Assembly (NCBI GenBank): GCA_965247455.1 | Contig: CBDFHE010000017.1 | Location: 3,048 to 67,047, forward strand | Direction: 5' to 3' | DNA length: 64,000 nucleotides | DNA from: Candidatus Acidiferrales bacterium | GTDB lineage: Bacteria; Acidobacteriota; Terriglobia; Acidiferrales; 2-02-FULL-67-57 | In this document: positions 1 through 64,000 of the stretch, piece after piece | How positions within the stretch are numbered: position 1 is the stretch's first letter | Layout: each line of letters begins with the position of its first letter | Notes under the pieces: generated by a model | Database searches by the model: none | Seen by the model: the letters and a program-made list of their open reading frames with translations, nothing else | Told to the model about the DNA's origin: nothing | Made by a program: the position numbers and the translations under genes

Positions 1-2
1 GT

Positions 3-152
3 ACGCCGGGCAGGAAGTCCACTATTGCGGTTTGTCCGTCTTGCCAAGAAGGGTTTCAAAAGGACCCTAGTTATTACATCAGCCGGTTAGAAGGCACGAT
101 ACCTAGTGAAGGGGTGGTCGGGCATGATGGAGGTTCTGTTAGGCAAGAGTAA
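3..152 (+). CDS. 3' end of a gene running in from the window edge, possibly YHS-like domain
   Basis: Frame 3 reads ...IAVCPSCQEGFQKDPSYYISRLEG...RQE-stop (TAA 150-152); C-x2-C-x3-F-x2-DP-x2-Y resembles YHS domains; 5' part is outside the window. Confidence 0.3.
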   Translation, partial: TPGRKSTIAVCPSCQEGFQKDPSYYISRLEGTIPSEGVVGHDGGSVRQE

Positions 153-383
153 AAACTAAGCTGCCCGTATACCTCCGACCCAGGCTTCCAAGACCTGCTG
201 CGGTGGATGAGCTTCCCCCCGTAAAGAACACGGGGCAGGCGGAGTAGGCCCTTCGCGTTGACTTGCCTGCAGGCGGGGCCTCGCCTGCACTAAAACTGTC
301 CCGAAGCCCAGCAGAGCCTCCGCCTCTCAACGGGAGAAATAGGATTTACCTTACTCCAACCGCGGTGAAGCCACGTATCAATT

Positions 384-778
384 GGGGCTTATAAATGAAC
401 GTTGACAACCATGAGTCCAGTGCGGATTCGGAGGGTTTGACACAGACCGCGCCCGTGAGATATCATTTGTTCAGCATGGGTAGCAACAAGTCCACAGGAG
501 GTCCAGCCAGATGAATATCTACCGCATTTTGTTCATCCTGGGTATGGGCGTGCAGGGAAAGCACGAAATTACTCGTCAAGGCCGACACCGTGAACGGATT
601 GAAGGACGGTGATGTCTACATCTTAAAAATCGGAGAGGAAGTCGTTGCGGTCGTGCCGAAGTCCAACGTGGGCTCTTATCCATAAAGCGTCAACCAGACT
701 GGCAGCGAAGATGTCTAACGCTCCAAGAACTTCAATTCCAGCTCCTTGACGAATTGTCAACGTTCATTTATAAGCCCC
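384..778. mobile_element. Non-autonomous IS derivative (395 bp) with passenger ORF, possibly IS1595-related
   Basis: Perfect 25-bp terminal inverted repeats GGGGCTTATAAATGAACGTTGACAA (384-408 / 754-778); 8-bp direct repeat TATCAATT on both sides (376-383, 779-786); no transposase inside. Confidence 0.85.
511..685 (+). pseudogene. Small passenger ORF (~57 aa) with an apparent +1 frameshift
   Basis: AGGAGG before ATG 511; removing one A in CACGAAATTACTC gives MNIYRILFILGMGVQGKHELLVKADTVNGLKDGDVYILKIGEEVVAVVPKSNVGSYP-stop. Confidence 0.35.
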
Positions 779-1158
779 TATCAATTAGGGGGCTATTTCC
801 CGACCTTCAAGTCCTGTGCGTTCAGTAAATCCTTGGTAGTAAAGAACTTGTGTGGGGGGACCTGCGTCCTAGCGAACAATAGGACTTATTTTCCTATTTA
901 AATTTCCTGGTCGAGCATATCACTATAGGAGTGTCTGAGCAGGCGTCTACCTGAGAATCCGGGGGAGGCCAAGAGGAACTGTCCCGAGCGACAGTGTGTT
1001 ATGGCCTCCGAACAGCAGAGTCTTAATTCCCAAGCCGACACGTGTACCTACTCCTCCAGGCTCGAAGAGGTTTGGGCCACCGCTTACGTCGCAGGGAGCA
1101 TGCCCGATTTAGAACGCGTGACCAAGTCTTACTTAGCTAGGGTATAGCTGCAGGCCTG

Positions 1159-2361
1159 ATGATGAGCAGCCGAAAAACCAACATCGAGCAACTGTTGAAA
1201 GCGCGAGCTCGGATCGACCTGAAGCTGAGTCGCCTGAAGACTCCTGTCACTGTTCTCTTCAGCGATGTCGTCGGCTCTACTTCCTACTTCGAGCGCTTCG
1301 GCGACGCGGCTGGCCTGGCGTTGGTCCAGCGGCACGCCGATCTAGCGGCTAACCTCGCGGCTGAGTTCCGCGGCAGAGTCATCAAGACCATAGGCGATTC
1401 GGTGATGGCTGTGTTCCCAGAACCTGTACTTGCCGTCCGTGCGGCAGTCGAGATTCAGCGCCGCCTGCTGTGGTGCGACCAGACTTTGCCCGAACTCGAG
1501 GAGTTGCAGGTTCGCATCGGAATCAATCACGGTCTCGTTTTTCGCCACGACAAAGATGTGTATGGCGATGTGGTCAACGTCGCGGCCCGCATCACAAAGC
1601 ACACTGGGCCAGCGCAGATTCTCGTCTCCAGTAATGTGCGGGAGGTTATCTCGCTCGAAGCAGATATACCCTGCACATTTTCGGGCAAGCTGACCCTTGA
1701 AGGAAAGTCAGACAAAGAAGACGTCTATGAAGTCATCTGGACCGATGACGCAACGTATGCTGAGGTGCGGCAAGAGGCCACCGAGCTTTCGCACCCACCT
1801 GTCGCAGCCACGGGGAATGGTATTCCTGGACCTCAACATCGACTCCATGCTGTCAGGACACTCATAGCCGCGAGACTAGTTGCGGCACTTATTACCGTGC
1901 ACATGATGAGTCCGGCACCGAAGCCGCCTGAAAAGCCAGCAATGGAGAAAGAAGCCGCGGCAAAGATGGAAAGCGCACTAGTTGCACTCCAACCGGCGGG
2001 ACGAACTGCTTCTACCCGCCAACACGTGAGAAACTCCCCGACAGGATCTTCCGAGGTCGACCCGGCGCCGAGCTTCTACCTTAGGGTCGCTAGGAGTGCC
2101 AACCAGTCAGAGGCAAATAAACAGGCGCGACTACTGCAGAAGCAGAAATTTCGCACCGTTGTGGCGTATAGGCGTCGCTGGTACCCTCCATGGAAGCGCT
2201 TCTATGAAGTGCTGGTTGGCCCGTACCAGGGTCTAAAGCGAGCTGAAACTGCGCGGCGTCGCTTGGAACACCAAGGCTTCGAAACAGTTCGTTTGGTGAA
2301 GAAGTTTATGACAAAGGGCGCAAAACCCCGCTTAGCAAGTTTGTCTTCCTTCCTGGAGTAG
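1159..2361 (+). CDS. Class III adenylate cyclase with C-terminal SPOR-like domain
   Basis: Motifs TVLFSDVVGST, KTIGDSVM, DVYGDVVNVAARI; hydrophobic segment LIAARLVAALITV; C-terminal FYLRVA...YEVLVGPY..LKRAETARRRLEHQGF typical of SPOR. Confidence 0.85.
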   Translation: MMSSRKTNIEQLLKARARIDLKLSRLKTPVTVLFSDVVGSTSYFERFGDAAGLALVQRHADLAANLAAEFRGRVIKTIGDSVMAVFPEPVLAVRAAVEIQRRLLWCDQTLPELEELQVRIGINHGLVFRHDKDVYGDVVNVAARITKHTGPAQILVSSNVREVISLEADIPCTFSGKLTLEGKSDKEDVYEVIWTDDATYAEVRQEATELSHPPVAATGNGIPGPQHRLHAVRTLIAARLVAALITVHMMSPAPKPPEKPAMEKEAAAKMESALVALQPAGRTASTRQHVRNSPTGSSEVDPAPSFYLRVARSANQSEANKQARLLQKQKFRTVVAYRRRWYPPWKRFYEVLVGPYQGLKRAETARRRLEHQGFETVRLVKKFMTKGAKPRLASLSSFLE

Positions 2362-2524
2362 GTACCCTATCTGCACAGTTTTACGCCGAGCTGTTGCGCT
2401 CCGACCCCTGCTTCCAATCCCTCCTCCGCCGCCTGAACTTCCCGGACTAGGCTCTTCGCGTTGACTTGCCTGCGGGCGGGGCGAAGATGGCCGGAGATTC
2501 TCCGCATTGGATAACCCAGAAACG

Positions 2525-2666
2525 GGTAGTGGGTCATTTTGGAAATGTGAATCTCACGCCGAGCCCCGTGGCACCTGCCACGGGGTGCTTTTGCCGCCCA
2601 TCCACCCGGCGGCGGGTGCCGCCGGGCTCAGCGGTAAAGGTAACGTCATCAAACTGACCCACTACC
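2525..2666. mobile_element. MITE family A (142 bp), IS1-like termini
   Basis: 17-bp TIR GGTAGTGGGTCA(T/G)TTTG with 1 mismatch; 8-bp TSD CAGAAACG (2517-2524, 2667-2674); internal GC hairpins. Confidence 0.9.
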
Positions 2667-2807
2667 CAGAAACGTGACACCGAGGCTTGAGCGGGTGTAA
2701 AGCGTTACAATCAGTGGTTTGGGTCCTACAAGAAATCCGGTGAGCGAAAGAAGGAAGACTTTTACTGCGCTCACTCCGATTGACCCGGAGATTTGAACGG
2801 CACTAGA

Positions 2808-4307
2808 TCAACGGCCAGCACCTCGCCTGGCCCTCTGCCACTCGACAAACCGCACGGCAGCGAGACGCGCCGCCGCATCTGGGACATCACGGATTTCCTG
2901 CAAGATCGCAGTATTGGGCTCTCCCCTTCCGATCAGATGCAGTCGGTAATAACCACGGCTATGGAGGAATACGGTGCGCTTCATTCCCGGACGTCGTACA
3001 GGCGCGGAGAAGCTGACATACGCGTAGTTGCCGGTCACCGGCATTGCGTAGTAGGAATCATCTGCGGCCAAAAGCTCACTGAGCACGTCTCGGCCGCCCT
3101 CGTCGAGAGCCTCCAGCGGAGGTACGTTCTCGACCGATAGTGCCTTGTCACTGCTATAATCGATGACAAAAGAGTTGAGAGCCCAGAAGCCCGCCGGCGG
3201 GCGAACCCGAATGCGCAACTGACGGCCGGGTACCCGGCTTACGTCGAGGAGGACGACACGGTCCTCGGCGATGAACGGTCCGCCGCCGGGTAAAATTCCA
3301 CGCAGCTCCCACCCGGTGGGTTCTTCGACATACAGCTTGAGCGCGTAAAGCTCTTCTCGGAGAGCCCAGGCGTGCAATGCGTTCGCTCCCGTCTGGTCGT
3401 GGTCGATTGACGCATACCAAGCTTCCAAATTGCGACCGCGGAGCTCGAGCATGGCCTTAATCATGTAGGAGCCCCACAGCCCGGTGGCCACCTTCGCTAC
3501 CAGCTTTGCGGAAGTCGCGTCCTTCGGTTTGGGAAAGCTCATTACAATCTCGTGCCTTACGTTGCCATTGACATCAGCCACCGCCTCGGATTCCCAGATG
3601 AGCCTGTCGATTGCCTCCAGCCAGGGAAGCAGGTCACGTCCTGTGTGATCTCGGGCAGACGTCAGACGCTGGGGTGCAGCAAGCGTGGAAAAATTGCCCC
3701 ACTCGTCAGCAACTACTCGGGTTCCCGCCGGGTGGTCGACCACTTGAAGCTCCATAAGATTCGTGAACTGGTCCTCCAGTACTTCGTTAGTGATCATCAG
3801 GCGGTAGAGCCCCTTTTCCGCCCGGAGGTGTTCAAGTTCGCTGTAGTCGTCCCGTTCGAGCCCACGGGTGATAGCGCCACCGTAAGGCTCGGCATCAAAG
3901 ATGTATTGGGTTCCGTCCCATGAATAGATGAAGGGGCATGATTCCTTGGTCGCCGCAACAATAACAGCGGCAACGAGGATTGCACAAACCGCAACCGCCG
4001 CCACCAATCCGATAGTGCGCGCCCTTGACAGCTCCTTCCGTTCCACCCAGAAGCGCTGCACCCGAGCAAGGGAGATTTCGTACGGCGCTCCGTCCGCAGA
4101 GGCATAGATCGTGTCGTTCTTTACCGAGGCTCCCGGAGGGTCGAAGCGGATGTCCTCGCCCTCCACAGTTGTGATTCCGACAATTCTTTCTTTTCCAGGT
4201 TCCTTAACTTCTGTTGGATCCAACCGCCGAGTCTTTGTGACCGCGCAACCCGTAAGCTGCGTCAGAAGCGTGAAGATGACAACGATGACCACAAGCCGAT
4301 TTGTCAT
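2808..4307 (-). CDS. Putative lipoprotein of unknown function
   Basis: Likely start MTNRLVV with lipobox LTGC; internal hydrophobic helix followed by ESCPFIYSWDG, a motif seen in ASPIC/UnbV-associated proteins. Confidence 0.7.
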   Translation of the reverse strand: MTNRLVVIVVIFTLLTQLTGCAVTKTRRLDPTEVKEPGKERIVGITTVEGEDIRFDPPGASVKNDTIYASADGAPYEISLARVQRFWVERKELSRARTIGLVAAVAVCAILVAAVIVAATKESCPFIYSWDGTQYIFDAEPYGGAITRGLERDDYSELEHLRAEKGLYRLMITNEVLEDQFTNLMELQVVDHPAGTRVVADEWGNFSTLAAPQRLTSARDHTGRDLLPWLEAIDRLIWESEAVADVNGNVRHEIVMSFPKPKDATSAKLVAKVATGLWGSYMIKAMLELRGRNLEAWYASIDHDQTGANALHAWALREELYALKLYVEEPTGWELRGILPGGGPFIAEDRVVLLDVSRVPGRQLRIRVRPPAGFWALNSFVIDYSSDKALSVENVPPLEALDEGGRDVLSELLAADDSYYAMPVTGNYAYVSFSAPVRRPGMKRTVFLHSRGYYRLHLIGRGEPNTAILQEIRDVPDAAARLAAVRFVEWQRARRGAGR

Positions 4308-4534
4308 GAGTTCCTTGCAGTCCAAAGTCTGCTGGCACTCAACAAGATATTGTGGGGTGACTTGCATGCTTTGCCTACCTTTGCGGGAAGAGGGATTGAG
4401 GCCGCAGCGAAACTTGTTCTAGGTTGACCTAGCGAAACAAAATCACAAAAACCGCTTTAGATTTTCTTTTGCGCCTAGACAGCACGCGCCAAGTATAACC
4501 TTAGAGAAGAGGGTGTCACCGGGGAGATTTTGTT

Positions 4535-5921
4535 TGTAGCTGCAAAGTGAGAATGTCCTATTTGCGCAAAGTAGGAATGTCCTCTTTCATCAGGGCCAGG
4601 AGGGACGATGAGAGAGGAGCGAATCGAATTGAGCCAACGGGAGCAGGATCGGTTGAAGGTACTCCACCAAGTCGAGCAGGGCTATCTGACCCAGGTGGAA
4701 GCGGGCCGGCGGGTGCAGGTGAGCGTACGCCACCTGCGGCGTCTGCTGAGACGGGTGCGGGCGGAGGGGGACAGGGGCGTAGTGCATCGGCTGCGGGGGC
4801 GGCCCTCGAACCGGAAGATTCCAGCGGCCCTCCAGGGGCGCATCCTGGCCCAGGTGCGGCGGCGCTACGCCGACTTTGGGCCCACGCTGGCCAGCGAGCA
4901 CCTGGCGCGAGATGGGTGGCAGGTCAGCCGGGAGACGCTGCGGCAGTGGATGACCGCCGCCGGGCTGTGGCGGTCGCGCCGGCAGCGGAGGCCGGCGGTG
5001 CACGTCTGGCGAGAGCGGCGGGCCGCCTTCGGCGAGTTGGTGATGATGGACAGCTCGCCCTATCGCTGGTTGGAGCGGCGCGGACCTCCCGTGCAGTTGA
5101 TCGCGCTGATCGACGACGCTACCAGCCGGGTCTGGGGCCGCTTCGCCGCCCAGGACTCGACCGAGGAAAACCTGCGCACCCTGGCAGGCTGGCTCCGGCG
5201 CTGGGGACGGCCGCGGGCACTCTATACCGACAAAAGCAGCCTGTTCCGCACCACCCGCTCGGCCCGGCTCGACGAGCAGCTCGGCGGTCAGCCGGCCCGC
5301 ACCCAGATCGGGCGGGCCCTGCAGGAGTTGGGGATCGAGTGGATTCCCGCCCACAGCCCCCAGGCCAAGGGGCGCATCGAGAGACTATTCGGCACCTTGC
5401 AGGACCGCCTGGTCAAGGAGATGCGCCTGGCCGGGGTGCACACGGTGGAGCAGGCCAACCGCTTCCTGGCAGCAGTCTTCCTGCCTTTCTGGGAGCAGCG
5501 CTTCACCGTCGCTCCGCGCCAGCCGCACGATGCCCACCGCCCGCTGGGAGGCACCCAGCGGCTGGAGTCAATCCTGAGCGTGCGCGAACCGCGCCGGGTG
5601 GCAGGCGACTACACCGTGCGCTGGCAGGGCCAGCGCTGGGCGATCCCGCGCGCCCAGGTGCGAGCGGGGTTGCGGGGGGCGCGGGTGGAGGTCGAACGGC
5701 GGCTCGACGGCAGCCGCTGGGTCCGCTTCCGCGGCTCTTATCTCAGCCTGCGGCCCTGCCCGAGCCCGCCGCCCGCGCCCGCAACCCCCTTCGGCCTACG
5801 GCCTACGGGGCTTGCGGGCCCAAGGAAAGGCAAACGAAAGTACATTCCCCCTCCCGATCACCCTTGGAGGAGGACATTTCTATCTGGCAAAAAACCGGGA
5901 CATTTCTACTTTGCGTTGACA
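4535..5921 (+). mobile_element. IS1202-family (formerly ISNCY) insertion sequence
   Basis: Ends TGTAGCTGCAAAGTGAGAATGTCC / GGACATTTCTACTTTGCGTTGACA; subterminal repeated boxes; 15-bp TSD CGGGGAGATTTTGTT (4520-4534, 5922-5936). Confidence 0.88.
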
Positions 5922-5981
5922 CGGGGAGATTTTGTTGAGAGCAGAAAAAGACCCGTCCGAAAACAGAGAAAAAAAGGATAG
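4608..5981 (+). CDS. DDE transposase (IS1202/ISNCY type)
   Basis: N-terminal HTH, motifs MMDSSPY, IDDAT, LYTDK, SPQAKGRIERLF; the frame runs through the right end. Confidence 0.92.
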   Translation: MREERIELSQREQDRLKVLHQVEQGYLTQVEAGRRVQVSVRHLRRLLRRVRAEGDRGVVHRLRGRPSNRKIPAALQGRILAQVRRRYADFGPTLASEHLARDGWQVSRETLRQWMTAAGLWRSRRQRRPAVHVWRERRAAFGELVMMDSSPYRWLERRGPPVQLIALIDDATSRVWGRFAAQDSTEENLRTLAGWLRRWGRPRALYTDKSSLFRTTRSARLDEQLGGQPARTQIGRALQELGIEWIPAHSPQAKGRIERLFGTLQDRLVKEMRLAGVHTVEQANRFLAAVFLPFWEQRFTVAPRQPHDAHRPLGGTQRLESILSVREPRRVAGDYTVRWQGQRWAIPRAQVRAGLRGARVEVERRLDGSRWVRFRGSYLSLRPCPSPPPAPATPFGLRPTGLAGPRKGKRKYIPPPDHPWRRTFLSGKKPGHFYFALTRGDFVESRKRPVRKQRKKG

Positions 5982-6353
5982 GACCTGACACCCAAGAACC
6001 GGTTCAGTTCTAATGTTAGAGTTGGGCCTGTCATTAGAAGGTCAAGATAGCAAAGAACAAGCATTCGACCGAACAGATGCTTGCTGGAAGGACAAGGCAT
6101 TCTGAGTGACTTGCTCCCCGCTTCCAATCCCTCTTCCGCCGCCTGTTTGCCGGCGGGCAGGCCTGCCCGCCTCGGGCGGGTTTATCCGCCGTGGCGGACG
6201 ACGGGGAAGCTTCTTGGCAATTGATTCTATTGCGCCTTCTCTCACGGGTTGCTATAAATCCCAAGCGTAGGTTCGGGGGCCTTTGGGGGATTCTCAGTAG
6301 CAACTTCTTCGGGTGTCAAGCATCTATAATTGAAACAGCAAAGAGGGGGGCGA

Positions 6354-6683
6354 ATGGCTAACTATCTTCTGATTGAATCGCGCGACCCGTTCGAGGCCCG
6401 CGACGTTTCCTATTTCTACAGCCTGGCCGCGGACCTCGCCGCCCAGGGCGACAAAGTAACCCTCTTCCTGGTTCAAAACGGGGCCTTGGCGTCGAGAAAA
6501 GATGCCAAGGGAAATCCGCTCGGCACTGTCTTGAAAGGCAAGGTCGAGGTCTTGGTGGATTCCTTTTCGCTCAAGGAGCGCGGCATCCAGGACTCGGAGC
6601 GGCACCCATCGGTCAAGCCCGCCGACATTGACGCCCTGGTGGACCACATCATGGCGAATGGGACGAAAGTCCTCTGGCACTGA
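6354..6683 (+). CDS. DsrE/DsrH(TusB)-like protein
   Basis: VTLFLVQNGAL...DSFSLKERGI pattern; RBS GAGGGGGG; first of three co-oriented DsrE-fold genes. Confidence 0.75.
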   Translation: MANYLLIESRDPFEARDVSYFYSLAADLAAQGDKVTLFLVQNGALASRKDAKGNPLGTVLKGKVEVLVDSFSLKERGIQDSERHPSVKPADIDALVDHIMANGTKVLWH

Positions 6684-6697
6684 GGGAGGCACAAACA

Positions 6698-7105
6698 ATG
6701 GCAAAAACACTAACCATTTCCATCATGGAACCCCCCTATGAGTCCGCGAACTCGACCACATCGTTGCGGATCATTGATGCAGCCCTCCGCAAGGGGATCA
6801 ACGTTAACGTGTTCGCCTACGAGGGCGCCGTCAGCCTGACGGTCAAGGACCAGAAGCCCCACCCCAACCCCGTCCACGGAACCTCGGTGGAGGAAGAGAA
6901 GCACCCCACCACCAAGGACTTTGTCGCGGGCCTGTTCGAGCTGGCCAAAGAGAACGGAGTCAAACTGGACTGGCTCAACTGCGGTCTCTGCGTGGACGAG
7001 CGCGGCGCTGGCAACTGGATCGAGGGCCCGCGGCGGGGTGGTCCGCCGGAATTCCACGAGTGGGTGCAAGAGCCCGATGCCACCCTCGTGATTCCGACCA
7101 AATAA
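6698..7105 (+). CDS. DsrE/TusD-like sulfur relay protein with CxxC
   Basis: ISIMEPPYES, VFAYEGAV, NCGLCVDERG at the position of the DsrE/TusD active cysteine. Confidence 0.8.
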   Translation: MAKTLTISIMEPPYESANSTTSLRIIDAALRKGINVNVFAYEGAVSLTVKDQKPHPNPVHGTSVEEEKHPTTKDFVAGLFELAKENGVKLDWLNCGLCVDERGAGNWIEGPRRGGPPEFHEWVQEPDATLVIPTK

Positions 7106-7119
7106 AAGGAGCTTGCGCC

Positions 7120-7503
7120 ATGAAAAAGATTCTCTGCGTTGTGGAGACCGCCTACCGCGGCACCCAAGAGGAACAAGACAACGCCGTACTCTGGCTCACC
7201 CACGCCCTGAAAAAGGCCGGGAGTGAGATGGGGGTGCTGTTGCGGGGGAACGCCGTCAACTATGCCGTCGCCAGCCAGGACCCCACCGGGGTCGTCATCG
7301 GCAAGCTCCCCATCGAGCACCCTCCCTATCCCCACAAGGACCTGCTCAAGATGAAGGAGGCCGGCATTCCCGTCCGCGTCGTGCGGGAGGACGCTGAGGA
7401 GCGCGGCATTTCTCCCCAGAGCCTGGTCAAGGATTTCACCCTCGTCAGCGGTAGCGAGCTGGCCGGGCTGTTCTCCCAGTACGACCAGGTCTGGCACTGG
7501 TAG
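7120..7503 (+). CDS. DsrF/TusC-like protein
   Basis: VLLRGNAVNYA, VREDAEERGI, C-terminal YDQVWHW; RBS AAGGAG. Confidence 0.75.
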   Translation: MKKILCVVETAYRGTQEEQDNAVLWLTHALKKAGSEMGVLLRGNAVNYAVASQDPTGVVIGKLPIEHPPYPHKDLLKMKEAGIPVRVVREDAEERGISPQSLVKDFTLVSGSELAGLFSQYDQVWHW

Positions 7504-7576
7504 CCGGCGGCTCGTTGCAACTCTGTAGCTGGGTTTGCTCAGCAGATCTGCGCGGGTTCACAAAAGGAGGATTGAA

Positions 7577-7891
7577 ATGAAGACGCTTTATCTGGTTCTT
7601 GCGATCATTGGCGCGGTGCTTCCCTATGCTTTCTTCATTCAGCATTTCTCAAGCGAGGGCGTCAGTCTTCCTGGATTTGTGGCAGCCCTATTCGCAAATC
7701 CGGCCGCGGGTGGTTTCACAACAGACTTTCTCCTCACTTCAGCAGTGTTTTGGATATTCATGTTTCATCAGCGCAGTCGAGAGAAAGGCCCGCGTCCAAT
7801 CCTTTTCATTGTGCTCAACTTCCTCATTGGCCTTTCCTGCGCCTTCCCCGCTTACCTGTATGCCAGAGAGCGGAAGGAAGAAACGGCTTGA
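7577..7891 (+). CDS. Small membrane protein, DUF2834-like
   Basis: RBS AGGAGG; three hydrophobic helices; FANPAAGGFTTD and IGLSCAFPAYLYARE patterns. Confidence 0.7.
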   Translation: MKTLYLVLAIIGAVLPYAFFIQHFSSEGVSLPGFVAALFANPAAGGFTTDFLLTSAVFWIFMFHQRSREKGPRPILFIVLNFLIGLSCAFPAYLYARERKEETA

Positions 7892-8034
7892 GGGGTCAAT
7901 CCTTCGCTCCATGCCAGAGGGGGTAATCGAGCAGAGCGATTGCATCGACCCGGGCCTGCTGGCGAGGCGTGGTCCCAATAGTCGAACGTCAGTTATGGCT
8001 TGAACCGCAACACCCCGCAACAAGAGTAATAGGC

Positions 8035-8070
8035 CAGGCAACCCGCTTCTTGCGCTATAATTCAAACAGA
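8035..8070 (+). promoter_or_regulatory. Sigma70-like promoter segment, copy 1 of a 36-bp direct repeat
   Basis: CAGGCAACCC...TTGCGCTATAATTCAAACAGA; perfect TATAAT; 31/36 identical to 9092-9127. Confidence 0.6.
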
Positions 8071-8088
8071 TCATCCCGGCTGTTAGGC
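8066..8088 (+). other. Right half of an integron attC site (L', R' core GTTAGGC)
   Basis: CAGATCATC...GTTAGGC; the GTTRRRY core at 8082-8088 is the exact complement of GCCTAAC at 9012-9018. Confidence 0.55.
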
Positions 8089-8119
8089 GGATCAACGCCT
8101 GAGTTAGGAGCCATTACTT

Positions 8120-8995
8120 GTGAAATGTTCAATTGCCCCGATTGCCGCAGCGCTGATTGTTTTGGTTTGCTTTGGGCAGCGAGCCCCGGCCCAGGAGCGG
8201 CGTCCGCCGATCATCGACATGCACCTGCACGCCGGCCCGGACGACAGTCTTCGCCAGCGCGTGGTCGCACTGATGGATGAGTCCAACATTGTCAAAGCAT
8301 TTCTTAGCGGCTCGCTGGAGGATGTCTACAGCTGGACTGCTGCTGCCCCGGGTCGATTCATTCCCTCGCCAATGTTCCCGGTGTCTGGGATAAACGGTTT
8401 TCCCGACATCGACAGTTTGCGTGCTGAATATCTTGCTGGCCGGCTTCACGGGATGGGTGAAATTACGTCTCAGTATTTAGGTATTCCGCCCAACGCGCCT
8501 AGCTTGGAACCGTTCTTTGCATTGGCCGAAGAGCTAGACCTTCCGGTCCTCATCCATATAGAGGGCATCGGCGCTCCGCACCCGACCTTTCGCTCGTCGG
8601 CAGGGCATCCGCTTCTCCTGGAGGAGGTACTGGTCCGCCACCCGAAACTCCGAATCTATCTGGAGAATGCCGGCTATCCATTTCTTCACGAGATGATCGC
8701 TTTGATGTTCCAATATCCCCAGGTTTATGCCGACCTATCGACCATTACTTGGCGCTTGCCGCGCGAGGCCTTTCACGATTACCTCAGCGCCCTTATCCGC
8801 GCCGGCTTCGGAGAGCGGCTAATGTTCGGGTCCGATGCCTCACCCTCGCGGCCGCATATGATCCCTCAAGCTGTTGAGGGCATCGAGTCTGCCTCATTTC
8901 TCACTGACGAACAGAAGCGCGACATTTTCTATAACAATGCGGTGAGGTTTCTACGATTGAGTAAGGAGACAATTGCTAAACATCATGGTCAGTAA
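8120..8995 (+). CDS. Secreted amidohydrolase (Amidohydro_2 family)
   Basis: Signal peptide; IIDMHLH, GMGEI, VLIH, RLMFGSD, DIFYNNAVRFL motifs. Confidence 0.85.
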   Translation: MKCSIAPIAAALIVLVCFGQRAPAQERRPPIIDMHLHAGPDDSLRQRVVALMDESNIVKAFLSGSLEDVYSWTAAAPGRFIPSPMFPVSGINGFPDIDSLRAEYLAGRLHGMGEITSQYLGIPPNAPSLEPFFALAEELDLPVLIHIEGIGAPHPTFRSSAGHPLLLEEVLVRHPKLRIYLENAGYPFLHEMIALMFQYPQVYADLSTITWRLPREAFHDYLSALIRAGFGERLMFGSDASPSRPHMIPQAVEGIESASFLTDEQKRDIFYNNAVRFLRLSKETIAKHHGQ

Positions 8996-9011
8996 AGAAC
9001 ACGGAGAGACG

Positions 9012-9051
9012 GCCTAACACGCCGATGAAGCTGACGGTCGGCTTCGCCGCC
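9012..9051 (+). other. Left half of an integron attC site (R'' GCCTAAC, L'' box), truncated
   Basis: GCCTAAC-ACGCC-GATGAAGCTGAC 17 bp after the stop codon; canonical RYYTAAC + 5-nt spacer + L'' layout; no matching GTTRRRY downstream. Confidence 0.6.
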
Positions 9052-9091
9052 CGGCGTAGCGCCCCGGCCGATAAGGCAAAGAGAAAGGAGT

Positions 9092-9127
9092 CAGGCAACC
9101 CCGCCGTTGCGCTATAATTCAAACAGA
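9092..9127 (+). promoter_or_regulatory. Sigma70-like promoter segment, copy 2
   Basis: TTGCGCTATAATTCAAACAGA upstream of ATG 9147 with a purine-rich RBS. Confidence 0.6.
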
Positions 9128-9146
9128 GGGGGGAAGGAAGGGTACC

Positions 9147-9794
9147 ATGCTACGGAAAGCACTTCTCGCCGCAACGCTGGCGTTGCTGCTCCCCTCACTG
9201 CTGCTGGCCGCCTACACCGTCGTGCTCAAGGACGGGCGTCGCATCGAAGCGCGCAGCCGCTACCTGGTGTACAAGGGGATGGTGAGGTTCACCGGCCTCG
9301 ATGGCCGCGCCTACCAGTTCCCCCTGACCGAGGTGAACCTGCTCGCCACCAACGAAGCCAACCGAACTGCTGATAAACCCAAGCGTAAGGTCTGGACCAA
9401 TGACGACCTGCAACACCTCAAGCCCGGCGCCCCTATCAGCGTGATGGGCGGGGCGCGACCGGCGGCATCCGCTACCGGCGAGCCGGGAGAAGCAGCAGCG
9501 GACGGGGCCGCCGAATCCGCCCCCAACCCGCAAGACACCCGCGAGTACTGGCAGGAACGCTTGAAGCCGCTGCGGGATGAGTTGGCACAGATCGAACGAC
9601 AGTTGCGGCAATTCCGCACCGGCCGGGGCCAGGCCGCCTCCAACGTCATCGACGTCAACACCAATGCCGGTGGCATCGGCGTCGCTGACGCCCTCCAGCG
9701 GCTGGAGCGCCGCCGGACTGAAATCCAGCAGGAGATTACCGCCCTCCAAGCCGAAGCTCGCCGCAAGGGCGTTCCCCCCGGCTACGTCCGCTAG
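9147..9794 (+). CDS. Secreted hypothetical protein (DUF4124-like, coiled-coil C-terminus)
   Basis: Signal peptide, KVWTNDDL motif, EYWQERL...coiled coil ending GVPPGYVR. Confidence 0.65.
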   Translation: MLRKALLAATLALLLPSLLLAAYTVVLKDGRRIEARSRYLVYKGMVRFTGLDGRAYQFPLTEVNLLATNEANRTADKPKRKVWTNDDLQHLKPGAPISVMGGARPAASATGEPGEAAADGAAESAPNPQDTREYWQERLKPLRDELAQIERQLRQFRTGRGQAASNVIDVNTNAGGIGVADALQRLERRRTEIQQEITALQAEARRKGVPPGYVR

Positions 9795-9941
9795 TTTCAC
9801 CCGACCGTTCCGACGCCCCTTCCTGTCAGTCCGCCTGCCCGCCACGGCGGGTCTGCCTTCCCAACGCCGCGCAGGCAGGAATGTCTGCGCTACCGTATCC
9901 TTGAGCGCCCCAGGCTGCGCCATGACCCGGCCGGGCCTTCC

Positions 9942-10721
9942 TCACGCCAGCAGGTCCAAGACGTCAATCACGAAATGCACCACCATCAGCCAGTAGAGGT
10001 CTCGCCGCCAGAGAAAAAACACCGAGAACCCCAGCGTAACGGCGAAAGCGAACAAGATGTTCAGCCAACCCAGGTAGGCGTGCCCGGCGCTGAACACCAA
10101 CGCCGGAAACAGAACCGCAAAGGGCAGGCTCCCGCTCCAGCGGTAGGTCCAGACGATGGCGAACCCGCGGAAGAAAGTCTCCTCCACCACCGCCGCCGTG
10201 AGCGCCAACGCCACCGAGAGCACCCGTTCCCCCGTCCACAGCGGCACCATCCAGTAGAGCCCGGCCTCCGCCAAACTGTAGTTGGGCCGGTGCAGCAGCG
10301 CCGCGCCCAGGAAAAATCCCACCAGCCCCAGCGCCACTGTCACCCGCCGGGCGTCCAGCCGCGGAAAGCCAACGCCGGCCAGCCGCTCCTCCTTGACCGC
10401 AAACACCACCAGCATCAACACGAACAGGCCCCACTGCTTGAAAATGGTGAAGCCGATCCAGGAGGCGCGGTAGAGGATGTCGCGGTTTTCCAGGTAGGCG
10501 CGCACCGCCGGGTGGTAGAACTGCGCGTACTGCACCAGCAGCGCCACCCCCAGCAGCACGGCTACGGGAAGAAAGCTGCGCTCTTGCTCGTGCTCGATCC
10601 CGGGCTCGCGCTCCGGCTCGGCTTCGGGCGCCGTCCAGCGCTCGAACTCTCCCAGCCAGCGCGTGAGCCGGTGGCACAAGCGGGGCTGGTTGGCCTCCTG
10701 ACTGTAGATTCGCAGTTCCAT
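9942..10721 (-). CDS. CPBP (CAAX/Abi) family intramembrane glutamic endopeptidase
   Basis: EETFFRGF, FSAGHAY, LMVVHFVID motifs; multiple TM helices; likely start MELRIY. Confidence 0.85.
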   Translation of the reverse strand: MELRIYSQEANQPRLCHRLTRWLGEFERWTAPEAEPEREPGIEHEQERSFLPVAVLLGVALLVQYAQFYHPAVRAYLENRDILYRASWIGFTIFKQWGLFVLMLVVFAVKEERLAGVGFPRLDARRVTVALGLVGFFLGAALLHRPNYSLAEAGLYWMVPLWTGERVLSVALALTAAVVEETFFRGFAIVWTYRWSGSLPFAVLFPALVFSAGHAYLGWLNILFAFAVTLGFSVFFLWRRDLYWLMVVHFVIDVLDLLA

Positions 10722-10740
10722 TCGCGCTCCCAAGACTATA

Positions 10741-11505
10741 ATGACTGAGATGAGCCGCAAACGGAAAAGGACGCGGTTACTGGCCGCACTCTGCGCCCTC
10801 CTCCTGACCGCCTGCCTGGCCCCGGCCGCTGACCAGCAGGATTGGGCCCGCCAACGGGCCCGCATGGTCGAGCAGACCATGGCGCACCCGCGCGACGCGC
10901 GCGACCCGGTGCGCGACCCTCGCGTGCTCCGCGCTCTGCGCCGCGTCCCCCGCCACGAGTTTGTCCCCGCACCGCTGCGCTCGGCGGCTTACCAGGACCG
11001 CCCCCTGCGCATCGGCCACGACCAGACCATCTCGCAGCCCTACATGGTGGCGAAGATGACCGAGCTGCTTCGGCCTCAATCCACCCACCGCGTGCTGGAG
11101 GTGGGCACCGGCTCCGGCTACCAGGCCGCGGTGCTGGCCGTCCTGGTCAAAGATGTTTATACCATCGAGATTGTCGCCCCGCTGGCCGAGCAGGCGCGGC
11201 AGCGGCTGGAGCGCCTGGGCTACGCCAATGTCCACGTGCGCGCCGGCGACGGCTACCTGGGCTGGCCGGAGGCGGCGCCTTTCGACTCCATCGTTGTCAC
11301 CGCCGGCGCCACCCACCTGCCCCCGCCGCTGCTGGAGCAGCTCAAGCCCGGCGGGCGCATGGTCATTCCGCTCGGCCAGCCTCCCTACGGGCTGGAGTTG
11401 CGCGTCGTGCATCGCGGCCAGACGCCCCAGGACCTGCGCATCGAGCGCATCATGCCCGTGGCTTTTGTACCTCTTACAGGAGGCCACGAAAAACCGAAAC
11501 AATAG
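10741..11505 (+). CDS. pcm: Protein-L-isoaspartate O-methyltransferase
   Basis: VPRHEFVP, QTISQPYMVA, VLEVGTGSGYQAAVLA, GDGYLGWPEAAPFD. Confidence 0.95.
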   Translation: MTEMSRKRKRTRLLAALCALLLTACLAPAADQQDWARQRARMVEQTMAHPRDARDPVRDPRVLRALRRVPRHEFVPAPLRSAAYQDRPLRIGHDQTISQPYMVAKMTELLRPQSTHRVLEVGTGSGYQAAVLAVLVKDVYTIEIVAPLAEQARQRLERLGYANVHVRAGDGYLGWPEAAPFDSIVVTAGATHLPPPLLEQLKPGGRMVIPLGQPPYGLELRVVHRGQTPQDLRIERIMPVAFVPLTGGHEKPKQ

Positions 11506-11908
11506 TTCGGCAATTCCACCCCGTCGCCGGAGTTTACCGCGAGATCTTCTCCGAGGGGTCCCCCTCACCGGCAAGCGCGCCCGCCCCAAGCAGTAAGCCC
11601 CTCTTGCTGTCCTGAAACCACCCCCTTCCCGGCACGCTCAACCGCCCCCACCGATGCTATACCGATTGTGAGAGTTATTAACCGCAGGCGTCGCTCAACT
11701 TTTTGCAATAGTTGCCGACATAACTTGTGAAGGCTGTTGCCCTGAGAAAAACGTGCGCCCAGGGACAGGAACGGCTAGCGGCTTGACCAAATGAAAGGAC
11801 ATTCGTCCCCAAGGTAGACTTTCGAGAGATGGCCGACCAGACGCAGAATTCCCTCCGGATCTCCGCGCGCGCAAGCGCCCAAAGCTTCCTGCATCGGACT
11901 CGATTGGC

Positions 11909-14203
11909 ATGAAAAAAAGCAAGATTCCGAAACAACTGGTTTGGGCGGTGGTCGCCGTCTGCGTGCTGCCGCTTCTGCTAAATCTTGTGGGAGTGGATTT
12001 CGGATCACCGCGTCTTCCCCTGGAGGTGCCTGCCGTTTCGGGAATGGCCTCCCATGAATTGACCGATGCAATGCATCGAGTATTGTCGGGAAGCCATATT
12101 CATACGCTGCTGGAGTGGAGTGCCTTCTGTGTAGCCATCTTCACCGTCTTCCTGGCCTTCATCCACTTCAAGATCGCGCGCGATATCACCACTCCGGTTA
12201 TCGGGGTAGCCTTGTTTTTCGCCGGCTGCATGGATGCCTTTCACACCCTGGCGGCTGACCGCTTGATCGACTCGGTGGCCGACAACCGCAACCTGATCCC
12301 CTTCACCTGGGCCATCTGCCGGCTCTTCAACGCTCTCATCATGATTGTCGGTGTGGGCATTCTCCTCCTGAGGAAGTCTGGAGCGAAACAGCGGGGTCCT
12401 GGTTTTGTCATGGGTATCAGCTTGGTCTTCGGTCTGGCCGCCTATGGGATTATCCATGTCTGTGCCACCACCGCCCTGCTGCCGCAGACCATGTTTCCCG
12501 ACTCCCTGGTGACCCGGCCCTACGACGTGATTCCGCTGGTGTTGTTCCTGTTTGCGGGAATCATCGTTTACCCGCGCTTCTACCGCAAGACGCCGAGTCT
12601 GTTTTCGCATGCGGTGATGATCAGCGCGATTCCCGAAGTGGCCACTCAGCTCTACATGGCATTCGGGTCCACCGCGCTCTTTGACAACCATTTCAACATC
12701 GCCCATTTCCTCAAGATCATTGCCTACCTGGTGCCGTTGGTCGGGCTGGCTCTGGACTACGTCGAAACCCACCGCGAACAGAGGCTCGTCGTCGCACAGC
12801 TGGAGGAAGCGCAGCAGATCCTGAAGACGCGAACCATGCAGGTGGAACAAGCCAACCAGGAACTGAGAATCGAGATTTTCGAGCGCAAGTGGGCCGAGAA
12901 AACCCTGCAGGAGAGGAACGCGCTCGTGCAATTGCTGCAGAGTGTAACGGCCGCCGCCAATGAAGCCTCCACGGTGCAAGAGGCGATGCAGGTTTGCCTG
13001 GACCAGATTTGTGGCCATACGGGCTGGTCCGTCGGTCACGTCTATGTCCCGGCGGAAGATTCCAGCGGCGAACTGGTTTCCACTACTATCTGGCACTTCA
13101 GTCACACCGAGAAATTTGAAGCATTTCGGAAAATGAGTGAGGCAACCCGATTCGCACCCGGCATCGGGTTGCCGGGCCGGGTGTTCTTCTCCGGTAAGCC
13201 TGCCTGGATCAAGGACGTCACCAAGGATCCCACTTTTCTGCGCGCAAGAGCCTCCTCAGACATCCACGTCCGCGGAGCTTTCAGTTTCCCTGTCTTGGTG
13301 GGGTCAAAGGTTGCCGCTGTGCTGGAATTCTACTCCGCCCAGCCTCAGGAAATCGACGAGAAGTTGCTGCAAGCCATTACTTACCTGAGCACACAGCTCG
13401 GGCGCGTGATTGAGCGCAAGCAGGCCGAGGAAAACCTACAAGCCCTCGCGGCTCGATTGGAACAGAGCAACCACGCGCTGCAGAACTTTGCTTCCGTGGC
13501 CGCCCACGACCTGAAGGAGCCGCTTCGCAAAGTCCTCATGTTTGGCGACCGGCTGCAGGCCAAGTGCAACCAAGTGCTGACGGATCAGGGACGCGACTAC
13601 TTGGATCGAATGCTGGGTGCGGCGGCACGGATGCAGATCCTGATCGACGACCTGCTCGCCTATTCGCAAGTTACGACTGCGGCCCAGCCCTTCGTTCCGG
13701 TCAATCTCGTTAAGGTATTGCAAGAAGTGTTGTTCGATTTGGAAGTACGCATCGCGCAGGAAGGTGCGCTGGTGGAAATCGGCGCGCTGCCCACGATTGA
13801 CGCCGATCCGACGCAGATGCGCCAATTGCTGCAGAACCTGATCAGCAATGCGCTGAAATTCCACCGGGAGGAAGAAATCCCGGTGGTAAGCATCCGCGGC
13901 AAAGTCTTTAACGACAGGATGCAACCCCCGGAGGGAAACTCGCCTGGTGACGGGCTTTGTCAAATTATCGTGGAAGACAACGGCATCGGTTTCGACCAAA
14001 AGTATACCGACCGCATCTTTGGTGTTTTTCAGCGCCTGCATGGTCGCCAGGAGTACGAGGGGGCCGGTATAGGCCTGGCACTCTGCCGCCAGATTGCCGA
14101 GCGCCACGGCGGCAGCATCACCGCCAAGAGCGCACCGGGCCAGGGGGCAACTTTTATGATTGACTTACCAATCAAACAGCGCCACGAGGAAAACGCAGCA
14201 TGA
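11909..14203 (+). CDS. Sensor histidine kinase (MASE3-like membrane domain, GAF, HisKA, HATPase)
   Basis: HTLLEW...GCMDAFHTLA membrane domain; GAF; H-box AAHDLKEPLRK; N/G boxes NLISNALKF, DNGIGF, GAGIGLA. Confidence 0.92.
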   Translation: MKKSKIPKQLVWAVVAVCVLPLLLNLVGVDFGSPRLPLEVPAVSGMASHELTDAMHRVLSGSHIHTLLEWSAFCVAIFTVFLAFIHFKIARDITTPVIGVALFFAGCMDAFHTLAADRLIDSVADNRNLIPFTWAICRLFNALIMIVGVGILLLRKSGAKQRGPGFVMGISLVFGLAAYGIIHVCATTALLPQTMFPDSLVTRPYDVIPLVLFLFAGIIVYPRFYRKTPSLFSHAVMISAIPEVATQLYMAFGSTALFDNHFNIAHFLKIIAYLVPLVGLALDYVETHREQRLVVAQLEEAQQILKTRTMQVEQANQELRIEIFERKWAEKTLQERNALVQLLQSVTAAANEASTVQEAMQVCLDQICGHTGWSVGHVYVPAEDSSGELVSTTIWHFSHTEKFEAFRKMSEATRFAPGIGLPGRVFFSGKPAWIKDVTKDPTFLRARASSDIHVRGAFSFPVLVGSKVAAVLEFYSAQPQEIDEKLLQAITYLSTQLGRVIERKQAEENLQALAARLEQSNHALQNFASVAAHDLKEPLRKVLMFGDRLQAKCNQVLTDQGRDYLDRMLGAAARMQILIDDLLAYSQVTTAAQPFVPVNLVKVLQEVLFDLEVRIAQEGALVEIGALPTIDADPTQMRQLLQNLISNALKFHREEEIPVVSIRGKVFNDRMQPPEGNSPGDGLCQIIVEDNGIGFDQKYTDRIFGVFQRLHGRQEYEGAGIGLALCRQIAERHGGSITAKSAPGQGATFMIDLPIKQRHEENAA

Positions 14204-14288
14204 GCAAAAAACAGAGTCCAGTCACGATCTTATTGGCTGAGGATGATCCGGACGACCGCATGGTCGTCCAAGAGGCTTTCGACGAGAA
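14200..14288 (+). pseudogene. Response regulator, N-terminal ~30 codons only
   Basis: [29 protein letters not shown] overlapping the kinase stop (ATGA); receiver similarity ends before the phospho-acceptor Asp. Confidence 0.8.
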
Positions 14289-14657
14289 CAACTGGGCCAG
14301 GAGTACCCCGACACCAACGAAGGCCGCGGCGCGGCTCTCTATCCGCTCTGGCGGTCCCCCAACGGCACGCAGTCGGTGCTGGGCCCGGTGCTGTTTGTTT
14401 TGATGGGCATGGTGGGGTTGGTCTTGCTGATCGCCTGCGCCAACGTCGCCAACCTGCTGCTGGCACGCGCCACTGCCCGGCGGAAAGAGATCGCCATCCG
14501 ATTGTCGCTGGGCGCCCACCGGGTGCGGTTAGTCCGCCAGCTTCTGACCGAAAGTGTACTGCTTTCGCTGCTGGTCGCCGTGGCGCTGCTGGCCTGCTAC
14601 GTGCCCGCCCGGCGCGCCACCAAAGTCGATCCGATGGTCGCCTTGCGCTACGAATAA
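14289..14657 (+). pseudogene. ADOP-type (MacB/FtsX duplicated) ABC permease remnant with internal deletion
   Basis: [14 protein letters not shown]...[18 protein letters not shown]...TESVLLSLL joined in frame to terminal [25 protein letters not shown]; no own start. Confidence 0.85.
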
Positions 14658-14670
14658 ACGGAAAACCGGC

Positions 14671-15213
14671 TCAACTAACTCGGGCGCGTTTCACCAGCCA
14701 GGCCACGCTCGCCAGCATCCCCACCCAGCCCAGCGCCCGCGTCCACCCAGCGATCAAAGTATCGTGTGGCAAAATCCCCAGGCGGGAAAAAATCTGGAAC
14801 CAATCGTGCCCGCCCAGGCTGGGATCGCCCACCGTCACCAGCGGCAGCATCTGGGCGCGGGCGTCCGCCATGTAGGTGGCAATGTAGAGAAAGTTTTCGA
14901 AGAAAAAGAAGGCGGCAAAAGCGGCTCCGGTGGTCTGCCGGTGGAAAACAAAATAAGCAGCCAGCCCCAACGGCACCAATAACTCCAGCAGCGTCCCGCC
15001 CCACAACCCCAGCGTCGCGCCCAACCAACCGAAGAGCAGGTGACCGGCTTCGTGGACAATCAGGTTGACGTGGTCAATCAGCAGAAAGCCGTCGTCATCG
15101 GCCAGCGCGTGCAGCAGAAACAGTCCGTAGAACACCAGCCAGCCCGCCAGCGCCGCCTTCGACACCGGCTGCCACTCTTCCTCCAGCGCCTCTAGGAACT
15201 CCCGTGGGATCAT
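14671..15213 (-). CDS. Membrane protein with HExxH motif (M50-like metallopeptidase)
   Basis: IVHEAGHLLF and GHDW motifs, several TM helices. Confidence 0.65.
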   Translation of the reverse strand: MIPREFLEALEEEWQPVSKAALAGWLVFYGLFLLHALADDDGFLLIDHVNLIVHEAGHLLFGWLGATLGLWGGTLLELLVPLGLAAYFVFHRQTTGAAFAAFFFFENFLYIATYMADARAQMLPLVTVGDPSLGGHDWFQIFSRLGILPHDTLIAGWTRALGWVGMLASVAWLVKRARVS

Positions 15214-15247
15214 TTGCGGCCCGAGTTACCACCATTCGGGATGAACG

Positions 15248-15643
15248 TTAGCGGAGTGCTTTCAGCGCAGCCTCGGCGTCAGACACGGCCAAGTAGGCGC
15301 TGGCCTCGGCGGCGCCTTTGGCCGCGCCGGTGTAGGCGTAGTGAATGTTGATGCCGGCATCACCGAGCTTTTTTGAGACGCTGCCCAACTGCCCGGGCTG
15401 GTCCGGCAGCGCGAAACTCACCAGTTCCTCTTCGGTGGTCTTCCAACCGCGTTGCGTGAAAATCTCTTTCGCCTCCGCCGCTTTGTCCACCACCATCCGC
15501 AACGCGCCGCTCCCTTCCACGACCGAGGCCACCAGCGCCAGGATGTTCACCTTCTTCGCGCCCAGGGCGTCTGCCACCTCACCCAGTATCCCCGGGCGGT
15601 CTTGTACCCACACCGTAAGCTGCTTGGTTTTTTGCATTGCCAT
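15248..15643 (-). CDS. Tandem ACT-domain protein
   Basis: QDRPGILGEV...NILA and PDQPGQLGSV...INIHYAY. Confidence 0.85.
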   Translation of the reverse strand: MAMQKTKQLTVWVQDRPGILGEVADALGAKKVNILALVASVVEGSGALRMVVDKAAEAKEIFTQRGWKTTEEELVSFALPDQPGQLGSVSKKLGDAGINIHYAYTGAAKGAAEASAYLAVSDAEAALKALR

Positions 15644-15904
15644 GTTTCCCCCTCACTTTCGACTCGACGCTCCCGACCTTCGTGTGAAGCCTACTCCGGC
15701 GCTGCACCCGCGGTCAATCACCGACTCCGTTTCCCGCGCCCATACAGCAAGCGGGCGAGTTTTCCTGCTTCCATCAGCCCCTTGACTCCTACTACCCTCA
15801 GTCCGGAAGAGGTGCGGAGTTTATCCCCGTACGGGGACACCTGCTCCCGTTTTGTGGGTTGCAGTTTCAACCGCGACAACACCGGACTGCTCCTTCCGGG
15901 GGCT

Positions 15905-16612
15905 TTAGCCCCTGAGGTATTTCTTCACCGCCCGCAGCACCCGGTTGAACATCGCCGGGGTCAGCCGCCCGGTCTGGGTGTTCTGCTGGCTGGAATGGAA
16001 GGAATCAAACAACCAAACCGTCCGCGCGCCGCCGGGCCAGGGCAGGTCATAGTGCGCTCCGTGGCCAAAGGGAAACGCGGCCAGGCTTTTGATCTGCCCG
16101 TGCTGCTGCAACAACCGCAAGTAAGTATCGTGCGCGATCCGGCCCAGCGCCAGCACGGCGCGCACGTTAGTCAACAGGCGGAATTCTTCTTCCAGAAACG
16201 GTCGGCAGTTCGATTGCTCCTGCGGCGTGGGTTTGTTCTGCGGCGGTGCGCATCGCAGCGACGCGGTGATGTAGCAGTTGGTGAGCTTCAAGCCGTCGTC
16301 GCGACTGACGGAGGTGGGCTGGTTGGCGAACCCGGCCCGGTGGAGGCCGCGAAAGAGGAAATCGCCCGCGCGGTCGCCGGTGAACATCCGTCCGGTGCGG
16401 TTGGCGCCGTGGGCTGCCGGTGCCAGTCCCAGCACCAGCAGTTGTGCGCGCGGGTCGCCGAAGCCCGGCACCGGCCGTCCCCAATACTCCCAGTCGCGGA
16501 ACATGCGGCGCTTCTCCCGCGCCACCTGCTCCCGCCAACGCACCAGCCGCGGACACTTCCGGCAGTTGATGACCTGCCGGTTGAGCAGGACAAACTGCCG
16601 CTGCGTAGTCAT
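15905..16612 (-). CDS. Uracil-DNA glycosylase family 5 (UdgB, 4Fe-4S)
   Basis: CRKCPRL, GLAPAAHGANRTGRMFTGD, RCAPPQNKP, FHSSQQNT. Confidence 0.92.
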   Translation of the reverse strand: MTTQRQFVLLNRQVINCRKCPRLVRWREQVAREKRRMFRDWEYWGRPVPGFGDPRAQLLVLGLAPAAHGANRTGRMFTGDRAGDFLFRGLHRAGFANQPTSVSRDDGLKLTNCYITASLRCAPPQNKPTPQEQSNCRPFLEEEFRLLTNVRAVLALGRIAHDTYLRLLQQHGQIKSLAAFPFGHGAHYDLPWPGGARTVWLFDSFHSSQQNTQTGRLTPAMFNRVLRAVKKYLRG

Positions 16613-16636
16613 CAGAATCCAAGGGGTACGGCTTCT

Positions 16637-17989
16637 CTACTGTTCGACCGTGGGAGCTTCGGCCATCGCCTGCTCGATTTCCTTGACGGTGCGGGGGAGG
16701 GATGCGGTCAGCAGCACGGCGCCGTCCTCGGTCACCAGCACGATGTCCTCGATGCGCACGCCCAGGTTTTCTTCCGGGATGTAAATCCCCGGCTCAATCG
16801 TGACGATCATCCCCGGCGCAAGCGCCCGGGTGGGATCGCCGGCGTCGTGCACCTGCAAGCCGATGTGGTGGCCGAGCCCGTGGATGAAATACTTTCCCAG
16901 CGGCTCGCCCTTCCGGTCTTTCCCGTGCGTATTGATGTAGTCATAGGCGATGCGGTAGAGCGAGTGCTCGCCCGTGCGCGCAAAGCTCATCCCCGGCTTC
17001 ACCGCCGCGATGGCGGCGTTCTGCGCCCCCAGCACGATTTCGTAAATTTCCTGCTGCCGCGGGCTGAACTTGCCGCCCACCGGAAGCGTGCGCGTGATGT
17101 CGGCGGCGTAGCCTGCGCACTCGGCTCCGACGTCAATCACCACCAGCTCGCCCGCCTGCATCTGCCGGCAGTTTTGGTTGTAGTGCAGCACGGTGGAGTT
17201 GAACCCCGAGCCCACAATCGGAATGTAGGCCGGCCGCTCGCACCCAGCGCGCTTGAAGGTGTACTCCATCAGCGCTGCAATCTCGTACTCGTGCAGGCCC
17301 GGCCGCAGCGCCTGCATCGCTTCCCGGTGCGCCTCCATCGAATGCTTGATGGCAAGGCGCAGCAACTCCTGCTCACTCTCCGACTTCACCTGCCGCAGCG
17401 CACTCAGTGTCTTGCGCACATCCTGCCACTCCGCCAACGGCGCCTGCTCCCGCAACCACCGCAGCCAGCGCGCGGCGTGGGCGGAGTCCACCTCTGCTCC
17501 CGGCGCGGGAAACAGTGTGTAGAGGTTCGGGAAGGCAGCAGCAGCCCGTTCCAGTGCGTGGCGAAGTTCGGCCACGGATTGGACCACGGCGACGCCCGTG
17601 CGCACGGCAGCGTCCGTGCCCGTTGGGCCAATGCGAACGCCGTCCCAGCGCTCGCGGCGCTTGTCGCGCGGCGGCAGGAAGAGCGTTTCCGGCGGCAGCT
17701 TGGCCGCCTTGGCTTCGTCGGTCTGCGGGACCAGCAGCAGCGCCGCGCCGGGCTCCTCATGCCCGGTGAGGTAGTAAAAGCTCTCCTCCTGGCGAAACGT
17801 GTACAGCAATGAAACATTTGAAACTTCGCTCCCGTACCCGAACAGAACGACAGGCGAGCCCACGCGTTCGAGCAGGCGCGCGCGCCGGGCGGCGTATTCT
17901 TCCGGCGCCTCCTTGATGCGTCCCGTCGCCGGCAGCGCGCCCGCCAGCAAACCGACGAGCAAAACCAGCGCAAGTGGTTTCTGTCTCAT
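16637..17989 (-). CDS. Xaa-Pro aminopeptidase (M24B), with signal peptide
   Basis: IDVGAE, ADITRT, HGLGHHIGLQVHD, TIEPGIY, GVRIED; likely start MRQKPLAL. Confidence 0.92.
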   Translation of the reverse strand: MRQKPLALVLLVGLLAGALPATGRIKEAPEEYAARRARLLERVGSPVVLFGYGSEVSNVSLLYTFRQEESFYYLTGHEEPGAALLLVPQTDEAKAAKLPPETLFLPPRDKRRERWDGVRIGPTGTDAAVRTGVAVVQSVAELRHALERAAAAFPNLYTLFPAPGAEVDSAHAARWLRWLREQAPLAEWQDVRKTLSALRQVKSESEQELLRLAIKHSMEAHREAMQALRPGLHEYEIAALMEYTFKRAGCERPAYIPIVGSGFNSTVLHYNQNCRQMQAGELVVIDVGAECAGYAADITRTLPVGGKFSPRQQEIYEIVLGAQNAAIAAVKPGMSFARTGEHSLYRIAYDYINTHGKDRKGEPLGKYFIHGLGHHIGLQVHDAGDPTRALAPGMIVTIEPGIYIPEENLGVRIEDIVLVTEDGAVLLTASLPRTVKEIEQAMAEAPTVEQ

Positions 17990-18164
17990 CCGATGGTCTC
18001 CTCTCTGTGTGCTCTGCGTCTCTGCGGTGGACGGTTCAAGGCCCCTCCTGCGGTGTGTTCCAGCAAAGCCCATCTGCACAGCCGAGGCGCAAGGCAGGCC
18101 GAACAAGAAGACTACTTCCCCTGCCGGAGCGGCTCACCCAAAAGGAATTTCTGCACGGGGAAAG

Positions 18165-19778
18165 CTACAACGTCTCCGCCGGCTGCTGCAAGCGCTCCGG
18201 CCAAACCAGCCAAGCCAGCCGCTCCCAGTAGGGCTGCGTGAGCGACAGCAAGCCGGTGTAGAGATACCCCCAGAGGAAAAGAGACAGGAACGGGACGGTG
18301 GCGTAGTTGCCGTTGAAGAACGCATACTGCGTGGCCCAGACGAAATACGCGCCCAGAGCCAACTCCACCCACGGCAGCCAGTTGCGGTCAGCCGAGCGAT
18401 AGACCCGGGCGTAGCAGGGCACTCGGGCGTCTTCGACTCGGTACTTGGGCGTGCGCACAAACGCCGACTGCACCCCTCCGATGGCTTCCAGCACAGCGTG
18501 CGCATTGCGCAGCGCCATCCCGATGCCCACCGCCATCAACAGCGGCAGAAAGAAAAACGTCTGCTTCCATGTGCGCGGATACAGCTCCTTCTGCGCCACC
18601 AAGTAGAACGTTGAAACCGAACAGGTGGCGGCCAGGAACAGCGGCAGGTCAATCCACAACACCTGCCACCAGCCCTGGCAGAAGCGCACGATCATGGCCG
18701 GCAGCAAAAGAATCGAAAGCGCCACCATCAGCGGATAGCTGATGCACGCCGTCAGATGGTAGAAGGCTTCCAGCTTGACCCGCCAGGGCAGGGGCGCGCG
18801 CCAGATTCGCGGAAGAATCTTCCTGGCGGTTTGCATCAAACCCTTGGCCCAGCGCGCTTGCTGCGCCTTGAAGGCGTTTATATCCACTGGCAGCTCTGAA
18901 GGCGCCTCCACCTCGGGCAGAAAGAGGAACCGCCAGCCGCGCAACTGCGCGCGGTAGCTGAGGTCGGTGTCTTCGGTCAGGGTATCGTGTTCCCAGCCGC
19001 CGGCGTCTTCGATCGCCGCCCGGCGCCACACCCCTGCAGTACCATTGAAGTTGAAGAAGAGACCAGCGCGGCAGCGGCCGCCGTGTTCGAGCACGAAGTG
19101 GGCGTCGAGCAGAATCGCCTGCACGCGGGTGAGCAGCGAGTAGTTGCGGTTGACGTAAGTCCAGCGTGTCTGCACCATCCCCACCCGGGGATTGGAAAAG
19201 TGGGGCAGCGTGCGGCGCAGGAAGTCCGGGGCGGGGATGAAGTCGGCGTCGAAGAGGGCGATGAACTCCCCCCGCGCCTGCGCCAGCCCCTGGGCCAGCG
19301 CGCCGGCTTTGTAGCCGCTGCGGTGGCTGCGATGGAAGTGGCGGATGCGCACGCCCTGCGCGGCGTAGCGAGCCACGGCGGCGCGGGCCACCGCCACCGT
19401 CTCATCGGTGGAGTCGTCCAGCACTTGGATTTCGAGGCGCTCGCGCGGATAGTCGAGCCGCACCACCGCGTCCAAGAGGCGCGCCACCACGTACTTCTCG
19501 TTGTAGAGTGGAAGCTGTATGGTAACCTGCGGCCACTCGGCCGGCGGCGGCGGCTCAACCGGCCGGTTGCGGCGGTACTTCTTATAGAGATAGATGAGAC
19601 GGAAGCGGTGCAGGCCGTAGAAGCTCAGCGTGATCAGAATCGCGAAGTAGGGAATGAGGAACAGCAGGTCAAACCCGTTCAACGAGTACTTGCCGCGAAA
19701 GGGATCGGGTTCGAACAGGAAGCGCAGGTAGCGCTCGACGGCATTGCTCAAAACCAAACTGGCTGCAAGCAGGCCCAT
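18165..19778 (-). CDS. GT2 glycosyltransferase (cellulose synthase-like)
   Basis: QLPLYNE, DDSTDET, GYKAGAL, DADF, TEDTDLS, QQARW. Confidence 0.92.
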   Translation of the reverse strand: MGLLAASLVLSNAVERYLRFLFEPDPFRGKYSLNGFDLLFLIPYFAILITLSFYGLHRFRLIYLYKKYRRNRPVEPPPPAEWPQVTIQLPLYNEKYVVARLLDAVVRLDYPRERLEIQVLDDSTDETVAVARAAVARYAAQGVRIRHFHRSHRSGYKAGALAQGLAQARGEFIALFDADFIPAPDFLRRTLPHFSNPRVGMVQTRWTYVNRNYSLLTRVQAILLDAHFVLEHGGRCRAGLFFNFNGTAGVWRRAAIEDAGGWEHDTLTEDTDLSYRAQLRGWRFLFLPEVEAPSELPVDINAFKAQQARWAKGLMQTARKILPRIWRAPLPWRVKLEAFYHLTACISYPLMVALSILLLPAMIVRFCQGWWQVLWIDLPLFLAATCSVSTFYLVAQKELYPRTWKQTFFFLPLLMAVGIGMALRNAHAVLEAIGGVQSAFVRTPKYRVEDARVPCYARVYRSADRNWLPWVELALGAYFVWATQYAFFNGNYATVPFLSLFLWGYLYTGLLSLTQPYWERLAWLVWPERLQQPAETL

Positions 19779-19787
19779 GGCTAGCTA

Positions 19788-21149
19788 ATGCTACGCTCCC
19801 CCTCCCGAAGCCGTGCCGTCCTCAGCTCGCTGGCTCTGTTGGCCGCGCTGCTGGAAGGCCTGTTTCTGCTGTTGCGGCGCTTCCATCCCTTCGATGAGAA
19901 CACCCCCGAGGTGGTCGCAATTTCCCTGGCCGCCACTGTCGTCTATCTGCTGGCGGCCTATCTCGCCTGCCGGCCGGGAGCCTCGGGCCGCGCTGCCCTG
20001 CTCATCGTACTCCTGTCAGCAGTGGCCTTTCGAGCCACGTTGCTGCCGCCCTCGCTCTCCCATGACATGTACCGCTACGTCTGGGAAGGCAACATCCAAC
20101 TCAGCGGCCACAACCCCTATCTCTCAGCGCCGGCCGACCCTGCCTTGGAAGCCCTTCGCACCGACCACTACCACCGCTTTCCGGGCAAGAATGTCACCAC
20201 CGCCTACGGCCCCACCACCCAACTGCTGTTCCGGCTGACCGCCGCTTTGGGCGGCGTGCTCGCTTTCAAGCTGGCGAGCGTAGTCTTCGACCTCGGCACG
20301 CTCTTGCTGCTGATGGGAATCCTCACGTCTCGCGGACTGCCGCCCGCGCGCGCCCTCCTCTATGGCTGGTGTCCGCTGGTGGTGCTGGAATTTGCCGGCA
20401 GCGGCCACAACGACTCGCTGCCGGTCTTCCTGCTCCTGTTGGCCAGCGGCCTGATTATAGAGGAGCGGCGTTCGATGTCAATCGCGACGTTGGCAGCGGC
20501 CAGCATGAGCAAATGGTTCGCGGGAGTTCTGGCGCCTCTATTCCTTCTGCGCGCCGGCTGGCGCAGCCTGCCGGTGTTCGCGGGCGTGGCGGCGCTGCTC
20601 TGGTGGCCCTACCGCACGGCCGAGTGGAAATTGCTGGCCGGCGCCGCCACCTACGGCGAAAAATGGCGCAACAACGAGAGTCTCTACGCGCTGCTGCTGG
20701 ATGCCAGTGGGCAGGAAGCCCTGGCCGCCGGAGTCGCCGCCGGCGTGTTGGTGGGATTGGCCTTGCATCTGGCCTGGCAGCGGGCCGAGCCGCTGCGCGC
20801 TACCTACTTATTGATGGCGACCGTGTTGCTGCTCTCGCCCAGCGTCTTTCCCTGGTACGTCACCTGGCTGGTGCCTTTCCTCTGCTTCTTTCCGCATCCG
20901 GCTTTTCTGCTTTTCACCGGGACGGTGCTGCTCAGCTATCACGCGCTAATTGATTTCACTGCTTTGGGCGTGTGGCGCTACGACCCGTGGCTGGTTTGGC
21001 TGGAATACGGGCCGGTGTATGCGCTGCTGGGGTGGGGCTGGTGGCGCGGCCACCGGGAAGAAACTACTGCCGCGCTAGCCTCTCAGCAGGTCAGAACCGG
21101 AGCACGATTCCGGTCTGCACCCGGATGTTCTGGGCAAAATCCTAATTGA
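19788..21149 (+). CDS. Polytopic GT-C (GT87/DUF2029-like) glycosyltransferase
   Basis: SHDMYRYVWEG..Q..GHNPY, YGP, WCPLVVLEFAGSGHND, PWYVTW. Confidence 0.8.
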   Translation: MLRSPSRSRAVLSSLALLAALLEGLFLLLRRFHPFDENTPEVVAISLAATVVYLLAAYLACRPGASGRAALLIVLLSAVAFRATLLPPSLSHDMYRYVWEGNIQLSGHNPYLSAPADPALEALRTDHYHRFPGKNVTTAYGPTTQLLFRLTAALGGVLAFKLASVVFDLGTLLLLMGILTSRGLPPARALLYGWCPLVVLEFAGSGHNDSLPVFLLLLASGLIIEERRSMSIATLAAASMSKWFAGVLAPLFLLRAGWRSLPVFAGVAALLWWPYRTAEWKLLAGAATYGEKWRNNESLYALLLDASGQEALAAGVAAGVLVGLALHLAWQRAEPLRATYLLMATVLLLSPSVFPWYVTWLVPFLCFFPHPAFLLFTGTVLLSYHALIDFTALGVWRYDPWLVWLEYGPVYALLGWGWWRGHREETTAALASQQVRTGARFRSAPGCSGQNPN

Positions 21150-21717
21150 TGAATCCGCCCTGGTGGACGGGGATGTAATCCACCTGGAAGGCGCGCAGGG
21201 CAATGAAGGGGCTCAGCCGCACATCCAACCCGCCCCCGGCGGCCAAAGCGAAATCGGTTTCCGATTGGGCAGGCACGAGCCCTCCAGAAAAGGGAAAGCT
21301 CGAGAGCCGGGTGCGGGTTGCGCCCAGGAGCACATGGACAAACGCGGTCGCGCCCGCTCCGCGGAAGGTGAAGCGTGGCCCGAAAAGAAATTGCTGGGTG
21401 CTGAAGTTCACATCAGTCGTGCAGCCTGGCGGGGGCGGAAAGACCGCAATGCAGGCCAGCGTCGGGTCCAGCGTCGGCACGTCTCCAAACTGGCCGGCAA
21501 AATCAGCGGTGAAGCAGAAAAATCGGCTGCTGTTGAGGCTGAGGTTCGCGCCCCAACCGTTGGCATTCCGGCGACCCGACAAAGAGGACAAAGGGAAAAG
21601 ACCCTCATCTAGGTTGGCGTAGGAGTAGCCGCCGAAGATTTCCACTCGGGGATGCTGAGCCCGCGCCGACACACCGACGACCAAAACCACTGCCACAAGG
21701 AACACGAGTTTACGCAT
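21091..21717 (-). CDS. Outer-membrane beta-barrel protein with an in-frame TAG 17 codons before the natural end
   Basis: Signal peptide, VEIFGGYSY, FLFGPRF, GGGLDV; after TAG (21142-21144) the frame continues DFAQNIRVQTGIVLRF-TGA with terminal Phe. Confidence 0.8.
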
Positions 21718-21826
21718 GAAGCCCTCCTCCTTACCTGGTGGAAAACCGCTCCGTCCGGGCCGAACTACTGGGTTCCCAGGCAACCTGGCTTACTTGTATG
21801 GACGCAACGCAGACGTAGGGGGTTGC

Positions 21827-22978
21827 TTAGACGTTAACGGTCAGGGTGGTGTCGATGCGCGCCTGACCGTCGGCGGTGCGGGTGACGGAACGATAGAGCG
21901 TGTCGCGCTCCACCGGCTCGCGCCCGGCCTCGCGAATCAGCCGCAGCAGTTCGGACCGCCGCAGACCCTGCGCGGTAGTGGCGCCGGCGTCGTGGTAGAT
22001 CTTCTCCTCAATCACGGTGCCGTCGATGTCGTCAGCGCCGAAGCGCAGCGCCACCTGCGCGATGCGCGGCGTGAGCATGATCCAGTAGGCCTTGATGTGA
22101 GGAAAGTTGTCGAGCAGCAGGCGGCTGGCGGCGATGTTTTTCAAGTCGAGAAAACCGGTGGGCTTGGGGAGGTGAGAGAGCGCGGTGTTCTCCGGATGGA
22201 AGGCGAGCGGGATGAAGGTGACGAAGCCGCGGGTTTCGTCCTGCAACGCGCGCAGCTTGAGCAGGTGATCGACGCGCTCCTCTTCGGTCTCGATGTGGCC
22301 GTAGAGCATGGTGGCGTTGGAGCGCAAACCCAGCTCGTGGGCAGTGCGCGCAATTTGGAGCCACAGTTGCCCGGAGGTCTTATGGTCGCAGATGACCTTA
22401 CGCACCCGGGGATGGAAAATCTCTGCGCCGCCGCCGGGGAGCGAGTCGAGCCCCACCTGTTTCAACTTCAGCAGCACATCTCGCGTGGGCAGCTTGGTGA
22501 TCCTGGCGAGGTAGCCGATCTCGACCATGGTGAAAGCCTTCAAGTGCACCTGGGGGAAGCGCTGCTTGAGGCCGCGAATCAGGTCGAGGTAGTAGTCGAA
22601 CGTCAGGTCGGGGTGCAGCCCGCCCACGATGTGGAACTCGGTGACCGCCTCGGTGATGCCGCTGGCCGCGGTTCGGAAAGCCTCTTCCAGCGCCATGGTG
22701 TAGGCGCCGGGAGCGTCGGGGTCGCGCCCGAAGGCGCACAGGCGGCAGTGGGCCACGCAGACGTTGGTGGGGTTGATGTGCCGGTTAATGTTGTAGTAGC
22801 AGACGTTGCCGTGCAGGCGCTCGCGGACCGAGTTCGCCAGCCAGCCCAGCGCCAACAGGTCCGGGGTGCGGTAGAGCGACAGGCCATCCTCAAACGTCAG
22901 CCGCTCGCCCGTCTGCACTTTTTCAGCAACCGGCGCCAGCCGCTTGTCTTCAATTTGGAGTTTTGCCTGCACGTTCAA
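21827..22978 (-). CDS. mqnE: Aminodeoxyfutalosine synthase (radical SAM)
   Basis: NINPTNVCVAHCRLC, HIVGGLHP, SLPGGGAEIF, SNATMLYGH, FPHIKAYW. Confidence 0.9.
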   Translation of the reverse strand: MNVQAKLQIEDKRLAPVAEKVQTGERLTFEDGLSLYRTPDLLALGWLANSVRERLHGNVCYYNINRHINPTNVCVAHCRLCAFGRDPDAPGAYTMALEEAFRTAASGITEAVTEFHIVGGLHPDLTFDYYLDLIRGLKQRFPQVHLKAFTMVEIGYLARITKLPTRDVLLKLKQVGLDSLPGGGAEIFHPRVRKVICDHKTSGQLWLQIARTAHELGLRSNATMLYGHIETEEERVDHLLKLRALQDETRGFVTFIPLAFHPENTALSHLPKPTGFLDLKNIAASRLLLDNFPHIKAYWIMLTPRIAQVALRFGADDIDGTVIEEKIYHDAGATTAQGLRRSELLRLIREAGREPVERDTLYRSVTRTADGQARIDTTLTVNV

Positions 22979-23071
22979 GCTTGTTGCCCAGCGGCAGGGG
23001 CCCCGCGGAGCGGGACAGGCCGCCGGGTTGGACTTTATTACTCCATTTTAACTACCCGTCCGGAAGAGGTG

Positions 23072-23090
23072 CCTGCCTACCGCAGGCAGG
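23072..23090. repeat. 19-nt hairpin micro-element
   Basis: CCTGCCTACCGCAGGCAGG inside a larger GGAAGAGGTG...GCACCCGCTTCC hairpin. Confidence 0.85.
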
Positions 23091-23149
23091 CTTCGCACCC
23101 GCTTCCCGACCTCGTCTAACCCCGTGGCCCCTGCCACGGGGAAACTTAC

Positions 23150-24097
23150 TCAATACAAAATATCCGCTCCCCAGAAAACCAACAGCAAAATACTAATATA
23201 GCCGTTCACGGTAAAAAATGCAGCATTGACCTTGCTCAGATCGTCGGGCTTAACCAGCGAGTGCTCGTAAGCCAGCAGGGCCGCGACCAGCAGCAAGCCT
23301 GCGTAGGCTACCACACCTAACCCCGCCAACGCCGCCAGCCAAGCCAGCAAACCCAGCATCAGCAAGTGCAGCGCGCGCGAGACCCACAGCGCTCCGGCAA
23401 TGCCGAGGCTGACCGGAACCGAGAACAGTCCCGTCTTGCGGTCGAACTCTACGTCCTGGCAGGCGTAGATGATGTCGAAGCCCGCCACCCAGAACATCAC
23501 CGCCACCGTCAGGATGAAAATCCGCCAGTCGAGCGCACCGCGCACCGCAACCCACGCCCCGGCGGGCGCCATGCCCAGGCAGAACCCCAGCACCCAATGG
23601 CTCAAGGTGGTGAAGCGCTTGGTGTAGGAGTAGAGCAGCAGCACTGCCAGCACCAGCGGCGCAAGGCGAAAGGCCAGCGGGTTCAACTGCCAGGCAGCGA
23701 AAATCAGTGCCGCCGATGAGACCACGACGAACGCCCAGGTAAAGCGCAGCGAGAGCTTCCCGGTCGGCAGCTCGCGCGCGGCGGTGCGCGGGTTAATCTT
23801 ATCGTAGCGCAGGTCGGCGATGCGGTTGAACGCCATCGCGGCGCTGCGCCCGCCCACCATCGCCACCACAATCCAGAAAACCTGCTGCCCGGTCGGCCAG
23901 CCCTCCGCCGCCAGCAGCGCGCCCAGAAAAGCAAACGGCAGCGCGAAGATCGAGTGCTCGAACTTGATCATCCGCAACGTCATCAGCAAAGGACGAAACA
24001 GGAAACTCGAAAAGCGAAACTCGGTATTCTCTCCTTCAAGAACGAGTTTCGAATTTCGAATTTCGAGTTTCAACATCATCCTTTGGTGCCTTTCCAC
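23150..24097 (-). CDS. UbiA-family prenyltransferase (menaquinone, MqnP-like); true start probably near 23983
   Basis: MIKFEHSIFALPF, NRIADLRYDKINPRTAARELP, GFDIIYACQD. Confidence 0.9.
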   Translation of the reverse strand: MERHQRMMLKLEIRNSKLVLEGENTEFRFSSFLFRPLLMTLRMIKFEHSIFALPFAFLGALLAAEGWPTGQQVFWIVVAMVGGRSAAMAFNRIADLRYDKINPRTAARELPTGKLSLRFTWAFVVVSSAALIFAAWQLNPLAFRLAPLVLAVLLLYSYTKRFTTLSHWVLGFCLGMAPAGAWVAVRGALDWRIFILTVAVMFWVAGFDIIYACQDVEFDRKTGLFSVPVSLGIAGALWVSRALHLLMLGLLAWLAALAGLGVVAYAGLLLVAALLAYEHSLVKPDDLSKVNAAFFTVNGYISILLLVFWGADILY

Positions 24098-24684
24098 TGG
24101 TACTGCTTGTCCTGTGGCAGGCCGAGCTTTTCCAGCAATCGCAGGCAGAACTGGTTGACCAGCTCAGCGAGGGCTTCCGCGCCGTGGTAGTAGCCCGGGT
24201 TGATGGGATAAATAGTCGCGTCGGCACGCGCCAGCCGCAGCATGTTTTCCAGGTGAATCTGGTTGAGGGGGGTGTCGCGCCAGCAGAGCAGCAGCGGGCG
24301 GCCTTCCTTCAGGTGGACGTCGGCGGCGCGGCGCATCAGGTTGTCGGAGATGCCGCCCGCAATCGCCCCCAGCGTCCCCATCGAGCAGGGAATGACGACC
24401 ATGGCGTCGGTGGCGTAGCTGCCGCTGGCGATGGAAGCGCCGATGTTGGCGTTGTGCAGGTACTCGAACTTCTTGTCGGCGCGGCCTACCAGCACGGCGG
24501 GAATCTTCTCGGCCTCGCGGCAGGAGATACCCAACTCCGCCCGCAGGACGCGTTGCCCGCCGCTGGAGACCACTACGTGCACGCGCGCCACTCGCTTCTC
24601 GGCCGCCAGCAGTTGCAGCAGACGCTGCGCGTAAGCCGCGCCGGAGGCGCCGCTGATGCCGACTACGATGGTCTTGCCCGCCAT
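24076..24684 (-). CDS. ubiX: Flavin prenyltransferase UbiX
   Basis: VGISGASGAAY, ASIASGS, PCSMGTLGAIA, RRAADVHLKEGR; RDTP instead of RETP. Confidence 0.88.
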   Translation of the reverse strand: MAGKTIVVGISGASGAAYAQRLLQLLAAEKRVARVHVVVSSGGQRVLRAELGISCREAEKIPAVLVGRADKKFEYLHNANIGASIASGSYATDAMVVIPCSMGTLGAIAGGISDNLMRRAADVHLKEGRPLLLCWRDTPLNQIHLENMLRLARADATIYPINPGYYHGAEALAELVNQFCLRLLEKLGLPQDKQYQWKGTKG

Positions 24685-24808
24685 GGCCTTGTCGGAAGTA
24701 ACCGTTCCCCTCGGGAGGATGAACCCGCAGTCTAGGCCGCCCCGCTCTGCCGCGTCAAGGAACCTTAAGAGGGATAGTGTAGAATGAGTGTTCCCTTCGG
24801 TGACTCCC

Positions 24809-25555
24809 ATGACCGAGAACGAGATTCGCAAAATGCTGGAGCAGGTGCGGCGGGGGAAGCTAGCGCCAGCGGCGGCGCTGGAGCGGCTGCGGCGGCTGCC
24901 GTTTGAAGACCTGGGCTTCGCCAAGATCGACCACCACCGCTCCCTGCGCCAGGGCTACGCCGAGGTCATCTTCGCCCCCGGCAAGCGCCCCGAGCAGGTG
25001 GCGAGCATCGTCCGGCGGATGACGAAGAACCGCCACAACGTTCTGATTACGCGCGGCGACCGCAAGCTCTACCAGCGGGTCAAGCGGGTGGCGCGCGCGG
25101 CGCGTTTCCATGAGCTCTCCGGCGCCATCAGCATCCGCAAAACGAAAGAGATCATGGGCAAGGGTTTGGTCCTGGTGGTCTCCGCCGGGACGTCGGACAT
25201 CCCCGTAGCCGAGGAAGCGCAGGTGACAGCGGAACTCATGGGCAACCGGGTGGAGGTGCTCTACGACGTGGGGGTGGCCGGCATCCACCGCCTGATGCAG
25301 CATGGCGAAAAGTTGAGCGAGGCGCGCGTGATTGTCTGCGTGGCGGGGATGGAAGGCGCGCTGCCGACGGTGGTGGGGGGGCTGGTGCGGGTGCCGGTGA
25401 TTGCGGTGCCGACCAGCGTGGGCTACGGCGCCAGCTTCCAGGGAGTGGCGGCGCTGCTGGCGATGCTGAACAGTTGCGCCTCCAACGTGGCCGTGGTCAA
25501 CATCGACAATGGGTTTGGCGCCGGCTGCCTGGCCAGCGTCATCAACCGGCTGTGA
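24809..25555 (+). CDS. larB: Nickel pincer cofactor biosynthesis protein LarB
   Basis: FAKIDHHR, SAGTSDIPVAEEA, DVGVAGIHRL, AGMEGALP, PTSVGYGA, VNIDNGFGA. Confidence 0.92.
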   Translation: MTENEIRKMLEQVRRGKLAPAAALERLRRLPFEDLGFAKIDHHRSLRQGYAEVIFAPGKRPEQVASIVRRMTKNRHNVLITRGDRKLYQRVKRVARAARFHELSGAISIRKTKEIMGKGLVLVVSAGTSDIPVAEEAQVTAELMGNRVEVLYDVGVAGIHRLMQHGEKLSEARVIVCVAGMEGALPTVVGGLVRVPVIAVPTSVGYGASFQGVAALLAMLNSCASNVAVVNIDNGFGAGCLASVINRL

Positions 25556-25663
25556 TAAGGCGGGTGCCCCGTAGTAGGATAAACCCCGCAACGCCTCCAA
25601 GCTGTGTTGTCTAATTGCAGAGGGGTCAGAGCAGCTAAACTCAATCGAGGAGCGAACGTCATC

Positions 25664-25978
25664 ATGGGAAGAATCTTCCGCAAGCAAGTGCTGGTCTGTA
25701 CGGTGGACGGTGAAGGACGCTGCGCGCCGAAAGGCGGCAAGGAAACCTTTCAGAAGTTCCGCGAGGAGGTGAAGGCGCGCGGCCTCGATGTCCTCGTCAC
25801 CTCGCTGGGTTGCACCGGCCAGCACGGCTGCGGGCCGACGGTGGTGGTCCACCCCGACGGCATCTGGTACAAGGAGGTCACGCCCGCCGTGGTTCCGGAA
25901 ATTGTGGAGCAACACTTGGTGGGCGGCAAGGTGGTGGAGCGCCTCATCAACCCGGAGCGTGCCGTCAAAGCGGAATGA
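25664..25978 (+). CDS. Thioredoxin-like [2Fe-2S] ferredoxin
   Basis: LVCT..C...GCTGQHGCGPTVVVHPDGIWY...IVEQHLVGGKVVERL. Confidence 0.88.
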   Translation: MGRIFRKQVLVCTVDGEGRCAPKGGKETFQKFREEVKARGLDVLVTSLGCTGQHGCGPTVVVHPDGIWYKEVTPAVVPEIVEQHLVGGKVVERLINPERAVKAE

Positions 25979-26094
25979 GAAGCCGGAAACCCGCCTACGC
26001 CAAGGCTTCGGCGGGCAGGTCGTCGAGCAACACTTGGTGGGCGGCAAGGTGGTGGAGCGCCTCATCAACCCGGAGCGCGCCGTCAAAGCCGAAT
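25907..26094 (+). repeat. 70-bp direct repeat of the ferredoxin 3' end around a 30-nt hairpin
   Basis: 25907-25976 vs 26025-26094, 2 mismatches; spacer contains CCCGCCTACGCCAAGGCTTCGGCGGGCAGG (25990-26019). Confidence 0.92.
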
Positions 26095-26389
26095 CACAAA
26101 TACGCGGGTGCCCGTACAGGGGTAAACTCCGCCCCTCTTCCAAGCTGTCTTTTATTGGCAGGGGCCTTTCAGCGGCGTTTGCAAAGCGCGAAAGCGGGTG
26201 CCCATACGGGTAAGCTTCGCACCCCTTCCAAACTGGATTTTCCTTCTCTCGCCCCGTCAGGGCACGGCTTTAGCCGTGCCGTAGAGTAGCTAACCAAACA
26301 GACACGGCTTCAGCCGCTGAGGTTCGAGGCAGGACGGCAGGGCACAAGGCTCCTCCCTGCCCGAAGGTTGCGCGACAAACTCCTCCACG

Positions 26390-27688
26390 CTAACTGGTGA
26401 AGACGCGGGTGAAGATGGCGTCCACGTGGCGGAGGTGGTGGCGGAGGTCGAAAGCGGCGTCGATCTCTTGCTGCGAAAGCTTGCCGGTGATGCGCCCGTC
26501 GGCCAGGATCAGCGTCTTGAAGTCCTGTTTGCTCTCCCAGACTTTCATGGCGGCTTCCTGCACCCACTGGTAGGCTTCGCTGCGCGGAACGTCCTTGCGC
26601 ACCAGCGCCAGCAAGACCGCCTCGGAAAAGATCAGCCCGCGGGTGGACTCCAGGTTCTCGCGCATGCGCTCGGGATAGACGCGCAGTTGCTCGACCAGCG
26701 CGGCGGCCTTGTCGAGCATAGTGTCGAGCAAGATGGTGGAGTCGGGCAGGATGACGCGCTCGACCGAGCTGTGGCTGATGTCGCGCTCATGCCAGAGCGC
26801 CACGTTTTCCAGCGCCGCCTGGGCATTGGCCCGCACCAACCGCGCCAGCCCGCAGAGTTGCTCAGCGGTGATGGGATTGCGCTTGTGCGGCATGGCGGAG
26901 CTGCCGCGCTGGCCGCGCCCGAAGTGCTCTTCCGCTTCCCGCACCTCGGTGCGTTGCAGGTGGCGAACTTCCAAGGCGATCTTTTCCAGCGAAGCAGCAA
27001 TCACCGCCAGCGTCGTCAAGTAGTGAGCGTGGCGGTCGCGCTGGATGATTTGCGTGCTGACGGGCGCGGGCTGGAGCTTCAGCCGCTCGCAGATGCGCCG
27101 CTCGATTTCGGGACCGAGGTGAGCGAAGGTGCCGACCGCGCCGGAGATTTTCCCCACTTCCATATCGGCGGCCGCCTGCTGGAAGCGCCGACGGTTGCGC
27201 TCCAGCTCGCTGGCCCAGTTCGCCAGCACCAGGCCAAAGGTGGTGGGCTCGGCGTGGACGCCGTGGGTGCGCCCGACCATGACCGTATCTTTGAACTCGT
27301 AGGCGCGCTGCTTGAGGACGTCAGCCAGGCGCGCCAGCCCTTGCCGGAGCAAGTCGTTGGCCTCTCGCAGCAGGAGTGCCAGCGCGGTGTCGAGCACATC
27401 GGAACTGGTGAGGCCGTAGTGCAGGTAGCGGGCTTCGAGGCCGGCCTGCTCGGCGACGGCCAGAGTGAAGGCGATGAGGTCGTGGCGAACTTCGCGCTCG
27501 ATTTCCGCCACCCGCTGGGGCGAGGGCGGCTGGGCTGAAGCGCGCAGCTTCTGCGCGGTTTCCCGAGGCACCTGCCCGCATTCGGCCAGAGCGTCGGTGG
27601 CGGCCAGTTCGACTTCCAGCCACTTGGCTAGCTTGTTCTCGTCGGTCCAGACGCGGCCCATGGCCGGCCGGGTGTAACGCGGAATCAC
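26390..27688 (-). CDS. purB: Adenylosuccinate lyase
   Basis: IPRYTRP, HYGLTSSD, GRTHGVHAEPTTFG, GSSAMPHKRNPI, WHERDISHSSVER. Confidence 0.96.
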   Translation of the reverse strand: MIPRYTRPAMGRVWTDENKLAKWLEVELAATDALAECGQVPRETAQKLRASAQPPSPQRVAEIEREVRHDLIAFTLAVAEQAGLEARYLHYGLTSSDVLDTALALLLREANDLLRQGLARLADVLKQRAYEFKDTVMVGRTHGVHAEPTTFGLVLANWASELERNRRRFQQAAADMEVGKISGAVGTFAHLGPEIERRICERLKLQPAPVSTQIIQRDRHAHYLTTLAVIAASLEKIALEVRHLQRTEVREAEEHFGRGQRGSSAMPHKRNPITAEQLCGLARLVRANAQAALENVALWHERDISHSSVERVILPDSTILLDTMLDKAAALVEQLRVYPERMRENLESTRGLIFSEAVLLALVRKDVPRSEAYQWVQEAAMKVWESKQDFKTLILADGRITGKLSQQEIDAAFDLRHHLRHVDAIFTRVFTS

Positions 27689-27837
27689 GCGGCGCTCCCT
27701 CCACTCGCAGCAACAACGGCGCAAACGCATAATCATAACCGATTTGCAGTAAAGAAAAACACCTACCACAGAGGCACAGAGCGCACAGAGGAAAAAGAGA
27801 AAGGCTGTGGGCCACGCCGAGGGCGCTGGGATCAGCG

Positions 27838-29097
27838 CTAGTCGCTGGACTCAAGGCGGTAAGGTTTCTTCTTGTAGGAGGACGCCAGCCGGGTAACTTC
27901 GCGGTCGGCGGACAAGCGGATGACTTGGTCGTACTTCGCCAGGGCTTTTTCCCGCTCGCGCCTACGGTCGAAAATTCGGCCTTGCTCCAGCAGCGCCCAA
28001 GCCAGCACTGCCTCCTTCGCTTCGGCCACCTCTTCCACCCGATGGAAAGAGTCCAGCGCGGCATCGAGGTCTCCGGCGGCGGCTTCCACCCGGCCGAGTT
28101 CCAGCCAGACATCTTCCGGCCCCAGGATGCGGGGGTTGTGGGACCGGGCGGCCAGCTCGGCCACAAGCTGCCGGAAGGCTTGCCGGGCCTCAGGGTAGCG
28201 CTGCTGGCGACGATAGACGCGCGCGAGTTCGTAGGGAAAGAGAGGATTGCGGGGGTAGTCAATCCGCAGGCCTTCCAACAGACGCCGGGCGCGGTCCAGT
28301 TGCTGTTCGCGCAGACAGGCTACGGCCAGCAGCACGCGGGCGTACCCGCGCAGGAATTCCCCCCGCTCGGCGGCCTCTCGCAGGTATTCCAAGCCGCGCG
28401 GGCGACTGCCGCGCGCGCCCAGAAAGAAGAGGAAGAAGCGCTGGACGCGCGGCAAGCTGCCCAGGACGTAGTCGTGGACGCCGAGGGTGACGCCAGCGTC
28501 GCCGATCCCCGGGTGCAACCGCCGGAGTTTCTTGTGGGCGTCGTAGGCTTTCTCGCCCAGGCGCACTCCTCGCACGTACTTGCCCTCAACTCCAGCGGCG
28601 TAATTGGCCCGCGCGCCGTAGGCCAACCCCAGAGCAAACAAACCGTCGGGGTCTTGTGGATTCTCTTTCAGCCGGCTGCGCGCCAAGTCCTGGGCTGCGG
28701 CTACAACATCGTAGAAACGCCGCTTCAGCTCCGGGTCAGGCGAAACGCGCCGCTGGCGAAGGAACTCATCGCCGGTGACGAAGAGCTGGCTCTGCAAGGT
28801 GCCCTGCCAGGCGAGGATCTCATAGAGGAAGGCCGAAGCCCAAAAGGCGCGGGCGGCGGCGCTGGCCGGTTCGGCCTCAGTCACTTCGCGGAACAGATCG
28901 CGCGCGGTGGCAAATTCCAGGTTGTAGAGGAGATTAAAGGCGGTGTGGAGTTTCTGTTCGCTTTCACGGGAGACAGCGGCAGCAGTGCGAAGTTGCGTCG
29001 GCGGCAAGGCCGGCGCCTCCTACGCGCGGGCCGCGGCAGAATACACCCCCGCCAGCGCCATCAGTGTCAAGAATGCCAGTCTAGCCCACACACGCAT
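27838..29097 (-). CDS. Secreted TPR protein with an in-frame TAG at codon 26
   Basis: ATG 29097 gives signal peptide MRVWARLAFLTLMALAGVYSAAARA, then TAG (29020-29022), then the same frame as the 389-aa TPR ORF. Confidence 0.75.
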
Positions 29098-29156
29098 CGT
29101 GCTTTTCTATCTACCTACTTCCTAAGATGCAAGCAAAGGATAGGCAACGAGCCCGA

Positions 29157-29957
29157 CTAGAGGCGAAGGGGTGCGAGAGGGGCGCTGCGGGGGGTGACGT
29201 GGAGTTCGGGCGGGCCGGCCAAGGAAAGGGGAAAGCGGGTGCGGCGGCGCTCCAGCGCCTGGGTGGCGGCCAGCCGGGCAACTTCCGGGGAGTTATTGTT
29301 CTCGCTCAGGTGCGCCAGAACCAAGTGGCTGGCGGCGCCGTCGAATTCAAACTCCAGGAATTCGGCCAGGGCGTGGTTGGAGAGGTGGCCGAGGCGGCTC
29401 ATCACCCGCTGTTTGATGAACCAGGGATAGGGGCCGCGGCGCAGCATCTCCAAGTCGTGATTGGCTTCCACGACCAGACAGTCGCAGCCGCGCAGGTGCT
29501 CTTTGACCAGCGTGGTCAGGAAGCCCAGGTCCACCGCAATGGCGAGCTTGACGCCTTCGGCCTGGAAGCGGAAAGCGACCGGGTCGGACGCGTCGTGGGG
29601 CACGAGGAAAGGCGCCACCTCGATGTCGCCGACGGTGAAGCGCTGCCCGGGCTGGAAGTGCTCGACGCGCGGCAGCCGCTGCCCTTCCCGCAGGGCCTGG
29701 CGGGTACCTTCGGCCAGATAGACGGGCGCACGGAACTCTTCGGCCAAAGCGGCGGCGTGGCCGGCGTGGTCGGCGTGCTCGTGCGTCAGGACGATACCGT
29801 CGAGGCCATTGGGACGCAGGCCGGCTTCGGCCATGCGTTTGCGAATGGTGCGCTTGGAGAGCCCGGCGTCAATCAGCAGGCGCGTGCGGGCGGTGGAGAG
29901 AAGGGCGGCGTTGCCCGACGAACCGCTGCCCAGGATAGTGAACTCGACCGCCGTGAC
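29157..29957 (-). CDS. MBL-fold metallo-hydrolase (YycJ/PhnP-like)
   Basis: Frame extends upstream of the listed ORF through FTILGSGSSGNAALL...LIDAG; THEHADH, HDASDP, EANHD, HLSN; start codon position reads GTC. Confidence 0.88.
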   Translation of the reverse strand, partial: VTAVEFTILGSGSSGNAALLSTARTRLLIDAGLSKRTIRKRMAEAGLRPNGLDGIVLTHEHADHAGHAAALAEEFRAPVYLAEGTRQALREGQRLPRVEHFQPGQRFTVGDIEVAPFLVPHDASDPVAFRFQAEGVKLAIAVDLGFLTTLVKEHLRGCDCLVVEANHDLEMLRRGPYPWFIKQRVMSRLGHLSNHALAEFLEFEFDGAASHLVLAHLSENNNSPEVARLAATQALERRRTRFPLSLAGPPELHVTPRSAPLAPLRL

Positions 29958-30072
29958 CCTGCCCTCCCAGTGGCTGGCACTGGTGTAACAGGAAAGCCGC
30001 CGAGCGTCAACCGCGAAACGCGGCGTTACGATTCCAGCAAATTGAACGACGCTCTCGCCGCTGGGGCAAGAC

Positions 30073-30837
30073 TCAATGAGCGACCACGAAGTCTTGCCGG
30101 GCCCAGCCGAAGTTGGCGTTGGCGGGGTCCATGGCCAGCACCATCAACTCGACCACGCCCCCGCCGGAAGGCACAAGCTCGCCGGCGAAAGCGAGCGTGG
30201 TTTCCGCTATGACGTCGCCGTCGTGCAGCAGCCGCGCCACGACCTGAATCTTGTCGGCGTCCCAGAGCCCACCGGGCTCGGTGGGGCACCCTCAAGCCAT
30301 GGTGACTTTGACCCGCACCGGCAAGGGCTGGCCCACGGCGGGGCGGACGTCGGAAGCGGGCGCGAGCAGCGCGACGATGAAGCCGTGAATCTCCAGCAGC
30401 ACGCCCTCGCCCAGCAGGTGCTGCCCCGGAACCAGCAGCAGGGTCTTAGAAGCGCGCTGGGTGGCCTGCGGGTTGCCCAGCGGGCCTTCAGCAGTAATCT
30501 CAACTACGGTGGGCCGCGCGAGTTGGAGCGTGGCCAGGAAGCCGGCGGTGCCGGGCGTGTCGTAAACCGTGGCGCCCCGCGCGCGGGGCTTGACCATGAT
30601 CAACTCGGTATTGCCGCTTCTCCCCTTCTGCACACCCTGAGCGAGAACCGTGCCGGTAGCGACCTCCCGGATGGTGATGCGGGCGCCGCCGACTGGGTCT
30701 TGAATGACTTTGGCGTCGCGGGAGACAGCCCGAACCATGACTTTGGTGAGGATTGCTTGCGCAGCGGCAGGGAGCCCGCCGGCAGCCACGCCGATCGCCA
30801 AAGCCGTCGCCAATACGAATCTGCTTTTCTGCATCAT
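30073..30837 (-). CDS. Probable secreted selenoprotein with U-G-C motif (254 aa, Sec182)
   Basis: Signal peptide; VKVTMA-TGA(30292-30294)-GCPTEPGGLWDAD...AMDPANANFGWARQDFVVAH-TGA(30073); stem-loop right after the UGA. Confidence 0.78.
30256..30291 (-). promoter_or_regulatory. Candidate bacterial SECIS element
   Basis: Upper stem GAGCCC/GGGCTC with loop GGU starting 18 nt after UGA; lower stem CCCA/UGGG plus further pairs. Confidence 0.7.
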
Positions 30838-31072
30838 TGCACCTCTCCATCTCATGTTAGAACTTGCGTACCAAGTTCCAGCGAAGGCGTCAAGAAGGTT
30901 TTTCCGTTGGCTCCCATGTGCCCAAGCAGTTGATTGGTTGCGGAGGTCGTCCGAGAGCTGTATCGAGTTTGTCTGTTCTGGTCGGTTGCAGCTTGCGCGG
31001 ACACGCCGCGAAGGGTTAGACTGCCTCCCCTCGGTTGATCCCGCAAAGTGCACTCAAGAGGAGGGCAATCCT

Positions 31073-31603
31073 ATGGCAGCGGTGAACCCAGTACCGAAAG
31101 AGAAAGCGGCAGCGGAAGTGCAGGACCTTTATAACGGAATGACGAAGAAGTTCGGGCGCATGCCCAACATCTTCGCGGTGATGGCGCACCGCCCGGCCGT
31201 GCTGAAGAATTTTGTGCCGTTCTACGTCGCAACGGTGGGCGAGGGAACAATTGAACCCAAGTACAAGGAGCTTGCCTACCTGAAGACTGCACTGCTGAAC
31301 GGCTGCGAGTATTGAACCCGCGCGCACACTGCTTCGGCGAAGCAGGCAGGGGTTACGGAAGAACAAATCAAGGCAATGCAGTTTTACCAGCGCAGCCCGT
31401 TGTTCGACGAGAAAGAGAAAGCCACGCTGCTCTACGCAGAGCGCGTAACCCGGGGAGCCGCCGGCTTGCGCGAGCGCGCGCTGGAGGAGTTGAAATACTT
31501 TTACCCCGAAGACCAGATTGTGGAACTGACGCTGGTGATCTGCGCGGCCAATTTCACCAACCGATTCAACGACGCGCTGCAGGTGGAACCCGACCTGGGC
31601 TGA
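31073..31603 (+). CDS. AhpD/CMD-family peroxidase-related selenoprotein (CxxU, 176 aa, Sec81)
   Basis: RBS GAGGAGG; ...KELAYLKTALLNGCEY-TGA(31313-31315)-TRAH...FDEKEKATLLYAERVT...QIVELTLVICAANFTNRFNDAL in one frame. Confidence 0.88.
31316..31354 (+). promoter_or_regulatory. Candidate bacterial SECIS element
   Basis: Perfect 7-bp stem CTGCTTC/GAAGCAG with loop GGC starting 20 nt after UGA; basal pairing AACCC/GGGTT. Confidence 0.75.
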
Positions 31604-31666
31604 AGCGAGGGCGCGCCGCTCCTGGTTGGGTGAGGCAGGTGCGCCTGCCCCTGGAGTTGGCGACGG

Positions 31667-32959
31667 TCAGCAGGCCAACTGGTCCCGGCGGAGCTCGAAA
31701 CCGTCCAGCTTGCCGAGAACGGCAGCGGCCACCAACTGCGGCTGGAAGAAGTCGCGCGCGGCCTGCTGGATTTCTTCCGCGGTCACGGCTTCGACCCGGG
31801 CGAGGATCTCCTCCGGGTCGTACACCCGCCCGAAATAAATCTGCTGCCGAGCCAGGCTGCCCATACGGGCTGAAGTGGACTCCAGCGAGAGCATCAATCC
31901 ACCCTTGAGGTTGTCTTTGGCCCGCCGCAGCTCGTCCGCCGGCACCGGCTCGCGCTTCAACAGACTGAACTCTTCCAGGATCAAGCGTAGCACCTGCTGG
32001 ACGCTTTCGTGCCCGGTGCCGGCCGAAACCGACAGGCAGCCGGTGTCGCGGTAAGCGCTGGCGTCGGCAAAAATGGAATACACCAGGCCGCGCTGCTCCC
32101 GCACTTTCTGGAACAGCCGGGAACTCATTCCGCCACCCAGGATGAGGCTCAGCAAACTGACAATATAGCGCCGCTGGTCCGGGAGCGGGGAACAGGGCAC
32201 GCCCAGGCAGAGTTGGACTTGTTCCAACTCCGGCTTGGGGCTCGTCACCAGGGCCGCGTGGGCGCGCGGCCGGTGATCATTCGCCTCCGGTCCGCCCTCG
32301 CGACTGGGTTCGAGCCGGTTGAACTGTGCCGCCACCAGCTCGACAAAGCGCTCATGGTGCAAGCGGCCGGCGGCGGTGATCAGCATGCGCTCGGGACAGT
32401 ACCAGCGCTGGAAAAAGTTGCGCACCGACCGGCTGTCGAACTGGAGCACACTTTCTTTGGTGCCCAGAATGGGCCGCCCGATGGAGTGGTGAGGCCAGAA
32501 GTTTTGCGTGAAGGTTTCCTGGACCAGGTATTCCGGGTTGTCTTGCTCCATCTTGATTTCTTCCAGGATGACGCCCTGCTCTTTGCGCAGGTCCTCTTCC
32601 CGGAACAACGGCTCCAGCACCAAGTCAGCCAGGACGTCCAGGGCTCGCGGCAGGTGCTCATCCATCACCTTGGCATTGAAGCAAATGATCTCCTTGGAGG
32701 TGAAGGCGTCCATGTGCCCACCCACCGAGTCCAGCTCCATGGCGATCTGCTCGGCGCTGCGGCTGGTGGTGCCCTTGAAGACAGTGTGCTCGATGAAGTG
32801 GCTGATCCCGTTCACTTCCGCGGGCTCGGCCCGCGAGCCGCTCTTCACCCAAATGCCCAACGCCACCGAGCGCACGTGCGGCATCTGCTCGGTCAGAATC
32901 GTCAGCCCGTTGGCGAGCGTCTCTTGGCGCACACCTCGAACGTCGGTGGACACAATCAC
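31667..32959 (-). CDS. M16 family zinc peptidase
   Basis: GISHFIEHTVFKGT (HxxEH), DAFTSKE, VILEEIKM, GGGMSSRLFQKVRE. Confidence 0.93.
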   Translation of the reverse strand: MIVSTDVRGVRQETLANGLTILTEQMPHVRSVALGIWVKSGSRAEPAEVNGISHFIEHTVFKGTTSRSAEQIAMELDSVGGHMDAFTSKEIICFNAKVMDEHLPRALDVLADLVLEPLFREEDLRKEQGVILEEIKMEQDNPEYLVQETFTQNFWPHHSIGRPILGTKESVLQFDSRSVRNFFQRWYCPERMLITAAGRLHHERFVELVAAQFNRLEPSREGGPEANDHRPRAHAALVTSPKPELEQVQLCLGVPCSPLPDQRRYIVSLLSLILGGGMSSRLFQKVREQRGLVYSIFADASAYRDTGCLSVSAGTGHESVQQVLRLILEEFSLLKREPVPADELRRAKDNLKGGLMLSLESTSARMGSLARQQIYFGRVYDPEEILARVEAVTAEEIQQAARDFFQPQLVAAAVLGKLDGFELRRDQLAC

Positions 32960-33044
32960 CTTCTTACTTTATCACTGAGAAAGCCGGCCCGGTGCTCCCC
33001 CGGCCGGCCTGGAAAAACGCTCCCTGTGGGAGCAACAACGAAGC

Positions 33045-33857
33045 TCAGTTGCCGCCGTTGGCGTCCGCCTCCGGCGTCTCTTTCCGCAAGCGCTCCTGGA
33101 GCGCGAACTGCTCGTCTGCCCGCTGGAACCACTCCTCGCGCTCTTGGGAGGTAGCGACGATGTCGGCTTTCTGGCGGTACATCAGGTTCAAGTAAGAGAT
33201 GGCATCGATGTAGGTGGGATTGATCTCGATTGCCTTTTCCAGCATTTCGCTGCCCTCTTCCACCAGGGCAGAGTTTTCGTCCGCCAACTGCCGGAGCGAA
33301 CGACGGGGCAAGGGGACGTCGGGGCGCAACCCCAGCTCAGCTCTCTTGGCCATGTTCGCTTTGAAAGCAAGGGTCCAGTCGATGACCCCGATGGAGTAGT
33401 AGTTCTCGGGGTTCTGCGGGTCAACCTCGATCAAGCGACGCCGGAACTCCTTGGCCTTGTCGAAGAATTCGCGTATGCCCTGGTCGGATTGCTCCGATCC
33501 GCTCAGGCCGTAGTACAGGCTGGCGATGTAGCCCAAGGCCGTCAGGTTTCCCGGCTCCACCTCCAGCACCTTCTCGAATTCGCCAATGGCGGTCCGGGCA
33601 AACTGTACGTTCTGCTCATCGGGGGAGCCGGGGACAAACTGCGAGGCGAAAGCGATGGCCAAGTACACCCGCGCGGTCAACAAGTCAGGGTCGTGTTCGA
33701 TGGACTGCTTGAAGTGCTCGACCGCGGATTCGAACTCGCCCCCCTTGAAGGCACGCACGCCCTTGTTCAATTCGTCGCGAGCCTTGAGCTTGCTGCACCC
33801 GCTGGCCGCCAGCAACAGGAAAATCACTACAATGGTCAGACTAGTGGACGAACGCAT
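33045..33857 (-). CDS. TPR lipoprotein associated with the TonB/ExbBD cluster
   Basis: Lipobox ASGC; KLKARDELNKGV; TPR-like helices. Confidence 0.75.
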   Translation of the reverse strand: MRSSTSLTIVVIFLLLAASGCSKLKARDELNKGVRAFKGGEFESAVEHFKQSIEHDPDLLTARVYLAIAFASQFVPGSPDEQNVQFARTAIGEFEKVLEVEPGNLTALGYIASLYYGLSGSEQSDQGIREFFDKAKEFRRRLIEVDPQNPENYYSIGVIDWTLAFKANMAKRAELGLRPDVPLPRRSLRQLADENSALVEEGSEMLEKAIEINPTYIDAISYLNLMYRQKADIVATSQEREEWFQRADEQFALQERLRKETPEADANGGN

Positions 33858-33905
33858 CCTTACTCCTCGGTAAACAGTTGTACGGATGATCGAGGGTAGC
33901 CAGCG

Positions 33906-34349
33906 CTACTCCCCCCTCTCGATCTTGGCCGTGATTAAGCCGATCTTGTCCACGCCAGCACCCTTGGCAATGTCAATCGCGCGCGCGACGTGGGAAAATT
34001 CCAGGTCATCCGCCCCCTTCACGAAGGCCACTTTCTCCGCCCGGGTCTTGAAGATGCCTTGCAACCGCGGCCCCAGGGTTCTCCAGGTCACGTCCTGCTG
34101 ATTGATCCTCAGGAGCACTCCCGTGCACCTGACGTTGGCGCACTCGAGCTGGATGGCTACCGTCCTGAGGTCGACATCCAACTGTTGCTGGTCGGGCGGC
34201 GGGGGTTGCGGCACCAGCGCGTCCAAGCCCTTGGGCGTCAGCGGGGTGACCACCATGAAAATGATGATCAGCACCAGCAGAATGTCAATCAAGGGGACGA
34301 TGTTGGGATCAGCCATCGCACCCTTGCCCTTTCCCATACTGATTCCCAT
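33906..34349 (-). CDS. exbD: Biopolymer transporter ExbD/TolR
   Basis: NIVPLIDILLVLIIIFMV; VKGADDLEF. Confidence 0.9.
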   Translation of the reverse strand: MGISMGKGKGAMADPNIVPLIDILLVLIIIFMVVTPLTPKGLDALVPQPPPPDQQQLDVDLRTVAIQLECANVRCTGVLLRINQQDVTWRTLGPRLQGIFKTRAEKVAFVKGADDLEFSHVARAIDIAKGAGVDKIGLITAKIERGE

Positions 34350-34377
34350 CGGGTTCCTCCTTGTCCTCTCGGTCGGG

Positions 34378-34845
34378 CTACAAGCCGCCTGTCGCCCCGG
34401 TCACCGCCTGCACCGGGATGGGCGGCCCTGTGAGCGCTCGCTGCTCGGTCAGCAGGCCGATCTGGTCCACGCCCACGGCGCGAATTTCATCCACAAGTTT
34501 CACTACGTCGCCGTAGCGGGCGCGGGCATCGCTCTTGACGTAGACGGACTTGTCCAGGCGCTCCTCGAGCATCTCACTGACTTTCTCCACCACCTGCTCC
34601 AACAGAACCTGCTGATTGCCGAGGTAGTACCGGCCGTCGCGCGACACCGCCAGCATCACGGCATCGTCCTTGTCGGCATCCTTCATGTCGCGGGGGTTAT
34701 CGGTTTTGGCCATCTCCACGCTGAAGCCCTTTTGCAGCATGGGTGTGATCACCATGAAAATGATCAGCATGACCAGCATGATGTCGGCCATCGGCACCAC
34801 GTTGATGTCCGGCATCAAGTCCGGCGCTTTGGGTTTGTAGCCCAT
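34378..34845 (-). CDS. exbD: Biopolymer transporter ExbD/TolR
   Basis: INVVPMADIMLVMLIIFMVITP; KSDARARYG. Confidence 0.9.
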   Translation of the reverse strand: MGYKPKAPDLMPDINVVPMADIMLVMLIIFMVITPMLQKGFSVEMAKTDNPRDMKDADKDDAVMLAVSRDGRYYLGNQQVLLEQVVEKVSEMLEERLDKSVYVKSDARARYGDVVKLVDEIRAVGVDQIGLLTEQRALTGPPIPVQAVTGATGGL

Positions 34846-34857
34846 GACGGTCCGCTC

Positions 34858-35565
34858 CTACTTCTTCCGACGCATGATGAAGTAGTTGATCAGCTCTTTG
34901 GAGCTGTTGTCCATCTCTACGTCGAAAGATTCGATCTTGCCGGTGAAGTAGTTGTACGCCCAGACGGCGGGCACCGCCACGAACAATCCCAGCGCGGTAG
35001 CGACCAGAGCTTCGGCAATACCGCCCGCCACGGCCGACAAACCGGTGGTCTTCGCCTCCGCAATGCCCTTGAAGGCGTTAATGATGCCCACCACAGTTCC
35101 GAACAACCCCACGAAAGGAGCGGTGGCGCCAATGGTGGCCAAGCCGCCCAGGCCGCGCTTGAGTTCGGCGTGCACGATGGCGACTGAACGCTCCAATCCG
35201 CGCTGGCTGGCATCAATCACCTCTTTTTCCGGCAAGCCGGTGGAGGCTTGGAACTCCGATAAGCCGGTGGCCACCACCTTGGCGATGTGGCTCTTCTTGC
35301 TGCGCTCGGCCACGCGGATGGCGTCATCCAGATTGCCTTCGCGCAAAGAGCCGGCCACCGCCTGCACGAAGTAGCGGGACTGCTTGCGGGCCGCTGAGTA
35401 AGTGACCCAGCGGTCAATCATCACTCCCACTGACCAGGCCGACATGATGAACAGGATGACCACCACCAGCTTGGCCAGGAGGCCCATCGCCTGCCACATA
35501 CTCTGCAGGTCCCAGCCGACTTCCTGCAACAGCCATAACCCCGTCAGATACAAGTTGGCATACAT
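34858..35565 (-). CDS. exbB: MotA/TolQ/ExbB proton channel protein
   Basis: LATIGATAPFVGLFGTV.GII.AF; GIAEALVATALGLFVAVPA. Confidence 0.92.
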   Translation of the reverse strand: MYANLYLTGLWLLQEVGWDLQSMWQAMGLLAKLVVVILFIMSAWSVGVMIDRWVTYSAARKQSRYFVQAVAGSLREGNLDDAIRVAERSKKSHIAKVVATGLSEFQASTGLPEKEVIDASQRGLERSVAIVHAELKRGLGGLATIGATAPFVGLFGTVVGIINAFKGIAEAKTTGLSAVAGGIAEALVATALGLFVAVPAVWAYNYFTGKIESFDVEMDNSSKELINYFIMRRKK

Positions 35566-35641
35566 ATCTTCTTTCCCCTCCCGTAAAATGTGCCCTTCAT
35601 TCGGCTCCGAGTACCATACTACCCCTACTGACTTGGCCTAA

Positions 35642-36346
35642 TTAGCCAAGCTTGAAGATTACATCAATGTAAGTTATTACTTCCACCGGCTGGTCGTTCA
35701 ACAACGTGGGCGCGTAGCGCCACTGCTTCACAGCCTGCAAGGCCGATTGCACCAGCAACGGATGTCCTTGAATGACTCTCAGGTTCTGGATGCTGCCATC
35801 CTTGGCAATAATGGCTTCCAGCCGCACCACACCTTGAATCCGCGCCTGCCGGGCGATGGGCGGATAGGTCGGGCTTATTTTGCGAATCACCTTGGCACCC
35901 TGCACGCCGGAGCTGACCCGAATCGGCTTCTGCGGTGGAGGCGGCGGTGCGGCGGACGGAATGCCTCCCAGCACGCCGCCCATCACACCTCCGATCTGAC
36001 CGCCGGGCACACCACCGGGGACGCCGAAAGCCACGCCACCCAAGTCTTCCTCGATGACGGCGACCTTTTTCGGAATGGCCTTGGGCGTGCGCAGTTTTCC
36101 CGCCTGTATCTGAGTGACCTTCCGGCGCACCATACGCCGAATCGGCTTGGCCGACGGTGGCGGCGGAGGCGGCGGAGGCGGAGCGGTCAGGAAGGTAAGC
36201 CGCATGGACTCCGGCAGCGCTTCGGTTTGGATCAAACCCACCAGAACCAATGCCCCCAGCAGCACTGTCTGCAAGGAAGTGGAGATCACATAGGCCCACG
36301 GTTTTTTACGCTTGGCCACAGAGGACTCCAAGATGCTCTCAAACAT
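35642..36346 (-). CDS. tonB: Energy transducer TonB
   Basis: N-terminal TM, poly-Pro linker, YPPIARQARIQGVV...AVKQWRY.P. Confidence 0.92.
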   Translation of the reverse strand: MFESILESSVAKRKKPWAYVISTSLQTVLLGALVLVGLIQTEALPESMRLTFLTAPPPPPPPPPSAKPIRRMVRRKVTQIQAGKLRTPKAIPKKVAVIEEDLGGVAFGVPGGVPGGQIGGVMGGVLGGIPSAAPPPPPQKPIRVSSGVQGAKVIRKISPTYPPIARQARIQGVVRLEAIIAKDGSIQNLRVIQGHPLLVQSALQAVKQWRYAPTLLNDQPVEVITYIDVIFKLG

Positions 36347-36349
36347 GAT

Positions 36350-37600
36350 TCAGCGCCCCCTTCGCTCTGCCATATTAGCTTTTTCCTTCCGCTTCACGAC
36401 CTCGACCTGTTCTGATTTGGGAAGAGCTGTAGGTCGGCCCCAACTCCTCCCTCGCTCGCTCCAGCCTACCACAATTGGGCTGGCAATAAAAACAGAAGAA
36501 TAAGTGCCCACCAGCACCCCCACCAGCAGCGTAAATCCGAAGCCGTGCAGCACCTCTCCTCCCAGCAAGAATAACGCCAGAACCGCCAGGAATGTCAACC
36601 CCGAAGTGAGCACGGTGCGGCTGAGCGTCTGGTTGATGCTGCGGTTCACCAGGGCCGGAAACGACTCCCGCCGCAGCAGGCGGACGTTCTCCCGGATGCG
36701 GTCGAAGGTCACGATCGTGTCATTGACGGAAAACCCCACCAGCGTGAGCAGCGCGGCCACGATGTTTAGATTGAACTCGTAGTCGAACAGCGCAAGAAAA
36801 CCAACCGTAATCAGCACGTCGTGGAAGACGGCGATGACCGCCGCCATCCCGTACACCCACTCCCGGAACCGAACTCCAATGTAAAACAGCACCCCGGCCA
36901 GCGCCAAGCCCGTGGCCAGCAACGCCTGCTGGCGGAGCTGCTGCCCCACGCGCGGCCCCACCACCTCCACGTTCCGCACCACAAACGGCGCCAGCATCGC
37001 CTCTTCTTCCAGCCCGTTCACCACCGCCGGCGGCACCCCTTCCAGCCCGCGCAACTCCTCCAGGCTGCCCAGCAATCCTCCCCTCTGTGTATCGCGGAAG
37101 TCTGTGATGTTTCTCGCAATCTCCTGGTAGCGGCTGGCGGCTTCGGTGGGGCGGCCGCTCAGGCCGATGGGATCCAAACGCACCAGCGCCTCGCGCAGCG
37201 AAGCGGTTCCGACGGCGTTGAGGTCCAGCCGGTCGGCAGGCACCTCGTAGGTAGCGCGCAACGCAGCCAGGATTGCCTGCCGGCTGGTGTCCAGGGCTTC
37301 GTCCTCGTTCTCCGCTTGCTCGGCCCCGATGATGACTTCGTAGTTCTCCACGCGGCCATAGCGCTGAAGCGTGCTCGATCCGATCCCTTCCGCGCGCAGG
37401 CCGGCGCGCAGGCGGTTCAGTTCGGGCGCTTCCGCAAACTTAACGTACACCAGCGTGCCACCTTTGAAGTCCACCCCGTAGCGCAGCCCGCCCCCCAGCA
37501 CCAGTGAGCCAACCCCCGCCAGCAACAACACCAGCGAGAGGCCGAGGAACGGCCACTTCGCCCGCAGGAAATCGAACTTGGGTTCGCGAAACAGCTCCAT
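36350..37600 (-). CDS. secF: Protein translocase subunit SecF
   Basis: GVDFKGG, VGPRVG, GFSVNDTIVTFDRIRE, RTVLTS, GTYSS. Confidence 0.96.
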   Translation of the reverse strand: MELFREPKFDFLRAKWPFLGLSLVLLLAGVGSLVLGGGLRYGVDFKGGTLVYVKFAEAPELNRLRAGLRAEGIGSSTLQRYGRVENYEVIIGAEQAENEDEALDTSRQAILAALRATYEVPADRLDLNAVGTASLREALVRLDPIGLSGRPTEAASRYQEIARNITDFRDTQRGGLLGSLEELRGLEGVPPAVVNGLEEEAMLAPFVVRNVEVVGPRVGQQLRQQALLATGLALAGVLFYIGVRFREWVYGMAAVIAVFHDVLITVGFLALFDYEFNLNIVAALLTLVGFSVNDTIVTFDRIRENVRLLRRESFPALVNRSINQTLSRTVLTSGLTFLAVLALFLLGGEVLHGFGFTLLVGVLVGTYSSVFIASPIVVGWSERGRSWGRPTALPKSEQVEVVKRKEKANMAERRGR

Positions 37601-37603
37601 AGT

Positions 37604-39256
37604 TCAAATACTCAAAGCCGACGGACGCACCTGCCGGCCCAACACAAATTCAAAAATTGCCCGCGAGACGTACACCGCCGTGAACAGATTGGCGAACAGG
37701 CCGATGGTCAGCGTGACCGCAAATCCCTTCACCGGCCCGGTGCCGAACATAAACAGGAAGATGGCGGCGATGATGGTGGTGGCATTGGTGTCGAAGATGG
37801 TGGTGAAGGCGCGGTCGAAGCCGTTCTCCATCGCCGCCACCACACTCTTGCCCACCCGCAGTTCTTCCCGGATACGCTCAAAGACCAGCACGTTGGCGTC
37901 CACCGCCATGCCGATGGTCAGCAGCACCCCGGCAATCCCCGGCAGCGTGAGCGTGGCGCCGAAGTAAGCCAGCACCGCCAGCAAAATCAGCAGGTTCAGC
38001 ACCAACGAAATCAGCGCGTTTATGCCCGACCGGTGGTAATAGAACAGCATGAAAAGCACCACGCCGACGAAGCCCACCGACACCGCCGTGAAGCCGGCGC
38101 GGATGGAGTCCGCCCCCAGCGACGGCCCCACCGTGCGCTCCTCCAGGTACTTGATTGACGCCGGCAGCGAACCCGAGCGCAACACCAACGCTAGGTCGGC
38201 CGCCTCTTGGAAGGTAAACGTCCCGGTGATGCGCCCCGAGTCGTCAATCCGGCTCTGGATGTTGGCCACCGAGCGGATGCGGTTGTCCAGCACCACCGCC
38301 AGCGGCCGCCCCACGTTGCGCTCGGTGAAGGGCCCAAAGCGGGCAGCGCCGTCGGTGCTGAGCGTGAAGTCAATCTCGTAGCTCCCCGGCATCTCCGGGT
38401 TCACCGCCGCGCGGGCGTTGCGTAGGTCGCGCCCGGTCACCACCGAGCTGCGGCTCACGACGTACCAACCGCTGGTGCCGGCCTCAAGTGAGCGCAGCAG
38501 CATGGTGTCCGGGGGCAGAATTCCGCCCCGGGTGCTCAGGGTCTCGCCCTCACTCCCAAACGGGCCGTCTTCCACCAGCTTGATCTCCAGCATGGCGGTG
38601 GATTGCAAAATGCTCTTCACCCGCGCCGGGTCGTCCACGCCCGGCAGTTGCACCAGGATTTCCCACTCGCCCCGGCCGTGCTCGGCAATGGTGGGCTCGC
38701 TCACCCCCAGGGCATCTATACGTTGCCGAATGGTCTGGATCGAGTTGCGCAGCGCTTCCTGCCGGACCTGAACCTGCAAGCTAGGAGTCATCTCCAGCAC
38801 GAAGCCGGATTGCTCGGTCGGCAAACTGCCCAGGGCGTAGGCGCCCCCGCCCACGGTGCTGGGGCTGGTGTAGTTCACTTGCAGGAAATCTCTCGCTTGC
38901 CCCAGTTGCTCGGCCGGGATGCCTGAAATCTGGATGTGGGTAGGGTCCGGCTTGCGGATGCTGCCGAAGCCGATGGCCTCTTCGCGCAGCAGCGTGCGCA
39001 GGCGCTCGGCCACCTGGTCGGTCTCCGAATTGATGGCTTCTGCCACCTGCACCTGCAAGATTAGGTGCATGCCGCCGCGCAGGTCGAGGCCCAGGTTGAT
39101 GCGGTCGCCCAAGTTGCCGCGCAACTCGTCGGTGCTGGTGGGGAAGGCGAACTGCGCCCCGCCGTCCGTCCCCTTGCGGAAGCACAGCAGCCCGAACAGG
39201 CAGACGAGGATGACGCCGAAGATCAGCGTCGCCTTCCAGCGGAGGTTCCGAGTCAT
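37604..39256 (-). CDS. secD: Protein translocase subunit SecD
   Basis: LGLDLRGG, LGVSEP, VQLPG, LRSGSLP, VGPSLG, GMAVDANVL. Confidence 0.96.
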   Translation of the reverse strand: MTRNLRWKATLIFGVILVCLFGLLCFRKGTDGGAQFAFPTSTDELRGNLGDRINLGLDLRGGMHLILQVQVAEAINSETDQVAERLRTLLREEAIGFGSIRKPDPTHIQISGIPAEQLGQARDFLQVNYTSPSTVGGGAYALGSLPTEQSGFVLEMTPSLQVQVRQEALRNSIQTIRQRIDALGVSEPTIAEHGRGEWEILVQLPGVDDPARVKSILQSTAMLEIKLVEDGPFGSEGETLSTRGGILPPDTMLLRSLEAGTSGWYVVSRSSVVTGRDLRNARAAVNPEMPGSYEIDFTLSTDGAARFGPFTERNVGRPLAVVLDNRIRSVANIQSRIDDSGRITGTFTFQEAADLALVLRSGSLPASIKYLEERTVGPSLGADSIRAGFTAVSVGFVGVVLFMLFYYHRSGINALISLVLNLLILLAVLAYFGATLTLPGIAGVLLTIGMAVDANVLVFERIREELRVGKSVVAAMENGFDRAFTTIFDTNATTIIAAIFLFMFGTGPVKGFAVTLTIGLFANLFTAVYVSRAIFEFVLGRQVRPSALSI

Positions 39257-39271
39257 AAGCGCGGGTGTGGA

Positions 39272-39619
39272 CTAACCCTTGGGCTCCTCCCCCGGGGCCT
39301 GCTGGTGGCCGGCAATGTGACTCCGCAGAATCTCCACCTTCACCTGCTCGGCGATGCGCAAGTGCACTGTGCTGCCCCGCAACGCCACGATGGTACCGTG
39401 GAGGCCCCCGCTGGTCACCACCTTGTCGCCGGTCTTCAGCGCCACCAGCATTGCTTGCTGGCGCTTGCGCTGCCGCTGCGCCGGACGAATCAGCAAGAAG
39501 TAGAAAATAACCAGGACAATCAGGAAGGGAAACAACGCCCCTATGATGCCGGGCTGCTGCTGCGCCTGCGCCAACCCCGCCACCGGAGACGCAAGCAAAA
39601 TACTGGCACCTTCGAGCAA
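39272..39619 (-). CDS. yajC: Preprotein translocase subunit YajC
   Basis: IFYFLLIRP, LKTGDKVVTSGGLHG. Confidence 0.93.
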   Translation of the reverse strand: MLEGASILLASPVAGLAQAQQQPGIIGALFPFLIVLVIFYFLLIRPAQRQRKRQQAMLVALKTGDKVVTSGGLHGTIVALRGSTVHLRIAEQVKVEILRSHIAGHQQAPGEEPKG

Positions 39620-39732
39620 GCGGAACCCCCTTCGGAGGAAAGTGAACCCGCCCCCGCTCCACGCGAACGGGGCGACCCAAACCAGAGAGGATGCCCGACG
39701 CTAACTCCTCTTGTCAAGCCGCGATTCCGCTT

Positions 39733-39933
39733 GGCTGTGGGTCTTTTTGAAAATGGGAAGCTCACGCCGAGCCCCGGGGCTTGTCCTGCCTGTCCCGAGC
39801 GTAGGCGAGGGAAGCGAAGCCGAAGGGCACCTGCCACGGGGCGCTTGTGCCGCTTTTCCGCCCGGCGGCCTGCCTGCGGTAGGCAGGCAGGTGCCCCGCT
39901 GGAAGGTACGGGACAGGCCGCCGGGCTCAGCGG
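39733..39933. mobile_element. Decayed copy of MITE family A carrying three inserted hairpin modules
   Basis: Colinear with 2525-2640 after removing inserts at ~39781-39828, 39869-39887 and ~39894-39917; right TIR not found. Confidence 0.75.
39869..39887. repeat. 19-nt hairpin micro-element
   Basis: CCTGCCTGCGGTAGGCAGG; absent at the same site of the intact MITE (2525-2666). Confidence 0.9.
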
Positions 39934-40013
39934 CCAACCAACAGTAGGCAAGCGGCGGGGCACAAGGCCCCGCCCTACCCCGCTGCTGGGCACAGAAACA
40001 GGTAGGGCAGGGG

Positions 40014-40032
40014 CTTGCCTGCCTCAGGTAGG
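40014..40032. repeat. 19-nt hairpin micro-element (variant)
   Basis: CTTGCCTGCCTCAGGTAGG interrupting GTAGGGCAGGGG|CTTGCC. Confidence 0.6.
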
Positions 40033-40122
40033 CTTGCCGAAGGGCCCCTGCGTTCTGCTCTTGGGAGAACACCCTCACGGCGACCGTGGAACCGAGCACG
40101 TGAGGTCTGCGACACCGAGGCG

Positions 40123-41723
<1,601 letters not shown>

Positions 41724-41769
41724 AAACATTTGCTTTTAGGTATAGACGTATATCAATGTGAGGTGACCC

Positions 41770-42584
41770 ATGAAAGCAACTGCAAACGAACAGAAAGAAA
41801 AAGTCCGCGCCGCCTACGGCGAAGTTGCCCGCACCCGCGACGCCCACACAGCCGCCGCCTGCTGCGAGCCGACCTGCTGCGCCTCATCCGGCCACGCGCC
41901 TGACTACAGCCCGGAGGAGATTGCCTCCGTCCCGCAAGGGGCCTACCTGGGTGAGGGCAGCGGCAACCCGATTCGCGCCGCCCGACTGCAACCGGGTGAG
42001 CGCGTAGTTGACCTGGGCTGCGGCGCGGGCATGGACACTTTTCTGGCCGCCAACCAGGTAGGAAAAGCTGGGCACGTCATCGGCCTCGACATGACGCCGG
42101 AGATGCTGGAGCGGGCACGCACCAACGCCGCCCGTAGCGACTATCCCCAGGTGGAGTTCCGCCAGGCGGACATCGAGCACCTGCCCCTCCCCCCAACTCC
42201 GCCGACGTGGTGCTGAGCAACTGTGTCATCAACCTGGCACCGGACAAAGCCGCCGTCTATCGCGAAATCTTCCGCGTGCTCAAGCCGGGCGGGCGATTCG
42301 CCGTGGCCGACATCGTGCTGCGCGGCGAGGCCGACCTGATTCACCAAGCAGCGGAGAAGCTGGCACCCGGCAGTTGCGTCGCGACCGCCTTGGAACAGAA
42401 CGCATACCTCGAAACTATTCGCGGCGCCGGGTTTGAGTCAGTGGAAATAGTGGCCGAGCGCCCGGCCCTCTCTCAGCCTCAAGTGGCCGAAGCAGCCCGG
42501 AAGCTCGGCTTCGATCCAGAAGACAAACGCGTGAGCGCGGAAGCGGTCACCCTGGTAGGGCGCAAGCCGGCCCAAGCCAACTAA
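41770..42584 (+). pseudogene. arsM: Arsenite methyltransferase-like gene split by a 1-bp deletion in a C-run
   Basis: VVDLGCGAGMD, IGLDMT, ADIEHLPLP then SADVVLSNCVINL, LKPGGRF, SCVA in another frame; C6 run at 42189-42194. Confidence 0.78.
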
Positions 42585-42604
42585 CCCATTCGAAAAACAC
42601 GAAA

Positions 42605-42634
42605 GCCCTCGGCGAACATAGGCTCGCCGAGGGC
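42605..42634. terminator. Hairpin between convergent arsM and rpoD
   Basis: Perfect 11-bp stem GCCCTCGGCGA/TCGCCGAGGGC, 8-nt loop; weak U-tracts. Confidence 0.55.
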
Positions 42635-42654
42635 CGAATTTTCCCGCCGACCGC

Positions 42655-44349
<1,695 letters not shown>

Positions 44350-44703
44350 TTTCCTCCACCCGTCTTGCTCCAAGGCGAACGGCCGGACGGCCTCCGCCGG
44401 GCCTGGGGGTTAATCGATTAAGATGGAAACAGTTATCAGGATTTCCTTCGATTCTCAGCGCGCCGACGCACCCCTCCACGACTCGCCACACTAGATTAGA
44501 TCGAACCAGCCGCCTAAACCTTCCGCCAAAACCTTTCTAAATTAGCAGGTAAGCCCGCCCGCCGTCAACTCGTCTCCGGCAAAGGTAGTGTCTTAATTTC
44601 ACACCGAGCCCCCAGGCCCCTGCCTGGGGGAAGCGAAAATCCCTGCGGCGGGGGCCGCAGGGCTCGGTGTGATTTGGGCCGAGTTCCGAATCGCTCAAAT
44701 TAA

Positions 44704-46373
44704 CCCGGATTTCCGATTTGGCTGTGGTACCGTATCGCCAGGACCAGTCGCTGCGCCTTGAGTTTTGGGGCTCCGACGTAAGGAACCACACTACGGAGGG
44801 TGACACCCGGTGGGTGAATTACAACACGAGCCATTCCAGTTCGCGTTCAACGGCTTCTTGAAAGTCGCGTTCCAGGGATCGCGCGTCACTTCTGACGCTG
44901 GCCTCATTCTGGTGCGCGAGTTGGATGAACGTCTGGGGCTGGAGACACTCATCGCCGAGCACCTGAGCGATTCCCGACAGGGGATGAACACCCAGTTCAG
45001 CGTGGTGGATCTCCTGCGGCAGTCGGTCTACAGTCGCCTCGCGGGCTACGAAGATCTCAACGACGCGGGGCGCGTGTCGGCAGACCCAACATTTCGTCTC
45101 ATCGGGTCGCCAAAGCGCTGGGACCGGGGTGCGGCGCTGACATCGACGCTGCATTGGTTCGAGACAGAGCTGCTGACCCACGAGGAGAATCTCGTCGGGT
45201 TGAGGGCCGTGAACCGGGAGGTGCTTGCACAGGCCGAGATGGCGACGCGCGCCGACCGGATCGTGCTCGACATGGATTCGAGCGAGAGCCCGGTGCATGG
45301 GGCGCAGGAAGGGAGCGCCTATAACGGGCACTTCGAGTCCGTCTGCTACCACCCGCTGTTTCTGTTCACCGAGCATGGGGACTGCCTCGCCGCCACGCTG
45401 CGGCCAGGCAACGTGCATAGCGCCGACGACTGGGACGACCTGCTCGTACCGGAGATTGACCGGCAGCAGGTGGAGGGCAAGCGCGTAGCGTTCCGCGCAG
45501 ACGCCGCGTTCGCGAAGCCCGAGATCTACGACGCGCTCGAGCAGCGCGACGTGGACTATGCCATTCGCATGCCGGCGAACAAGAGCTTGGAGCTGGAAAT
45601 CGAAGACATCCTCTTTCGTCCGCCGGGACGGCCGAGCTGCAAGCCCTTGGTGCGCTACCAGAGTTTCCGCTATCAGGCCAAGAGCTGGACCACGCCCAGA
45701 CGGATCGTCGCCAAGGTGGAGCACCACCAAGGTGAGCTGTTCCCTCGCGTCGGCTTCATCGTGACCAACACGGCCCTCCCGAGCCGCTCGGTCGTGCGGT
45801 TTTACAACAAGCGCGGTACGGCGGAGCAATGGATCAAGGAAGGCAAGCAGGCCACCCACTGGACGCGGCTGTCGTGCCATCGTTTCCGGGCGAACGAGGT
45901 GCGCCTGCAACTGAGCGTCCTGGCCTACAATCTGGGCAACTTGTGGCGCAGACTGGTCCTTCCGCTGCGGGTCAAGCGCTGGTCGCTCACGAGTCTCCAG
46001 CAGCGACTGGTGAAAACTGGGGGCCGGCTGGTGAAGCATGCGCGGTACTACTGGCTTCTGCTGGCGGAAGGGCATCTCACGCGGCGGCTGTTCGGCGACA
46101 TGCTGCGGAGGATCTGGGCGCTACCCGTGCCGGCAGGCTGACGCGCGGCCTGAAGTGCAACGAAGCCCGCCCGGCGATGACACGGGGCACACGTGTGGAG
46201 CGGTGTCTGAGAAATGCCCGAAAAGCAGGGGTTCCAGTCGGTCGCACGTCGGCGCGGGCTCAGATGAAGGCCTTTGAAGCTGAGCGATTGTGCGACGATC
46301 GAAGTTTTTGTGCGATCGGCGGCGATCGGGTGTATAAACGTGCCATCAGGGGCAGGCAAAACGGAAATCCCGG
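44704..46373 (+). mobile_element. IS1380-family insertion sequence
   Basis: 17-bp TIR CC(C/G)GGATTTCCG(A/T)TTTG; 5-bp TSD ATTAA (44699-44703, 46374-46378). Confidence 0.92.
44810..46141 (+). CDS. IS1380-family DDE transposase
   Basis: TSDAGL, GYEDLND, LDMDSS, YNGHF, FRADAAF, YNKRGTAEQWIKEGK. Confidence 0.95.
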   Translation: MGELQHEPFQFAFNGFLKVAFQGSRVTSDAGLILVRELDERLGLETLIAEHLSDSRQGMNTQFSVVDLLRQSVYSRLAGYEDLNDAGRVSADPTFRLIGSPKRWDRGAALTSTLHWFETELLTHEENLVGLRAVNREVLAQAEMATRADRIVLDMDSSESPVHGAQEGSAYNGHFESVCYHPLFLFTEHGDCLAATLRPGNVHSADDWDDLLVPEIDRQQVEGKRVAFRADAAFAKPEIYDALEQRDVDYAIRMPANKSLELEIEDILFRPPGRPSCKPLVRYQSFRYQAKSWTTPRRIVAKVEHHQGELFPRVGFIVTNTALPSRSVVRFYNKRGTAEQWIKEGKQATHWTRLSCHRFRANEVRLQLSVLAYNLGNLWRRLVLPLRVKRWSLTSLQQRLVKTGGRLVKHARYYWLLLAEGHLTRRLFGDMLRRIWALPVPAG

Positions 46374-46843
46374 ATTAAGACACTACCCCGGCAAATGGCA
46401 CTGGCGAACAATTCTGTTGAAAGTGAGGCGAGGAGGCCAGTAGCGACGAAGAAGCCGGAGGCTTCTTCGTCGGCTTTATCTCCCTCCAGAAACCGCCCTA
46501 TGCCGGAAAGCAACGCCAACTACCTGGTTTAAAATGGCTTAGCCCTGAACCCCCCGCAACCACGACCCCACAGACGCTGCAGCGAACTACCAGGGGGGTA
46601 TCTTCTCAACTTGCGGGATTAACTCGCTTAAAAGAAACTGCTTAGCGGCGGGAACTAGTTTCAAAATCATGTTTTTTTCTGCTTCTTTCCACCTCCTTCT
46701 CTGCCAGACGAGCCAGCGGCAATTCTTTCCGCCACCACCCCAGAATAGCTGAAATCCCCTCCCCGCTCAACCCGCACCCTCACTTTACTTTCAACAGAAA
46801 AACCTACAGACGGGAAGGAACTTGGCGAAGCTCAGACGGTGGG

Positions 46844-47119
46844 TTAGTCGGCGCCGGTCGGGGCCTCGCTGGGCTGCACGCTGATGTAGCGGCCCAGGTG
46901 GCCTTTTTTCTCGAACAGCACAATGCCGTTGGCGGTGGCGAAGAGGGTGTCGTCGCGGCCGCGGCCGACGTTGGCGCCGGCCTTGTAAGGCGTGCCGCGC
47001 TGGCGGACGAGGATGGAGCCGGCGTGCACCCACTGGCCGCCGAAGCGCTTGATGCCCAGCCGCTTGGCTTGGCTGTCGCGCCCGTTGGTGCTGCTGCCCT
47101 GACCTTTTTTGTGCGCCAT
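46844..47119 (-). CDS. rpmA: 50S ribosomal protein L27
   Basis: [22 protein letters not shown]...GRDDTLFA. Confidence 0.97.
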
Positions 47120-47122
47120 GGC

Positions 47123-47446
47123 TTACTCCGATGCGTGGCCGGAAATCGCAGTGATTTTGACCGCGGTGTAGGGCTGGCGGTGCCCGCGCATGATCTTGTA
47201 CTGGCTGTTCTTTTTGAACTTGAAGACGCGCACCTTGGCACCCTTGCCTTGCTCGACGATGGTGCCGCTGACTTTGGCCTTGGCCAGCAGGGGCGTACCG
47301 GTGGCGAGCTTGTTCTTTTCCTGCACCGCCAGCACTTCCTTGAAGGTGACTTTGCCGCCTGCCTTGCCGGGCAGGCTCTCGACGCGGATAACCTCGTCTT
47401 TGGCTACGCGGTACTGCTTGCCGCCGCTGCGAATGACTGCGTACAT
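47123..47446 (-). CDS. rplU: 50S ribosomal protein L21
   Basis: MYAVIRSGGKQYRV...GHRQPYTAVKI. Confidence 0.97.
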   Translation of the reverse strand: MYAVIRSGGKQYRVAKDEVIRVESLPGKAGGKVTFKEVLAVQEKNKLATGTPLLAKAKVSGTIVEQGKGAKVRVFKFKKNSQYKIMRGHRQPYTAVKITAISGHASE

Positions 47447-47621
47447 CAGAACTTCGGCTCCCCTTGCAAACAAGCCATTATAGGGGCGCTCGCGCCGGGT
47501 GTCAACGAGGTGTACTCGTCCAGTAGATTAGTGACACTTGGCCTCCTTTGATTGGGATTGCCACTGGGCCAGAAACTCGTGGGGAGTGAGGTAGCCCAGG
47601 GCTTGGTGCGGACGCACGGTG

Positions 47622-47640
47622 CCTGCCTGCCGCAGGCGGG
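47622..47640. repeat. 19-nt hairpin micro-element in transposase
   Basis: CCTGCCTGCCGCAGGCGGG; removal restores codons TAC AAC ACC GTG. Confidence 0.92.
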
Positions 47641-47837
47641 TTGTAGACGCGCTCCCACGCCTGCAACTCCTGATTGAGGGCCGCGATCTCCAGGGAGCAC
47701 TCCGTGACTTCACAAAACTCCTCCCGATGGGTGCGCTGGGCCCGCTCGACGCAGCCGTTGAGTTTGGGCGAGCGGGGCGGCAGCACGAACAGTTTCAACC
47801 CCCGCTGCTGGCAGGCCTCTTCGAAGACGGCGGCGAA

Positions 47838-47856
47838 CCTGCCTACCGCAGGCAGG
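47838..47856. repeat. 19-nt hairpin micro-element in transposase
   Basis: CCTGCCTACCGCAGGCAGG; removal restores AGT GAG TTC GCC. Confidence 0.92.
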
Positions 47857-48405
47857 CTCACTGCCGCCATTGACCTGCAGAGCTCGCAGCGGGAAGGGCA
47901 GGCGTTGCTGCAGGGTGTCGAGGAAGCGGGCCGCAGCGCTGGCCGTGGCTCGGCGGTGGACCTCGACCACGTCCCAGCGGCAGATTACAGCGCGAGCCGT
48001 AAAGTGCTTGAGGACCACGCCCGGCAGAGGCCGCAACTCCAGGGTATCGACTTGCACCAGATCGCCGGGCTGGGAGATGCAGTAATCCTTGGGCTTACGC
48101 ACGGCATAGGGCCGCCGCCCGCCGCGCCGGTGCGCGCGGACCGCCCGGCGGGGCGCTTCCACCAGCCGACCGCGCCTCTTCAGTTCCGTGAGGATGCGTC
48201 CCACCATCGAGGTGGACACCCCCACCCCTTCCCGGCGGAGCAAGACCACCAGTTTGCCTTCCCCCACCGGGGGCGCAACCGCCGCAGTCTCCGCACCCGT
48301 TCGGCCCACTGGGGGCTCCAGGTGGGCCGGCGTCAACGGTGGGGCCGGCGGAACCGCTCCTCCAGGCTCGCGAGGTGGTGGGGATCATAGCGGCGTTTCC
48401 AGCGG

Positions 48406-48424
48406 CCTGCCTGCCGCAGGCAGG
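48406..48424. repeat. 19-nt hairpin micro-element in transposase
   Basis: CCTGCCTGCCGCAGGCAGG; removal restores TTC TAC CGC TGG. Confidence 0.92.
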
Positions 48425-48686
48425 TAGAAGGTCGGCCGGCTGATCCCGAAGTGCCGGCAGGTCAGGGCCGCGTTGCGCCCCCGGGTGCGGTAGTAGTCCA
48501 TCCACTGCACCCGGACGCGAGCGGCCCGGCTCAATTCCACTCCGGCCCGCCCGTACGGGCGGGGTAGTCTTCTTGAGATGATTTGCATGGTGACACTCTA
48601 CCAAGAGTCACCCATCATTCTGAACGAGTACAAGCACGGTGAGAGGCGCGCACCCATTTGGCTGGGCTCGTGTAGAATAACTCGCG

Positions 48687-49967
48687 ATGCTGGAACTGGC
48701 CTACGTGCGCGAACACTTGGAGCGGGTCAAAAAAACTTTCCGCGACCGCGGCCTCGAGGGCGCGGCGTTGGATGAGTTCGTCGCGCGCGACCAGGAGCGG
48801 CGCGACGCCATCACCCAGGTGGAAACCCTGAAGGCGGAGCGCAACCGCGCCAGCGGGGAGATCGGGCGGCTGAAAAAAGAGGGCCAGGACGCCTCCGCTC
48901 TGATGGCGCAGATGAAAGAGACCTCCGCCCGCATCAAGCAACTGGACAAGCGCGCGGCCGAGCTGGACAAAGAAATGAGGGATTTTCTTTTGACGGTTCC
49001 TAACCTCCCGCACCAGAGCGTGCCGGTGGGCCGCTCCGTCGAAGACAACGCCGAAGTCCGGCGCTGGGGCGAGCCGCCCAAGTTCGACTTTGAGCCCAAG
49101 GCGCACTGGGAGTTGGGCCCGGCGCTGGGCATCCTGGACTTGGAGCGCGCGTCCAAGATTGCCGGGGCGCGCTTTGCGCTCTATTCGGGCCTGGGCGCCC
49201 GGCTGGAGCGGGCGCTGGCCAACTTCATGCTCGATCTCCACACCCGCAAGCACGGCTACACGGAAGTTCTGCCGCCGTTCATCGTCAACTCGACCTCGCT
49301 GGTGGGCACCGCCCAGTTGCCCAAGTTCGCCGCGGACCTGTTCAAGCTGGAAGGCACCGACTACTGGCTGATTCCCACCGCCGAGGTGCCGGTGACCAAC
49401 ATGTTTCGCGACGAAACCCTCGACGCCGACCAACTGCCGCTGAAGCTGGTGGCCTGGACGCCCTGCTTCCGCTCCGAGGCCGGCAGCTACGGCAAGGAGA
49501 CCCGCGGCATCGTGCGCCAGCACCAGTTCCAGAAAGTGGAACTGGTCAAGTTCGTCCGGCCGGAGCAGAGCTACGAGGAGCTGGAGTCGCTCACCCGCGA
49601 GGCGGAAACCATTTTGCAGCAGCTCGGTTTGCCCTATCGCGTGATGGCGCTCTCGACCGGCGACCTGGGCTTCGCCGCCGCCAAGACCTACGACCTGGAA
49701 GTGTGGCTGCCGGGGGAGAACAGCTACAAGGAGATTTCTTCCTGCTCGAACTTTGAGGCTTTTCAGGCGCGCCGCACCGGCATCCGCTATCGGCTGCCGG
49801 GCAAGAAGAAGAGCGACTACGTCCACACGCTGAACGGTTCCGGGCTGGCCATCGGACGCACCTGGATGGCACTGGTAGAAAACTATCAGCAGGCGGACGG
49901 CTCGGTGGTGGTTCCGGAGGTGTTGCGGCCCTACTTAGATGGCGTCAAGCGGCTGGAAGCGCGCTAG
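48687..49967 (+). CDS. serS: Serine--tRNA ligase
   Basis: [45 protein letters not shown]. Confidence 0.97.
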
Positions 49968-50157
49968 CTCATGCGGCAGACCGGGCTGCGGGGCGGGCAG
50001 GCGAGCGACGCTCGCCCTTCACCTTGACACTTCCACGTGGGGCACGATAGAAAGGCAGGGTGTTTCTCCGGGCAGGGGCTGCTCCTGCGCCGGGGAGTGG
50101 GGCCTGGGGGGCTAACATCGGGCCAGTTTCGTCCGATGGTAGAGGACAGGAGAATCA

Positions 50158-50976
50158 GTGGCACTTCAAACCGCCGAACTGGAAAGGGTTAAGGAGCAGA
50201 TTCGCGGCCTGGGCCGGCGCGACTGGCTGTGGTGGAGCCTGGGCTTGCTCTCCCTGTTGTTGGTCGGGGGCGGACTGATGCACCTGTTCCTTCGGCGCGC
50301 GCCCGATGCAGCCGCCAGGCCCGTGGAACTGACACTGGGGCAGGCGGTTGCCTACCTGTACGCGGTGGCGGTGGCGGTGGTGGCCTTCCAGATTTACAGC
50401 TTGTTGCGAAACAAGGAATCGCGAAAGAGGCAGGTGGAACTCCTGCTGGAGACGCTCAAGAACGAAGTGGGGCGTCTGGAGAGCCTGCGGGACCCCATGA
50501 CGCAGGTGTACAACCGCAACTGCTTGGACGAGCTACTGGCGATGGAGATCAGGCGCTCCGAGCGCTATACCAAGCCCTTTGCGGTCGTCTTGATGGACAT
50601 TGACAACTTCAAGAGCATCAACGACCGCTTTGGCCACTTGAAGGGCGATTACGTGCTCATGGAGGTTGCTCAGATCCTTCGCACCTGCGTGCGCGGGGCC
50701 GACTACATCATCCGGTACGGGGGCGACGAATTTATCCTGCTGCTTCCCGATACCGATCAGGAGGGCGCAGAAATAGTTGTGGAGCGTCTCCAGAAAAAGA
50801 TCACAGATTGGGACACTCGCAACGAAGAGGGACGCTTTGAGCTGACCATCAGCGCCGGCATCAGTATATTCACCCAAGGGAGGGAAGCCTCCGAACTCGT
50901 CACCGAGGCCGACCAGCGAATGTACGAAGTGAAGCAGAGCCGCGCCTCCGCCTCCAGCACCCAAGCTACCCCGTAG
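50158..50976 (+). CDS. Membrane-anchored diguanylate cyclase
   Basis: Two TM helices; DPMTQVYNR, DIDNFKSINDRFGH, RxxD I-site, RYGGDEF. Confidence 0.92.
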   Translation: MALQTAELERVKEQIRGLGRRDWLWWSLGLLSLLLVGGGLMHLFLRRAPDAAARPVELTLGQAVAYLYAVAVAVVAFQIYSLLRNKESRKRQVELLLETLKNEVGRLESLRDPMTQVYNRNCLDELLAMEIRRSERYTKPFAVVLMDIDNFKSINDRFGHLKGDYVLMEVAQILRTCVRGADYIIRYGGDEFILLLPDTDQEGAEIVVERLQKKITDWDTRNEEGRFELTISAGISIFTQGREASELVTEADQRMYEVKQSRASASSTQATP

Positions 50977-50998
50977 TCTCCTTTTTTCTGGATTGGTC

Positions 50999-51907
50999 TC
51001 AGGAATCTTGCTGGCGAATGCCCACCGGAAACTCGTGCGCGATTCCGGGCGCGGTCAGAGGCTCGAACTGAATGGTGGTGTGGGTGATGTGGAAGTCCCG
51101 CGCCAGCAGCGCGTTCAGTTGGTCGAGAATCTTCCCGCTCTCACTGGTGCTCATCTCTCCGATTCGCACGTGGCAGGAAAGCGCATGCGAGCGGGCGGCC
51201 AGCGACCAGATGTGGATGTCGTGTACTTCCTCCACGCCCGGAACCGCCAGCATGGCGCGCGCCACCTCTTTCACCTCCAGGTTGCGCGGAGTGCCTTCCA
51301 GTAGAATGTGAGTCGTTTCTCGGAGGATACCCCAGGCACTCCACAGCACTCCGGCACCGATGGCGAAGCTGAGGATGGGGTCGAGGACGTAGAGACTGGT
51401 GGCGGCCATGACGAAGGCGCCCGCCAGAATGCCAACGTTGGAGACGGCGTCGCCGGCGTTGTGGATGAGCACGGTGCGCAGGTTCAAATCCTTTCGCCCG
51501 CGCCACATCGCCCAGGCAATGCCTCCATTGATTACGATTCCCAGCGCCGCCACCCACAGCATGAGATCAGTATTGACGGCACGGGGAGCCAGGATGCGCC
51601 GGTAGGCTTCCCAAAAGATGTAGAAGGCGATGCCCACCAGCGCCAGCGCATTCACGAACGCTGCCAGGACGCCGCTGCGCTGGTAGCCGTAGGTGCGCTG
51701 CGGGTCAGCCGGCATGCGTTGAACGTAGAGCGCGACCAGGGAGAGAAGCATCGCGGGCACGTCGCTGAGGTTGTGCACGGCGTCGGAAATCAGGGCGAGC
51801 GAGCCGGCCAGGTAACCGGCGGCGAACTCCACCACCACAAAGATCAGGTTGATGCCCAGCGACCACCTTAGAGCACGATCCATTCCCGGCGCTTCGTGCA
51901 CATGCAT
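50999..51907 (-). CDS. Cation diffusion facilitator (CzcD/ZitB-like)
   Basis: SLALISDAVHNLSD, TYGYQR, HNAGDA, VHDIHIWSL, HTTIQFE. Confidence 0.93.
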   Translation of the reverse strand: MHVHEAPGMDRALRWSLGINLIFVVVEFAAGYLAGSLALISDAVHNLSDVPAMLLSLVALYVQRMPADPQRTYGYQRSGVLAAFVNALALVGIAFYIFWEAYRRILAPRAVNTDLMLWVAALGIVINGGIAWAMWRGRKDLNLRTVLIHNAGDAVSNVGILAGAFVMAATSLYVLDPILSFAIGAGVLWSAWGILRETTHILLEGTPRNLEVKEVARAMLAVPGVEEVHDIHIWSLAARSHALSCHVRIGEMSTSESGKILDQLNALLARDFHITHTTIQFEPLTAPGIAHEFPVGIRQQDS

Positions 51908-52030
51908 GGAGAAAAGTGTAGCGAAGCAGGGCGAGGGAAGCAAATCACCGTTCTCCCTCACTGCGGTTTTCCCCTGGTCGCGGGTCGATCCCACAAACAA
52001 ACTGGCGGTCCGGAAGAGGTGCCTGTCTAC

Positions 52031-52049
52031 CTCGCCTACCGCAGGCAGG
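52031..52049. repeat. 19-nt hairpin micro-element (variant)
   Basis: CTCGCCTACCGCAGGCAGG inside a GGAAGAGGTG... hairpin. Confidence 0.65.
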
Positions 52050-52200
52050 CTCCGCCCCCGCTCTGCATCCATTGGGCCTCCGCCGTGAGCGAAAAGCCGA
52101 CGAAAAATCCGCCGCGGCGGATTCTTCGCCGCTACCTGGCTGCTTGCAACTAATCTGCGAGTGTGCGTTTGGCGAGAGAGGGAAGCGGGGCGAAGAAAAG

Positions 52201-52449
52201 CTAGGCGTCAAGCCCCAGGTCCTGCGCCAGTTGGTCGGGGTCGAAGGGGCTGGCGGCGAACCAGCGCCCATCCACCTCGAAAGTGGGAACTTTGCGTTTG
52301 CCCTGGTTCTTCTCGACGATCAGATCGGCGGCGGCGGGCTGCTCGTCAATGTTGACGGTCTCGTAGGCCAGGCCGCGCTCGTCCAGGAAGCGCTTGGCGT
52401 TGCGGCAATCACCGCACCAGGGAGATACATATATGCGAATGTTCGCCAT
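52201..52449 (-). CDS. Glutaredoxin/NrdH-like protein
   Basis: SPWCGDC, KVPTFEVDG. Confidence 0.88.
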   Translation of the reverse strand: MANIRIYVSPWCGDCRNAKRFLDERGLAYETVNIDEQPAAADLIVEKNQGKRKVPTFEVDGRWFAASPFDPDQLAQDLGLDA

Positions 52450-52550
52450 CGTTGGTGTTCTTTCCTTCTACCTTTCGGCCAGGTAGAAGCGCACTTTAAT
52501 AGATGAACTCGGGGCCGCGGGGGATTTAAATCCGCGGACTCCGCACCCGG

Positions 52551-53012
52551 CTAGGGCGCGTGGGTGGGTTCTTCCGCTTGGCGGCCGGCGGCGACGGCGT
52601 GGCCGGCCTTGCCCGCCACCTGCAGGCGGATAAGCGCCCGCTGCAAAGCCACTTGGGCGCGGTTGAAGTCAACCTTCGGGTCGCCGACGTGTTGCAAGCG
52701 CTCCTCGGCACGCTTCTGCGCTTGGCGGGCGCGCGCGACGTCGATTTCCTCCCCGCGCTCGCCCGTTTCCGCCAGGACGATAACCCGGCCGGGCAACACC
52801 TCCACGAAGCCCCAGAAGATGCTGAGGTAACTCCAGCGGGTTCCCTTGCGGTAGCTGAGCTCGCCCGTTTGGAGTTCGCTCAGCAGGGGCGAGTGGCCGG
52901 GCAGAATTCCGAGGTAGCCGTTGCGGCCCGGCACCTGTACTTCGTGCACCTCTTCGCGCACCATCTGCTGCTCGGGCGTGACCACCTGTAGTTCTATGGA
53001 TTCAGGAATCAA
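52551..53012 (-). CDS. atpC: ATP synthase epsilon subunit
   Basis: VVTPE, GYLGILPGHSPL, GFVEV. Confidence 0.96.
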   Translation of the reverse strand: MIPESIELQVVTPEQQMVREEVHEVQVPGRNGYLGILPGHSPLLSELQTGELSYRKGTRWSYLSIFWGFVEVLPGRVIVLAETGERGEEIDVARARQAQKRAEERLQHVGDPKVDFNRAQVALQRALIRLQVAGKAGHAVAAGRQAEEPTHAP

Positions 53013-53022
53013 GGTCGCCGCC

Positions 53023-54486
<1,464 letters not shown>

Positions 54487-54890
54487 CTAGTGCTTTGTGT
54501 GACTCGTGATTGGTGACTCGAAACTCGTGCCGCCGAGGCTTGAAGCGATCGCCCCAGGGCGCTCAAGAGTTGACTCACGGATCGGCACAATTGATTCACC
54601 GTATCGAATTCTTGTTGGTTCATGTAACTCAAATCTTTGCTCAAGAGGGAGAAGTACCGCGTTTCCTCGGCCTCTCCGTTGGCGATCCGCAGGCTCCGCA
54701 AAAGCTCCTTGGTGGTTCGCCGTCCATAACCTTCCGCGATGTTTGCCGCCACCGAACTCGACGCGCGCCGCAACTGGGAAATCAGCCCGAAGCGCTCGTC
54801 TTGCGGGAATCCTCGTGTGGTCCCATAGATTTCCAGTGTCAAATCGTAGACTTTCTTCCACGCTTCCAACTCCTGAAAACTTTTGAGCAT
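54487..54890 (-). CDS. Four-helix-bundle (IVS/bAvd-like) protein
   Basis: FQELEAWK, FPQDERFGLISQLRRA..SVAANIAEGYGR; flanked by 7-mer tandem repeats. Confidence 0.9.
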
Positions 54891-54927
54891 CGATCTTCAC
54901 TGGTCGCAGGTCGCTGGTCACCGGTCG

Positions 54928-55842
54928 CTACAAAGCGGCGGCGCCGCTGACAATCTCAATCAGCTCGCGCGTAATCTGGGCCTGGCGCACCTTGTTCATG
55001 TGCAGGGTGAGCCGGTCGATCATCTCCGACGCGTTGGTGGTGGCCGCATCCATGGCGGTCATGCGGGCGGCGTGCTCGGCGGCATTGGACTCCAGCAGCG
55101 CGCGGAAGATTTGCACCTCCACATGCCGCGGCAGCAGCCGCCCGAACAGCTCCGCCGGCGGCTGCTCGTAGAGGTAGTCCACCTGCGTTTCTCCCGCCTC
55201 TTCCTGTGCGGTCGCTTCTTCTTCCGGCACGGCCAGGTCTCCTTCGGTGCGCGTGGGAAGAACGCCTTCAATCGGCAGCAGTTTTTCGGTGATGAGCCGC
55301 TGGGTCAGGATGCTCTTGAACTCGTTGTAGATAAGGTAGACCGCGTCCACCTGCTCGGTGCGGTAGAGATCAATGACGCGCGCGGCCACTTCTTTGGCGT
55401 TGGAGTAATCCACCCCGCGCAGGAACAGGTTGACGTGCTCGGCCACCAGATCGCGTTGGCGGCGGCGGAAGTAGTCGCGGCTTTTCTTCCCGATGGCAAT
55501 CAGTTGCGGCTGGGCGCCGTTGGTGCGCGCCGCCAGGAAGCGCTCGGCCAGGCGCAGCACGTTGGTGTTGAACGGCCCGCACAGGCCTTTGTCGCCGCTG
55601 AGCACCAGAACCAGGATGCGTTTTTCCGGGCGCTTGACCAGCAAGGGATGCGCGCGCGCCTCGGTGCGCTGCGCCAGTGAGCGCAACACCGTCAGCATCT
55701 GCCCGGCGTAGGGGCGGGCGTTGAAGACGCGCTCCTGCGCGCGGCGCAGCTTGGCCGCCGAAACCAGCTTCATCGCCCGGGTAATCTTCTGCGTGTTCTT
55801 GACCGAGCGGATGCGGCGGCGAAAATCAATCAGGGTCGGCAT
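54928..55842 (-). CDS. atpG: ATP synthase gamma subunit
   Basis: KITRAMKLVSAAKL, DKGLCGPFN, EHAARMTAM, RQAQITRELIEI. Confidence 0.97.
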   Translation of the reverse strand: MPTLIDFRRRIRSVKNTQKITRAMKLVSAAKLRRAQERVFNARPYAGQMLTVLRSLAQRTEARAHPLLVKRPEKRILVLVLSGDKGLCGPFNTNVLRLAERFLAARTNGAQPQLIAIGKKSRDYFRRRQRDLVAEHVNLFLRGVDYSNAKEVAARVIDLYRTEQVDAVYLIYNEFKSILTQRLITEKLLPIEGVLPTRTEGDLAVPEEEATAQEEAGETQVDYLYEQPPAELFGRLLPRHVEVQIFRALLESNAAEHAARMTAMDAATTNASEMIDRLTLHMNKVRQAQITRELIEIVSGAAAL

Positions 55843-56002
55843 CGACTCTTCTTTTCTCCGACAAACCCACAGGCGGAAGCCTGTGGGCTGAACCAAACTA
55901 ATTCTGCCCGAAGTTGTTCAGCCCAGCGGCTTCTGCCGCTGGGAGTTCCCGCACCGGCTAAAGCCCGGTGCGTTCGCGCGCGGCTCTCGACCCGGCTGAA
56001 GC

Positions 56003-56021
56003 CCTGCCTGCGGCAGGCAGG
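56003..56021. repeat. 19-nt hairpin micro-element
   Basis: CCTGCCTGCGGCAGGCAGG interrupting GGCTGAAGC|CGTGCCC. Confidence 0.9.
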
Positions 56022-56061
56022 CGTGCCCTGACAACGAGAAGATTCCGTAGCACTCCTCATT

Positions 56062-57597
<1,536 letters not shown>

Positions 57598-57636
57598 TCT
57601 GTCGTGCCTCCCTTGCTATCTGCCCGACGCGCGCCC

Positions 57637-58200
57637 CTACAGACGGGTCAACTGCGCTTGCATGCGGCGCAGGTGCGCTTTCACGGAGCCGTCGTAGATG
57701 GTGCCGCCCAGGCGGGCCACCACCCCGGCCAGAATTTCCGGGTCCTGCTGGAAGCGGAGCTCAACCGCCGAACCGGTCAGATCCGCCAGGCGCCCTTCCA
57801 GCAATTTCTTTTGTGTGTCGCTCAACTCGGTGGCGGTGGTGACCTCCACCGGAACGATGCCCAGCCGGGCATAGACTTCCTGGTCGAAAGCCTGCACCAC
57901 GGCGTCGAGCTGGTTGAGGCGGCGGTTCTCGGCCAGCACGGCCAGGAAGTTGCGCGTCAACTCGCTCCACTTCAGCGCGCCGCGCAGGCGGTCGAGCAGG
58001 GCCTGCTTTTGTTCCTTACTCACAGCCGGGTTGGCAAGGGCGTTGCGCAGTCCGGCGTGCCCGTTGAGCAGCGCGGCGAACTCGGCCAGTTGCCGCTTCA
58101 CGCTTCGCACTTCTTTTTGCTTGCGGGCCTCCGCGAGTTTGGCCTCAAAAAGGATGTCAGCCAAAGCGCGGGCGTAGCGGCGAGCCAGAGCGCGGGCCAT
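57637..58200 (-). CDS. atpH: ATP synthase delta subunit
   Basis: ARRYARAL...DPEILAGVV.RLG.TIYDGSV. Confidence 0.93.
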   Translation of the reverse strand: MARALARRYARALADILFEAKLAEARKQKEVRSVKRQLAEFAALLNGHAGLRNALANPAVSKEQKQALLDRLRGALKWSELTRNFLAVLAENRRLNQLDAVVQAFDQEVYARLGIVPVEVTTATELSDTQKKLLEGRLADLTGSAVELRFQQDPEILAGVVARLGGTIYDGSVKAHLRRMQAQLTRL

Positions 58201-58203
58201 AGC

Positions 58204-58791
58204 CTAGTGCCTCCGCTCCGCGCCCGATTGGGCGGTGCTCGGGGTCGAGAAGTTTTTGATGAAAGCCTGGAAGAGAGTTGCGTGCGTCTTGGGGCTGAGT
58301 TGCCGGCGGATGCGCTCCTCGGCCAGGCTGACGGCCAAGCGAGCGGCGTAGGCGCACAGTTCCAAGCGGGCGGCGCGGCCGGCAGATTCAATCTCGGCTT
58401 TGGAGGTGGCCAGGATGCGGTCGGCTTCGCGCTGCGCGGTTTCGCGGATGCGCTCCAGTTGCGCGGCGGCATCAGTCTCGGCGTCGCGGCGCATCTGCTC
58501 GGTTTCTTGGTGCAGGCCGGCGAGGCGTTGCTCAATCGTGCGCAGGCGTTGCTGGGAGGACTCCTGCTGGCGGCGGGCCTGGTCGATTTCGGTGCGGATG
58601 CCCTGGCGGATTTCGGCGAATTTGCGTTTGAGCGGGGTGCGGGCAAGGTAGGCGCCGCCGCCGAAGACCACCAGGAAGTTGATCCACTTGAAAATCAGTT
58701 CGGAGCTGTTGCCGCCTTCGCCCTCGGCCGCCAGAACCGGCAGGCAGGCGAGCAAAACCAGCAGCAGGAGAAGAAGTGCTCGACCCATCAT
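58204..58791 (-). CDS. atpF: ATP synthase b subunit
   Basis: FKWINF TM segment plus coiled coil; operon position. Confidence 0.85.
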   Translation of the reverse strand: MMGRALLLLLLVLLACLPVLAAEGEGGNSSELIFKWINFLVVFGGGAYLARTPLKRKFAEIRQGIRTEIDQARRQQESSQQRLRTIEQRLAGLHQETEQMRRDAETDAAAQLERIRETAQREADRILATSKAEIESAGRAARLELCAYAARLAVSLAEERIRRQLSPKTHATLFQAFIKNFSTPSTAQSGAERRH

Positions 58792-59267
58792 GCGTTGCGG
58801 CCTCGTCGGCTGCCCGCGGCCGGGCGCTCCGGTGCCAGCAAGCTGTTGGCGATCTGTTCGGCCAGGAGCTGGCTTTGGGCGCCGAGGGCCTGCTTGGCTT
58901 GCTCGACGTCGCGGGCAATGTCGAGCCGGGCCTGGCGGGCCGACTGGTTGGCCTGCTCGCGGGTGGTGTGCAGGATGCGGCTGCGCTCGTCGAGGGCGGC
59001 GTGGCGGGCGGCTTCCTGCTGCCGATAGATTTCGGCCCGGCCCTGCCGCAGCGCCTCCTCGTACTGGCGCAGCTTTTCATCGGCGCCGGCCATGAGCTCG
59101 TCAGCCTGCCGGCGGGCGCCCTCGGTGGCGGCCTGGCGCTGGGCCAGCACACACTCCAGCGGACGCCAGAAACTCCAGCGCAGAAAGAGGTAGAAAGCGA
59201 AGACAATAATCGCGGTGGGCAAAGCGCCCCAGAGAAGGTCGGCCAATTGGTGGACGATGGAATCCAT
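58788..59267 (-). CDS. ATP synthase b' subunit
   Basis: N-terminal TM (FYLFLRWSFWRPL) plus coiled coil; operon position. Confidence 0.85.
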   Translation of the reverse strand: MDSIVHQLADLLWGALPTAIIVFAFYLFLRWSFWRPLECVLAQRQAATEGARRQADELMAGADEKLRQYEEALRQGRAEIYRQQEAARHAALDERSRILHTTREQANQSARQARLDIARDVEQAKQALGAQSQLLAEQIANSLLAPERPAAGSRRGRNA

Positions 59268-59377
59268 CTGCCTGCTCGTTGGGAGTTACAAAAGGACTCT
59301 ACCCGACTCCCCGTGGAGAGCAAAGAGTAAGATTTCTAACACAGGGGCGCGAATCGGTCAAGACAGGTGGGCGCTCT

Positions 59378-59507
59378 GGCAGTGTCTTGATTTCGCACCG
59401 AGCCCCCAGGCCCCTGCCTGGGGGAAGCAAAAAGCCCTGCGGCGGGGGCCGCAGGGCTCGGTGTGAATTGGGGTTGAGTTTGGAATCGCTCAAATTAGGA
59501 CACTACC
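59378..59507. mobile_element. MITE family B, uninterrupted copy
   Basis: TIR GGCAGTGTCTTGATTT / AAATTAGGACACTACC; flanking repeat GGGCGCTC(T/C); near-identical to 44584-44703. Confidence 0.88.
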
Positions 59508-59583
59508 GGGCGCTCCGGAAGTGGTCTGGAGGTTAGAAAAACTTAAGAAAGCGAGCGCAGAATAAGCGGGCCGAAGGGTCAGG

Positions 59584-60042
59584 TCAGCGACCGCGTCCCG
59601 GTCCGCGCGCGCGGCCTCCGGCAGCACGAGCCCGGCGGCGTCCTTGTGCGCCGGGACGCGCCTGGCCGCTGTTGCGCTGGGCGCGGCGACGGTGAAGCTG
59701 GCCGTGGCGCTTGGCGAAGCGCTTCTTCGCCTGTTTCACGCGCCGCTTGTCCTTGCGCAGCTTGGCCCCGGCCTCGCGCGCCTGCGGGCTGTCCTTGCCG
59801 GACTCGTCCACCGCTTGGCGGTAAGTCTGGCGGTCGGTTTGGAGCCGCTCGCGGGCCTGGGCAAACCGTTCTTGGGCTTTCTGGTGGAGTTCGCGGTGGC
59901 GGTTCTGTCGGTCGGTTTGTTCGGTTGCGGTTGGGTCGTTGCTGGGATCGTTGGCGTCTTGCGCGGCCAGGCCGACGGGCAAAAGCAAAGCCGCCCCCAG
60001 CGCGGAGGCTAGCATCCAGCGAATGAAGTTGCTCGATTGCAT
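59584..60042 (-). CDS. Hypothetical secreted helical protein with Arg-rich tail
   Basis: Signal peptide ending LAA-Q; RBS AGGAGAG; coiled-coil pattern. Confidence 0.6.
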   Translation of the reverse strand: MQSSNFIRWMLASALGAALLLPVGLAAQDANDPSNDPTATEQTDRQNRHRELHQKAQERFAQARERLQTDRQTYRQAVDESGKDSPQAREAGAKLRKDKRRVKQAKKRFAKRHGQLHRRRAQRNSGQARPGAQGRRRARAAGGRARGPGRGR

Positions 60043-60189
60043 GATTATCTCTCCTTTCGCCCTCGCCCCTGCCTTTCAAACAGTTCAACCCCGGCGGGGC
60101 GGAAAAGTTGCGGCATCTGGAAAGAGTTCTTGCCCCAGAGGTGCAGAGAACACAGAGAACTCGCAGGGAATTCCTCTGCGCTCTCTGCG

Positions 60190-60208
60190 CCTGCTTGCCG
60201 CAGGCAAG
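60190..60208. repeat. 19-nt hairpin micro-element (variant)
   Basis: CCTGCTTGCCGCAGGCAAG interrupting CTCTCTGCG|TCTCAGCGGTG. Confidence 0.8.
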
Positions 60209-60375
60209 TCTCAGCGGTGGAGCGGTTGGTTTCCGGCCCTGGCGCTATTCGTAGCGGAGGGCGAGCAGGGGATCGAAGTTGGTAGCGCGGTGCGGGAGAG
60301 AGTTGCGGCGGCTGCGAAGCGGGTGATAGCATTCTCCATCGGCTGGTCGCGGCCGCGGGGGATAAGGAGATACGC

Positions 60376-61545
60376 ATGGCCTTTCAAGGGGTTGACTTCC
60401 TCGAACTCGACTCGCTGCTGACGGAAGACGAAAAAGTGGTGCGGGCTTCGGTGCGGCAGTGGGTGGAGGAAAACGTCAAGCCCATCATCGAGAAGCACGC
60501 GCAGGCCGGCACCTTCCCCACCGAATTGATCCCTGAGGTCGGCCGGCTGGGATACCTGGGAGCGAACCTGGAAGGCTATGGCTGCGCCGGGATGTCGGCG
60601 GTGGAGTACGGCCTGATTATGCAGGAGCTGGAGCGGGGCGACTCCGGCCTGCGCAGCTTCGCCTCGGTGCAGGGCGCGCTGGTGATGTATCCCATCCTCA
60701 CCTACGGCTCCGAGGAGCAGAAGCAGAAGTGGCTGCCGCGTTTGCAGAAAGGCGAGGCCCTGGGCTGCTTCGGGCTGACCGAGCCCGGCTTCGGGTCGAA
60801 CCCCGGCGGGATGCTGACCACGGCGCGCAAGCAGGGCGAGGGCTACGTGCTGAACGGCGAGAAGCTCTGGATCACCAACGGCTCGGTGGCCGACGTGGCG
60901 GTGGTGTGGGCCAAGGACGACGACGGAAAGATTGGCGGCTTCCTGGTAGAGAAGGGCACGCCGGGCTTGAAGGCCTGGGACGTGCACGACAAGTATTCGC
61001 TGCGGGCGTCCATCACCAGCGGGCTGGCGCTGAGCGACTGCAAGATTCCCGCTTGCAACCGCCTGCCGAAGGCCGACGGGTTGCGGGCGGCGCTCGGCTG
61101 CCTGACGCAGGCGCGCTACGGCATCGGTTGGGGCGCGCTGGGCGCGGCCATGGAGTGCTACCAGACCGCGCTCGATTATGCCAAGGAGCGTAAGCAGTGG
61201 GCGGGCAAGCCCATCGGCAGCCACCAGTTGGTGCAGGAGAAGCTGGTGTGGATGCTGACGGAAATCACCAAAGGTCAACTGCTGGCCTTGCAAGTGGGCC
61301 GGCTGAAGGAGAAAGGCAAAGCGACCTTTGCGCACGTCTCGCTGCTGAAGAAGAACAACGTTTGGGTGGCGCTGGAGAGTGCGCGGAAGGCGCGCGACAT
61401 CCTGGGCGCGAATGGGATTACCGGCGACTACCCGGTCTTCCGCCACATGGTGAACCTGGAGTCGGTGTACACCTACGAGGGCACGCACGACATCCACACG
61501 CTCATCCTCGGCCAGCACATCACCGGCCTCCCGGCGTATGAATAG
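60376..61545 (+). CDS. Acyl-CoA dehydrogenase (glutaryl-CoA dehydrogenase-like)
   Basis: FGLTEPGFGS, KLWITNG, ARYGIGWG, LGANGI, YTYEGTHDIH. Confidence 0.92.
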   Translation: MAFQGVDFLELDSLLTEDEKVVRASVRQWVEENVKPIIEKHAQAGTFPTELIPEVGRLGYLGANLEGYGCAGMSAVEYGLIMQELERGDSGLRSFASVQGALVMYPILTYGSEEQKQKWLPRLQKGEALGCFGLTEPGFGSNPGGMLTTARKQGEGYVLNGEKLWITNGSVADVAVVWAKDDDGKIGGFLVEKGTPGLKAWDVHDKYSLRASITSGLALSDCKIPACNRLPKADGLRAALGCLTQARYGIGWGALGAAMECYQTALDYAKERKQWAGKPIGSHQLVQEKLVWMLTEITKGQLLALQVGRLKEKGKATFAHVSLLKKNNVWVALESARKARDILGANGITGDYPVFRHMVNLESVYTYEGTHDIHTLILGQHITGLPAYE

Positions 61546-61625
61546 CGGAAGGGCGGGTGCCCGTACAGGTACACTGAGCGCCCCTTCCGGACTGGATTAA
61601 TAGTTTTTGGGGAGGTGAAGTAAAA

Positions 61626-62609
61626 ATGCAGCGCGATCTTTCCCTGGACTTTTTGCGAGTGGTAGAGGAGGCGGCGATTGCGTCGGCGCGCACCATGGGC
61701 TTAGGCGACCGCCACGCTGCCGACAAGGCCGCCACCGAAGCCATGCGCAAGGAGTTGGCCACGGTTCCGATCAAGGGCCGCATCGTCATCGGCGAGGGGG
61801 AGCGCGACGAAGCCCCCATGCTCTTTATCGGCGAGCAGGTGGGCGCCGCGCCGAAGGACGGCGACAACTTTCCCGAAATCGATATCGCCGTCGATCCATT
61901 GGAAGGCACCAACCTCTGCGCCGCCGGCAAGCCCAACGCCATAACAGTGATGGCGGCCAGCGAACGCGGCGGGCTGCTGCACGCGCCCGACATCTACATG
62001 CAGAAGCTGGCGGTGGGCCCGAGCTGCAAGGGAGCGGTGGATTTGGAAGCGCCGGTCAAGGATAACCTGCGCGCCATCGCCCAGCGCCTGGACCGGGAGG
62101 TGGAGGACCTGGTCGTCGTGGTGCTCGACCGCCCGCGACACGAGCAGTTGATTAAAGATATTCGCACCGCCGGCGCGCGCATCCGGCTGATCTCGGACGG
62201 CGACGTGGCGCCGGCCATCGCCGCTGCCGTCATCGGCTCGGGCGTGCATGCGGTGATGGGCATCGGCGCTGCACCCGAGGGCGTCCTGGCCGCCGCCGCC
62301 CTGCGTTGCCTGAGCGGCGAGATGCTAGGCCGGCTGGTGACCATCAGGCCCGGAGACGTGGAGCGCATGGAGAAGATGGGGATCAAAGACCCCAAGCGCA
62401 TCTATCGCACCGAGGAACTGGCGCCGGGCAAGAACATCGTCTTCGCCTGCACCGGCGTCACCAGCGGCGACCTGCTGCGCGGCGTGCGCTTCTTTGGCGA
62501 AGGCGACCGCACCCACTCGCTGGTCATGACCCTCCAGCCCCACAACGTACGCTTCGTGGACGCGGTCCACGTTGACCGCGAGGGCGACTGCAAGATCCGC
62601 TTCTCCTAG
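61626..62609 (+). CDS. glpX: Class II fructose-1,6-bisphosphatase
   Basis: [41 protein letters not shown]. Confidence 0.96.
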
Positions 62610-62684
62610 GCCGGACCGGAGAATAGCGACTGGAGACGGGAACAATCCGGCGGTTGTTTCCGTAAAACAGGGTGAGGGGAGGGT

Positions 62685-63332
62685 GTGCCAACGATTAGTG
62701 TGAACTCTTTGAACCAAGAAGGTCGGCGGGGTGAACCCCGCCGTTGGCGGGACGAGCCCCGCTTACTGCGGGACGAGCGCGGCGGAACGCTGCAGGTGAT
62801 CTTGGCCATCGTCGGCGGGATCATCGCGCTGTGCGTGCTGGTGGCGGTCTGGGCGGTGCAACGCTACGTCCACATCGAAGTGGACGACAGCGGCGGGGAA
62901 AAGCGAGTCGAGATCAGCACGCCCTTCGGCGGCATCACGGTGGAAGAGGCGGAGGACGCGGCCCGCGACCTCAAGCTGCCAGTCTATCCCGGCGCGCGGC
63001 CCGATGACGAGAGCGCTTCGGTGCGCCTGTGGGGAGAAATCGGGGATGAGAAGGGCGCGCTCGACATCACCGTCGCCAAGTTCCACACCCGGGATTCCCT
63101 GGAGCAGGTGGACGCCTTCTACCGCGAGCAGCTTGGGGCTGAGTTCAAGCGCCAGGAGGGCCGCATCAGCGTTCGCGCTTTCAAGCACTGGAAGGGGCAC
63201 AGCCGAGTCGAATTCGACGGCGTGCTCTTCGCCGATGAATCCGCCACCCGCATGCGGGGCGTGGGCCTGGAGCCCAAGTCGTCCGGGGTGGAGATCACCT
63301 TGTTCGATGTTCGGGAAGAAGGCGAGCAGTAG
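62685..63332 (+). CDS. Hypothetical membrane-anchored protein
   Basis: One TM helix, LPVYPGA motif; GC-biased codon usage; start uncertain. Confidence 0.6.
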   Translation: MPTISVNSLNQEGRRGEPRRWRDEPRLLRDERGGTLQVILAIVGGIIALCVLVAVWAVQRYVHIEVDDSGGEKRVEISTPFGGITVEEAEDAARDLKLPVYPGARPDDESASVRLWGEIGDEKGALDITVAKFHTRDSLEQVDAFYREQLGAEFKRQEGRISVRAFKHWKGHSRVEFDGVLFADESATRMRGVGLEPKSSGVEITLFDVREEGEQ

Positions 63333-63420
63333 CGGATAGGGCTGCTAGCGCCGCCGTGCCACGCGGGAGTTCTCTCCGTGTTTTCTGTGCCTCGGTGGTG
63401 AAAGCCTTTCACCGCCGGGA

Positions 63421-63439
63421 CTTGCCTGCGGCAAGCAGG
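63421..63439. repeat. 19-nt hairpin micro-element (variant)
   Basis: CTTGCCTGCGGCAAGCAGG in an intergenic CAGAG-type repeat. Confidence 0.75.
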
Positions 63440-63458
63440 CGCAGCGACCGCTGAGAGG

Positions 63459-63920
63459 TCACCTGGCCTTGGTTGCCCCGCCTGTCCTGCTTGTCCGGAG
63501 CGCAGTCGAAGGGCGCTTTTTCTTCTTCCTTTTCGCACTACGGGGCGGGCGCTCGTAGGCGCAGCCGAACCAGCGCACCGCTTCTTCCAGGTGCGCGCGC
63601 GAGCTGAGTTCCACTTCCACCCAGCCGGTGAACCCCAGCCTTGACGGCCGGACGGCCTTGCGCTTGAGCGCGCGCTCGGCGTCGGCCGGCCGCAGCCGCA
63701 TCCAGGCATAGGTGGGCTCGCCGGGGCGGCCCAGCCACTCTGGTTTCTTCTTGCTGAGGGCGCGGTTGACGTAGCAGCCCAGCATCTGCTTGCCGCGGAA
63801 GAAAGCCAGCGCGCCCATCATGGGTCGCGCTTGCACGCCCGGCCAGGAGAGCAGCTCCGCCCGCAGGACTTCGCCTAGCTCATCCTCCAGCGGCCGCGTG
63901 CTCCAGTCAGCTTTCCGCAT
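63459..63920 (-). CDS. Hypothetical protein (possibly TfoX/MmcQ-like fold)
   Basis: LLSWPGV.ARPMMG..AFFRGK pattern; 153-aa ORF. Confidence 0.5.
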   Translation of the reverse strand: MRKADWSTRPLEDELGEVLRAELLSWPGVQARPMMGALAFFRGKQMLGCYVNRALSKKKPEWLGRPGEPTYAWMRLRPADAERALKRKAVRPSRLGFTGWVEVELSSRAHLEEAVRWFGCAYERPPRSAKRKKKKRPSTALRTSRTGGATKAR

Positions 63921-64000
63921 CAGCAGTAGCTTATCACTGCGCGCGCGCGCGGTTTTTCTCTGCGTCCTCTGCCGGTGAAACAGTTCGCCACAGAGACACA

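What the first reader, a model, noticed from the sequence alone, without database searches (positions are those of the whole stretch)
47511..48632. One transposase gene hit three times by the same 19-nt hairpin, precisely and in the same orientation
Deleting exactly 19 nt at 47622-47640, 47838-47856 and 48406-48424 restores conserved IS481 motifs (YNTVRPH, GGSEFAA, TFYRWKR) with no leftover or duplicated base. Three hits in ~800 bp of a foreign gene, while ~45 kb of intact genes in the window show none, implies an active insertion process. Either inserts are purged from functional genes, or mobile/ssDNA-exposed DNA is targeted. The gene also has a TGA and a 1-bp deletion, so the inserts may post-date its death.
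Basis: partly seen in the sequence, partly recalled or inferred. Interest (0 to 1): 0.85.

Follow-up and report, generated by a model that had tools for sequence, protein, structure and literature searches.

The report
Tiny 19-base hairpin that jumps
A dead transposase gene in a soil acidobacterium carries three exact insertions of a 19-base DNA hairpin, and the identical hairpin lies between genes in bacteria of more than fifteen phyla, so it looks like one of the smallest mobile DNA elements known, moved by machinery not yet identified.

Summary
Window 47511-48632 (minus strand) is an IS481-family element. Against an intact copy that is 93% identical, it differs by three gaps of exactly 19 nt, with no duplicated or lost base. 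It also has a TGA codon and a 1-bp deletion. The insert is a 9+1+9 palindrome, CCTGCCTGC-G-GYAGGCAGG.

A second assembly of the same species has the same three inserts, so they are not an artefact. Thirty-two relatives of the IS have none. A sister species has a fourth clean 19-nt insertion, at the apex of an older hairpin; the window holds the empty site.

Seven more copies lie in the window. All are in spacers and none is in about 53 kb of intact genes.

The exact 19-mer occurs in at least 118 loci from more than 15 phyla (GC 30-75%), with unrelated flanks and next to housekeeping genes. It has a fixed polarity: position 12 is T in 59 copies, while the mirror position is A in only 4.

Best reading: a non-autonomous hairpin of the REP or SDR kind, inserted without target duplication, probably as single-stranded DNA, and kept only where a frameshift is harmless. 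The enzyme is unknown. I found no described family that fits and no paper that holds the sequence.

The parts
47511..48632 (-). Decayed IS481-family insertion sequence. It is 1122 nt, or 1065 nt without the three inserts. Inverted ends are TGTACTCGT... The repaired product is 334 aa.
   Evidence: Pfam rve_3 (4e-16) plus HTH_32 and HTH_28. 93% identity to the intact 334-aa P0001. DNA alignment to L001. Ends located. Homology with the sister species starts exactly at 48632.
47622..47640 (-). 19-nt hairpin insert 1. On the minus strand it reads CCCGCCTGCGGCAGGCAGG, with one mismatch to the consensus. It splits YN|TVRPH.
   Evidence: Also present in L152:3807, with the centre base changed G to A.
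47838..47856 (-). 19-nt hairpin insert 2. On the minus strand it reads CCTGCCTGCGGTAGGCAGG, the T12 subfamily. It splits GGSE|FAA and lies in the loop of a predicted GGCGGC/GCCGCC hairpin.
   Evidence: Also present in L152:2378.
48406..48424 (-). 19-nt hairpin insert 3. On the minus strand it reads CCTGCCTGCGGCAGGCAGG, the exact consensus. It splits TFY|RWKR.
   Evidence: Also present in L152:1840.
48333..48335 (-). In-frame TGA, where the intact relative has CGA.
48256..48257 (-). Site of a 1-bp deletion (GGAAGG-CAAACT here, GGAAGGACAAACT in the intact copy).
23072..23090 (-). Near-exact copy in the spacer between an mqnC-like radical-SAM gene and ubiA. It is embedded in a longer repeat, GTCCGGAAGAGGTG[19-mer]CTTCGCACCCGC.
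39869..39887 (+). Near-exact copy (T12 type) in the tgt-yajC spacer. That spacer is about 500 nt here and 13 nt in the sister species.
40014..40032 (-). Diverged copy (3 mismatches) in the same tgt-yajC spacer.
52031..52049 (-). Diverged copy (3 mismatches) inside a second copy of the GTCCGGAAGAGGTG... repeat. It lies upstream of the true start of the cation-efflux gene, in a block that the sister species lacks.
56003..56021 (+). Exact copy in the atpA-atpG spacer, last in a row of four different hairpins. Absent from the sister species.
60190..60208 (-). Older diverged hairpin, CCTGCTTGC-C-GCAGGCAAG, part of a 46-nt repeat. This is the EMPTY site of the clean 19-nt insertion seen at L166:21160.
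63421..63439 (+). Inverted second copy of the same 46-nt repeat, carrying the diverged hairpin.
   Evidence: I1.

Best explanation
The 19-mer is a non-autonomous mobile DNA module that consists of nothing but its own hairpin: an 8-9 bp stem made of (CCTG)2/(CAGG)2 arms and a small loop. A factor supplied in trans copies or cuts it exactly at the foot of the stem on both sides. It then joins the piece into a target with no staggered cut, so there is no target duplication and no base is lost.

I infer that the transfer uses single-stranded DNA, and that an enzyme reading one particular strand of the folded hairpin does it. The most likely candidate is an HUH/Y1 tyrosine transposase of the IS200/RAYT kind, or another nuclease-ligase that acts on hairpins. 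Apices of other hairpins are favoured targets.

Because 19 is not a multiple of 3, every insertion in a working gene is a frameshift and is lost by selection. Copies therefore build up only in spacers and in genes that are already dispensable. The IS481 copy is such a trap, which is why it shows three hits while about 53 kb of intact genes show none.

Shown: precise 19-nt insertion without duplication (four events), polarity of the element, restriction to non-essential DNA, presence in many phyla, and nested co-oriented insertions.

Inferred: the single-stranded intermediate, the enzyme class, and whether movement is copy or cut.

The confidence of 0.6 is for 'mobile hairpin module, kept only where harmless'. 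For the HUH/Y1 enzyme specifically I would say about 0.3.
For: Four clean filled-versus-empty comparisons:
- Three in the IS, against L001.
- L166:21160 against window 60199. The 19-mer is inserted between CCTACTTGC and CGCAGGCAAG, at the apex of an older hairpin.

The inserts are real and inherited: the same three are present in an independent assembly.

IS481 relatives lack them.

Polarity: with copies oriented by the central G, position 12 is C in 74 and T in 59, while the mirror position 8 is A in only 4 of 133 (binomial P about 1e-13).

Flank preferences on that strand:
- Position -2 is A or T in 74%.
- Position -1 is T in only 8%.
- Position +1 is C in 56% and A in 5%.

Nested insertions lie at the same phosphodiester (GCG^GC on the G-centre strand) and are always co-oriented with the outer copy: L047:1210, L109:4497, L166:21160, L031:4157 and L071:63. 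Five of five gives P = 0.03.

All three IS sites fall in predicted hairpin loops, against a background of 31-35% of positions.

Distribution in the window: 0 of 10 copies in intact coding DNA (P about 2e-8), with the seven non-IS copies in 9.6 kb of spacers.

It is a genuine repeat family elsewhere. There are 10 extra exact copies in 0.83 Mb of fetched loci, against 4e-5 expected from composition. 36 of the 118 loci have GC below 40% although the element is 74% GC.

REP insertions into genes, and even into transposase genes, are documented for REP/RAYT systems (PMC3733652; PMC6006769).
Against: - No HUH/Y1 gene or any other shared gene family lies near the copies in 118 loci. The one decayed RAYT-like gene found (L035) is flanked by its own, different repeats.
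- The mobile unit has no unpaired GTAG or CGTC tag and no conserved target tetranucleotide, unlike REPs and IS200/IS605.
- REP families are normally specific to a lineage and to their own RAYT (PMC6006769), whereas this sequence is identical across phyla.
- Across 111 sites, the junction is not more often in a predicted hairpin loop than control positions are (27% against 30%). Only stems of at least 6 bp are enriched (9.9% against 5.1%, P = 0.046).
- The C12 and T12 forms fold equally well on either strand as DNA, so the polarity does not by itself prove a single-stranded intermediate.
- No presence/absence difference was seen between two strains about 99% identical over 15 kb, so current activity is not shown.
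Confidence: 0.6

Rival explanations
1. Targeting rather than tolerance. The hairpin is preferentially driven into mobile or otherwise exposed DNA (transcribed, single-stranded or hairpin-rich). This could be a hotspot effect, or a host or selfish mechanism that disables insertion sequences.
For: Density in the IS is 2.8 per kb, against 0.3-0.7 per kb in spacers: 3 of 6 near-exact copies lie in 10% of the neutral DNA, P = 0.016. All three sites are in predicted hairpin loops and are co-oriented. REP insertions are reported to predominate within tnpAREP genes of one Y1 subclass (PMC6006769).
Against: The enrichment is marginal (P = 0.07 with all ten copies). The intact DDE transposase gene at 44810-46141 has no copy, and neither do the two IS3 copies in L152/L174 within the mismatch limits used. 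None of 32 IS481 relatives from metagenomes carries one. In 118 loci from other genomes the copies sit next to housekeeping genes, not mobile elements.
Confidence: 0.13
2. No dedicated transposase. The 19-mer is copied from existing copies by ordinary host DNA metabolism. Possible routes are template switching or break repair at stalled hairpins, or ligation of an excised hairpin oligonucleotide into a nick. On this view its sequence is the same across phyla because it suits a universal host enzyme.
For: No linked gene was found anywhere. The sequence is identical in more than 15 phyla. It is rare in viral contigs (13 hits), and no full-length copy turned up in a low-sensitivity BLAST of 7.3 Gb of plasmids, so no obvious vehicle is seen. 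Nested insertions occur at CCTGC^C, a motif the element itself contains. The arms are tetranucleotide repeats, which are prone to slippage.
Against: The three IS sites share no microhomology with the element beyond 0-2 nt, and template switching needs such homology. The insert length is exact in four events. The strict polarity and the two discrete subfamilies (C12 and T12) look like recognition by a specific protein.
Confidence: 0.17
3. The hairpins are functional cis elements that selection places in spacers, for example RNA stabilisers, terminators or protein-binding sites. On this view the IS copies are incidental.
For: Location in spacers inside operons (atpA-atpG, tgt-yajC, mqnC-ubiA). 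About half of the additional copies are still perfect. Similar roles have been proposed for REPs (PMC3733652).
Against: This does not explain three frameshifting insertions in a dead gene. Orientation relative to flanking genes is inconsistent: 18 to 2 for genes on one strand and 8 to 12 for genes on the other, and the window copies are mixed. No run of T follows the hairpin. The copies are not conserved between sister species.
Confidence: 0.05
4. Assembly or library artefact, or the 19-mers are ancestral parts of the IS that relatives have lost.
For: Most hits come from metagenome-assembled genomes.
Against: An independent assembly has the same inserts with its own mutation. Isolate genomes carry the 19-mer, including a complete Algoriphagus halophilus chromosome and Galbibacter orientalis DSM 19592. 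The inserts destroy a reading frame that is intact in P0001, and the 32 IS481-relative loci whose DNA was scanned hold no 19-mer.
Confidence: 0.02

Closest known systems
REP / REPIN elements mobilised by RAYT (TnpA-REP, HUH-Y1) transposases
   Same: Short GC-rich palindromes dispersed at high copy in spacers, often clustered with other hairpins. They are thought to move as single-stranded hairpins without target duplication, and are occasionally found inside genes, including transposase genes (PMC3733652, PMC6006769, PMC3116915).
   Different: REPs are 20-40 bp and carry an unpaired GTAG or CGTC tag and a short tail; here the whole mobile unit is the 19-nt palindrome. REP families are lineage-specific and flank their own RAYT gene. 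This sequence is identical in more than 15 phyla, and no RAYT was found beside it. The proposed mobile unit of REPs is a doublet (REPIN); here single units insert.
SDR (small dispersed repeat) elements of Nostocaceae (Elhai et al. 2008, Genome Res 18:1484). The paper is not held in the library. Details come from my memory and from citing papers PMC4390886 and PMC5861425.
   Same: Very small (21-27 nt) hairpin-forming modules with no known transposase. They are inserted precisely (SDR5 between the 3rd and 4th base of HIP1, PMC4390886), nested in one another and in other repeats, and associated with heptamer repeats. Here the 19-mer also sits beside CTCTGCG/CTCTGTG heptamer runs.
   Different: SDRs were found only in Nostocaceae (PMC5861425) and differ in sequence. 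The present element is smaller, is a perfect palindrome, and is spread across phyla. No cyanobacterium appeared among the 118 loci.
IS200/IS605 family and their non-autonomous PATE derivatives
   Same: Insertion without target duplication, recognition of folded single-stranded hairpins, and strand polarity.
   Different: Those elements have two different subterminal hairpins with cleavage sites outside them, and they insert 3' of a fixed tetra- or pentanucleotide. Here there is one hairpin, cut at its foot, and only weak flank preferences.
MITEs
   Same: Non-autonomous, with inverted-repeat structure, and accumulating in spacers.
   Different: MITEs are 50-500 bp and make target-site duplications. 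Neither holds here.
Rickettsia palindromic elements (RPE) and mobile GC clusters or double-hairpin elements of fungal mitochondria (from my own knowledge)
   Same: Palindromic selfish modules that insert into genes and spacers.
   Different: They are much longer. RPEs are tolerated in frame inside working genes, whereas the 19-mer cannot be in frame.

Membership tests
IS481 family (the host gene) | Single ORF of about 330 aa with N-terminal HTH and a C-terminal DDE integrase core (rve) | tested here: met
   The repaired product matches rve_3 (4e-16), HTH_32 and HTH_28. It is 93% identical to the intact 334-aa P0001, and thousands of homologues are named transposase or integrase.
IS481 family (the host gene) | About 1 kb element bounded by terminal inverted repeats | tested here: met
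   TGTACTCGTCCAG... at 47511 and its imperfect inverse ending at 48632. Length is 1065 nt without the inserts.
IS481 family (the host gene) | Short direct target duplication at the ends | tested here: inconclusive
   The flanks CAACGAGG and AGCACGGT show no duplication. The site coincides with a break in synteny against the sister species, so one flank may have been replaced.
REP (GTAG- or CGTC-tagged, PMC3733652) | Small palindromic repeat, many copies, predominantly extragenic | tested here: met
   10 sites in 64 kb, and all seven outside the dead IS are in spacers. Nearly all copies in other genomes are intergenic. At 19 nt it is just under the quoted 20-40 bp.
REP (GTAG- or CGTC-tagged, PMC3733652) | Unpaired GTAG or CGTC motif at one end plus a short tail; CGTC stems start with A/T pairs | tested here: not met
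   Four clean insertions define a unit of exactly 19 nt that is fully palindromic and starts CC...GG. The flanks are not conserved.
REP (GTAG- or CGTC-tagged, PMC3733652) | A cognate RAYT gene flanked by the repeat (REPtron) | tested here: inconclusive
   phmmer was run with two Y1 sequences recalled from memory against 6159 ORFs of all fetched DNA. It found only a decayed RAYT-like gene in L035, flanked by different repeats. Whole genomes could not be searched.
MITE | Target-site duplication and a size of about 50-500 bp | tested here: not met
   No duplicated base at any of the four clean sites; the unit is 19 nt.
SDR elements (Elhai 2008) | 21-27 nt dispersed hairpin modules, precisely inserted and nested in other repeats | tested here: met
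   Precise and nested insertions. The size is 19 nt, slightly below the published range. The published properties are taken from memory and from PMC4390886.
SDR elements (Elhai 2008) | Sequence families SDR1-8, confined to Nostocaceae | tested here: not met
   The hosts here are Acidobacteriota, Bacteroidota, Patescibacteria and others. SDRs were reported absent outside Nostocaceae (PMC5861425). The SDR sequences themselves were not available for comparison.
IS200/IS605-derived non-autonomous elements | Two distinct subterminal hairpins and insertion next to a fixed 4-5 nt target | tested here: not met
   A single hairpin makes up the whole unit. The targets at the four clean sites are ACAA^CACC, TGAG^TTCG, TCTA^CCGC and TGCG^GCAA.
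IS200/IS605-derived non-autonomous elements | No target-site duplication; strand-specific | tested here: met

The most novel reading that the evidence does not exclude
A bare 19-nt hairpin is a self-sufficient unit of DNA mobility, the smallest known. It spreads in at least fifteen bacterial phyla with an unchanged sequence. This would be because it exploits either a still-unrecognised, horizontally travelling hairpin transposase or a universal host enzyme, which inserts it into single-stranded hairpin loops.
Probability: 0.2. Interest if true: 0.9.

Novelty: new variant of a known kind. Interest (0 to 1): 0.68.

Why it matters
Short palindromic repeats fill bacterial spacers, but for most of them the exact mobile unit, the way they insert and the enzyme involved are unknown.

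Here a dead gene with intact relatives acts as a natural trap. It gives the unit to the base: 19 nt, no duplication and a fixed polarity. A sister species supplies an independent filled/empty pair.

The same sequence in phyla as far apart as Patescibacteria, Bacteroidota and Acidobacteriota implies one of two things. Either a very widely transferred machinery exists, or a universal enzyme is being exploited. Either would be new.

There is also a practical use. These inserts create frameshifts and spurious ORFs in metagenome annotation, and a known 19-mer could be masked or used as a marker of gene decay.

Tried and rejected
- **Rfam.** No family matched at gathering score in the window, and only chance-level matches appeared around the inserts.
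- **Literature.** No held paper contains the 19-mer or 13-15 nt parts of it. Keyword searches for tiny mobile hairpins gave nothing relevant. The Elhai 2008 paper is not held.
- **Linked gene.** All-against-all BLAST of 2401 ORFs from 118 loci found only housekeeping families: response regulators, ABC ATPases, glycosyltransferases, L14, EF-Tu and a SUF-type DUF59.
- **Y1 transposase search.** One decayed RAYT-like gene turned up, with its own different repeats.
- **Hairpin-loop targeting as a general rule.** Not supported across 111 sites, although it holds for the IS sites and the nested cases.
- **Orientation relative to transcription.** Inconsistent.
- **Gene interruptions elsewhere.** ORF-fusion candidates after deleting the 19-mer were spurious high-GC ORFs.
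- **Vehicle.** Only 13 hits in viral contigs. No full-length copy among the hits of a low-sensitivity BLAST of 7.3 Gb of plasmids; a 19-nt exact match lies near that search's E-value limit.
- **More filled/empty pairs.** The tgt-yajC, atpA-atpG and CDF-upstream spacers differ from the sister species by composite blocks, not clean 19-nt events. L075 against L119 differs by 45 nt. L176 and L177 have no copies.
- **Polymorphism within the species.** None in 15 kb.
- **Exact-protein look-ups.** The look-ups for glpX and secD found nothing.

Full report
**1. The observation**

The region 47511-48632 holds, on the minus strand, an IS481-family insertion sequence. Removing them and translating restores PTFYRWKRRY, NGGSEFAAVF and VYNTVRPHQ.

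The repaired 334-aa product matches rve_3, HTH_32 and HTH_28. It is 93% identical to an intact 334-aa protein, P0001. The DNA encoding P0001 (L001) aligns to the window at 93% identity. The alignment has three gaps of exactly 19 columns, one CGA-to-TGA change and one 1-bp deletion, and nothing duplicated or lost at the junctions.

Coordinates: TGA at 48333-48335; deletion between 48256 and 48257; inverted ends TGTACTCGT... at 47511 and 48632.

The insert is a 9+1+9 palindrome. Its arms are (CCTG)2C and G(CAGG)2. As single-stranded DNA it folds at about -7 to -8 kcal/mol.

**2. The inserts are real and are insertions**

A 784-kb contig from another assembly of the same species (L152/L174, about 99% identical) has all three inserts at the same positions. 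One of them has its own point mutation. That copy of the IS also has an IS3 element inserted in it and a 30-nt deletion. An assembly or adapter artefact is therefore excluded for practical purposes.

Thirty-two IS481 relatives fetched from metagenomes contain no copy, even allowing three mismatches.

**3. The rest of the window**

There are ten sites within three mismatches, against 0.05 expected. Outside the IS the sites are:
- 23072, in the mqnC-like/ubiA spacer.
- 39869 and 40014, in the tgt-yajC spacer.
- 52031, upstream of the true start of a cation-efflux gene.
- 56003, in the atpA-atpG spacer.
- 60190 and 63421, an older diverged hairpin inside a 46-nt repeat.

These placements rest.

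A rough gene map gives 53.3 kb of intact coding DNA, 9.6 kb of spacers and 1.07 kb of IS. No copy lies in intact coding DNA (P about 2e-8 under uniform insertion). The IS holds 3 of the 6 near-exact copies in 10% of the neutral DNA (P = 0.016; P = 0.07 with all ten).

An intact DDE transposase gene at 44810-46141 has no copy.

**4. A fourth event and the time scale**

The host is a Terriglobia acidobacterium ('Candidatus Acidiferrales'-like), judged from SerRS and Tgt relatives.

Orthologous contigs of a sister species (L166-L173, 88-96% DNA identity across aligned blocks) were compared with the window. At L166:21160 a 19-mer, CCTGCCTACCGCAGGCAGG, sits exactly between CCTACTTGC and CGCAGGCAAG. 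That is the apex of the older hairpin, which is uninterrupted at window 60190-60208. This is an independent clean insertion in another lineage.

Conversely, the window's copies at 56003 and 52031 are absent from the sister species. There the spacers differ by composite blocks.

Between the two strains that are about 99% identical, every copy is shared. Gains therefore occurred after the species split but are not visibly ongoing.

**5. Distribution beyond this genome**

The records are named as at least 15 phyla:
- Acidobacteriota, Bacteroidota and Ignavibacteriota.
- Many Patescibacteria lineages.
- Omnitrophota, Planctomycetota, Verrucomicrobiota, Nitrospirota and Elusimicrobiota.
- Thermodesulfobacteriota and other former Deltaproteobacteria, and Myxococcota.
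- Beta- and Gammaproteobacteria.
- WOR-3, Stahlbacteria and Neomarinimicrobiota.

They include isolate genomes (Algoriphagus, Galbibacter, Winogradskyella, Daejeonella).

Locus GC runs from 30% to 75%, and 36 loci are below 40%. The loci hold 10 copies beyond the ascertaining one, against 4e-5 expected from composition. Flanks are unrelated.

Neighbouring genes are housekeeping genes, and no family recurs. Viral contigs gave 13 hits. A low-sensitivity BLAST of 7.3 Gb of plasmids returned no full-length copy.

**6. Anatomy that bears on mechanism**

With copies oriented by the central base, position 12 is C in 74 and T in 59 of 133, while the mirror position 8 is A in only 4 (P about 1e-13). 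The element therefore has a polarity and two subfamilies.

On that strand position -2 is A or T in 74%, position -1 is rarely T, and position +1 is C in 56% and almost never A.

Nested copies are frequent. Every time, they lie at the same bond of the outer hairpin (GCG^GC on the G-centre strand), or at the identical CCTGC^C motif four bases away, and they are co-oriented with the outer copy.

The three IS sites all fall in predicted hairpin loops, against a background of about one third of positions. Over 111 sites elsewhere, however, loops are not enriched; only strong stems are, and weakly.

Many copies sit inside other short repeats that are themselves widespread.

**7. Explanation**

The simplest account is a non-autonomous hairpin module, moved in trans and joined into its target without a staggered cut. 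It would be tolerated only where a frameshift does no harm.

The precise excision at the foot of the stem, the lack of duplication, the polarity and the taste for hairpin apices are what HUH/Y1 enzymes do with single-stranded hairpins. That is my favoured mechanism, but it is inferred. I found no such gene beside any copy. REP/RAYT pairs are normally lineage-specific (PMC6006769), so the cross-phylum identity is not explained.

A route through ordinary host enzymes remains possible. Targeting of the IS is only weakly indicated.

**8. Comparison with known kinds**

The element behaves like REPs (PMC3733652, PMC3116915) and like the SDR modules of Nostocaceae (Elhai 2008, cited in PMC4390886 and PMC5861425). 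It fails the defining features of each:
- REPs: no GTAG or CGTC tag.
- SDRs: wrong hosts and smaller size.
- MITEs: no duplication.
- IS200/IS605 derivatives: no second end and no fixed target.

No held paper contains its sequence, and Rfam has nothing. I therefore rate it a new variant of a known kind. The unusual points are the minimal size, the exact definition of the unit, and the spread across phyla.

Noticed in passing
window 44810-46141 (+): Intact 443-aa DDE_Tnp_1_4 transposase gene, a second and apparently live IS, with no 19-mer inside.
   Followed up: partly
window 44584-44678 and 59378-59472; L174:3516-3632: A 95-nt double-hairpin repeat, 94% identical between its two window copies. 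It is a different, REPIN-like family in the same genome.
   Followed up: no
L152:2513-3718, at window ~47722-47728: In the other strain an IS3-family element (orfA/orfB) has landed inside the dead IS481, with about 7 nt of the window sequence repeated at its two sides. That strain also lost 30 nt between GGTGGGGG direct repeats (window 48227-48256).
   Followed up: partly
L152:4676-7019 against window 4535-5922: In the other strain, DNA downstream of rpmA continues into sequence that lies about 41 kb away in the window. This is a rearrangement bordered by IS3-type genes.
   Followed up: no
window 48632; L166-L172: Homology with the sister species begins exactly at the IS end. Upstream of serS the sister species has other genes instead of rplU-rpmA, so the IS marks a break in synteny.
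   Followed up: partly
window 39620-40122 against L173:3149-3161: The tgt-yajC spacer is 13 nt in the sister species but about 500 nt here. It is filled by several repeat modules, including a copy of the 85-nt repeat also found at window 2529-2613. The called YajC product is 160 aa in the sister species and the ORF is 115 aa here.
   Followed up: partly
window 55866-56021: Four different perfect hairpins stand in a row in the atpA-atpG spacer, a BIME-like cluster. The sister species has other hairpins at the same place.
   Followed up: partly
loci L008, L012, L014, L018, L022, L027, L030, L038, L048, L051, L068, L099, L106, L108, L110, L115 (flanks of the 19-mer): The 19-mer often sits inside other short repeats that recur across phyla. 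Examples are GTCATTGCGAG...CGAAGCAATC, GTCATCCCGAGCG.AGCGAGG^GATCTGC, and heptamer runs CTCTGCG/CTCTGTG. This suggests a shared set of small modules.
   Followed up: no
L065:247, L093:2993, L047:2903, L054, L039: A sister form of the hairpin exists with an even, CCGG-type centre (for example CCTGCCTGCCGGCAGGCAGG, 20 nt). It is sometimes directly adjacent to the 19-mer or interrupted by it.
   Followed up: no
L035:1045-1890: A decayed RAYT-like gene (MRIIAPLESGNIYHIFNR..., NNFHL, YIHFNAQHHG) is flanked on both sides by its own long double hairpins (ACCGCTGTCGGG...). It lies 140 nt from a 19-mer but is not associated with it.
   Followed up: partly
L019:795-880: Tandem 67-nt units, each ending in the 19-mer, run into a masked stretch of N.
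   Followed up: no
L176:1677 against L166:11309: A 55-nt insertion downstream of serS in one sister lineage. It is related to the window repeat at 2529-2572 and 39737-39780, so another small mobile module is active in this clade.
   Followed up: no
window ~44000-46000: Cumulative GC skew has its minimum here. This could be gene-strand bias or a replication landmark; it was not examined.
   Followed up: no
window 54474-54890 (-): A 138-aa gene lies between atpD and atpG. Its counterpart in the other assembly of the same species (L174:8123-8539) is marked 23S_rRNA_IVP, which is unusual inside an ATP synthase operon.
   Followed up: no
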